Source: Octopus sinensis
Lineage: Eukaryota
NCBI RefSeq assembly: GCF_006345805.1
Contig: NC_043003.1
Coordinates: forward strand, 8,308,001-8,372,000
DNA length: 64,000 nt
Direction: 5' to 3'
A program made the translations under genes and the position numbers. Below the pieces are notes generated by a model. That model was not told the DNA's origin and did not search any database. It was given only the letters and a program-made list of their open reading frames with translations. Of this stretch, positions 1-64,000 are shown in pieces (the first letter of the stretch is position 1; each line of letters starts with the position of its first letter).

Positions 1-208
1 ATGGACGGGACGCCGGTTCGTCGCAGATGAACTAGGAAAGAGTGAGAGAAAATTGTAGCGAAAGAGTCAGCAGAAGTTCGCCATTACCTTCTGCTGGAGC
101 CGCGTGGAGCTTCGGTGTTTCGCTCATAAACACACACATCACCCGGTCTGAGATTCGAACCCGCGATCCCTCGACTGCGAGTCCGCTGCTCTAACCACTT
201 GGCCATGT
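1..208 (-). mobile_element. tRNA-derived SINE, 5-prime part (family S3, tRNA-Arg-like head)
   Basis: Minus strand reads GTGGAGGCACATGGCCAAGTGGTTAGAGCAGCGGACTCGCAG...GGGTTCGAATCTC, i.e. Pol III A and B boxes followed by non-tRNA sequence. Related heads occur at about 33395, 37750, 43998 and 44533. Confidence 0.8.
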
Positions 209-288
209 GCCTCCACTCAACAGAGCATAATCCAAGACAAATGAACTAAACTCAATTCAACAAGTTTCACAAATATATTTCAGGTCAG

Positions 289-307
289 GTGAAATATATA
301 TATATAT

Positions 308-360
<53 letters not shown>

Positions 361-387
361 CATTATATGTATATATATATATATATA

Positions 388-444
<57 letters not shown>

Positions 445-475
445 TATATATACATATATATTATATATATATATA

Positions 476-553
<78 letters not shown>
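289..553. repeat. (TA)n microsatellite
   Basis: Near-pure TA tract. Similar tracts occur at about 1000, 2080-2310, 7330-7580, 11570-11700, 13240-13360, 21015-21085, 22510-22730, 23690-23820, 25940-26125, 35660-35850, 37820-38390, 41120-41265, 42960-43997, 49915-50290, 51000-51175, 53790-53865, 54840-55050 and 55960-56460. Confidence 0.95.
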
Positions 554-556
<3 letters not shown>

Positions 557-846
557 CGGTTTTAGATTTGGTTGGTTTGCAAGATTCTTTATGTGAGTTC
601 GTGTATTGAAGCATATTCTGTTTTGTCTGGGGAGAGTCATTCTCTATTAGTGCCTTATAATTTAACATGCCCACCGGTAAAAATTCCACTTATTTTCTTA
701 TTATGTTTTAAAACATTTTCGTTGCGTCTTGCAACCTTTTCCATGGTCAAAACTATTGAAAAGTTTGCAAGATGCAACAAAAATTTAGATAGATCGCTAG
801 CCAATAAACCTTTCTCTATTTTCTCTTCCTGTGTATTCCTGTGTTC

Positions 847-882
847 CTTTCTGTCGAAGAGCGAAGGCTCGAAATGTAAAAG
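847..882 (+). ncRNA. Degenerate minimal hammerhead ribozyme motif (family J)
   Basis: CTTT-CTGTCGA-A-GAGC-GAAG-GCTC-GAAA-T-GTA-AAAG. Stems I and II pair, but the core has two changes from CUGACGA/GAAAC. A similar decayed motif lies at 9395-9430 on the minus strand. Confidence 0.45.
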
Positions 883-980
883 ACTTTCTCACTTCCCGAG
901 CGTTAAAATATTACATCTGTTTGTTGTTTACACACTCGTCTTCGCCATTTGGTGTTTTTTTTGTAAATTCTATCTCTCTT

Positions 981-1040
<60 letters not shown>

Positions 1041-2130
1041 TGAAGTCTCCTATAAAGTCCCTGACTGTCAGCTACTTTTAAAAATCAATGTGTTCAAACA
1101 CCGCCAAAGTGAAAAAAAGAATCCCATTGAACATTTTGGAATCGATAAATAAATCGCAGCCAAGTTCTGTAATCGATTAACTAGATTACAGCTTTCCCCA
1201 AAAGATGCCTGATAATGAGCCAAGGTTATCAATCAGTATCAACATCGATGAACAGGCGGTAACAATTACGGTGTGCAAGACTAAACAGCTTAATAGTTGG
1301 TATTTCTTATTTCAGAATGTATGGAAATGCTTAGAGTAGTGGTTACGATCGCAAGATTGTGGTTTTTATTCCTGAGAATGGGCGGTAAGTTTCTTTCTTT
1401 CTTTCTTTCTTTTTTTTAGAAAAAAACACTTCATCTTGTTGCTCTCGTCTAGCAATAATTAGGTTTCCCGATCGGGTGAGGGAGCCTTTCAATCTCAGTC
1501 ACTTATACGCGATCGAATCCACGTAAAGCTCCATTCGTTTGGGCACTAGTGATCATGAAAAATTTATCTATGTATGTCATTGTTCAGTTTTATTTCAAGA
1601 TTTCTTGCCAATAGAGATAGAGAGAAAATGCCTGTTTCTAACCTGGATCCAAAGTTCCTTCATTGGAATTTCAACATCAACAACAGGGTATTATGTATGT
1701 ATGTATGCAACTCACAACGTATTACTACGTTTATATTCAAGTCTTATTCAAGCCATTACTTTGCCTCAGTAGAATAAGAACTGCTTATATCTCAACAAAT
1801 AACTAGACAACTCTTCAAAAATTTGCTAGGCGTTTATATAAGATATGAAATGCATTATAAGATAATTAAGTGTGGCATGTGAGCAATGCATTTGTAATAA
1901 TGTACGCTTAACTAGAAATAGTTCTCAAGAGTTTTGAGAAACTGAACTATATTATATATTTGACTTTCAGTGTATAATAATTAAAATTTTCGGCTGTAAT
2001 CTAAAATTGAATCTGAATAGATCTACAGATCCAAATTTGTAGTATGAATCATATTTGGCGTAAGTCGACGTCGTTACGAATATATACATATATATATTAT
2101 ATATATATATATACATATGAGAGAACAAAG

Positions 2131-2215
<85 letters not shown>

Positions 2216-2246
2216 GTCTATATGTATGTATATGTATATATATATG

Positions 2247-2292
<46 letters not shown>

Positions 2293-4664
2293 AGACACAT
2301 ATATATATATACATGCATGCATATATATGTGTGCGAGTTCGTGTTTGTCTGTGCAGATTTATTTATCATTCATGATGTAACAATTCACAGTAACATTGCG
2401 AAGTTCGAAAAAAAATTGATTAAATCTATGCGCCAGTGTTTAATGAAACTCTATGCAATCTTCTGCGCCGATCTTACTGGAAGTATGTTTATACAAGACA
2501 CAAATGTGAATTTATTCAAAATTTATTCATACCTAATCTGTCTCATTGCTGTAGCTATTTCATAAATGCTGTCAGTGAATGTAACAATATGCAAATAAGT
2601 AATTTAAGGAGCGGAAGGTGAATATAGTGTTAACAATTAACCCATCGCTCATGTGTATAAATGTTGGTTGCCTTCTTGTCGTGGTTAAATCTACCACCAT
2701 TGTTAAATCCAATTTCGTTCCGATCATTTGTGTATCTTGAACAACAATGCCTACTGAGCGGCCATGTTGAAAATTATTTGTCGCATAGATTTTAAAATAT
2801 TAATGCATTATGAGTGTTCGAAATATTCAAATCTATGAGGTATGTCATTCAGCCACAAGCAAAATAAAGGGGCCTTAGTTCAAGCCACGGCCTACCAGTT
2901 CCACGACTTGAGGTCAAGAGTTATATTTTTGAAATTCTAATATCTGTCACTCGGAAAACACGAAAGCGTTATTTCTGCTTTAAACCAATATTATTGTCGT
3001 CTGCAAAGGTATATAATTAAGTTTTCATTTGTTGTGTTGAAAAATTCCTTTCCGATCACTCTGTGACTATAGGGCGCCATCCATTCACCGTTCTGTAACA
3101 ATTCTGTTGTGATTTGCTTTACTGTTGTGACTGAACTTTTGCTTATCAACCACCTACATGCTGTTATTTACACCCATATTTATTTGATGAGACCCATCAT
3201 AGCCTTAGATAATCTTCGTCTTAATTGCCTGTTATCTATTGGCAACTAAAATCGCCAAAACGGACTTGAGAACTATGACACTGACAGCAGCGTTCAATGA
3301 GAAAAGAAGACTCGTATTTCCTTCAAGAGTACCAAAATACAAACTCAGCACAAATTAAACAGCAGCCCACATTCGCCAAGAAATAACATCTCGTTATGAC
3401 CAATTTCATCCACTCGATTCACTGGCAAACATCCTCCAACGTGCCACAAGCGGTTTGTAAACCGACGAGTTGTATCTTCAACCAACGCCACAAGAAGAAA
3501 GGAAATGGAATTACGATTCTCTTACACCTACATTCACCCGATTTACACTTCCTGCTAGCAATGTCCTTTGAGTGTGAACCACAAAATACTGCTGTAAAAA
3601 TTCATGCAAATAGTTTTATAAAGACTGCAACTGCCTAGAACTTCGTTTCCCATATTTATTTTGTCTAAAAGTATGAAACTTTAGAAACTTTTGCCAAACA
3701 TCAACTCCATTCATTGAAGTAGGTCATGCGCACGGCCAATCTTCCCCAGACTAAAATGTAGAGAAATATATTTAATGAGATAGAATTGTTACAATAGTGA
3801 ATGGCTGTTCTTGGATGTAGGCGGTGCCAGACAGAAATTTAAACTCTATGAAATGAACTGTTAATGTGAATTTATTATGCCTTGAGGAATACGATAGCAT
3901 AAAATTCCGAAATCACTCTCAAGAACTACCTTAAACTTCTATACTGTTCGCTTACTCAGACGTATACAGAACTGTGGTATATTGCATGAATAACTTCACA
4001 AATTCTTAAACTTGTCTAAACGTCAATATTCCAGCTTCTTGTGTAAAAAAAATAAATTCATTCCAACAACAATATCAACAATTTACAAAATCAAACAAAC
4101 GATACTATGATTATCTCGCCCGTACCACTCACAATATTAAAATTTAATGCTTCTTTTCTGCGTTAATTGTTAGAGCAACAGAGAACATTACAGCACTAAT
4201 GGAATACAAGATTTAACCTCATAAAAAAAAAACCGCCACCGTTAGCAACACCACCTACTGGAAATATTAGCGAGATCGTTTTTTATTCGAAATAACACAC
4301 CAGCGTTTTAAGAAAATAATGATACATTATAACTTTGTTCAAAATATTAAGTCTGAGTAAAAATCGGTGCATAGAATGCGTGATGCCAAACGTTAGGTAG
4401 TCGTTTAGTTTGACCAAGGAACAAATTCGTGTGTAGCGAATAGCGAATCGGCCTATGAAAAAGGTATGCGAATCGTTTATGCTCGGAACTATTCCCAAGA
4501 AGAGATGGTTGACTGATGTTGTACGTTTTAGAATGATAGAAATTGACCTGAGACCCACCGATGCAATATCTAATGCTGCCCGATCTACCATACACAGCAT
4601 GAAATTGGGATTATTGTGACGTGATCTACTGGAGATATCACCAATTTGTGCGTCTCTGACTCAC

Positions 4665-4733
4665 CTCCCGACGTCATCTATCAACCAATTGACGAGCACC
4701 TTTGTCAAAATCTTCAGCCATTCAATTATGGAG
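4665..4733 (-). other. Candidate 69-nt exon
   Basis: Minus strand TTTCAG acceptor and GTGAGT donor with one open frame (SIIEWLKILTKVLVNWLIDDVG). No protein family recognised; may be non-coding. Confidence 0.25.
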
Positions 4734-4909
4734 CTGAAATATATTAAATTCCCGCTGTACAAGGGATTCCTTGGTAGCGTCATAATTTCCCGATTGTCTA
4801 AACTTGAAATATTGCTAGTGTGCCGCCTATTGCAATGAATATCTCCCAAGATTGTAGCTGATAAAATGGGTATCTAATAAAGTTGGTTATGTATTCCATC
4901 TGTAGTGAT

Positions 4910-5260
4910 ATTATAACGGTGCGCGCGCGCGCACCGTCCATTTGTATTTCGCGCGTGTTGGTGCCTTTACCAAGGCACAGAAAGGAAGGGCCCTCTGGCG
5001 CATGCGCGAACCACCGGAAGCACGACCCGCTTGCCTATCGTGGTAGTTAGCGAGGCAAGGGGGTCGTAGAACGTTTGACCACTAGCAGCAGTCATCGGGG
5101 ACTTGGGACCCAGCGATTGAAGGCGGCGGTCACGCATATATTCTCTCCGGTTGATAGCAGCAGTCGGCCAAATACTTTTAACCAAAATTGTTGCCGACCA
5201 CATTCAACTTCCCTGTTCGACGCCATCTTGACCCCTTTCTGTTTTTGGGCGGAAGATTGT
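4910..5260. promoter_or_regulatory. CpG-rich promoter-like island
   Basis: Locally GC/CpG-rich in an AT-rich window. Contains NRF1-type GCGCATGCGC (about 4998-5007), ETS-type CCGGAAG (about 5014-5020), YY1-type CGCCATCTT (5221-5229) and the 22-bp perfect palindrome ACGGTGCGCGCGCGCGCACCGT (4916-4937). Confidence 0.55.
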
Positions 5261-5539
5261 AAATATTACAATCTATTAACTTTCAGCCTTGCGCGCCCAG
5301 AATCAAGGACATCAGATAACACACATATTGTTATTGTTTACCAAGAAAGAGAATAAAGTAGTATATATATATTTTACGTCTGCGTCTTGTTGTTTCTGAC
5401 TTGTAGAGATTCTGGATTATTAAAGTCAACGGCTAGTGAGTGATTGCTTTCTTGTACCCCGAAAGTACAAGAGTAAAGATATTCACACACTCACACTAAG
5501 TTCGTTACACATCCAATCAGGGCAGCTTTCGTGTTACAG

Positions 5540-5654
5540 AGTCATCTGTTCATCATATCCGCTATTTCATCAGATGCAATTGGCAAAATGTTGCTAAAAA
5601 CCCGCATAAAACTCCTTGGAACTTGATACTAGACCTCCGCAGTGACCCATCAAC
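5540..5654 (+). other. Candidate 115-nt exon
   Basis: TTACAG acceptor and GTGAGT donor with one open frame (SSVHHIRYFIRCNWQNVAKNPHKTPWNLILDLRSDPS), just downstream of the CpG island. Product not recognised. Confidence 0.3.
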
Positions 5655-5844
5655 GTGAGTATAAAATTGCACTTACGAAATCCAGGTCTGTGGAGCAGCT
5701 TTCAATCCGTGTTACAGAAGACATTTTTTACCACGAACAACGCCGCTTTCATAATTTGGATTGAGCTAATAAGAGCCATTCTTGCAGCAACAAACTCGAA
5801 GGTGATGCCTTTGATTCTTGCATCTCCTAATCTGGTAATTGACC

Positions 5845-6262
5845 CCTATTCTAATATACAGTTATCTGTCGTTGCTGGTAACTAACCCCTATTATAATCT
5901 ACAGTTGTCCGTTGTTACTTGTAACTAACCCCCTTTCTAATCAACAATTCTCCGTCGTTACTTGTAACTAACCCCTATTCTAATGTACAGTTCTCTTTCG
6001 TTATTCGTAACTCACCCCTATTTTAATCTACAATTCTCAGTCGTTACTTCTAACTAACCCCTATTCTAATGTACAGTTCTCTGTCGTTACTGGTAACTAA
6101 CCCCATCTCTAATCTACAGTTGTCTGTTGTTACTTGTAACTAATCCCTATTCTAATGTACAGTTCTCTGTCGTTACTGGTAACTAATCCCTATTCTAATC
6201 TACAGTTCTTTGTCGTTACTGGTAACTAACCCCTATTCTAATCTACAATTCTCTGTTGTCAC
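5845..6262. repeat. 43-bp minisatellite, about 9-10 copies
   Basis: Unit GTAACTAACCCCTATTCTAATCTACAGTTCTCTGTCGTTACTG; ACTAACC recurs at 5881, 5924, 6053 and 6096 (period 43). Confidence 0.9.
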
Positions 6263-7125
6263 GTCTTTGCTAAAGCAGAAGACTCTAATTGTCCTTCATA
6301 GAGGGATCCCTCTATTCTGTTATCAACAATTGTACCCATCAATTTTCCCTTAACTAAATCGCTAATCAGGTTTCTAAACCTGTCTATGCATGAAACGACG
6401 CAGTCATCTTTTATTACCCAGATCCCCTTTATTAGAATTTCATAATTCGACAGGACAAATCAGAATTTATTCACCTATGTAACCAACAACCCGAAGTCGT
6501 TATCAATTTAAACTATCCCTATTGGTTAATGAATTGAAGAATCTATCAAAGAACGACCTGGCTGACCGGTTAATTGCGACTTGTCCATGTTGATGCTTTC
6601 GAAAAATCTGGACGATAATAATAAAGATGATTTTTTTTTTCTCCAGAACCAGGAAATCGATTTATTTCAAAATTTTGATTCAGTTTTGTTAATATGAGAA
6701 TTATAAGAGGACTTCTACAGTGAGAATTGTTGGGTAGATGTAAACCGTAATGAGATGCGACTATTTTTATACTGGAACAAGCAATTCTGATACTGTGAAT
6801 AGAGTAAGAAAAAGTATGGAAGAAGCAAAGTGTAACAAATAGAGAGAAGGAGGGTGAGAGAAAAAAGAGAGATAGAAAGAAAGAAAAAAAAAGAAAGAAA
6901 GAAAGATAGAAAGAAAGAAGGAAATAAGTGAAGAAAGAGAAAGAGAAGAAAATGGTGGGGAAATACGAGTGTTTCAGGAAAATATCTATAGTCTCAATTA
7001 TTTTGCCAGAAATAAATGTCCTTCACACAACTTCATCGAAGCAATCGATGCTCACTATAAACTGTTGTATGTCGGAATATCGATTTCCATTCATCATTTT
7101 CTTATGCACTTATACGTATACGCAA

Positions 7126-7216
<91 letters not shown>

Positions 7217-7364
7217 CACACAAACACACAGGCACACACACACACACACACACACTCATACACATACACATAAATATGTAAGCATTCAAATACCTACACA
7301 GACGCATACAAATATAGATATATCATTGCAGACAGCAGAATATATATATATATTTATATTTATT

Positions 7365-7395
<31 letters not shown>

Positions 7396-7429
7396 GTATA
7401 TATATATATTATATATATGTATGTGTATA

Positions 7430-7481
<52 letters not shown>

Positions 7482-8572
7482 GTATGTATATGCATATGTA
7501 TATGTATACATATATATATATATATGTTTATATAAGTATATATATATGTGGCATATATATATATATATATGTATGTATGTATATACACAGATATATACAC
7601 AGTTACCCAGTGACATGCGTTTATACATATTTCTGAAGCCAAGAGATATATATAACATAATGCGTCAATATTTTGTTTGTTCTTTCAATTTAAACATATT
7701 GAGAAAACAAATAACATCAACTTGATAGCTATTTAAATTCAATATATTTCATAGAAATGTGTAACCAAATATCTCTTCATCTCTCCTCTCAATTCTCTGT
7801 GTGTCTGTGTGTCTCCCTGTCTCTCTCTCACTCTTATAGTGTTTTCAGACTTATTCAATATACCAGATAACGTTGTGTATGTATATGTGTATATATATGT
7901 ATGTGTGTATTTCTCTTTGTGTATGACTGAGTATGCATGCATGTGTGTATCTCAGAAGTAACATTAAAACTATTTCAATCGGAATAATTTCTTCAGGCTT
8001 ATTGATTAAAAGAACGATCTTCAAGCTCATCTGTCCGAAAACTTCGTATGTGCAAGGCGAGGCAGCAGATTAAAACGGATGCAATTACCAACCGCAGCAC
8101 AAGCTATGCACATTAGATATGTCTTCGATAAGAACGACAATGTGCAAGCAACAATATTGTGAAGGATAGAAAATTTCTCACTGGTTGAAAAACAACGGTC
8201 TAAAATCGATTAAATGAACACATTTCTGATAAGTTTAATTTTCAATTAAGTCTGTCACTTATAGACATTTAAAATGTATTAATACGCTCTGGGGAAAACG
8301 AGAAAGTCAAGAAAAATAGAAATTTACCCTAAATTGTTTGACAGATTTGCATACGAAACAACATGCAATGCATTATAAATTAAAATAATTCTTTGGATGA
8401 GGAATCCACACTTGCAGCTGAAAATTACAGACTGAGTCAGATTCTGAATTTCAAATTGAATAATGTTTTCACTATCTCCCACTGGTACACACCAATATGT
8501 TTAGACAGATGAGTTGTTGATCGATATAATGGTGTTTAGAAAAGTGACAGTTATCGATACAAATGATTTTAC

Positions 8573-8698
8573 CTGCGTAGGCAAAATAAGTTTGAGTTCA
8601 GAAGCTGGGACTGAATATTTGCCAGTAATTCTTTGAATTCTGAATAAGATGCCAAATATTTCTTTCCAATATTTCAGGTACTTTTCCAAAGCTTCTTT
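8573..8698 (-). other. Candidate 126-nt phase-0 exon
   Basis: Minus strand CACTTAG acceptor and CAG|GTAAAA donor, open frame KEALEKYLKYWKEIFGILFRIQRITGKYSVPASELKLILPTQ. No family recognised. Confidence 0.25.
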
Positions 8699-8809
8699 CT
8701 AAGTGCAGATTTAAAAAAAAACGGCATGTATATGAACAATCCATATTTGCAACTGCTAAACTGTCATAGAACTATCACAATGTGTGAGTTATAGGCGCTG
8801 TGTGAGTTA

Positions 8810-8988
8810 TAGGCGCAGGCATGGCCTATAGGTGCAGGCGTGGCAGTATGGTAAGAAGCTTGCTTCCCATCCACATGGCTCCGGGTTCAGTCCCATTGCA
8901 TGGCACCGTGGAGAAGAGTCTTCTACTATAGCCTTGCGCTGACTCCGGCCACAGCCTTGTGAGTAATGGAAACTGAAAGATGCCTGTC

Positions 8989-9031
<43 letters not shown>

Positions 9032-9200
9032 CGTATGTGATCACCGCTTGTCAACCGGTGTTGGTGTGTTTACGTCCGCGTGACTTAGCGCTTCAGCAAA
9101 AGAGCGATGTAATAAGTACTAGGCTTAAACATAATAAGTGCTAATGGTCTATTCATTCGACTAATGCATGGCTGCAGTCGAATGCCAAACAAATAAAAGA
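8810..9200 (+). mobile_element. tRNA-derived SINE family S2 (internal microsatellite)
   Basis: Head GGCGCAGGAGTGGCTGTGTGGTAAG...GGTTCAGTCCCACTGC, central (TG/TA)n, tail ...GACTGAAACAAGTAAAAGA. Other copies at about 11700-12115(-), 17410-17830(+), 24970-25405(-), 31785-32180(-), 35230-35660(+), 45680-45810(+), 58390-58850(+) and 59100-59830(-). Confidence 0.85.
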
Positions 9201-9241
9201 ATAAAATAATGTATATATGTGTGTGTGTGTATGTTCACACA

Positions 9242-9279
<38 letters not shown>

Positions 9280-10494
9280 TATATATATATATGGAAAATC
9301 ATAATTTAAAAAAATAGGAAAAGAACAGAATACAGTTAGACGTTCACAGGGAATACATCAAGTTGACACTAGTTTTAGCTGGAGAATATGTGTGGAAATG
9401 ACGTTCCGAGCATGGCTCTTCGTCGGAAAGAAAGAAAAAGTCCAGTGGAAAAGGAGGAAATCGGGAAAGTCATAGTAAATGTAAGAGATAGAACGAAGTA
9501 TTAGATTCGTTCTATAAACTTTCTTCCTTGCTGATGATCCAAATTGAAGCTGCCTCCCACAGTTATTGCATTATTACGGGAGTAGGTTCGAGCAATGCCA
9601 CAGAAATGGCTATGAAGCATAAGAACTTTGCGTGGCAACTTCATGGTTTTGGGACCAGGAAAGAAGAGAGTAGAACGTCAAACGCAGTGCTAGGGTTGAG
9701 AATTGCAATGAACCATTAAACATCGTTTATAGTTATATCAATTGATTGGTTCAATGATGCGTATGATTGAAACAAAATAGATATTGTCAGATGTATGTTG
9801 TCTGTGAAAAACGACTGAATAGAACTGGCCGAGAGGAATATTGATTTGACAAGTTTTGGACAGAGTATTGTAAAAAATGTCTTGGTGCAGATCTCAAAGC
9901 GTTACTATATAATGAGGAATAATTAGCCATTTATTAGAAGACACTGACAGAGAACAGAGGTCAAACTGTCCGACTTAGAAAAGGTTCATTTCACTCGTTA
10001 AAATAGACATTATTTTCCTGCTGTTGTACTTCAAAATGAAACTGAATATCGTTGAATAATATGCAAAATATTATGTTGTCAGATAAATTCGTTCGTTTCT
10101 CTCCGATTTCATTTGGAATCACATGAAAACTGTTTAGATCGTAGTGTTATACATATTTGCTTTGTAGCGGTCTTCTTCATTCATAAATTTTATTTATAGT
10201 TTTTGAAATTTCAATAAATTAATCATTTTTCACAATTGTGACATGTGCCAGGTAAAAAACAAATTGAGCATTTTTGATACCTTTGCTTTCCATCAAGGTT
10301 CCAAATCTCGATTGGAAAGTTCTAACGCATCCATCATATTCTTTTGATGTTGCGTCTTCAAATTATTTTCTTTTTTTTTTTTTTTGGTAGCTTTCCAAAA
10401 GTATACAGGGAGTTTCGTTCAACAACGACGTGAAGCCAAATGCATGGCTCGATGAATTATTCGAGTTTACAACCAATGATTTCTACCGCTAAAG

Positions 10495-10830
10495 CATTGG
10501 CAAAATATTCTTTTCTACTCTAGGCACAAGGTCCGAAATTTTTGGGGAAAGAGGCCAGTCGATTAGATCGACCCCAGTACACAACTGGTACTTAATTTAT
10601 CGACCCCAAAAGGATGAAAGCAAAGTCGACCTCGGCGTAATTTGAACTCAGAACGTAAAGACAGACGAAATACCGCTAAGCATTTCGCCCGGCGTGCTAA
10701 AGTTACTGCCAGCTCGTCGCCTTCACATTAACAAGATATTGTTTTCTACTCTAGGCACAAGGCCCGAAATTTGAGGGAAGGGGGGCAGTCGATTAGATCG
10801 ACCCCAGTACGCAACTGGTATTTAACTGTA
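10495..10830 (-). mobile_element. tRNA-derived SINE family S1, tail variant 2 (one full and one partial copy)
   Basis: Minus strand head GGCGGCGAGCTGGCAG...GAGTTCAAATT, core GTCGACTTTGCCTTTCATCCTTTCGGGGTCGAT, tail ...CCTTGTGCCTAGAGTAGAAAAGAATATT. Confidence 0.85.
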
Positions 10831-11587
10831 TAATGCAAGATCGCCGCTTTTACATTGAACATATTTTGGAATCCTTGCATAAGCTCGTTAACAACGAGGG
10901 AAACTATTCTCTTAAATAAAAAAAAAAGTATAAAAGAGATTTTTCTGAACGAATAACCAAATAATTTCAGTTAAAAAGAAAACTTTATCAGGCATCGTAC
11001 AATAGATGATCTATGGGAAAAAAATGAATATTCGAGGAATGATATCCATCATGTTTAGATATAGCTTAAGATTTATTTGATTAATATCAGGGAATATGTA
11101 GGCGTTATACGTTTCTTGAGTTCAGAAATATATATGTATATTTTAAAATGAATTTACATTGTCTATTATTTATAAGATGTTAATTCAGAGATGTTTCTTT
11201 TTCAGGCTTAGATGTTTGTAGTAACTCTTAGTATGTGAAAGAAAGAGGAATTGAACAATAGTGTAGTGTGTGTGTGAGTGTGTGTGCAGAATATATCTTC
11301 CTACGGATCCTCGCGTACAAAAGCCATCAATTAAAGATATCAAATTCTTATATAAGACAAAACATATCACCATGCGTTTTTCGTTCCAATATATTCTAAA
11401 ATGTGGCCTTGGTATGTCTTATAGGTTTCATTGTTTTTATTCCTGATAAAACATTGCAGTCCTAGTCGTAAAAGTGTCAAACATCCTTGTATGTTAATAA
11501 ATGTACGCGTATGTGTTTATATACACAGACATGCATGCATATCCGTACACACAATCACACATATTCAAATATATATGTGTATATATA

Positions 11588-11668
<81 letters not shown>

Positions 11669-12130
11669 ATGTATTAATATATATAAATATATATATATAT
11701 ATTCTTTTTATTCTTTTTACTTGTTTCAGTCATTTGACTGCGGTTATGCAGGAGCACCGCCTTTAGTCGAGCAAATCAACCCCAGGATTTATTCCTTGTA
11801 AGCCCAGTACTCATTCTATCGGTCTCTTTTGCCGAACTGCTAAGTTACAGGACGTAATCACACAAGCATCGGTTGTCAAACGATGTTGGTGGGACAAACT
11901 CAGACACACAAACATATACACACACATACATACATATAGGTATATATACGACGGGTTTTCTTTCAGTTTCCGTCTACCAAATCCAATCACAAAGCTTTGG
12001 TCGGCCCGAGGCTATAGTAGAAGACATTTGCCCAAAGTGCCACGCAGTGGGACTGAACTCGTAACCATGTGGTAAGTAAGCAAACTACTTACCACACCGC
12101 CACTCCTGCACCTCTCTATATATATGTGCG

Positions 12131-12181
<51 letters not shown>

Positions 12182-12189
12182 CTCCTGTC

Positions 12190-12584
12190 CACGTTTGATT
12201 TACGCGTTCGCCACCACAACTTCGTCTAGGCTTAGCAACACTTTCTATTTGTTTTCACTGTTTTGTTTGTGTTATCTATTTTGACCCTCCGCAAAATCCC
12301 AAATTTTTATTTGCTTTGCTTTTCAGGAGCAACTGTTTTATCGAAAGCGCATATTGTTGTTAAATGCTCGAAATACGAGACTAGAAAAACAGCAAACGAC
12401 TGATGACGATTCGTTCTTTATGTTATTTGTTTTGTTTTCCATTTGTGTCTTTCGTTGTTCGAGAGAATAATCCTTGTTCCATGTACTCGTGCTTTGTATT
12501 TTTTTATTATACACGTTTCATGACGTCCTGTGCTCACATATGCTTATATATATACGTATAGATATAAGTATGTACATATGCGTG

Positions 12585-12615
<31 letters not shown>

Positions 12616-12660
12616 TTTATATTATGTTAAATATATATATGTATATATTTAACTTTATCA
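12190..12660 (+). mobile_element. Unclassified interspersed repeat family
   Basis: TTTACGCGTTCGCCACCACAAC...GCTCGAAATACGAGACTAG... recurs at about 12900-13150(-), 22730-23050(-) and 26650-27110(+), always beside microsatellites. Confidence 0.7.
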
Positions 12661-12803
12661 ACAACGTATATGTGGACAGATGACTTTATGAGAAGGAAGA
12701 GACCCAAGGTTTTGATATATATCTATTTATATATCTATCAATCTGTTTGTCTATCTGTCTCTCTATCTGTCTGCTTGTCTGTCCATCTATCTATCTGTCT
12801 ATT

Positions 12804-12835
<32 letters not shown>

Positions 12836-13177
12836 ATATGTATATGCATATATACATATATTACATACCTACATACATATGTATATATGCATGCATATAT
12901 GGGTACAGGACGTAAACAAAACGTGAACTAAATGAAAAACGAGAACATAAAAAAATAGAAACATGGAAAACGAACTTTTTTCCGAACAACGAAAGAAACA
13001 AATAGAGAATACTCCGCATCTCGACCGTTGGGACAAGACGCGACTTCGTAAAAACAGTCGTTCCCGCAAAGCAAATTAAATAAAATTTGGCATTTGTGGA
13101 GGGTTAAAGCGGTAACAGAAATAGGACAGTAAGAACAAAATAGTAAAAACAAACACTATCTACACCCCCCCACACAC

Positions 13178-13256
<79 letters not shown>

Positions 13257-13281
13257 CTATATATATATATATATATATATC

Positions 13282-13315
<34 letters not shown>

Positions 13316-13316
13316 C

Positions 13317-13363
<47 letters not shown>

Positions 13364-13625
13364 GTAAGAAAAAAGGAAAACCTATGTTGCAACGCACCTA
13401 ATTAGTGCTCCTTATGAGCAAGATATAACAAAAACCAAAGTGGATGACAGATTTTCGTCGGTCAAGTTCTCTTATCATGGGAATACAAAATACATTTAAA
13501 AATATATTCATAGAGATATTAGCGCTTGAAACCTAACATCTCGATGGATTTTTTACGTATTTTGTATTCCCATAGTAAAGGAACTTGACCTACGAAAATC
13601 TGTCATCCACTTTGATTTTTGTTGC

Positions 13626-13657
<32 letters not shown>

Positions 13658-13684
13658 GCACACACAAACACACACACACACACA

Positions 13685-13715
<31 letters not shown>

Positions 13716-13730
13716 TATATATATATATAT

Positions 13731-14075
13731 AAGTAGGTGAATGAATTATCCTAGTATGGATAATTCGGTTAACCGATACCCGGGTAGCAAATTCCCGTCA
13801 GAAAACACGGTTGAAGCTACATGCCAAGGGCAGAAATCCCGTGTTCTCGTGTGGAAATTTGTGTGTTTTTTTTAACTATGAATAAATGAAAGAATGGAGT
13901 CGAACGACGATTTTAACAAAATTCCTTTACTCTCGACATATGCTTCGAAGACTGCATATTCTTAATTCCGAAGGAATAAAGGGTGCATTATGCCGCCTTC
14001 TCATCAGGAAAGACAAGGAACCTATGTCAGCATCATGACGAACAAAAACTTTTAGAAGACTGCCCACAGTCGAAC
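13731..14075 (-). mobile_element. Hammerhead-bearing element family A, copy 1
   Basis: About 340 bp, highly similar to 20630-20970; its 3-prime end abuts a TA/CA tract. Confidence 0.75.
13930..14012 (-). ncRNA. Type I hammerhead ribozyme (family A; GAAA mutated to GAAG)
   Basis: CTTTC-CTGATGA-GAAG[long stem II]CTTC-GAAGC-ATAT-GTC^GAGAG. Confidence 0.6.
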
Positions 14076-14609
14076 ATATATATATATATATGTTATGCGA
14101 CGGCTTCCACATAATTTTCCTCAACAAAGTTCACTCTGGTCGAACTGGGGTTATAGCAGTAGACACTCGCCAAGAATATAACGCAGTGGGACTGAATTAG
14201 AAACCGCTTGGTTGCCTTACGAGCTTCCTAAACTTACATCTATAGCTGTACTATTGTCTTGTGTTTTTATTTACGATACTCTTTTTTAGTTCGAGAAATG
14301 CTTTTATTTTTAATGCCTAAAACCTTGACATCTCTCTTTCCAGATCTTTATATTTGGATAGTTTCTCTCTTCCAATTTGTGACATCTTATCTTATAGCTG
14401 ATCTTTCGACCAGCAGACATGTTCCTAGATATCCTTTAACAGCAATAAGCAGCCGTTTTGCCTTAGTTTCACTTCTGAGGTCAACTGCAATAACCCGAAC
14501 TATATTCACTTGATCACTCTTTGACACATCTTAAAGCATGTCTTTATATTATCCACTCAATGATGTTATCTCATCATGACGGTGTCACTTTCAGTGTGTT
14601 TGTGAAAGC

Positions 14610-15160
14610 TTCCCACACTCACCAGGAGGCATTTCTATGTATGTATGTATGTTTCTTTGTTTGTATGTATGTATGTATGAACGTATGTATGTTTGTATGC
14701 ATGTATGTATGAATGTATGTACGTTTGTACGTATGTATGTATTTACGTATGTATGTATGCACCAATGTATACATGAATGTTTGTACATATGTATGTACTA
14801 TGTATGCACCTATGAATATATATATGTATGCACTTACGTATGTACGTATGCATGCACCTATGTATGTATGCATATGTATATGTATGTACGTGTGTTTGTA
14901 TGTATGCACATTTGTATGTACGGATTCTGCACCCATGAAAGTATATATGTATGCACGTATGTATGTACGTATGTATGAACCTGTGTATGTATGTATATAT
15001 GTATGTACGTGTGTTTGTATGTATGTGTGCACGTATGTATGTATAAATTCTTGTATGTACGTATGTATGTTTGTATGTATGTACATATGTACGCACGTGT
15101 GTATATATGTACGTATGGATGCACTTGTATGCGTGCCTGTATGAATACGTTTGTATGTAC
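14610..15160. repeat. Degenerate (TATG)n-rich tract
   Basis: Continuous TATG/TACG/TGCA variants; the ORFs here are artefacts of the repeat. Confidence 0.9.
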
Positions 15161-15419
15161 GTTCCTTTGAATTAAACGCTTAGGAGAAGGAAATTCCGAA
15201 ATATCACCCACCTCAATGCAAACCCAGAAATCTTGGCTTTGTTGGTGAGTGTCTGAGCAGAGTTGTGCAAGTTGTTATTGACTTTAAATTTCAGCTCTGG
15301 AGTGGCTGAAAGTGATTGTCTTTAATATGTCCAAGTACATGATTTGTCAGTGATGATCATAGCCGTCAATGAGTTTGCTTGTGACGGATTACTCCTTTTT
15401 TTTATAGTATTTCAATTAC

Positions 15420-15655
15420 TCCCGTAACGAATAATTTCCTTAATGCATAAGACTCCGGAAAGGGTTAAGTTTGTATATAGAAACCCCACTTTATATATTG
15501 TAACGGATAATTTCCTTAATACATAAGACTCCGGGAAGGCTTATGTCTGTATATATATAAACCCCACTTTATATATTGAAACGAATAATTCCCTTAATAC
15601 ATAAGGCTCCGGAAAGGCTTACGTTTCTATATAGAAACCCCACTTTATATATTTT
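15420..15655. repeat. About 76-78-bp tandem repeat, 3 copies
   Basis: AACGAATAATTTCCTTAATACATAAGACTCCGGAAAGG...GAAACCCCACTTTATATATT recurs at about 15424, 15500 and 15578. Confidence 0.85.
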
Positions 15656-16262
15656 GGTTAATAGCATATGGATCCACCGATGTACAGCTACCCGTGTATA
15701 ATATACGTAACATAGCATCGATACAAACAGTTCATTCTCAAGAACTGTTTCCTTGACAGCGGTAGAGGTAGAAGAAGCAGAAAAAACAGAAAGGAAGACA
15801 GCAATAATGGCCACAGTTTTTCAAAAACAACCATGCAATCTCTATAAATAGATTCCGTATTATTTGAAATGTTTTCCTAGCAATATGGAGAGTGTCTTGT
15901 ATTAAAGTTTTTTTTTTCTTTTTTTATGAATAACTAAGACTCTTCCTTTAGGAAATGCTTTGCGTTTCTCACAGACACAACAATATGATTCTGTTTTGTT
16001 CAGTTGTAATGCGGTTTGTGCTGTTTACTTCGGCTTAGCATACTCCATGTTTGTAATACCTTGTTGAGCTAAAAGTTATTCAGTTTTTCTTAAATGTCAC
16101 TTCGTTCGTTTCATAGTTTTTTTCTTTTCTGGGTTTTGTTTTTTCTGAGTAAAATACAGTAGAACCTCGGCTTCCGTTCAACTCTGAGCACGAATAAAAC
16201 ATGCTTTATCTCCTGTCTTTCTCATATTCATTTAATACAGTAGTACCTCGGTTTACATATAT

Positions 16263-16265
16263 ATG

Positions 16266-16301
<36 letters not shown>

Positions 16302-16302
16302 A

Positions 16303-16338
<36 letters not shown>

Positions 16339-16448
16339 ATGTCTCTCTATCTATCTATCTATCTATCTATCTATCCATCTATCTATCCATCTATCTATCT
16401 ATCTATCTATCTATCTATATGTCTCTCTATATATCTCTCTATCTATCC

Positions 16449-16493
<45 letters not shown>

Positions 16494-16560
16494 ACTATCT
16501 CACTCTCTCTCTCTCTCTCTCTCTCTCTATGTATCTATATATCTATCTATATATATATAT
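16263..16560. repeat. (TATC)n/(TC)n microsatellite inside a possible pogo/Tigger-like MITE remnant
   Basis: TATC array flanked by CAGTAGTACCTCGG (about 16240) and CCGAGGTA (about 16600). Confidence 0.6.
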
Positions 16561-16817
16561 ATAAATACGATTTATTCGCGATCAGAGTTGTTCGAAAACC
16601 GAGGTATTCGGCTCATATCTTTTTCAAATTCGTTCTGTGTGCATTGAGGTTAACCTGAGTTTACGATTAGGTGCGGTTCAGCCTCGTTATTTAGACGTTC
16701 GCTTGATTAAGATGTATTTCCAATTTTCTTACTTTTATAACTCTAAAGGTTTTGATAATCACTTTGGTATAATAGATAGGGCCAATAGCAGTGCTAAGTT
16801 AAGTACAAGCCTTTAAT

Positions 16818-17395
16818 ATTCTTTTCTGCTCTAGGCACACGACCCGAAATTTTTTGGGGTGGGGGAGGGTGCCAGTCGATTAGATTGACCCCAGTACGTA
16901 ACTCGAACTTAATTTATCGACCGTGAATGGATGAAAGGTAAAGTCGACTTCTGCGGAATTTGAAATCAGAACGTAAAGACAGATAAAATACCCATTTCTT
17001 TACTACCCATAACGGGCTAAACACAGAGGACAAACAGATTAAGTCGATTACATTAACCCCTGTTCGTAACTGGTACTTATCTAATCGACTCCGAAAGTAT
17101 GAAAGGCAAAGTCAACCTCGGCGGAATTTGAACTCAGAACGTAACGGCAGACAAAATACCTATTTCTTTACTACCCACAAGGGGCTAAACACAGAGGGGA
17201 CAAACAAGGACAGACAAACGGATTAAGTCGATTATGTCGACCCCAGTGCGTAACTGGTACTTATTTAATCGACCCCGGAAGCATAAAAGGCAAAGTCGAC
17301 CTCAGTGGAATTTGAACTCAGAACATAGCGGCAGACGAAATACCGCTAAGCATTTCGCCGTGCGTGCTAACGTTTCCGCCAGCTCGCCGCCTTAC
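16818..17395 (-). mobile_element. Chain of three S1 SINE copies
   Basis: Head at about 17395; tail-to-body junctions at 17160/1 and 16992/3; the last copy carries tail variant 2. Confidence 0.85.
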
Positions 17396-19619
17396 AAGCC
17401 TTTACTACTAATTAATGAATTGATTAATTGAGGCAGGTGTAGCTGTGTGGTTAAGAAGCTCACTTTGCAACCACGTGGCTTGGTGTTCAATTTCAATACG
17501 TTGCACCTTTGTGAAGTGTTTCCTATTATGACCACGGACCAACCAATGCATTGGGAACGAATTTGGTAGAGGGGAAACAGTGTGGATCCCTGACGTATTT
17601 ATGTGTGTAGGTATGTGTGTGTGTATGTGCGTGGAACTTCGTGTTTGTCAACACTCGCTGCTTGACAACCGATGTTGGTTTGTTTACGTCCCCGTTTCCT
17701 AGCGCTTCAGTAAAAGGGACCGCTAGGATAAATACCACAAACCCCATTCCCTACAAAAAAAAAAGTAACTAATGGTGTCGATTTCTTAGACTAAAACCTT
17801 ATATCGCAGTACCACAGCATGGCTGCGGGCCAACGATAGTGATAAATGATATATGATATATGATATTTATAGTAAACGACAAATGATAAAGGATCTATGA
17901 TAAATGATGTATGATATTTATAGTAAACGATAAATGAGATATGAATTAGTAATTCTAGTTTGATAAAGATGCCGGTAGAACTGTTTCCATTCTTTCATGA
18001 AATGCTTCGTGTATTTACGTATCATTAAAGTTACGTTACTCATGATAAGTATATCGTATAGACAACATGGTCGAACGCCTTCTCGTTGCTAACATGTGGC
18101 ATGCAAAAACCCAAATCTTCATTGATCTGTAATCAATGTTTACTGTTATATCAACCTTTGCAGCATCCTTTTTGTTTTTAAGTATTCTGTTTCTATATTT
18201 GATGTCATTTTTTTTTACTTATAATTATTTCTCTTTGGACCCACTTCGTGGTACTGGGACACCCATCTTTCTGGCCCTTAACATTCCTCTCAGGACAAGG
18301 TGCAGTCTTGTTTTAAATTTTACCGTCAATGGATAGAAGGCTGCAATATATATTTTAAACGAATCTCCTTACTTATGGTTCGAATGTATCCCTTGTTAAC
18401 CTACAGAAAGGTCGACATGGTGTAGTTATACTTCCAAACCCTTGAAGATTTTTTATGGTCTTATTCGTGCCAAGCACGAAGCTGGTGTTTGTATGAGACT
18501 CGCGATTTAGAAAATGGTGGTTATTGCTGATCGGACACGATGGAAGAGGTACCCGAGGTCTCTACTACCATGACCTTCTGGGAAATAGAAGACGGGAAAG
18601 ATGGAAGAGTTATCTTATTATAATTTTAGAATAAACATTTTAATTTAGCAAATTTGTTCGAATCTAAAGTTATTTTTTAAAAAAGGGTTATTTTTCTCCA
18701 AATGTTGCGAATACGTGGAGGGATCCGATTTTCTTTGTAGATTGTCTCCGTTTATTTATATCTCTAGAATAGAAACATATTTCTTTCGTGCCTATCCAGG
18801 TTTCCTTTTTTCCTTTTTTATTTGTAAAAATTGAGGGGTATAATCGGCTCATTTATAGTGCGTATCATCCGATTCATTTCTGGTAACGGAAACGTTTCGA
18901 CATATGACTATTCATACATTAAAAGCAAGTACTGTTTCGAGTTCTATGGCTAATGGGACGAGTTGCCCGGTTTCCATAGTGTGTAAGTGACCGATGACAC
19001 ACTGCTATCTCCTAACTGACGCTGGATTACTCATTTAAAGGTGAGTGAAATTATGGTTTTTCTCAAGAGTACGACGCACCGCTCAATCCGGGAAACGAAA
19101 CCACTATCTCGAGATCGTCAATGCAACTCCCTAGCCACTGGGTCAATCACCTTCACATTTGTACTTTTCGTGTCAAACATTTAAAGTACTCATAACCCTT
19201 GATAGGATTTCCAATGGTATTGTATTGATTTCCCTTACATCAAACAAATCCTAAAAGAAAAGGAAGGCCACGAAGTATAATGCAATCGATTTTATACAAT
19301 AATAAAATACTCAGCGGCGGCTTGCTGCTAAACAACAACCACGAGAACAACAACAGAAGCAACAACAGCATTAACTACAGAGACAACGGGATTTGCGGAA
19401 ATTAGACCTCAAAAGTGAAACATGATGGTCAGGACTTGAATATCTTTGATCATACACCTTCTTAATTAGCGCTGGCCTGGGGCTAAACAGCAACACAAGA
19501 ATGAAACAATCAGCTGTAGGAAAATAAATTGTCTCACACGTCAAGTGGAGAATGAAGGGGACATCGCCTTGGGAAGCACAACAGGAACAGAAGAGAATAA
19601 TTGATCGTGTCAGGGAGAG

Positions 19620-19774
19620 GTGAGGTGGGGGGGTGATGTTGTGTTGTTGTTGTTGTTGTTGGTCGTGGTGGTGGTGGTGGTGGTGGTGGTGGTGGTGATA
19701 GATAATGTGATAATGATGATGATGATGAGGAGGAGGGGGATGATGTAAATGATGTTCTTGATGTTGATGATAAA

Positions 19775-19811
<37 letters not shown>

Positions 19812-20230
19812 GTTATGGTGATGATGATTACCATCACCATCATAACTATAGTCAACAGCATCATCATCATCACCGTCATCATCACCATGAATAACATCAT
19901 TATCACCATCACCATCATCGCCATCATCTCCAACGTCATCGTCGTTATCATCACCATCATCATCACCATCATCACCGCCATCATCATCCTCACCATCAAC
20001 ATCATCATCAACAATGTCATCACAATCATCGTCATCGACAACAGCATCATCAGCGTAATCATCGTGAATGATAACACCATCATCATCCTTCACCCCCACC
20101 TCGCCTCCTATTCCTCCTCCTCCTCCTCCTCATCATCATCATCATCATCATCATCGTCATCAATGACAACTCCAAAACCAGTACCATCAACCTAATCATC
20201 ATTAACGCCAGCAGCATCGTCATTATCGCC
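19620..20230. repeat. Compound trinucleotide tract (GTT/GGT/GAT then CAT/CAC/CCT)
   Basis: Orientation flips from (GAT)n to (CAT)n at about 19828. The poly-His/Asp/Met ORFs are repeat translations. Confidence 0.9.
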
Positions 20231-20629
20231 ATGAAATCTTATACCCATTAACTTCGCCAGTTGCTATGGCGAGCAAAGTCGGTTGGCTGGAGTAGATTTA
20301 TGTATTTATGTGTCATAAAAACAATAATAACCAGTGAGAAGAGACGTAAAGTGAAACTGAAGAAATAACAGGAAGACAAACATTATTTCGCCGTTGCGGT
20401 TAAATGACATTCAAAATAACCCAGTGCGGAGGAGGATCGCTCTATTTACATACACACACATACATACATACATACATAGATACATACACACACATACATA
20501 GATACATACATACATACATGTATATATATATATATATGTATGTAAATATGTATGTATGTATATATATGTATATATATATACATACATACATATATATGTA
20601 TGTATGTATATATGTATATATATATGATT

Positions 20630-20970
20630 AAGTAGTTGAATGAATTATCCTAGTATGGATAATTCGGTTAACCGATACCCGGGTAGCAAATTTACGTCAG
20701 AAAGCACGGTTGAAGCTACATGCCAAGGGCAGAAATCACGTGCTTTCGTGTGGAAATTTGTGTGCTTTTTTACTATAGATAAATGAAAGAATGGAGTCGA
20801 ACGACGATTTGACAAAGTTCCTTTATTCTCGACACATGTTTCGAAGACTGCATATTCTTAATTCCGAAGGAATAAAGGGTGCATTATGCCGTCTTCTCAC
20901 CAGGAAAGACAAGGAACTTGTGTCAGCATCATGACGAACAAACACTTTTAGATGACTGCCCACACGGAGT
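20630..20970 (-). mobile_element. Hammerhead-bearing element family A, copy 2
   Basis: Homologous to 13731-14075. Confidence 0.75.
20827..20907 (-). ncRNA. Type I hammerhead ribozyme (family A; CUGAUGA mutated to CUGGUGA)
   Basis: TTTC-CTGGTGA-GAAGAC[42 nt]GTCTTC-GAAAC-ATGT-GTC^GAGA, with palindromic ACATGT in stem III. Together with copy 1 it gives an intact consensus. Confidence 0.6.
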
Positions 20971-21037
20971 CCATAGTAATAATGAGTGTTTCTTAAAAAT
21001 ATTCCGTTGTGACAGTATATATATATATATATATATA

Positions 21038-21085
<48 letters not shown>

Positions 21086-21702
21086 GCTTTTTCGGTAAAA
21101 TCCGAAGCATTAAATAGAGAGAGATGAATTATAATTTCAACAATTGAGGGTAAAATTAATTAATTGAGTTGACTAATCTAGAAACGTACGTTCTCAAATA
21201 ACCTTTGCATTTGATTTTTTAATGTCTTTACCCCCATACTTTCGTGAGTTGAATTGAGCAAACACTATATGAGAGAGATTTTCTTTAAGTATTAGAAATA
21301 GTTTTAAAAAAGTTTTTTTAGCTACTATTTCTAATGAGTTCAGTATGTGGCAAAGTAATTTATTTTACTAAGCCCTTTTATATAATGTAATAATTTGCAT
21401 TCGCCTTAATGGTCCCTTGCATACTGAATACTTGGTGAAATTGATAAATAATTAATTAATTTTACCCTCAATTGTTGAAATTATAATTCATCTCTCTCTA
21501 TTTAATGCTTCGGATTTTACCGAAAAAGCATAGTGTTTACTGATTTTAACCCACGCTGGTGGAAAGGGGAGAGCAGAAATTCTTCGCTTGCATATTTTGA
21601 GTTTGCTGGCACTGTTAGTTTCGAGCAGATCTTCAGAAGCGATAAGAAGCCGAAAGGGTATGCTCCCACTTTCAGTGTTTTCAAATCCAAACCAAGGAGT
21701 TC

Positions 21703-21754
21703 TGAGCTGATGATAGAAATGTCGAGTTGACTAATCTAGAAACGTACGTTCTCA
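21703..21754 (+). ncRNA. Type I hammerhead ribozyme (family B)
   Basis: TGAG-CTGATGA-TAGAAATGTCGAGTTGACTAATCTA-GAAAC-GTAC-GTT^CTCA. Stem I TGAG/CTCA, stem II TAGA/TCTA plus GTC/GAC, palindromic AACGTACGTT in stem III. Confidence 0.75.
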
Positions 21755-22260
21755 ATAACCATTGCATTTGATTTTTTAATGTCTTTACCCCCATACTTTC
21801 GTGAGTTGAATTGAGCAAACACTATATGAGAGAGATTTTCTTTAGTATTAGAAATAGTTTTAAAAAAGTTTTTTTAGCTACTATTTCTAATGAGTTCAGT
21901 ATGTGGCAAAGTAATTTATTTTACTAAGCCCTTTTATATAATGTAATAATTTGAATTCGCCTTAAATGGTCCCTTTGCATACTGAATACTTGGTGAAATT
22001 GATTAATAATTAATTAATTTTACCCTCAATTGTTGAAATTATAATTCATCTCTCTCTATTTAATGCTTCGGATTTTACCGAAAAAGCATAGTGTTTACTG
22101 ATTTTAACCCACGCTGGTGGAAAGGGGAGAGCAGAAATTCTTCGCTTGCATATTTTGAGTTTGCTGGCACTGTTAGTTTCGAGCAGATCTTCAGAAGCGA
22201 TAAGAAGCCGAAAGGGTATGCTCCCACTTTCAGTGTTTTCAAATCCAAACCAAGGAGTTC

Positions 22261-22312
22261 TGAGCTGATGATAGAAATGTCGAGTTGACTAATCTAGAAA
22301 CGTACGTTCTCA
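22261..22312 (+). ncRNA. Type I hammerhead ribozyme (family B, second unit)
   Basis: Identical to 21703-21754. Confidence 0.75.
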
Positions 22313-22504
22313 AATAACCATTGCATTTGATTTTTTAATGTTTTTACCCCCATACTTTCGTGAGTTGAATTGAGCAAACACTATATGAGAGAGATTTTCT
22401 TTAAGTATTAGAAATAGTTTTAAAAAAGTTTTTTTAGCTACTATTTCTAATGAGTTCAGTATGTGGCAAAGTAATTTATTTTACTAAGCCCTTTTATATA
22501 ATGT

Positions 22505-22536
<32 letters not shown>

Positions 22537-22689
22537 TATACATATGCATATATGCATCCGTTTATGTACATACATCTATACGTGTATATTATATATATAT
22601 ATATATATATATCTATATATATATATATATATAATATATATGTATATACATATGCATATATGCATCCGTTTATGTACATACATCTATAC

Positions 22690-22735
<46 letters not shown>

Positions 22736-23359
22736 GGACAAAAGACGTCACGAAACGTTTACGAAAAAAGTACGAAATACGAGTACATGGAATATGAACT
22801 ATTTTTTCGAACAATGAAAGACACAAATGGAAAACAAGACAAACAATAAAAAAAAAACTACCCTTCATCAGTTGTTGGCAATTTTACCTAGTCTCGTATT
22901 TCGAGCATTTAACAACAAGATACCCTTTTGATAAAACAGTTGTTCCCGCAAAGAAAATTAAATACGTACAGGACAGTGAAAACAAACAGGAAGGGTTGCT
23001 AAGCCTAAACGAAGTTGTGGTGGCGAACGCACAAATCAGGCTTGGATAGGAGACTGAGAAGCTACAACGAAGAGAAAGAAACACAAGTTAGAAGGAAGAG
23101 GGCCGATGGCCACGTGGAAGCCACGTGAGCAAGGACGGAAGAGTGAGGGAGAGAGAGAGTGTGACAGACAGAGAATTGTGAAGGGGAGAGGAAAACTTTG
23201 GAGATAGGATAAATGAGAAAAGCAGGAGGGGGAGAGGAGGAGAAAGGAAGAGAGTAAAAACGAAAGAGTAAAACGACAGTAGTGTGCGCATCAGAATTGT
23301 TAAGATAAAACATACTTGGAAGAGGATGCGTGGTGTTCAATCATATAATAATATAAATA

Positions 23360-23447
<88 letters not shown>

Positions 23448-23686
23448 CATACATGCATATATACATATGTGTGTGCGTGTGTGTGTGTGTATAAAGATGA
23501 ATGAAATAGAGAGATACTATTGACAATCCAATAATTTATTTATATTATAATATATCATGATATACTATGAATATAATATAACAATATCATATAACATAGA
23601 CAATTATTTACAAAAAACACAAAAAGGCCAACAAATTCTTTCGAATTATATATATTTTCTCTTATATATATACACAATAACAGTTC

Positions 23687-23738
<52 letters not shown>

Positions 23739-23745
23739 ACATACA

Positions 23746-23825
<80 letters not shown>

Positions 23826-24094
23826 TATATGGTATGACAGTTATATAATTTGGGGGTTGAAATTTTGATACAAGGCCTGCAATTTCGGGGTGAGTGGGGT
23901 TAATCAACTACATTGACTCCTATGGTCAACTGGTACATATTTTATCGACACCGAAAAGATAAATAGTAAAACCGACCCCGCAGAATTTGAGTTCAGAACG
24001 TAAAGACTGACAGCATTAACATAACTATAAACTCGAGAAAATCGTTGGTAAAAGAAATACACCCCACTTCTCCTAATGTATGTGGGACTGTATG

Positions 24095-24142
<48 letters not shown>

Positions 24143-24164
24143 TAGATAAACTTAGATATGTTTC

Positions 24165-24640
24165 GACCAATGATTGGTCCAGGCCATGTCTAACTTAATA
24201 GCACCACCTGATAGGATTATTTGAATCCTGTTTAAGTCAAGTTTTGTTTATGGTCCATTCAAGTAGTGAGTTCTTGTTGGGTGAGTTGTATCCAATTATG
24301 GGTGGCTTATCTGGTATTCTTTGAAGGAATCTATCCAGACTCCGTTTAAAGTTGATGGGATCCTGTTCCTCTTTGATCAGTTTCGGGACAATATTAAATA
24401 GGGCAGGGCCTGTTGAGGAAAAGAAATTATGTTGTAGTGTAGATGTATGCTGTGATTTTGAATTGGGCAGGGGACCTGTGGCCCGTGGTCCCAGTCTTGG
24501 ATGAACCTTGAAGCTAATGTTCAGGTCGTTTGGGCAAAGTTGGCGGTATATTCTCCACATCGTACAAATGATGTACCATATGTAACATATGGTATAATTA
24601 TAAACAGGGCAAATTTTAGCCAATTCTCCGCACACAGAAA
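24165..24640 (-). mobile_element. 3-prime fragment of a CR1-group LINE
   Basis: ORF 24237-24635 (...NFKRSLDRFLQRIPDKPPIIGY...) and the 3-prime end GGCCATGTCTAACTTAATAGCAC match the element at 60898-61300. Confidence 0.8.
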
Positions 24641-24783
24641 ATGATAAAATATGATAAGTAACCTTAATTGATTTTCGAACCTTAATGGGTTCTCATCAGG
24701 GGCGTCTGCATCATTCTGACTGTCTTTAGAGAAACCAACAGCGAAATTTTTATATACTCAACACACACACACACACACACACG

Positions 24784-24834
<51 letters not shown>

Positions 24835-25188
24835 GAATATACATATATATATATATATATATAAGGATATGTGTGTGAGTGTATGTGTGTGTGTAAACAT
24901 ATGTGTGTACGAAGTATATGTGTGTACGTATATATGAGCATGCAGTTATAGTTATCTACATGTATCTTTTAATCTTTTACTCTTTTACTTGTTTCAGTCA
25001 TTTGACTGCGGCCATGCTGGAGCACCGCCTTTAATCGAGAAACTCGACCCCGGAACTTATTCATTGTAAGCCCAGTACTTATTCTATCGGTCTCTTTTGC
25101 CGAACCGCTAAGTGACGGGGACGTAAACACACCAGCATCGGTTGTCAAGCGATGTTGGGGGACAAACACTGACATACAAACATACACG

Positions 25189-25241
<53 letters not shown>

Positions 25242-25946
25242 GATGGGCTTCTTTCAGTTTCCGTCTGCCAAATCCACTCACAAGGCTTTGGTCGGCCCGG
25301 GGCTATAGAAGAAGACACTTGCCCAAGGTGTCATGCAGTGGGACAGAATTCGGAACCATGCGGTTGGTAAACAAGCTACTTACCACACAGCCACTCCTGC
25401 GCCTATGTATATGTTTCTATAAATGTGTTTCTATGTGCGCGGTTTGTATGTACTTTGTTTGCCCCATGGCATACTGACGTACGGTTGGTGAATGAGTAAA
25501 ATTGTTGAAAGGTCAAATGTTTTCTTTGATGTTCTTCGAGACCTCGTTGACTTCGTACAGAAGATTATTACAGAACACATTCTCTTGGCATTGGCCTGAC
25601 CTCTCTGTCTTGGCATTGGTTTGACCTCTTTGTCATTATGTATTCATCCACAATTTTTATAGAATCTTGAAATCAGCAGCGAGTTTGGCCTCCTACTTAT
25701 CAATCTGTCATTGCTAAAAGCAAATTATTTACTTATATCTTCATTATATACTTTTGCTATCTTTTACTTGTTTCTGTCATTAGACTGCGGCCAAGTTGAG
25801 GCACAGCCTTGAAGAATTTTAATCGAATATATCGACCTCAGTGCTAATTCTTTAAAAACCTGGTACCTATTCTATCGGTCTCTTGTGCCGAACCTCTATG
25901 TTACGGGGACGTGAATTTACCAGCCCAGGTTATCAATATATATATA

Positions 25947-25991
<45 letters not shown>

Positions 25992-26054
25992 ATATATATA
26001 AATACATACATACATACATAGATACATACATGCATACATACATACATACATACA

Positions 26055-26127
<73 letters not shown>

Positions 26128-26131
<4 letters not shown>

Positions 26132-26619
26132 TATCCGATTCTAAATTGTCCATTTATCAAATGTTCTTCCTAGAGGTAAGACAATTTTTTTTCATGTTTG
26201 TTGCACACACGCGTCTTTGCTTGTATATACGCAGTGAAGCTATACAATAGCATCGTATTTATATCGATTGCTATTTTCCAGTAAATATTGGTGCCTTGTT
26301 GTACCATTTATCTACTTTTAGATGTAGAATTTTACCCTTATGGGGCTATCTTTTACTGGAAAGTAATACATTCGTATTGCATTATTATTTTCATTGAAAC
26401 TTCTTCACTGTTCTCGTTCTGTTAACGTTTTGGCGTTCAGACGAGTGTACTGGCATTGATGTGGCAACATTTGAAATTTTGTCTAGGTAAATGCAGCTGA
26501 TGAAGACTAATCAAATTTACGTTGTCAAACGTATTTGAAGACTTAGAAACCGGTCCTGCATTATCCGATTCTAGGTTGTCCATTTATCGCATGTTCTTCC
26601 TAGAGGTAAGATAATTTTT

Positions 26620-26625
<6 letters not shown>
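26128..26625 (+). mobile_element. Hammerhead element family C: 430-bp unit plus about 65-bp repeat
   Basis: TTATCCGATTCTA..TTGTCCATTTATC...CCTAGAGGTAAGA occurs at 26131 and 26561; flanked by TA tracts. Confidence 0.8.
26490..26562 (+). ncRNA. Type I hammerhead ribozyme (family C)
   Basis: AATGCAG-CTGATGA-AGACTAATCAAATTTACGTTGTCAAACGTATTTGAAGACTTA-GAAAC-CG-GTC^CTGCATT. 7-bp stem I, GUC site, palindromic ACCGGT. Confidence 0.8.
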
Positions 26626-26654
<29 letters not shown>

Positions 26655-28119
26655 CGCGTTCGCCACCACAACCTCGTTTAGGCTTAGCAGTCCTTCCTGT
26701 TTGTGTTACCTATTTTGACCCTCCGAAAAATCCCACTTTTTATTTAATTTGCTTTGCGGGAGCAACTGTTTTATCGAAAGCGCATATTGTTTTTAAATGC
26801 TCGAAATACGAGACTAGAAAAACAGCAAACGACTGATGACGATTCGTTCTTTATGTTGTTTGTTTTGTTTTCTATTTGTGCCTTTAGTTGTTCGAATGAA
26901 TAATCCTTGTTCCATGTACTCGTGCTACGTACTTTTCTGTTGTATACGTTTTGTGTCTTCCTGTGCCCACATATGCATATATATATATATACGTAGAGAT
27001 GTAAGTATGTATATATGCGTATGTAAACGTGCATATATATATATTATTTATATTATTATATGTGTGTACATGCGCATACATACGGATATTTGGATGACCA
27101 TTAAGTCACTTTTATTCATTTAGTTCACACAAACTTTTACTGGTTCTGTTCTTCCTTCCGCAGGGCATTCTCAGTTCATTGAACTATATAAATAGGTTCG
27201 AAAATCAGTGACATATTTTCGACAGAGTCCTCAGGGAGAAAACCATATAGAAAAGTACTTAAGACCGTCATTGAAAGTCCTTTTTACTCAACTGAAATGA
27301 TCGTAATAAGAAGGAAAGTAATTTGGTTTATTCCAAATTAAATTAAAAACGAGAGAGTAGGAGGTTTCCTACAACTTCAGTCAACCAATGTTAAATGTAA
27401 CTTTGCAGAGTGGGTTAATAGTATAAATGATGCAAATACAAATTCGTGGACTATGATAATGTCCAATTTATAGATTGGAATTTATAAATTATGAAGCGTT
27501 TAACTAGTTTTCATTAACGTAAATATTTATTAACGACAAAATCATGAGAAATACATCACAATTAGAATTTGAAAATGTTATTAGATATAAAGTTCCCAAG
27601 AGAAGTGTTGAGAAAAGAGAGCTGAAAGACATAGTGAATAAGAAAGGTGGTTATAGAATTAGTTTGACAGCAGATGTGCAGGCTTACAGACAAACCGACT
27701 GACTAATTAGTAAAGAGACGGATAAATTACAATCGAAGGTAGGGGGTCAGTTTAAATGAAGAAATAACTCTACTCTTTAAGAGCATTGGTAGAAATAAAC
27801 TATAATTTATATGGAGATATTAATGACGCACAGCACTAAATCAACGGAAGGACTTGAGCTACTATTTGTGAAGTTAGTGTTAGTTGAAAGCGATTATATA
27901 GCATTTTAAAAGGATATTAATTGCAATACAACGCGACTGGACGTCTTTATCGTGATTACCTCTAATGTATACCTACAGCATAAGCAATTAGTGTATTATT
28001 GCACTTTAAACATATATCTAAAGTACACATCTATTAGTAATACTATTAGTAAGAAAGATATATCTGAACAAATGTTATAGTTATGTTTATGTGGCTCTTT
28101 TTCCATGATAAATAATCTT

Positions 28120-28512
28120 TTTATCATAGGCAAAAGGCCTGAAGTTTTGGGGAAGGGGACTAGTCGGGTACAATGACTCCAGAATTTAACTGGTACTTAA
28201 TTTATCGACCCCGAAAGGATTAAAGTCAAAGTCGACCTCGGCGGAATTTGAACTCAGAACGTAACGGCAGACGAAATATCTGTTTCTTTACTACCCTCAA
28301 GGGGCTAAACACAAAGGGGACAAACAAGGACAGACACACGGATCAAGTCGATTACATCGACCCCAGTGCGTAACTACTACTTATTTAATCGACCCCGAAG
28401 GGATGAAAGACAAAGTCGACCTCGGCGGAATTTGAACTCAGAATGTCGCGACGGGCGAACTACCGCTAAGCATTTCGTCCACCGTGCTAACAACTCCGCC
28501 GGCTCACCGCCT
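28120..28512 (-). mobile_element. Two joined S1 SINE copies
   Basis: Head at about 28510; tail-to-body junction at 28280/1. Confidence 0.85.
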
Positions 28513-29990
28513 TGTCCATGATAAATAATAATAATAAAATGGTTCCTAAGAAAATCATATATGTCTCTAAGCATATGGAGTGTTGTTCTGTTGCATGCGA
28601 TATGCTGAGAATAAGATTAAACTCAAATGGTTGAGGCCTACCGAATTCAACAAGAACTGTGTAATTAAATGAAAGTATATTCTCGTATATTTTTTATAAG
28701 TTAGAAGGCGACTGTAAGAGAGTTAGCAGTTGATTAATATCGGTGAATGAATCATGGCATATTTTGGACGCCACCGAGGATGTCAATGCTGTCCTGTATA
28801 CATGAGCGGTACTCAATGTGGGTCTCATTTGAAATTTATAAATGGTCAACACCAATCAGTTATGTATTTCTTGGTCTTAAAGTTAGATACTGGCTTAATT
28901 TTTGAAAATTAGTCCTGTTACATTTATTCATGTGGATGTCGAAGCGGTTTGGTAGAGACTGAGGGTCATCAATATTTAGCGATTTTGAGGGGATTAGCTG
29001 TAAGATGTTAATAACTAGAAAGAGGAACCTACATTACGTTTCTTTAAAATTTATAGTGATTGAGACTTCGAATTATTGAGATAACATCATCATGATTAAC
29101 CTAAATGGGTTTGGATATCATGTTTTCAGTTCAAACATATTTTCAGCGTCACAAACCATGGAAGCTGTGCACACCGGTCACAACATATTCAAGTTTCTTG
29201 TGGCCGATGCATTTGTATAGAAATGCTGAGCTTCTCTTGCTTCTGTTATCTTTAGCATAACAAGACACAATTTTCGCAGGATTCAGACTTACTAAAGCGC
29301 ACAAAGCAATTACTCCTGAATTAAACAGTAATTTTTTTGCATGGATTCAAGTGACAGATTGATTGCAAATAAAGTATGTGAGTTTATATCTTTTTCAATA
29401 ATATCAGCTGTGTGGCTGGAATCATTTTGTTTAAACAGGAAATCGAAGTCTTCAGCATAATTAAATAATACTATATCACACAGCTATTTGGAGGTCTAGT
29501 TTTACTGAACAAATTCAACTTACAATGTTCGCGATATATCACATAAATATTTTTGAATGTGTGAGTATTCTAGCCAATAATAATAATCACGAATTTGTAT
29601 ATGGTCGTATTATACACTGGCGTTTGAAGCTAAGCTTTTCTCCAGAGAGAAAGAAATATGTTAATGAACAAACGTATTTACACAGCTATACATTATAATG
29701 AAATAAAAATGAAAATTTCCTGCGCAGGTCCACATAAATTCTCTAGACGGGTTGTTTATGGCTCGGAATGTGTTCATGTGTTGGCAGATGTCATCTGCTT
29801 TAAAATATGACATCGCATTTCGCTAATGTTTGGTTTATTCTTTTCGTGTTAGCCTCAAATGTGATTCTATTTCTTTAAAACCGTTGCTATTTTTCCCGTT
29901 CATTGATGTATTTTTATAGCGAAATAATCAACTCGAAGTTATAGTTCAATAAAATAAACTTTCGAAATAATTTTAAAATTATCTTCAATG

Positions 29991-30512
29991 TAATAGGTGA
30001 TTGAAAAATAACTTCCTATTTTAAAATACTTATGAATTATTCATTAATTGTAATTTTTACAAATAAAATGGATATGAGAGGAAAGGTTGTAGTATGAGGT
30101 TTTAATTTAAAATTTGATTTGGGCTCCAGGTGTCGCCACCAGCTTCTTGATTCGCCCAGGAATTGCATCAACTGATTTCACCAGGAACTCTTGTAGGATG
30201 GAAGACATATACCTTCTCCTATTTGCCTTCCAAGTTCTTCCAAATCTTTATTTTGGTACAGTAGTCTTGTATCTTTAACCAACCCCAAAGAAAGAAGCCA
30301 CAAAACATTAAATCAGGACTCTTGGCTGGCCACTCATGCGGACCACGACGACCCATCCATCTCCCGGGGAGGTGGGCATTCAGCCATTCACAATTGCAGA
30401 TTAAATTATCATACTTCGAAAACAAACACAAATGAATTTGAGAAAACAATTACAATTAATGAATAATTTATAAGTATTCTAATCTAGGGAGTCACTTTTC
30501 GATCACCCTGTA
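29991..30512 (-). mobile_element. Internally deleted Tc1/mariner DNA transposon
   Basis: About 65-bp imperfect TIRs (right end TACAGGGTGATCGAAAAGTGACTCCC in reverse complement) and the transposase C-terminal motif GRWMGRRGPHEWPAKSPDLMFCGFFLWGWLK. Confidence 0.85.
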
Positions 30513-30819
30513 AAAGGCTTACAATTTTCCAATTTTGGATTTTCTTTTGGTGATGGTGGCTTCATTCCTACGCTTATATTTGTTCATCGTTAACTTGTTA
30601 CATGTCAAACAATTCTTTTCTGAAGGTATTTTAGTTCACCTTCAACGCTATAAAAGTGGCGAACTGGCAGAATCGTCAGCGAGTAGAACAAAATACAAAA
30701 TGCATTTTCCCAGCTCTTTGCGTTCTCATTTCAAATCCTACTGAGGTTAACATTGCCTTTCATCACTTCGAGGTCGATAAACTATAGTGTCAGTCAAGTA
30801 GTAAAAAAACAGAAAAAAC

Positions 30820-31100
30820 TGGCACTTCGTCGGTTCCGACGACGAGTGTTCCAGCTGATCCGATCAACGGAACAGCCGGCATGTGAAATAAACGTGCAAG
30901 CGGCTGAGCTCTCCACAGACACGCGAGCCCTTCATGTAATTCTCAGGGATATTCAGTATGACACAGAATGTGACCCTCATTTTTGCCAGGACTAGAGCTA
31001 CGCCAAATAAAGCTTCTTGCTCAAAGACACAGCGCGCCTCCGGGAATCGAATTTACCATTTAACGATCGTGAGCCGAATACTCAGGCCACTAACGTACGC
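30820..31100. mobile_element. SINE-like repeat (same family as 63825-64000) plus a tRNA-head remnant
   Basis: CAACGGAACAGC...GTGAAATAAACGTGCAAG.GGCTGAGC.CTCCACAGACAC is shared with 63860-64000. Confidence 0.7.
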
Positions 31101-32983
31101 CCTTTCACTCAGTCAAGTACTAGGGCCGATATAATTGCCTTGTATCCTCCCCTCAAAAACTGTTGGCCTTGTGTCCTGCAAGACCGACATCTTGTTCAAG
31201 GGAATGCTGTAGTCTCAGTCACCTACATGCTGTGGAACTCGGGTTACCGACTCTACGGTTCCTTAGGCTCGAGAAAAAAAACTGTCCTACAATGGCATAC
31301 AATAACGCGGAATTGAATGTTAATTATCAAATTTCGAAGTTCCAAGTGACTTTACTAGGTACGTAGACTCCTGATATTTATGCATAGGTCTTACAGTAAG
31401 TCATACATAATTAATATAAGACTGGATTGACTATGTTCAGTCCACTGCAGGATGAAGGCGTCAATATGTTCTCCCCATCAAGCACGGCCTCCTGATGTGA
31501 AGACCGTGAAATTGAGCTTGAGATAATAGTGGTTTGATGAGCATAATCTGCCACACTGGCACGGCATGGCATGGAATTAAAATGATATCTTTATTAACAA
31601 GAAAATATCATTATCGGATAATTATTGCCAGTTTAAAAAGGAAACGGAAACAATTTATTTTAAACGAACTTATGTATGGAATTTATAGCTGAAATAAATC
31701 TAATCTATAGTAGTTTCGGGATCAACAGGTAGTGTATGATTAGATCTCGTTTGTAAAGTATAGTCTAACTGATATTTCGTATACTTTTTTACTCTTTTTA
31801 CTTGTTTCAGTCATTTGACTGCGGCCATGCTGGAGCACCGCCTTTAGTCGAGCAAATCGACCCAGGGACTTATTCTTTGTAAGCCCAGTACTTATTCTAT
31901 CGGTCTCTTTTGCCGAACCGCTAGGTGTCGGGGACGTAAACACACCAGCATCGGTTGTCAAGCAATGCTAGGGGAACAAACACAGACACACACACTTATA
32001 TATATATATACATATATACGACAGGCTTCTTTCAGTTTCCGTCTGCCAAATCCACTCACAAGGCATTGGTCGTCCCGGGGCTATAGCAGAAGACACTTGC
32101 CCAAGGTGCCACGCAGTGGGACTGAACCCGGAACCATGTGGTTGGTTAGCAAGCTACTTACCAAACAGCCACTCCTGCGTATATGTGTATCACATATGAA
32201 ACATATTCCCAAGGTCTTTCAATTACCATAGTGAGTTGGGACTTATGAAAAGAAAACTTGTATTATTCAGAACTTATGAGACAAGGGGTAAGGAAATGTT
32301 TCAAAACAAGCATGGATGCTATTTGAGATAAACTTATGAAAAGTGCTTTGGCCAGGCAAAGAGTTAAGCAATATTTACTGATGCTTATATTATCAAAATC
32401 GCTATATTTTTGTATATCCAGTAGAAAACTATTCAGTGACAGTAGTTATTATTGCAACTGTGTCATTTCCCCATATACAATTACAACATGATATGTTTAT
32501 TTATTCAAGTCCGTGTATCTAACGTATTTACAACCAAGGAAATATATTGATACGACGAGTCAAAAAGAAATAATTATTCATTTGTATCAACAAGTGTAAG
32601 CACATTCAGATCACTTGTAAGGTTAGGCATGTGTTAAGATAACATGAAATAACAGAATTACTGGATCTTTACGGCTGTTGTAAGAAAGATAGCTTTTAGG
32701 CATTTCACAAGGACGGTCACAACGCTATCATGTTGGTTGGTTGAACTGAGACAATGCCTGCTATTCATCGACCTTTGTACACATCGCTTCAGTAGTCAGA
32801 ACTTTATAAAAGTTAATGCGTTTGGTATACATTCAAAAACTTATAAGGCAAACCAACATTTATGTCTCGTAATCTCCTGATATATATCAATGGTTTATGC
32901 AAATAGCAGAATATAAGAAGAGCATTATTTAGTCGAACAGGACAAATTCATGGGATTTTATTTAGGCGATTATTTATTTAGTA

Positions 32984-33391
32984 TATACGAGCAGTATCGC
33001 CCGGCGTTGCTCGGGTTTGTAAGGGAAATAACTATATAAGCATTTTTAGAGAGTTATAGCCAAAAAATAGCAAAAAAACTGTGTTAAAAATGGAAAAAAA
33101 ATTATGGTAAATTTTTTTTTAAAACGTTGACTCATCGTAGACATTTTTAGAGAGTTACTTCCCTTATATACCCTTATATAATAGCGAAAAAATGGAAAAA
33201 AAATTATGGTAAATTATTTTTAAGATCGTAGACTCATCGTAGACGCGCGCTAATGCCTAGAAGGGCTCGATATGAATCACGACTATAAGATACCCGGTTT
33301 TGGTTAAACTGCACAGCAAAATGTGAGAGTAGTAAGGAATCTAAATCGTAGGAGACAGACAGCACACAACCTCTCTTTTATATATAAAGAT
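32984..33391 (+). mobile_element. Non-autonomous Helitron/Helentron-like (DINE-1-type) element
   Basis: Starts TATACGAGCAGTATCGCCCGGCGTTGCTCGGG (terminal hairpin), has internal duplications, and ends CTTTTATATATAAAGAT, ends typical of this class. Confidence 0.65.
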
Positions 33392-33989
33392 TATGGAGAA
33401 GGCACACAGTCAAGTGGTTAGAGTGATCCATGTACAATCTTACGACGGTGAATTGGATTGTCAGACCGGGTGGTGTGTCGTGTCTTTGCGTAAAACGCTT
33501 CATTGTTAGGTTCAAGGCGAAGAAGTGGCAGTGTGGTTAATGAGGTTGTTTCCCATACATGTGGTCTTGCGTTCAATGCCACCGAATGGTATCTTGAGCA
33601 GGTGTTTTCTATGACACCGGACCGATCAATGTGTTGTGACTGAGTGAGTTAGACGGAAAGAAAAAGAAGCCCACAGATTGTATGTATGTCTGGGTTCAGT
33701 TTTATTTCAAGATTTCTTGCCAATAGGGGAGAGCCGGTTTCTAATCTAGATCCAAGGCACCTTCACTGGAATTACAACATGAACAACAGAGTAACTTTAA
33801 GAAGCTCACCCGATTGTTTGAATGTATGTATGTGTGTATGTATGTATTTACATATATATATATACATACATATAGACACATATGTATGTGCATGTGTGTG
33901 TGTGCGTGCTTATGTATATGTATATATATATACACACTGTATACGCACTTACACACGACAGGCTTCTTTCATTTTCCGTCTAACAAATC

Positions 33990-34212
33990 CAAGGTTTTGA
34001 CTGCTTGTACTGCTTTTGTGCCGTCGGCATAGCTAGTAAGTGTGACTGTCTGTGCAACTGAATGAGCCACCATGAACAGCAATACAGGTCCCCAATACAG
34101 CAACGGCCCCAATACAGTTCCCCAATACAGCAACGGCCCCAATACAGTTCCCCAATACAGCAACGGCCCCAATACAGTTCCCCAATACAGCAACGGCCCC
34201 AATACAGTTCCC
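33990..34212 (-). pseudogene. Reverse-transcriptase fragment with a 30-bp tandem expansion, inserted in an S2 SINE
   Basis: Encodes (GTVLGPLLYW)n then FMVAHSVAQTVTLTSYADGTKAVQAVK; an inverted near-copy of 36495-36633. Confidence 0.75.
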
Positions 34213-35187
34213 TCACAAGGCTTTGGTCGACTCGAGGGTATAATAGTAGCAACTTGTCCAAGGTGCCACGCAGTGGGACTAAACCCAGAACTATATGGTT
34301 GTAAAACAAAATTCTCATTGCATTTTTGCGTATATCATAATCTATTAAAACCAAGTAGACAGTATATAAACTCTTTCGACATGTGTTGAATACAGTAATT
34401 CCTTGACAAACATTATTAATTAGAAATGAAAATGAGATAAATATCAACCGTACCGGATTACAATGAATATCATTTTAATTTAAATCACATACAATGTCTA
34501 GCACAAACTACAAGAATAATGATTTACTTCAATCCAAATATTTGCTACACTATCCCTCAAAATCTCAATATCGATTAAAATATATTTCTTTTATTAATCT
34601 GAAAGATTACTTTTACGACTATTAAAGATTGTTTCCATTCAAAGTGGCTCCCTGGCAATGCGACCAATTTTTTTTGTTTTCGTTAATTTTGCCAGCTCTT
34701 CTGGCAAGCAATCAAATCTCCGTTATTAATCGCTTTCCGAAATGTTTACAAATATGTTTGCTTCCCGTAATGTCACGCTGGGTTCCAACGTCAATCTTTT
34801 GCGTAATAACAAAGATAAACGAGCCAAGAAGCAACAGATTGTCATAAAGTAAAAAGAAAATTTAGTTTAATATCTTGAGTAACATTTCTTCGTTAGCACA
34901 CATAAATTATCGTCAGACCATATGTTTTTATGTGAATGTATCTGTGTACGTGTTTACGTGTGTGCTTCTGTGTGTGGCGTATTTATGTAAATAGATAGGT
35001 ATTGGTACCTGTAAATATATTTTAATACACATATATGTATACAAGGATATATATACCAACACACACATGCGTTCACATACGTATATATACATCACTCATC
35101 ACTGCGTGTGCCTAGTTGTGTTTACTGTGTATATATATATATATATGTATGTCTATACACACACACACACACATACACACACACACG

Positions 35188-35233
<46 letters not shown>

Positions 35234-35692
35234 GGTGCAGGAGTGGCTGTGTGGTAGGTAGCTTGCTTGCCAACCGCATGGTTCCCGGCTCAGTCTCACT
35301 GCGAGGCACCTTGTGAAAGTGTCTTCTACCATAGCCTGGGGCCGACCAAAGATTTGGTAGACGGAAACTGAAAGAAGCCCGTCGTATAGATATATATATA
35401 TGTATATATTTATATATATATATACATTTATATATAATTATATATGTGTGTGTGCGTGTGTGTATGCATGTTTGTGTGTCTGTGTTTGTCCCCCAACCAT
35501 CGCTTGACAACCGATGATGGTGTATTTACGTCCCGTAACTTAGCAGCTCGGCAAAATAGACCGATAGGATAAGTACTAGGCTTACAAAGAATAAGATTTG
35601 TTCGGCTAAATGTGGTGCTCCAGCATGGCCAGAGTCAAATGACTGAAACAAGTAAAAGAATAAAAGAATATATATATAATTACATATATACA

Positions 35693-35798
<106 letters not shown>

Positions 35799-35804
35799 AT
35801 ATAT

Positions 35805-35838
<34 letters not shown>

Positions 35839-36379
35839 CCTACGTATATATATATACACGTATACGTACGTGTGTGTTTGTGTGCGTCTGTCTGTGTTCT
35901 AGCTGTAAAATTAGATAAATCACTCAACGTGGAATATAAATTATAAATGTTCTATTTATGTATTCAAGAAAATTCGGTTGAGATTATTGCAGAGAAAAGA
36001 CAAAACGAAAGAGAAACAATATTAGGTCATGTGACAAAAGTAATATATTCAAATTACGTCCGTGAGTTAACAAGAAACTTTATGCTCCATTACAATTCTA
36101 CGTGCTCACAAATATACGTACACAGTGCATAGCTACACAAAAAATATTTGCATACATAATGTGTGCGTATGTATGTGTGTGTGTGGGGTGTACATATGCA
36201 TGAGATGGGCGATGTACATCCGGGAAGATGTTACGCCTGTGGCCCTGCTGTCACATTCAAACTCAGTCTGTAGCACTTTGGTGGTACACATTAAACAGAT
36301 AAAAATAGTAATATGCACTACATATCGCATGCGTGATGCTCCAAACTATGGGGACTCCTTTAGGGAAATGTCAGAAGCT

Positions 36380-37750
36380 GCGGACACTCGGCCTAGCCGG
36401 GATACTGGGAGACGGGTTGCATGACTTCTTATAACACAGAAGCCAATGAAACCCTCTCCAAGGTGACATTGATAAAGAGTGGAGTACCTCAGGGAACTGT
36501 ATTGGGGCCGTTGCTGTATTGGGGAACTGTATCGGGGCCGTTGCTGTTCATGGTGGCTCTTTCAGTTGTACAGGCAGTCACACTTACTAGCTATACCGAC
36601 GGCACCAAAGCAGTACAAGCAGTCAAGAACCTTCTGATGGGGGCTAATGCAGTTTCGCACCTCTACTTGGAAAATGCAAGTTTTTTGAAAAAAAAAATTT
36701 TCTGATTCCTACGTTTTAGATGACAGAAATTACGAATACGCAATTTTTTTTTTAATTTAGCCCCCACCTCACCCACCTACTCCCCAAATTTAAATTTCTG
36801 ATTTTGTTTACTTTAAAGAGATCGTAGCGGATTGACGAGCATATGCAACTCGAAATTAAATCCAGACAAAAACATTGAAGTGAAGAGAATTTGCGTTTTA
36901 CTTGTGTAAATAAGAATTTAATGTAAATTAAATACACCATTTTATGAGAAACAAACATTAATGTTTAATGATTAACGTTATAAAGTTTAATAAGGGGCTC
37001 GATTTCCACCCCTTCCCTCAATTTTAAATTTTGAACTTTTTCATCCATTTATTTATTTATCCGTCTATCCATTTATCCCTGTCCGTTTATTCGTAAGATA
37101 TATTTGTTAAATAAATGTGGCGGTCATATAGAAGTTACTGTTACTGTTGTTTTTAACCCCAGGAAGACATTAATATCTAGCTATTTCTTTATACACCTAT
37201 CTATATGCTTATTGAATTTAAAATTTTGAAAACCTGGTTTCTTGCATATTCGGAATCTCCGTCATCGAAAACATATGGAGAAAACATTTCGAAAAAGTTC
37301 AAAATTTTAAGAGGGTGGTCAATGGTGGTGGTGGTGATGATGGTGGGGGGGGTTACAAATTATTTTTGCATATTTGTAATCTCCGACATCTTAAACGTAG
37401 GAATCCGAAAAGAATTTTTTTTTAATGCATTTGTCAAGGAGAGGTGCGAAACTGCATTAGCACCTTCTGATGCTAATCTTAAACAGAAATTTCTAGATTC
37501 CAAATATACAAATACACTGAAAAAGAGAAGAACTACTAGCTAATCGGTACTCAGAAACAGCGACGACGATACTTCGGACAAAAAGTGCAGCAAGCTCAGT
37601 CACGAACAGTGAGTGATCTGGAGATTGATATGAGCAACGATGCGTCGTTTCACGTGCACATCACCAAGATGGTGGCAGCGTGGTGGCGAATGGCCGGATG
37701 GATTCTGAGACACTTCAGAACAAAGGAATAGGAAACTATGTTGGTTCCAT
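36380..37750 (+). pseudogene. Decayed CR1-group RT fragment interrupted by a MITE
   Basis: SGVPQGTVLGPLL...SYTDGTK before the MITE; DMSNDASFHVHITKMVAAWWRMAGWILRHF after it. Confidence 0.75.
36640..37464. mobile_element. MITE with about 110-bp TIRs and an 8-bp TSD (Merlin-like by inference)
   Basis: Ends GGGGCTAATGCAGTTTCGCACCTCT / AGAGGTGCGAAACTGCATTAGCACC; TTCTGATG is duplicated at 36632-36639 and 37465-37472. Confidence 0.85.
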
Positions 37751-37817
37751 GGAAATTGAAACTGCTATCCTACGACTGCGAGTCTGCTTCCCTTAGCCAC
37801 GGGGCCATTGCGACTCC

Positions 37818-37863
<46 letters not shown>

Positions 37864-38126
37864 ATATAAATATGTAAAAAATATATAAATATATATATAT
37901 ATGTATGTATGTATGTATATATATTATATATGTATATATATATGTATATATAAGTATATATGTGTGTGTGTATATGTATATATATATATATATCTATATA
38001 TATCTATCTATATATATATATATATACCGGAGTAAACACATAAATGTGAAACAAGGTGGAAAAAACTGTCTGATTGTTGAATTTTCTGTGCTTAAAATAA
38101 AGTATATATATATATATATATATATA

Positions 38127-38206
<80 letters not shown>

Positions 38207-38244
38207 GTATATATATATATATATAATATATATTATAATACATA

Positions 38245-38300
<56 letters not shown>

Positions 38301-38316
38301 TATAATATATTATATA

Positions 38317-38348
<32 letters not shown>

Positions 38349-38518
38349 TATCTATATATATATATATATATATAATTTATATATAGAGGGCATTATACAT
38401 ACATGCCAGGAAGCATTGTATATACATGCCAAACGCTAAGAGGGACAATCAGTCATTTCTACCAAAAATATTACTAATCCCACCGAATGCAATTTTTCAA
38501 AGTAAACATTTAAAATAT

Positions 38519-38566
38519 AGGCCTGTATCACAGTGATTTCATACTTACGTAATCATCAGCAGGCCT
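38519..38566 (-). ncRNA. Type I hammerhead ribozyme (family D, inverted arm)
   Basis: Exact reverse complement of 40809-40856. Confidence 0.85.
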
Positions 38567-38629
38567 GAATGTATTATAAATAAACAACGACCCTGCCTCG
38601 CTTAGCCGATCAGCTAACTGATCAACATC

Positions 38630-40348
38630 TATTTCTTTATTACCCACTAGGGGCCACGAAGAGGGAACATTACAAAACATGGGGGACATAACAATGCGAT
38701 TAAAATTATGATTAAATGAATGTTAAAATGAAAAAATGATAACATGAAAGCGATGCTAACGGCCCCCTCCGCCAGCATCACTTACCTTTCGTTTCCTATC
38801 ACGATTCCAAAGTTTTTCACCTCACCTTTCATTTCTCTCTCATATCTCTCTATCATATCATCCTTCATAAATGCTGTTATACAATTTATACGTAGTTCAT
38901 TGCACTTGCTCATCAAAGAGCCCATGAGTTCAAAATCGAATACCGCATAACTTCCGTCCTCATACTCCTGCCATACATCGTCTTCAAATAGCCTTCTTGC
39001 GTTCTCAGTATCCCCCTTCCCCACAACACATAAAAAGTAGGACTGGGGCTTTTGTATGTTCTGTGTGTCTGTTTTCGTTTTTCTTGTAGGCGGGGAGTGG
39101 GTGGGATTGCTGTTTGCGGGGGCAGGATGGGTCTCCAAGGGTGTGGGTGGTATTGGGGTGGTTGGGGCTTCGCACAGTTTTTCCTTTCTTTTCTTTCTTC
39201 TCTTCTCTTCTTTCTGCCCTCCTCACACTCTTTTTGCCTCTCCATCTCCTCCTCCTCTGTCATTTTCCCTTTCCGTCTGCTTCTCTTTAATTTCTTCTTC
39301 TTTTGGGGCCTCCTCTTTTGTAGTTTCCTCAACGATTTCCTTTTCTCTTGGTGGGGGAGGGCAGAAGGCTCTTATGTGGCCCCTCAGGCCACACTTGTAA
39401 CAACGTGGAGCTCTGCCCTCCACCCACACTCTCATAATCACGTCTCCCAATTTAATGCTCTCTCCGCCAGGTCCACCAGTACCTCGCTCTCCGCCTGCAC
39501 GTTCAGCTCCACTATTACGCCTCTCCAGCCCTCGGTCTTGACCGAGCATGGAGAATATCTACTTTCTCCTCGTGGCCGCTGATCACAGCCGCCACAATCC
39601 ACTCAGCCTCCACGTTTGGTGGCACTCCCTCCACCCTTACTCGTGTGATCCTTCTATTCAAGTACATAGGTAAAAGTGTTACCCTTTCTGACTTCACCGC
39701 CTTCACCGCCATCCTCCTCGCTGCAGTCTCACTTTTAAAATGCACCACTACAGTACCGTACTTCGATCCTCGAGTCAGAAAAATGATTTCCTCCTCCTCC
39801 GATCTTCTCAGGGCCTCCTCTATCCATTCCATGTTTACGATCTCTATTTTCTTTCTATCGTTCACGAACACCCTGTAAATTATGGTCCTCTTATTGTACC
39901 ATTCCTTTCTCTTTGGTGGTGGTTCCAGTTCCACCTCGCCGCTGTCCTCCTCCTCATATACCTCTGGAAACCTGGCATTTTTTCTAGGTTTATTTCTTTT
40001 TCCTGTTCCGTCTTCTTTTTTGCAACTCCTGCGTACGTTTTCCTGTTTTTTGTCTCCACATTATTTACATCACCGATTTGCTCGTCTTCAGAGTTCGATG
40101 TCTCCGACAAGCTCTCAAATATCCATTCTTCCTCCGACTCCTCCACTAGGTAGTGGTCATCCATTTCCTCCTCCCGCCTGACAGGCCAAAACGGCCGTCA
40201 AAACAGAAAAAGTGTTACGCGCAGAACAGTGGAACGCGAAACCGCTTTAACGCCGTTCAAAATTACCACAACAACAACAACAATTCTTTTTGATCTTTTT
40301 TTTACCGAATTTTACGAGCGTAAAAAAACACGACCGAACTCAAACTGA
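38630..40348 (-). mobile_element. ORF1-only non-LTR retroelement (about 1.72 kb) with a 23-bp TSD
   Basis: CGATCAGCTAACTGATCAACATC is duplicated at 38607-38629 and 40349-40371; the 5-prime end starts TCAGTT; the 3-prime end is ...GTGGGTAATAAAGAAATA; no RT or endonuclease sequence inside. Confidence 0.85.
38782..40164 (-). CDS. Frameshifted Tx1/L1-type ORF1 (gag-like nucleic-acid chaperone) with a CCHC zinc knuckle
   Basis: Overlapping ORFs 39880-40164, 39515-39934, 39223-39549, 38913-39332 and 38782-39138 join into one product with an acidic N-terminus, RRM-like TRVRVEGVPP, and CYKCGLRGHIRAFC (CX2CX4HX4C). Breaks may be mutations or consensus errors. Confidence 0.7.
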
Positions 40349-40808
40349 CGATCAGCTAACTGATCAACATCAACGAAGCACATGGGTGAGTTTATATATA
40401 TTACATCCGGGTAAATGTAAACTTTTACGAATTGCATTTCGGGAGGGGAAAAGTTTTTTTTCGGAATAAAAATTTAGCAATTAAGGACAACTACTTAATA
40501 AGGAAAACTTAACAAGAAATTGTCAGGTAGATAGCGTAAAAACCTCATAAGAGAAAACATTTCTCTTATGAGGTTTTTACGCTATCTACCTGACAATTTC
40601 TTGTTAAGTTTTCCTTATTAAGTAGTTGTCCTTAATTGCTAAATTTTTATTCCGAAAAAACATTTCCCCTCCCGAAATGCAATTCGTAAAAGTTTACCAT
40701 TTACCCGGATGTAATATAATATCAACTCACCCATGTGCTTCGTTGATGTTGATCAGTTAGCTGATCGGCTTAAGCGAGGCAGGGTCGTTGTTTATTTATA
40801 ATATATTC

Positions 40809-40856
40809 AGGCCTGCTGATGATTACGTAAGTATGAAATCACTGTGATACAGGCCT
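40809..40856 (+). ncRNA. Type I hammerhead ribozyme (family D)
   Basis: AGGCCTG-CTGATGA-TTACGTAAGTAT-GAAA-TCA-CTG-TG-ATA^CAGGCCT. 7-bp stem I, TAC/GTA stem II, 4-bp stem III, AUA site. Confidence 0.85.
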
Positions 40857-41128
40857 ATATTTTTAAATGTCTTACTTGAAAAATTGCATTCGGTGCGATT
40901 AGTAATATTTTTGGTAGAAATGACTGATTGTCCCTCTTAGAGTTTGGCATGTATATACAATGCTTCCTGGCATGTATGTATAATGCCCTCTATATATAAA
41001 TTAATATGTTCAATAAGAAATAATTTTTTTTCGAAATTTTTTCTCTTATGAGGTTTTTACGGTATCTACCTGACAATTTCTTGTTAAGTTTTCCTTATTA
41101 AGCTTTGTCCTTAATTGCTATATATATA

Positions 41129-41225
<97 letters not shown>

Positions 41226-41390
41226 ATTATATACATACATACATATATATATATAATATATATATATCACAATCAAGGAACGGCCATAATAGGCCATTCA
41301 CCCACTAGAAATAACAGCCAAAAAGCTTCAACCGCAAAATAACATTAATTCCGTAAACCAGGAGAAAATTAAAAAACATTTACCCTGAAA

Positions 41391-41499
41391 TTCCTTATAC
41401 GATGCAACCGTTTCTTCTACTGTTTAATGGTAAACTAACCTGATTAAATTAAATCAAGCCAATCTACCATAGGCCCTTAGATTCATCATCAGTAAGGAA
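41391..41499 (-). ncRNA. Hammerhead ribozyme with large stem II insertion (family E, unit 1)
   Basis: TTCCTTA/TAAGGAA stem I flanks CTGATGA and GAAACG...CGTA; this copy has an extra TGA. Confidence 0.6.
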
Positions 41500-41887
41500 T
41501 AGCCAAATCGGAACAGATATTTTTCACGAGGCATTCTCGTCCATGCCTCGCCAATATCTGACCTAAAATTTTCAAATCGACGCACTCGCGCCAAATTTAT
41601 CGGCAGCAAATAAATATAAGCCGCCGATTCCATTACGGAACCAACCAGAAAATTCATAATTAATCAATATAGGGAGGCAAAAAAAAATTTTGTAGAATTC
41701 TTTTGCCCCCAGCGGCCTAGTGGGAAAAAATTAAATAGTCATAAACCATTTTTAAGTTCAATATCACAATCAAGGAACGGCCATAATAGGCCATTCACCC
41801 ACTAGAAATAACAGCCAAAAAGCTTCAACCGCAAAATAACATTAATTCCGTAAACCAGGAGAAAATTAAAAAACATTTACCCTGAAA

Positions 41888-41994
41888 TTCCTTATACGAT
41901 GCAACCGTTTCTCTTCTACTGTTTATGGTAAACTAACCTGATTAAATTAAATCAAGCCAATCTACCATAGGCCCTTAGATTCATCAGTAAGGAA
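41888..41994 (-). ncRNA. Hammerhead ribozyme with large stem II insertion (family E, unit 2)
   Basis: Same architecture as 42632-42735. Confidence 0.65.
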
Positions 41995-42631
41995 TAGCCA
42001 AATCGGAACAGATATTTTTCACGAGGCATTCTCGTCCATGCCTCGCCAATATCTGACCTAAAATTTTCAAATCGTCGCACTCGCGCCAAATTTATCGGCA
42101 GCAAATAAATATAAGCCGCCGATTCCATTACGGAACCAACCAGAAAATTCATAATTAATCAATATAGGGAGGCAAAAAAATTTTGTAGAATTCTTTTGCC
42201 CCCAGCGGCCTAGTGGGAAAAATTAAATAGTCATAAACCATTTTTAAGTTCAATATCACAATCAAGGAACGGCCATAATAGGCCATTCACCCACTAGAAA
42301 TAACAGCCAAAAAGCTTCAACCGCAAAATAACATTAATTCCGTAAACCAGGAGAAAATTAAAAAACATTTACCCTGAAATTCCTTATACGATGCACCGTT
42401 TCTTCTACTGTTTAATGGTAAACTAACCTGATTAAATTAAATCAAGCCAATCTACCATCCCTATATTGATTAATTATGAATTTTCTGGTTGGTTCCGTAA
42501 TGGAATCGGCGGCTTATATTTATTTGCTGCCGATAAATTTGGCGCGAGTGCGACGATTTGAAAATTTTAGGTCAGATATTGGCGAGGCATGGACGAGAAT
42601 GCCTCGTGAAAAATCTGTTCCGATTTGGCTA

Positions 42632-42735
42632 TTCCTTACTGATGAATCTAAGGGCTATGGTAGATTGGCTTGATTTAATTTAATCAGGTTAGTTTACCAT
42701 TAAACAGTAGAAGAAACGGTGCATCGTATAAGGAA
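42632..42735 (+). ncRNA. Hammerhead ribozyme with 67-nt stem II insertion (family E, inverted unit)
   Basis: TTCCTTA-CTGATGA-[67 nt]-GAAACG-GTGCAT-CGTA^TAAGGAA. Confidence 0.65.
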
Positions 42736-42962
42736 TTTCAGGGTAATGTTTTTAATTTTCTCCTGGTTTACGGAATTAATGTTATTTTGCGGTTGAAGCT
42801 TTTTGGCTGTTATTTCTAGTGGGTGAATGGCCTATTATGGCCGTTCCTTGATTGTGATATTGAACTTAAAAATGGTTTTATGACTATTTAATTTTTCCCA
42901 CTAGGCCGCTGGGGGCAAAAGAATTCTACAAAATTTTTTTTTGCCTCCCTATATTGATTAAT

Positions 42963-43005
<43 letters not shown>

Positions 43006-43128
43006 CATACATATATATATTATATATCTATATATACATACATACATATATATTATATATATATATTATATATATATACATACATACATATATATAATAT
43101 ATATATACATACATATATATATATATAT

Positions 43129-43223
<95 letters not shown>

Positions 43224-43512
43224 ATATACATACATCTACATATATATATATATACATACATACATACATATATATATATATACATACATACATACATACA
43301 TCATATATATATATATATATAACATACATATTATATATATATATATACATACATATATATATATATATATATACATACATATATATATATATATACATAC
43401 ATATATATATATATATATAACATACATATATATATATATATTACATACATACATATATATATATATATACATACATACATACATACATATATATATACAT
43501 ATATATATATAC

Positions 43513-43561
<49 letters not shown>

Positions 43562-43562
43562 C

Positions 43563-43594
<32 letters not shown>

Positions 43595-43638
43595 CATACA
43601 TACATTATATATATTAATATATATACATACATACATAC

Positions 43639-43702
<64 letters not shown>

Positions 43703-43744
43703 CATACATACATACATTATATATTATATATATTATATTTATAT

Positions 43745-43821
<77 letters not shown>

Positions 43822-43827
43822 CATACA

Positions 43828-43860
<33 letters not shown>

Positions 43861-43935
43861 CATACATACATACATTATATATCTATATATATATATAATA
43901 TACATACATACATATATATATATAATATATAATAC

Positions 43936-43980
<45 letters not shown>

Positions 43981-43997
43981 CATACATCATATATATA

Positions 43998-44280
43998 ATG
44001 GAGTCGCAATGGCCCAGTGGTTAAGGAAGCAGACTCGCAGTCGTAGGATAGTGGTTTTCAATTTCCATACCAGGCGTTGTGAGTGTTTATTGAGCAAAAA
44101 CACTTAAAGCTCGACGAAGCTCTGGCAAGGGCTGGTGGGAAACCCTGCTGTACTCTTTCACCACGACTTTCACTCAGTCTTACTGTTTCTGTTGTACCTG
44201 TATTTCAAATGGCCAGCCTTGTCACACTCTGTTACACGCTGAATCTCCTCTGAGAACTATGTTAAGGGTACACGTGTCTG
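43998..44280 (+). mobile_element. S3 tRNA-derived SINE
   Basis: GGAGTCGCAATGGCCCAGTGGTTAAGGAAGCAGACTCGCAGTCG head; an inverted head copy lies at 37750-37820. Confidence 0.8.
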
Positions 44281-44296
44281 TATATGCATATATGTA

Positions 44297-47200
44297 TTTC
44301 TTTACTACCCACAAGGGGCTAAACACAGAGAGGACAAACAAGGACAGACAAAGGGATTAAGTCGATTACATCGACCCCAGTGCGCAACTGGTACTTAATT
44401 TATCGACCCCGAAAGAATGAAAGGCAAAGTTGACCTCGGCGGAATTTGAACTCAGAACGTAACGGCAGACGAAATACGGCCACGCATTTCGCCCGGCGTG
44501 CTAACGTTTCTGCCGCATATACGCGTGTATGCGGGCGCATGGTCTGGTGGTTAGCGTGTTGTACTCACGATCAGTCGAATGTGGTTTCGATTCCTGGTCG
44601 GAGTGCTGCATTGTGTTCTTGAGCAAAATACTTCATTTCACGTTGCGATGCAATCACCTCGACACATGAAGTGTGATACATCGCGCACCTTTTCGGGCAA
44701 TGACGTCTTGACGGAAGGATTGAACTCACGTCCACTGCAACGATCACTATAAACGAATCATGAGTGCAGCTTATTCAGCTAAACATTGCAGAATTATCTT
44801 TCTCTGACTACGAGAAACAACCATCATATATTCGTGTATGCGTAAGAGCTGATGCCGTGGATACGTCTTGCATAATTATTCATAGATGTTATATAAGTTC
44901 CAGTGTCTGACTGTAACGTATTTAAAGTCTACGAAAGTTTTAATTAATAGCTTGTAATATCAAATTATTCATTTTTTAGTTGATTATAAGCCATTATCTC
45001 ATATTTTATTAAGTATACATTTTCTGAATACTCTCATAGTATTGATTTGCTTTTAACTTCTATCTTCAATAATATATTACACTAAAATGTGTTTGTACGC
45101 TTTCAGATTGGTACACGTTTACAGAGCAGAATCAGTGCGTGTATTCTCACTTGGCAGAAACGTTAGCACGCCGAGCGAAATGCTTAGCCGTATTTCGTCT
45201 GCCATTACGTTCTGAGTTCAAATTCCGCCGAGGTCGACTTTGCCTTTCATCCTTTCGGGATCGATTAAATAAGTACCAGTTACGCACTGGGGTCGATATA
45301 ATCGACTTAATCCGTTTGTCCTTGTTTGTGCTCTCAGTGTTTAGCCCCTTGTGAGTAGTAAAGAAATAGGTATTTTGTCTGTCTTTACGTTCTGAGTTCA
45401 AATTCTGCCGAAGTCGACTTTGCCTTTTTTCCTTTCGGGGGCAGTAAAGAAATAGGTATTTCGTCTGCCGTTACGTTCTGAGTTCACATTCTTCTGAGGT
45501 CGACTTTGCTTTTATCCTTTCAGGGTCGATTAAATAAGTACCAGTTACGCACTGGGGTCGATGTAATCGACTTAATCCGTTTGTCTCTCGTTGTTTCTCC
45601 TCTCTGTGTTTTGCCCCTTGTGGGTAGTAAAGAAATAGGTATGTTTCTTATGATATGTCACTGTTTTACATAATGATGTGAAATATGGGTGCAAGAGTGG
45701 CTGTGTGATATGTAGCTTGCTTACCAACCACATGGTTCAGGGTTCAGTCCCACTGCATGGCACCTTGGGCAAGTGTCTTCTACTATAGCCTCCGGCCGGC
45801 TAAAGCCTTGTGAATAAGAAACGCAGTGGAAACGCTTGATGTCTTGAATGATTAATGAACCTTTATGAAACCGGAAGTTTCAGTCAATATCCCGCAGCAA
45901 TGATTTTTCTTCAGTGGCATACTTTACATTGTTATACACACGAAGTCTATACAAACTGAAATAAACGCATACAAAAAGGCATGCGTAGGTGATATATGTA
46001 CTAATATTTGTTTCAGTATTTTGGCACAAGGCCAGCAATTTCGAGAGAATGGGGTCTGTTACATCGATCCCACGAAAAGATGCAAAGCAATGTCGACCTT
46101 GGTGGGAATTGAACTCAGAACATGAAGATGGACAAAATCCGGCAAACAATTTGCCCAGCCTGCTAATGATTCCGCCAGCTCGACGTCTTAATATATGTTC
46201 TAATATTGGTTTAAAATTTTAGCACAAGGCCAGCAATTTCGGCAGAGGGGCTAAGTCGATTACATCAACCCCTAGTGCTCAACTGTTACTTATTTTATCG
46301 ACCGGAAAAGATGAAAATCAATGTAGACCTCCGCAGAACGTACAGACGGAGAAAATGCCGCTAGCGCGGCATGCTAACGCTTCTACCATTTTGCCGAATT
46401 CATATACGGCTTAATACCCCCATATATTTATGCAGATGTAAGGCAGCTGACTTCTTATATCACCTAATACATATAAAACTATCATTGACCTTACTATTTA
46501 TCAACCTCATCTATGAGGTCATTTAGCATTGTCTTAAACGGCAAGACATAACAGCCAAAACTCCTTCATAGGTTTACCATAAGGTTTAGATATGGTTAAA
46601 TATACGTGATATACTAAAACTGAATGGTATATTTGAGTAGGAGACAAGATATTCACGGTTAGAATATATATCGAACGATAAATTTTTGATATACGGAAAT
46701 AGTTCTCTTGGCACGTGCTGAAGCATTCAGAAAACGGCAGAATCTGCGACTCTGCACGAACTGGGTATAGAAATATTCTACAAAAACTTGATAATATTTA
46801 CAAAATCGCCAAGAAATAACACAACTTACTAATCCTCCAGAATGTACGTGACATTAAAGTGGAAAATGTGGCGTTCAACATCAATTTCAATGATATAAAG
46901 ACGTGCACATAGTAAAAAAAAATATTACAGATAACCATTGAGTTTGTAAATATCACACAGAATCTAATAAACAAATCATTCGTAAACTGTTTCGCAATTA
47001 TATTACACTGAAAGAACGGGCTTTCAATATAAAAACCAGCAACCCGATTCATATTAATATTATTCATTGTCTGTAAGGCGGCGAGCTGGCAGAACCGTTA
47101 GCTCGCCGGGCGAAATGCGTAGCCGTATTCGTCTGCCGCTACGTTCTGAGTTCAAATTCCGCCGAGGTTGACCTTGCTTTTCATCCTTTCGGGGTCGATT

Positions 47201-48822
47201 TGATATGTACCTATTATGCACTGGGGTCGATATAATCGACTTAATCTGTTTGTCTGTCCTTTTTCGTCCCCTCTGTGTTTAGCCCCTTGTGGGTAGTAAA
47301 GAAATAGGTATTTCGTCTGTTTTTAAAGGCGGTGAGCTGGCAGAAACGTTAGCACACCGGGCGAAATTCTTAGCGGTAATTCGTCAAATTCCGCCGAGGT
47401 CGACTTTGCCTTTCATCCTTTTGGGGTCGATTAAATAAGAACCAGTTACGCACTGGGGTCGATGTAATCGACTTAATCCGTTTGTCTGTCCTTGTTTGTC
47501 CCCTCTGTGTTTAGCCCCTTGTGGGTAGTAAAGAAATAATTATTCACTGTCTGTGTGATAAAACGTTTGCTTCCCAACCATTTGGTTCCGGGTTCAGTCC
47601 CACTGCGTGGCGCCTTGGGCAATTCTCTTTTATTATTATCCCATGAAGACCAAATCCTTGAGAGTGGATTTGGTAAACTGTAACTGGAAGAAGCCCATCA
47701 TATAAGAGAATCAAGGTTTTTCAATCTCCCATAACACAGCAGTCACCAAAAGAGACAAATAATTTTTGACGCTTCCTAAAATTGCCAAAAAGCTACATAA
47801 ACAAAAGACAATTATACATTTCTTTATTACCCACAAGGGGCTAAACATAGAGGGGACAAACAAGGACAGACAAAGGTATTAAGTCGATTACATCGACCCA
47901 AGTACGTAACTGGTACTTAATTTATTGACCCCAAAAGGATGAAAGACAAATTCGACCCCGGCAGAATTTGAACTCAGAACGTAACGGCAGACGAAATACG
48001 GCTACGCATTTCGCCCGGTGTGCTAACGTTACTGCCAGCTCGCCGCCTTATAAACAAAAAACAATTATATAAACCGCAAACATAGGAATCGTTTCAGAAT
48101 TACCTCATCATACACATATGCAATGTGGCATAACGACTCCCATACCACTGAAATTCTATTGAAACTTGGATCTACATCAACGGATTTAAAGTAGAACCTA
48201 CCAACTTTGCAGCTTCTTTTCTTAAAATGAAAGACAGGATAATTAAATACAAGCCTTCATTAGTTCAACTACGTTTCTCATCTTAAAAAAACAATCGTGT
48301 TATTCTGGCTGTTCTTCCCTACGTCGGCTCTAACAGAGATGAATTACAGTCAACGTCATTCCCACCGTGGCCATCTGGATTAATGTTATTGGGTTGAATT
48401 ATCCATTGTGCCCTACACATTTTTAAAGACTATATGGGAATATAGGAAAAAGGGAATATTTGATATTCCGTTGCACATCTAAAGGCACATCTAAACAAAA
48501 CAATGAATGATATAATATATGATGTTATCGTTTAACCGAAGCTCATATTCTCCACAACAGTCCAGCCAGTCACCATGTGTTTGTTTGCAAGATATAATGC
48601 ATATATATTTTCTTTATTGCCTACAGGGGTAAACACACAGGGGACAAACAAGGGGATTAAGTCGATTACATCGACCCCAGTGCATAACTGGTACTTATTT
48701 AATCGACCCCGAAAGGATGAAAGGCAAAGTCAACCTTGGCGGAATTTGAACTCAGAACGTAACGGCAGACGAAATACCGCTAAGCATTTCGCCCGGCGTG
48801 CTAACGATTCTGCCAGATTGCC
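44297..48822. mobile_element. Cluster of S1 SINEs
   Basis: Copies at about 44297-44515(-), 45140-45640(+, chain), 46010-46400(-), 47074-47540(+, two), 47820-48050(-) and 48605-48822(-). Confidence 0.85.
46690..46790 (+). pseudogene. Possible Penelope-like GIY-YIG C-terminal remnant
   Basis: EIVLLARAEAFRK..ICDSA-like reading with frameshifts, resembling the W-x-I-x-x-R-A-x-x-Y/F...C-x-L-C motif. Confidence 0.3.
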
Positions 48823-48827
48823 GCAGA

Positions 48828-49865
48828 ATGACTGTCCCCTGTTTGTATCCTGTCCATTCTAGCAGAGCTAGACGTCATCAACTTGTTGACTAATCAGAAT
48901 CGGGTCTGACCCTTAGCTGTATCGTATGTATCAGGGTCAGATTTGCACGAAAGAATTTTTTTTCCCTTTTATATATATATATATATATATTATATATAAT
49001 AAAAGGGAAAAAATTCTTTCGTGCAAATATATATATAAAAGGGAAAAAATTCTTTCGTGCAAATCTGACCCTGATACATACGATACAGCTAAGGGTCAGA
49101 CCGATTCTGATTGGTCAACAAGTTGATGACGTCTAGCTCTGCTAGAATGGACAGGATACAACAGGGGCAGTCATTAGTCAGAATATTGATGACGTCTTTT
49201 CTGCTTGAATAGTCACCTAACAAGTACAGACAGGGGGCAGATCTAATGTAGCTATAAGTCGTGATTGGGCAGAATCTGGATGACGTCCCGCTATGCTTGA
49301 CTAACGAAGCGACTGGTCAAGACAGGAAACAAACAAGAGGGAGTTATAATGCAGTGATTGGTCAAAATAATGATGACGTCCCGTTCCACTTGATTAAAGC
49401 CACCTAACGAAACGATGGTCAAAACATTGATGACGTCACGCTACGCTAGATTGACCACCTAACAGGCATTATAAAACCGAGCATTTCACAAAAACTCACT
49501 AGAACCACCCAGCGAACTTCCACCATGGGTCATCACAATTGCTTAAGGTAAAAATGAATTCCTCGCTCTTTCGGAAACATCAATCTTCTGTATTGACCGC
49601 TTTCCACCACTTTGATCTGTTTTTTGTATTGAATACGTATCGCCACCGTGGGCCACTGCATCGAACACTTTGAACATATACTTCAAACTATATATCAACT
49701 ATACATGAATATATACAACTATACATGGAACTCTAAGATGTCTGACTCCGTTGTGTATTATAAATGAATTTCTTGTGTTTGACGGCATGAGCTGTCTTTT
49801 TTATATATAACTTTTTTGATAAGGTTCATTTCAGGAACTGAAACATGTTATAATGTATATATAAA
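48828..49865 (+). mobile_element. Foldback element carrying a promoter array (possible Penelope pseudo-LTR)
   Basis: 48828-48975 is inverted to about 49035-49175 around a (TA)n spacer; it is followed by the CCAAT/CRE array, TATA and ATG, and ends near (TA)n. Confidence 0.55.
49109..49549 (+). promoter_or_regulatory. Five GATTGG-N9-TGATGACGTC modules, TATA box, Kozak ATG and splice donor
   Basis: CRE cores at about 49124, 49187, 49279, 49371 and 49428; TATAAAA at 49470; CCACCATGG with ATG at 49525; AAG|GTAAAA at 49547/8. Confidence 0.7.
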
Positions 49866-49913
49866 AATTAAAAATTGTATAATACAGCAGCATTTTCGAA
49901 CTTCATTTTTTAC

Positions 49914-49958
<45 letters not shown>

Positions 49959-49966
49959 GTATATAT

Positions 49967-50012
<46 letters not shown>

Positions 50013-50059
50013 GCATATATATATATATATATATAGATATATATATATATATATATCTT

Positions 50060-50108
<49 letters not shown>

Positions 50109-50170
50109 AATGTATGTATATATATATATATATGTATATATGTATATATATATATATGTATATATATATA

Positions 50171-50207
<37 letters not shown>

Positions 50208-50236
50208 TATATATACATATATATATGTATGTATGT

Positions 50237-50287
<51 letters not shown>

Positions 50288-50290
50288 CAT

Positions 50291-51000
50291 AGGTATGCAT
50301 TTAAGTCTGCTTTTTATTTATTTTTCATAGTCCGCCCGCCAAATTTGTTCTGGTTTTCGCTGAATTCTTCCTCTAGAGAATTTCCCTTGTAGTTTGATCG
50401 TTGATGATTTTTTCTAGCATTCTGGCCGGCTACCTAGCAGGCCAGCCCTGCAATATACACATATATTTGAATTTTCTCTGACTCCTCAGATTTTTTGAAT
50501 GCTGGACTACTGGTTTTAAATTAATATTAAAATTATATTAATGTATCTCCCTCAATTTTTAAATATTTAAATAAATACGTTCCCTAGTTGTAAGCATTAC
50601 CCGCAGTGAATTATTCACTGCAGCCCTTCGCTTCAGGAGTCTCTTAGCGCGCCAGAGCCAAGACATTTGAAATTTTATTCCCGATGTAATCAGTAAGACT
50701 AAGCACGTGTCTGTCTTGACACAGAGAGCGGGTTAGTCTTGCGGTTTGCATCTCGAGGACCGAATGTACTGAAGAAGTCACGGACACTTGAAAAGATGCA
50801 AGTAATTTTTTGTTAAGACCGAAACCGAGGTATGCATTTAAGTCTGTTTTTTATTTAATTTTCATATGTCCTGCCGCCAAATTTGGTTCTGGTGTTCGCT
50901 GAATTCTCCTCTAGAGAATTTCCCTTGTAGTTTGATCGTTGATGATCTTTTTCTAGCATTCTGGTCGGCTACCTAGCAGGCCAGCCCTGCCAATATACAC
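50291..51000 (+). mobile_element. Hammerhead element family F: 537-bp unit plus about 170-bp repeat
   Basis: AGGTATGCATTTAAGTCTG recurs at 50291 and 50828; flanked by TA/CATA tracts. Confidence 0.85.
50763..50838 (+). ncRNA. Type I hammerhead ribozyme (family F)
   Basis: AATGTA-CTGAAGA-AGTC[...ACTTG/CAAGT hairpin...]GACC-GAAAC-CGAG-GTA^TGCATT. Confidence 0.75.
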
Positions 51001-51105
51001 ATACATACATATATATATTATATTTATGTATGTATATGTAAATATATATATAGATATATAGATATACATACATATATATATGTATATATATGTATATATA
51101 TATAC

Positions 51106-51164
<59 letters not shown>

Positions 51165-51931
51165 ATTATATATATTATCCAGTTCGTCCGATGGTATGGT
51201 ATAAAATGAAGGATATTTAGCTGGTATATCTAACACACCGAACGATTATGCAGTTGTAGTTAATGGAATTTAAAGCTAAAATGAGACTGGCAGAAAAAAA
51301 ATACGCCTCGTGGTCGTGGGGGAAAAACCGTTAACGACATTACATAATTTAATGATAGTAACATATTTTCAATGTTTGTTAGTCTAGAACAGTTGTATGT
51401 TATCTGTTGTGTCGGAAGCTCTATCCACTTAATGTGAAAGCTGAATCTATAAACTAATTCAGGTTTACTCGTTTATGTATTTACGCATTTAAAAGTACAT
51501 TTTCCGCGAAACCTAGTAAATATTAATGATTTGTTGTTCAACGAAGAATATTGAAAGCGATATAATCATTAGTGTAGAAAACGGTTTGTTGATTAGCATT
51601 ATCCTTGTGACAATACACGTTGAGGAGAGTTTAAATTTCATTGATAGAATTAACTGGGCGTTGGTGGAATAAGAGTGGTATGGAGATGATACTGAGGCAA
51701 CAGTTAAAATTGTAAAGACGATGTACACATCATATATATATATATTATAATATATATATATATATATATATTATATATAATTAGAAAACACACACCTTTA
51801 ATAATGAAAAATTAAAAATTAAATTACACCATCTAGAAAATTACATATTATAGAAAAATTAAATATAAGATAAAAAATATAGGATGATTAAGTAATGTGC
51901 AAAATAATAAATAAAACGTATATATTATAAT

Positions 51932-51979
<48 letters not shown>

Positions 51980-52087
51980 GCAATCATTACATCAATTTAT
52001 GTAGTGCCATCATCAGCTGCACAAATAATTAAATGAATTTTAACAAGTAGGACACATTAATATAATTTTTCTTAAATATTTTAACAG

Positions 52088-52185
52088 AGCAAGAAAATGG
52101 AAGAAATTCATTTTGTTGCTATTGTAGCTAAGAATAGACTACACTTCCAAGAATCTCATGAAGCTTATGACGGCCATAGTGTTGT
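52088..52185 (+). other. Candidate exon
   Basis: TTAACAG acceptor, open frame SKKMEEIHFVAIVAKNRLHFQESHEAYDGHSV, GTAAGG donor. Product not recognised. Confidence 0.25.
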
Positions 52186-52941
52186 AAGGGATTGTAATTC
52201 ATTTCTAATTAATTTGTCACTTTATCAACTATTAAATCTAAGACTAGAAGACTGTCTATTTTGAATAAAGGAAAAGAGTAAGTTGACATCTTATGGCTAG
52301 GTATGGTCTTAAATATTATCATAAGTATCTCTCCTCCTCAAAGAGGAAATAAGACATTAGGAGTAGTCAATTGGACATAAGTAATTGTCTATAAATAAAA
52401 CTGAGTTGGGTTAGACTTTAAATCATGATGTTACTTACCAGTTAAAGGGGCAAGACGCTAAGACCTAAAGTGTTAATACAGAGGAAATTTTATTTTGATG
52501 TACTATGGGTGATTGTTTATACACAATATTGTTATGTTGTATAAAAATAGAATTTAAGAATTTCAAAAATGATATCATAACCAACATAGGTGAAAGGTGT
52601 ATATATATATCAATTATAAAAATTAAAAAGGAAACATTATATAGAATCAACTTAATATTCATTCATGGACTTAATTAATTATTACGTGCTTTCTAAAATG
52701 ACTGCTCAGGGCATTTACTTATGGAATAACTGCAAATGTATATATGCTATCTATTAATTTTAAGCCATGAATTAGAAAAAAGTAAAGATGCACACAGATA
52801 CACGCACATTTATATACGTGCATATATGTATTATACACATACACAAATATTTATACGTTTATATGGATATAGTATAACCATCTCGCATAGACTTAAGTAA
52901 CTATATATGTATACGTATATATATGTGTGTTATATCTATCA

Positions 52942-53017
<76 letters not shown>

Positions 53018-53060
53018 ATTATTATTATTATTATTATATACATACATATATATATATATA

Positions 53061-64000: not shown

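What the first reader, a model, noticed from the sequence alone, without database searches (positions are those of the whole stretch)
38630..38700. The S1 SINE and the ORF1-only element share a 3-prime tail
The element end CCCTAGTGGGTAATAAAGAAATA matches the SINE end CCCTTGTGGGTAGTAAAGAAATA (21 of 23), with looser similarity for about 50 more bases. SINE/LINE tail sharing is the established sign of a common mobilising RT. This points to a three-part system: an unseen autonomous LINE, an ORF1-only helper or parasite, and the dominant SINE.
Basis: partly seen in the sequence, partly recalled or inferred. Interest (0 to 1): 0.7.

Follow-up and report, generated by a model that had tools for sequence, protein, structure and literature searches.

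The report
Octopus LINE, half-LINE, SINE share tail
In an octopus genome, a 1.7-kb retrotransposon that carries only the first LINE gene ends in the same ~45-base tail as the window's commonest SINE and as a complete L1-type LINE found at other octopus loci, so all three probably depend on that LINE's reverse transcriptase; this is a familiar kind of system, seemingly not yet described for octopus.

Summary
The 23-mer matches 21/23. With up to 3 mismatches it occurs 10 times in the window against 0 expected: nine SINE ends and this element's end. Similarity is solid for 42 nt and only marginal beyond that.

The element (38630-40348, minus strand, 1719 bp) is a complete retrotransposed unit with a perfect 23-bp target-site duplication. 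It carries one decayed ORF and no RT.

Loci from Octopus vulgaris and O. sinensis hold LINEs with three parts: an ORF1 homologous to the element's ORF, an ORF2 (endonuclease + RT + zf-RVT, closest solved relative human L1 ORF2p), and a 3' end ...GCCCCTTGTGGGTAATAAAGAAAT.

The tail was not captured by this one copy. A 96%-identical copy in O. sinensis has an intact 463-aa ORF and its own 15-bp duplication. A sister family (about 65% nt identity over the ORF) also carries the tail.

Both ORF1-only families keep the LINE's ORF1-stop/ORF2-start junction (TAAGTGATG) and then lack ORF2, which points to a single old deletion. Their ORFs differ with dN/dS of about 0.2.

Verdict: interpretation supported. 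This is a new member of known kinds (SINE/LINE tail sharing; HAL1/HeT-A-like half-LINEs). Trans-mobilisation is inferred, not shown.

The parts
38630..40348 (-). Full-length copy of an ORF1-only ('half-LINE') non-LTR retrotransposon, 1719 bp: 5' UTR, one decayed ORF, 152-nt 3' UTR, no RT or endonuclease
   Evidence: Boundaries are set by a perfect 23-bp TSD. It is the only copy in the window. It is 96% identical to L006 2492-4185 (O. sinensis), which has its own 15-bp TSD. No ORF2-like sequence lies in or near it.
40349..40371 (-). Upstream copy of the target-site duplication GATGTTGATCAGTTAGCTGATCG
   Evidence: Read directly from the sequence; programmatic TSD search.
38607..38629 (-). Downstream copy of the target-site duplication GATGTTGATCAGTTAGCTGATCG
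38782..40164 (-). Decayed ORF1-type reading frame (about 460 codons): acidic N-terminus, two RRM-like domains, CCHC knuckle CYKCGLRGHIRAFC, E/K-rich linker, C-terminal domain. Broken by frameshifting indels relative to the intact O. sinensis copy.
   Evidence: Translation. Indels against the intact 463-aa ORF of L006: +2 at about 39950, -1 at 39546, +2 at 39464, +1 at 39266, +2 at 39199, +4 at 39191, -1 at 39161. 294 homologues in an exhaustive phmmer search. Homologous to ORF1 of the L002/L006 LINEs. Tandem-RRM fold for the homologous LINE ORF1.
38776..38784 (-). Retained LINE inter-ORF junction TAA-GTG-ATG (ORF1 stop plus ORF2 start codon); the ORF2 body is missing after it
   Evidence: Alignment with the ORF1/ORF2 junctions of four LINE copies and the L001 sister family.
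38630..38781 (-). 3' UTR of the element. The last ~65 nt are homologous to LINE 3' UTR ends, and the last 42 nt (38630-38671) to the SINE tail.
17161..17393 (-). Full-length SINE copy (233-bp consensus) ending in the shared tail
16994..17160 (-). Partial SINE (consensus positions 50-232) ending in the tail, directly behind the previous copy
28283..28513 (-). SINE copy ending in the tail
44295..44514 (-). SINE copy (5'-truncated at position 14) ending in the tail
45152..45637 (+). SINE array [13-233][50-136][50-233] with two tails
47075..47538 (+). Two full SINE copies joined head to tail, flanked by a single 16-bp TSD ATTATTCAYTGTCTGT
47818..48049 (-). SINE copy ending in the tail (GGGTAATAAAGAAATG), 20-bp TSD
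48609..48824 (-). SINE copy aligning to consensus positions 4-231; its tail was not among the 23-mer matches at 3 or fewer mismatches
   Evidence: Aligned by blastn; absent from the pattern hits.

Best explanation
The window comes from an Octopus genome. The finding marks the 3' end of a 1.7-kb ORF1-only non-LTR retrotransposon, a 'half-LINE'. It descends from an L1/Tx1-type LINE by a clean loss of ORF2: the ORF1 stop/ORF2 start junction TAAGTGATG is still present, and the sequence then runs straight into a shortened 3' UTR. Three kinds of element all end in one conserved block, ...TGTCCCCTCT-TGTT-GCCCCTTGTGGGTA followed by an A-rich end: the autonomous LINE family (ORF1, then ORF2 = endonuclease-RT-zinc finger), the half-LINE, and the window's commonest 233-bp SINE. 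The most likely mechanism is as follows. ORF2p of the LINE recognises this 3' block on RNA and starts target-primed reverse transcription there. The half-LINE RNA and the SINE RNA carry the same block and are copied in trans, producing insertions with 15-23-bp target-site duplications. The half-LINE lineage appears to need its own ORF1 protein, because the ORF has stayed under purifying selection since the ORF2 loss. Shown: the anatomy, the homologies, the existence of the LINE, and the independent copies. Inferred: recognition of the tail by ORF2p, trans-mobilisation, and the role of ORF1p.
For: Tail: 10 occurrences against 0 expected, with a solid 42-nt alignment. Element boundaries: perfect 23-bp TSD. 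ORF1 homology: 294 homologues in an exhaustive search. The element ORF's core is 39% identical (E 1e-33) to P0002 (CAI9742213.1, O. vulgaris). In L002, P0002 lies upstream of an ORF2 that is a 1132-aa open frame in one unit, with Exo_endo_phos + RVT_1 + zf-RVT; the ORF2 following P0002 itself is split in two. That ORF2's best solved relative is human L1 ORF2p (E 2e-71 over 866 aa). LINE 3' ends: L002 ...TTGTCCCCTCTTTGTTGGCCCCTTGTGGGTAAATAAAATAAAA. L006 LINE A ...GGCCCCTTGTGGGTAATAAAGAAAT, with LINE B and LINE C variants. The tails are 78-87% identical between element classes (SINE consensus, window half-LINE, LINEs A-C and L002) over about 47 nt; pairs involving the L001 half-LINE are lower, 63-76%. 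The LINE tail hits SINE tails and the element tail in the window at 85-90% identity over about 40 nt, best E 3e-7. Not a one-copy capture: L006 2492-4185 is a 96%-identical copy with an intact 463-aa ORF, its own 15-bp TSD and an identical tail. L001 5472-7067 is a sister family, about 65% nt identity over the ORF, with a ~20-bp TSD, a related 5' end, and the tail ...CCCTTTATGGATAAATAAAGAAAT. L007 holds a still shorter derivative with a related tail. Single origin of the ORF2 loss: both half-LINE families keep AGGTAAG[T/C]GATG and share the downstream 3' UTR. They also cluster apart from the LINE ORF1s in a neighbour-joining tree, with bootstrap 87.5 against 95.5. Selection: pS 0.68 against pN 0.30, dN/dS about 0.22, Fisher p 5e-24 over 338 codons. 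SINE TSDs of 16 and 20 bp resemble the half-LINE's 15-23 bp.
Against: No LINE of this family lies in the window, so partnership rests on other loci and other species' assemblies. Only a handful of copies were seen, and copy numbers and activity periods are unknown. The half-LINE ORF is not nested among the sampled LINE ORF1s (33-38% identity), so its direct parent LINE was not found. Its nearest relatives, P0006 and P0011, have no recoverable genomic context. The conserved tail shows only a 4-bp hairpin with no covariation, so no recognised RNA structure is demonstrated. The LINE copies examined sit in head-to-tail arrays without clear TSDs, so their own insertion signature could not be compared. 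dS is saturated, so dN/dS is rough. Part of the constraint could predate the ORF2 loss if the two families arose separately, although the shared junction argues against that. The SINE head gave no tRNA or Rfam match.
Confidence: 0.8

Rival explanations
1. The tail on the element is a piece of SINE picked up by this one copy, through a SINE inserted at its end or 3' transduction. On this view there is no shared system.
For: The window holds only one copy of the element. SINEs in this genome often lie directly behind other tails.
Against: The same tail ends a 96%-identical copy with a different TSD in O. sinensis, a diverged sister family, a shorter derivative in L007, and four LINE subfamilies. 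The element and the LINEs share an upstream block (ATGTCCCCCATG / TGACCCCACATCAG) that the SINE lacks. The TSD encloses the tail.
Confidence: 0.02
2. The element is a one-off dead LINE copy with an internal deletion, or a 5'-truncated or rearranged insertion. On this view it is not a self-propagating ORF1-only lineage.
For: The window copy is decayed, with about seven frameshifting indels. LINE copies with internal deletions are common in genomes (general knowledge).
Against: Three independent insertions have their own TSDs of 23, 15 and about 20 bp and the same architecture. Two families about 65% identical at nucleotide level over the ORF share the same deletion junction. One copy has an intact 463-aa ORF. 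Purifying selection acts between the families.
Confidence: 0.05
3. The similarity of tails reflects convergent or independent acquisition: the SINE or half-LINE is mobilised by a different RT, for example the RTE, CR1 or Dong elements also active in octopus. On this view the shared block is a leftover of ancestry without present function.
For: No functional test exists. The conserved block shows no covarying structure. Octopus has several active LINE clades (PMC13282606; PMC9115989). A second SINE family with the same body carries a different tail, showing that tails are exchanged.
Against: The block is conserved over the terminal ~45 nt in elements whose other parts have diverged beyond recognition. 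LINE subfamilies are 76-92% identical overall, and half-LINE ORFs are 50% identical at protein level, yet the tails stay at 63-87%. The CR1-like LINEs in the window have unrelated tails. Tail exchange in the second SINE family is what the stringent-recognition model predicts.
Confidence: 0.1
4. The ORF1-only unit is a host gene or domesticated gag-like gene (ZCCHC3-like) and its retrocopies, not a transposon.
For: Fish LINEs related to the octopus ORF2 carry ORF1s with Pfam ZCCHC3 RNA-binding domains. RefSeq and GenBank annotate the octopus homologues as ordinary proteins.
Against: Copies have LINE-type 5' and 3' ends, TSDs and the LINE inter-ORF junction, and they decay after insertion. They lie inside other repeats: a foldback element, a SINE, and a LINE 5' end.
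Confidence: 0.03

Closest known systems
SINE/LINE pairs with a common 3' tail (stringent recognition), e.g. eel UnaSINE1/UnaL2 and tortoise Pol III SINE/CR1 (Ohshima et al. 1996; Kajikawa & Okada 2002, as cited in PMC4824008)
   Same: A short non-coding retroposon ends in the last ~40-50 nt of an RT-encoding LINE of the same genome. The tail is not a plain poly(A).
   Different: The partner here is an L1/Tx1-type element with ORF1 and a zf-RVT, not an L2, CR1 or RTE element. No conserved stem-loop with covariation was detected. Recognition is untested.
HAL1 ('half-L1') of mammals (Bao & Jurka 2010; recalled from memory, mentioned in PMC5753468 and PMC5786205)
   Same: A non-autonomous derivative of an L1-clade LINE that keeps only ORF1 and persists as its own lineage, presumably using ORF2p in trans.
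   Different: The host is an invertebrate. The ORF1 is of the RRM + CCHC type rather than the mammalian coiled-coil/RRM/CTD type. The ORF1 stop/ORF2 start junction is retained, and the end is a specific tail rather than poly(A).
Drosophila HeT-A with TART/TAHRE (own knowledge)
   Same: A Gag/ORF1-only non-LTR retrotransposon coexists with RT-encoding relatives that share end sequences. Head-to-tail arrays occur.
   Different: Those elements are telomere-specific and belong to the Jockey clade. Nothing here indicates telomeric targeting.
Alu/SVA with human L1 (relaxed, poly(A)-based trans-mobilisation)
   Same: The RT is L1-superfamily: the octopus ORF2 aligns with human ORF2p over 866 aa at E 2e-71. 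TSDs are 15-23 bp.
   Different: Here about 45 nt of specific sequence is shared, which suggests sequence-specific rather than poly(A) recognition.
Octopus repeat annotations: tRNA-Core and tRNA-Deu SINEs, L1-Tx1 LINEs (PMC8967140, PMC13282606); OR1/OR2/OK SINEs (Ohshima & Okada 1994, cited in PMC4824008)
   Same: The organisms are the same. L1-Tx1 is listed among recently active O. vulgaris LINEs (13 families, 421 insertions), and SINEs make up 11.6% of the genome.
   Different: In those papers' main texts I found no statement of a SINE-LINE tail partnership or of ORF1-only elements. The terms 'tail', 'ORF1' and 'non-autonomous' occur 0 times in PMC13282606. I could not check whether this SINE is OR1, OR2 or OK, or whether Repbase/Dfam already hold these consensi.

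Membership tests
SINE/LINE pair with shared 3' tail | The 3' end of the SINE is homologous to the 3' end of an RT-encoding LINE of the same genus | tested here: met
   The SINE consensus matches LINE B at 41/48, LINE A at 39/49 and the L002 LINE at 39/49 over the terminal ~47 nt. The LINE tail hits SINE tails in the window by blastn, best E 3e-7.
SINE/LINE pair with shared 3' tail | The LINE encodes endonuclease and reverse transcriptase | tested here: met
   Exo_endo_phos 1.9e-15, RVT_1 8e-31, zf-RVT 5e-9 on a 1132-aa open ORF2. Human L1 ORF2p matches at E 2e-71.
SINE/LINE pair with shared 3' tail | The SINE head derives from a small RNA (tRNA, 5S or 7SL) with an internal pol III promoter | tested here: inconclusive
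   ARAGORN found 0 genes. Rfam gave no match at the gathering threshold and no small-RNA match (only two weak chance-level hits outside the SINE copies) at E up to 10 over three copies. A-box-like TTAGCACGCCGGG and B-box-like GAGTTCAAATTCC were seen by eye only.
SINE/LINE pair with shared 3' tail | The tail is required for mobilisation by the partner RT | not testable with these tools
   This needs a retrotransposition assay.
SINE/LINE pair with shared 3' tail | A conserved 3' stem-loop is recognised by the RT | tested here: inconclusive
   RNAalifold on 10 tails finds only a 4-bp hairpin GCCC/GGGU with no compensatory changes.
ORF1-only non-autonomous LINE derivative (HAL1 / HeT-A kind) | The single ORF is homologous to ORF1 of an autonomous LINE | tested here: met
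   34-38% identity over about 280-300 aa to ORF1 of LINEs A, B, C and L002, with the same domain order including the C-terminal domain. The homologous LINE ORF1 (P0002) is predicted as tandem RRM folds, pLDDT above 90 for about residues 80-280.
ORF1-only non-autonomous LINE derivative (HAL1 / HeT-A kind) | Full-length copies bounded by TSDs lack RT and EN | tested here: met
   Window copy: 1719 bp with a 23-bp TSD. L006 copy: 15-bp TSD. L001 copy: about 1.6 kb with a ~20-bp TSD. None has ORF2.
ORF1-only non-autonomous LINE derivative (HAL1 / HeT-A kind) | It shares terminal sequences with the autonomous element | tested here: met
   At the 3' end, the last ~65 nt are homologous. The inter-ORF junction TAAGTGATG is retained. 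Similarity at the 5' end is weak and was not tested statistically.
ORF1-only non-autonomous LINE derivative (HAL1 / HeT-A kind) | It persists as a lineage with the ORF under purifying selection | tested here: met
   The two families are 50% identical in protein, with dN/dS about 0.22 and Fisher p 5e-24. They share the deletion junction and form a clade with bootstrap 87.5. Caveats: dS is saturated and few copies were sampled.
L1 superfamily (L1/Tx1) LINE | ORF2 with an N-terminal APE endonuclease, an RT, and a C-terminal Cys-rich zf-RVT | tested here: met
   The alignment to human ORF2p covers EN and RT, against RT only for R2.
L1 superfamily (L1/Tx1) LINE | RT falls inside the L1/Tx1 clade in an RT phylogeny | not tested
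   No reference RT set was available. Support is indirect: the best PDB hits are L1 ORF2p, related fish elements carry ZCCHC3-type ORF1 plus zf-RVT, and L1-Tx1 is annotated in O. vulgaris.
CORE-, Deu- or Ceph-SINE superfamily | A shared central domain | not tested
   No reference sequences were at hand. The literature says octopus SINEs are mainly tRNA-Core and tRNA-Deu (PMC8967140).

The most novel reading that the evidence does not exclude
The ORF1-only element is not debris. It is an old, selectively maintained half-LINE lineage that makes its own RRM/zinc-knuckle ORF1 protein and competes with its L1/Tx1-type relatives and the SINE for ORF2p through one shared 3' recognition block. If so, L1/Tx1-type LINEs would be the engine of the octopus-specific SINE expansion (about 12% of the genome), rather than the RTE element highlighted in octopus brain studies.
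Probability: 0.5. Interest if true: 0.6.

Novelty: new member of a known kind. Interest (0 to 1): 0.5.

Why it matters
SINEs are the largest single repeat class of octopus genomes: 11.6% of O. vulgaris (PMC13282606), and their expansion is regarded as octopus-specific (PMC8967140). The octopus papers I could search do not say which LINE drives them. The only element studied functionally is an RTE (PMC9115989). A tail shared with an L1/Tx1-type LINE names a concrete candidate driver and gives a short sequence that can be mutated in a retrotransposition assay. The half-LINE adds an invertebrate parallel to mammalian HAL1 and Drosophila HeT-A. It is a natural experiment on whether ORF1 protein is needed in cis when the RT is borrowed. 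For annotation, the octopus 'uncharacterized protein' and 'EPM2A-interacting 1-like' gene models (XP_036368115.1, XP_036361568.1, CAI9742213.1) are ORF1s of these transposons.

Tried and rejected
- Word-indexed protein search with the whole conceptual ORF, and again with its 190-aa core, found nothing. The exhaustive phmmer search was needed.
- Pfam on the element's ORF pieces gave only a sub-threshold zf-CCHC. Pfam's ZCCHC3 RNA-binding-domain models hit the related fish LINE ORF1 but not the octopus ones.
- I suspected that the whole 3' UTR was a degenerate SINE, with head-like GCTGGCGGAG...CGTTAGCA. The shuffle test puts this at chance level, so I rejected it.
- A search for a conserved tail stem-loop found only a 4-bp hairpin with no covariation.
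- ARAGORN and Rfam on the SINE found nothing.
- The CR1-like LINE fragments in the window were checked as possible partners. Their tails (hairpin + ATCAAAGT or ATCTAAGTTT repeats) are unrelated.
- Contig look-ups for P0006, P0011 and P0057 (the nearest relatives of the half-LINE ORF) and for a window ORF were not on record, so the direct parent LINE and the window's exact source remain unidentified.
- L003 is too short to use. L004 is cut before the tail. L005 is a LINE with a similar ORF1 but an unrelated tail; its source organism was not identified.
- No consistent endonuclease target motif emerged from my reading of the five clear TSDs (sequences).
Full report
**Observation**

With up to three mismatches the SINE 23-mer occurs ten times in the 64-kb window, against none in 100 dinucleotide shuffles. 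Nine occurrences are the 3' ends of copies of one SINE, whose 233-bp consensus I built from the window copies. The tenth ends the element in question.

Smith-Waterman alignment of the element's 3' UTR to the SINE consensus gives a firm 42-nt block with 34 identities. Further upstream the similarity is marginal: an end-anchored alignment is reached by 49 of 1000 shuffles, and an unanchored one is at chance level. A tempting resemblance between the start of the 3' UTR and the SINE head is also at chance level.

**The element in the window**

Read on the minus strand, the element runs from 40348 to 38630 (1719 bp). It is flanked by a perfect 23-bp target-site duplication, GATGTTGATCAGTTAGCTGATCG, at 40371-40349 and 38629-38607. 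It landed in one arm of a large palindromic repeat (arms 38380-38630 and 41000-40745). That makes the empty site easy to read and the boundaries unambiguous.

It holds one reading frame from 40164 to 38782 and a 152-nt 3' UTR. tblastn with a LINE ORF2 finds nothing in or near it. The frame is broken by frameshifting indels. It encodes, in order:
- an acidic N-terminus;
- a core of about 190 aa ending in the zinc knuckle CYKCGLRGHIRAFC;
- an E/K-rich linker;
- a C-terminal domain.

Pfam recognises only a sub-threshold zf-CCHC. The element is single-copy in the window.

**Relatives and the organism**

Word-indexed protein searches failed. An exhaustive phmmer search with the 190-aa core found 294 proteins at E of 1e-3 or better. 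The best hits that could be located lie in chromosome-scale assemblies of Octopus sinensis and O. vulgaris. They are XP_036368115.1, XP_036361568.1 and CAI9742213.1, annotated as "uncharacterized" or "EPM2A-interacting 1-like". SINE copies in those loci are 89-97% identical to the window's best-preserved copies, so the window is from an Octopus genome.

**The autonomous LINE**

Locus L002 (O. vulgaris) holds three head-to-tail units of 5278 bp. Each unit has three parts.

*ORF1.* It is 39% identical to the element's core. It continues, through a frameshift in an A-rich stretch, into a C-terminal domain like that of the element.

*ORF2.* It starts three bases after the ORF1 stop. In the first unit it is an open 1132-aa frame; in the second it is split in two. 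It has Exo_endo_phos, RVT_1 and zf-RVT domains. It aligns with human L1 ORF2p over 866 residues (E 2e-71), against RT-only matches to R2 proteins.

*3' UTR.* It is 254 nt and ends ...TTGTATTGTCCCCTCTTTGTTGGCCCCTTGTGGGTAAATAAAATAAAA.

Locus L006 (O. sinensis) holds three further LINE copies of different subfamilies, 76-92% identical to L002. They end ...GGCCCCTTGTGGGTAATAAAGAAAT (LINE A)...CGCCCCTTGTGGGTAGTAATAAAAT (LINE B) and ...TGCCCCTTGTGGGTAATAATAAAA (LINE C). LINE A's end matches the element's end except for one base in the core and the final A.

Over the terminal ~47 nt, the SINE consensus, the window half-LINE and the LINE tails are 78-87% identical pairwise, and pairs involving the L001 half-LINE are 63-76%. 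The LINE tail finds the SINE and element tails in the window by blastn, best E 3e-7.

Published repeat annotation lists L1-Tx1 among recently active O. vulgaris LINEs (PMC13282606). I did not build an RT tree, so "L1/Tx1-type" rests on domain architecture and best matches.

AlphaFold2 on the LINE ORF1 with 32 homologues gives a confident core (pLDDT above 90 for about residues 80-280). Its best structural matches are tandem-RRM proteins: SFPQ/NONO, IMP3 RRM12, HuC and nucleolin. This is the "RRM plus CCHC" type of LINE ORF1.

**The tail belongs to the ORF1-only family**

L006 2492-4185 is a second copy of the same element, 96% identical. It has its own 15-bp duplication (GGATGTGATATAATG), an intact 463-aa ORF and an identical tail.

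L001 5472-7067 (O. sinensis) is a sister family:
- about 65% nucleotide identity over the ORF and 50% protein identity;
- about 1.6 kb, inserted into a SINE head with a ~20-bp duplication;
- a related 5' end (TTTGACACTTCGTGTTTTTTT... versus TCAGTTTGAGTTCGGTCGTGTTTTTTT...);
- the tail ...CCCTTTATGGATAAATAAAGAAAT.

L007 comes from assembly GCA_001194135.2, which I take from memory to be O. bimaculoides. It holds a shorter derivative of roughly 0.9 kb with half the ORF and a related tail...TTGCCCCTTCTGGGCAATTAAGAAATA. The element and the LINEs also share an upstream 3' UTR block that the SINE lacks. "Captured by this copy only" is thus excluded.

**How the half-LINE arose, and whether its ORF matters**

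In four LINE copies the ORF1 stop and the ORF2 start lie in a conserved string: ATAAGGTAAGTGATGAAC... (or GTAATG, GTTATG in other copies). Both ORF1-only families keep AGGTAAG[T/C]GATG and then continue into a shared, shortened 3' UTR instead of ORF2. The simplest reading is one ancestral deletion, running from just after the ORF2 ATG to shortly after the ORF2 stop.

In a neighbour-joining tree of ORF1 proteins the three ORF1-only copies form a clade (bootstrap 87.5). That clade is distinct from the clade of LINE ORF1s (bootstrap 95.5). P0011 and P0006, whose context is unknown, are its nearest relatives.

Between the two ORF1-only families, synonymous differences (150 of 222 sites) far exceed non-synonymous ones (236 of 792). 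This gives dN/dS of about 0.22 and Fisher p of 5e-24. Individual copies decay after insertion: the window copy has 32 substitutions and 17 internal indels against the O. sinensis copy.

I infer that the lineage has propagated for a long time as an ORF1-only element whose active masters need a working ORF1 protein, as proposed for HAL1 and HeT-A. Three caveats apply. dS is saturated, few copies were sampled, and the direct parent LINE was not found.

**Mechanism**

Shown:
- three classes of retroposon share a terminal block, TGTCCCCTCT-TGTT-GCCCCTTGTGGGTA plus an A-rich end;
- only one class encodes EN and RT;
- half-LINE insertions (15, ~20 and 23 bp) and SINE insertions (16 and 20 bp) have similar long duplications.

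Inferred from the established model of stringent LINE/SINE partnership (Ohshima et al. 1996; Kajikawa & Okada 2002, cited in PMC4824008):
- ORF2p recognises the block on RNA and primes reverse transcription there;
- it therefore mobilises SINE and half-LINE RNAs in trans.

I could not show a recognised structure. RNAalifold finds only a 4-bp hairpin without covariation. Whether the half-LINE helps (by supplying extra ORF1p) or merely competes cannot be told from sequence.

**Comparison with what is known, and novelty**

SINE/LINE tail sharing and ORF1-only LINE derivatives are both established kinds, so this is a new member rather than a new kind. In the octopus literature I could search, the functional work concerns an RTE element (PMC9115989). 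Repeat surveys list SINE and L1-Tx1 abundances without naming partners or ORF1-only elements (PMC8967140, PMC13282606). I could not consult Repbase, Dfam or SINEBase, so priority is uncertain.

Interest is moderate. The finding names a candidate driver of the octopus SINE expansion and offers an invertebrate parallel to HAL1.

**Limits**

- No copy-number or age data.
- No RT phylogeny.
- The SINE head could not be tied to a tRNA.
- The LINE copies seen are all in head-to-tail arrays, so their own TSDs were not observed.

Noticed in passing
window 16874-17393(-), 28162-28513(-), 45152-45637(+); L007 about 7460-7600(-): SINE tails are repeatedly followed, with no spacer, by a partial SINE that restarts at consensus position 50-52 (GGTATTTCGTCTGCC...). 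The same breakpoint recurs at independent loci and in another species. This suggests an RT stop at position ~50 followed by a template jump onto another RNA's 3' end, or composite master copies.
   Followed up: partly
window 47075-47538(+): Two full SINE copies, joined by GGTATTTCGTCTGTTTTTA, are flanked by a single 16-bp TSD (ATTATTCAYTGTCTGT). The dimer therefore went in as one unit.
   Followed up: partly
L002 2445-17026; L006 4200-20850; L007 8667 onward: The L1/Tx1-type LINEs lie in direct tail-to-head arrays. L002 has three 99%-identical units. L006 has units of different subfamilies (76-92% identical). In L007 a different ORF1 element starts right after a tail. No TSDs are visible between units. 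Either insertion prefers element ends or end-to-end template jumping occurs.
   Followed up: partly
window 10557-10723(-), 23870-24040(-), the ends of the arrays at 16874 and 28162; L001 7056-7490: A second SINE family has the same head and body but a different tail (...CCCCAAAAATTTCGGACCTTGTGCCTAGAGTAGAAAA). This is a tail swap that implies a second, unidentified LINE partner.
   Followed up: no
window 38630-38778(-); L001 about 6900-7050: The retained ORF2 ATG opens a 44-46-codon hydrophobic frame through the 3' UTR in both half-LINE families: MLAEGAVSIAFMLSFF...LCPPCFVMFPLRGP* and MLSDGVGNSAFIFHF...LCPQCVVCLLSSSTLYG*. It stops inside the tail. In the L006 copy it is disrupted by a 2-nt insertion. 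This may be chance.
   Followed up: no
window 60900-63200(-) and 24160-24635(-): Decayed CR1-like LINE fragments carry the typical C-terminal FKxSLDxFL motif and tails made of a hairpin plus (ATCAAAGT)n or (ATCTAAGTTT)n. They are unrelated to the tail studied here.
   Followed up: partly
window 38380-41000: A large palindrome or foldback repeat (outer arms of about 250 bp, plus an inner ~365-bp hairpin at 40380-40745) hosts the half-LINE insertion. Next to it, at 41300-42700, are tandem ~500-bp repeats, each with a 65-67-codon ORF (MNFLVGSVMESAAYIYLLPINLARVRRFENF...).
   Followed up: no
L002 9329-9339; L006 LINE B, LINE C: The ORF1 stop and the ORF2 start are separated by only 3 nt (TAA GTG ATG). 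This suggests translation of ORF2 by termination-reinitiation.
   Followed up: no
public records XP_036368115.1, XP_036361568.1 (O. sinensis), CAI9742213.1 (O. vulgaris): These gene models, annotated as 'uncharacterized protein' or 'EPM2A-interacting 1-like', are ORF1 fragments of these retrotransposons.
   Followed up: yes
window about 56700-56800: A run of unknown bases (N) lies inside the window. It shows up as a run of X in the ORF at 56618-56962.
   Followed up: no
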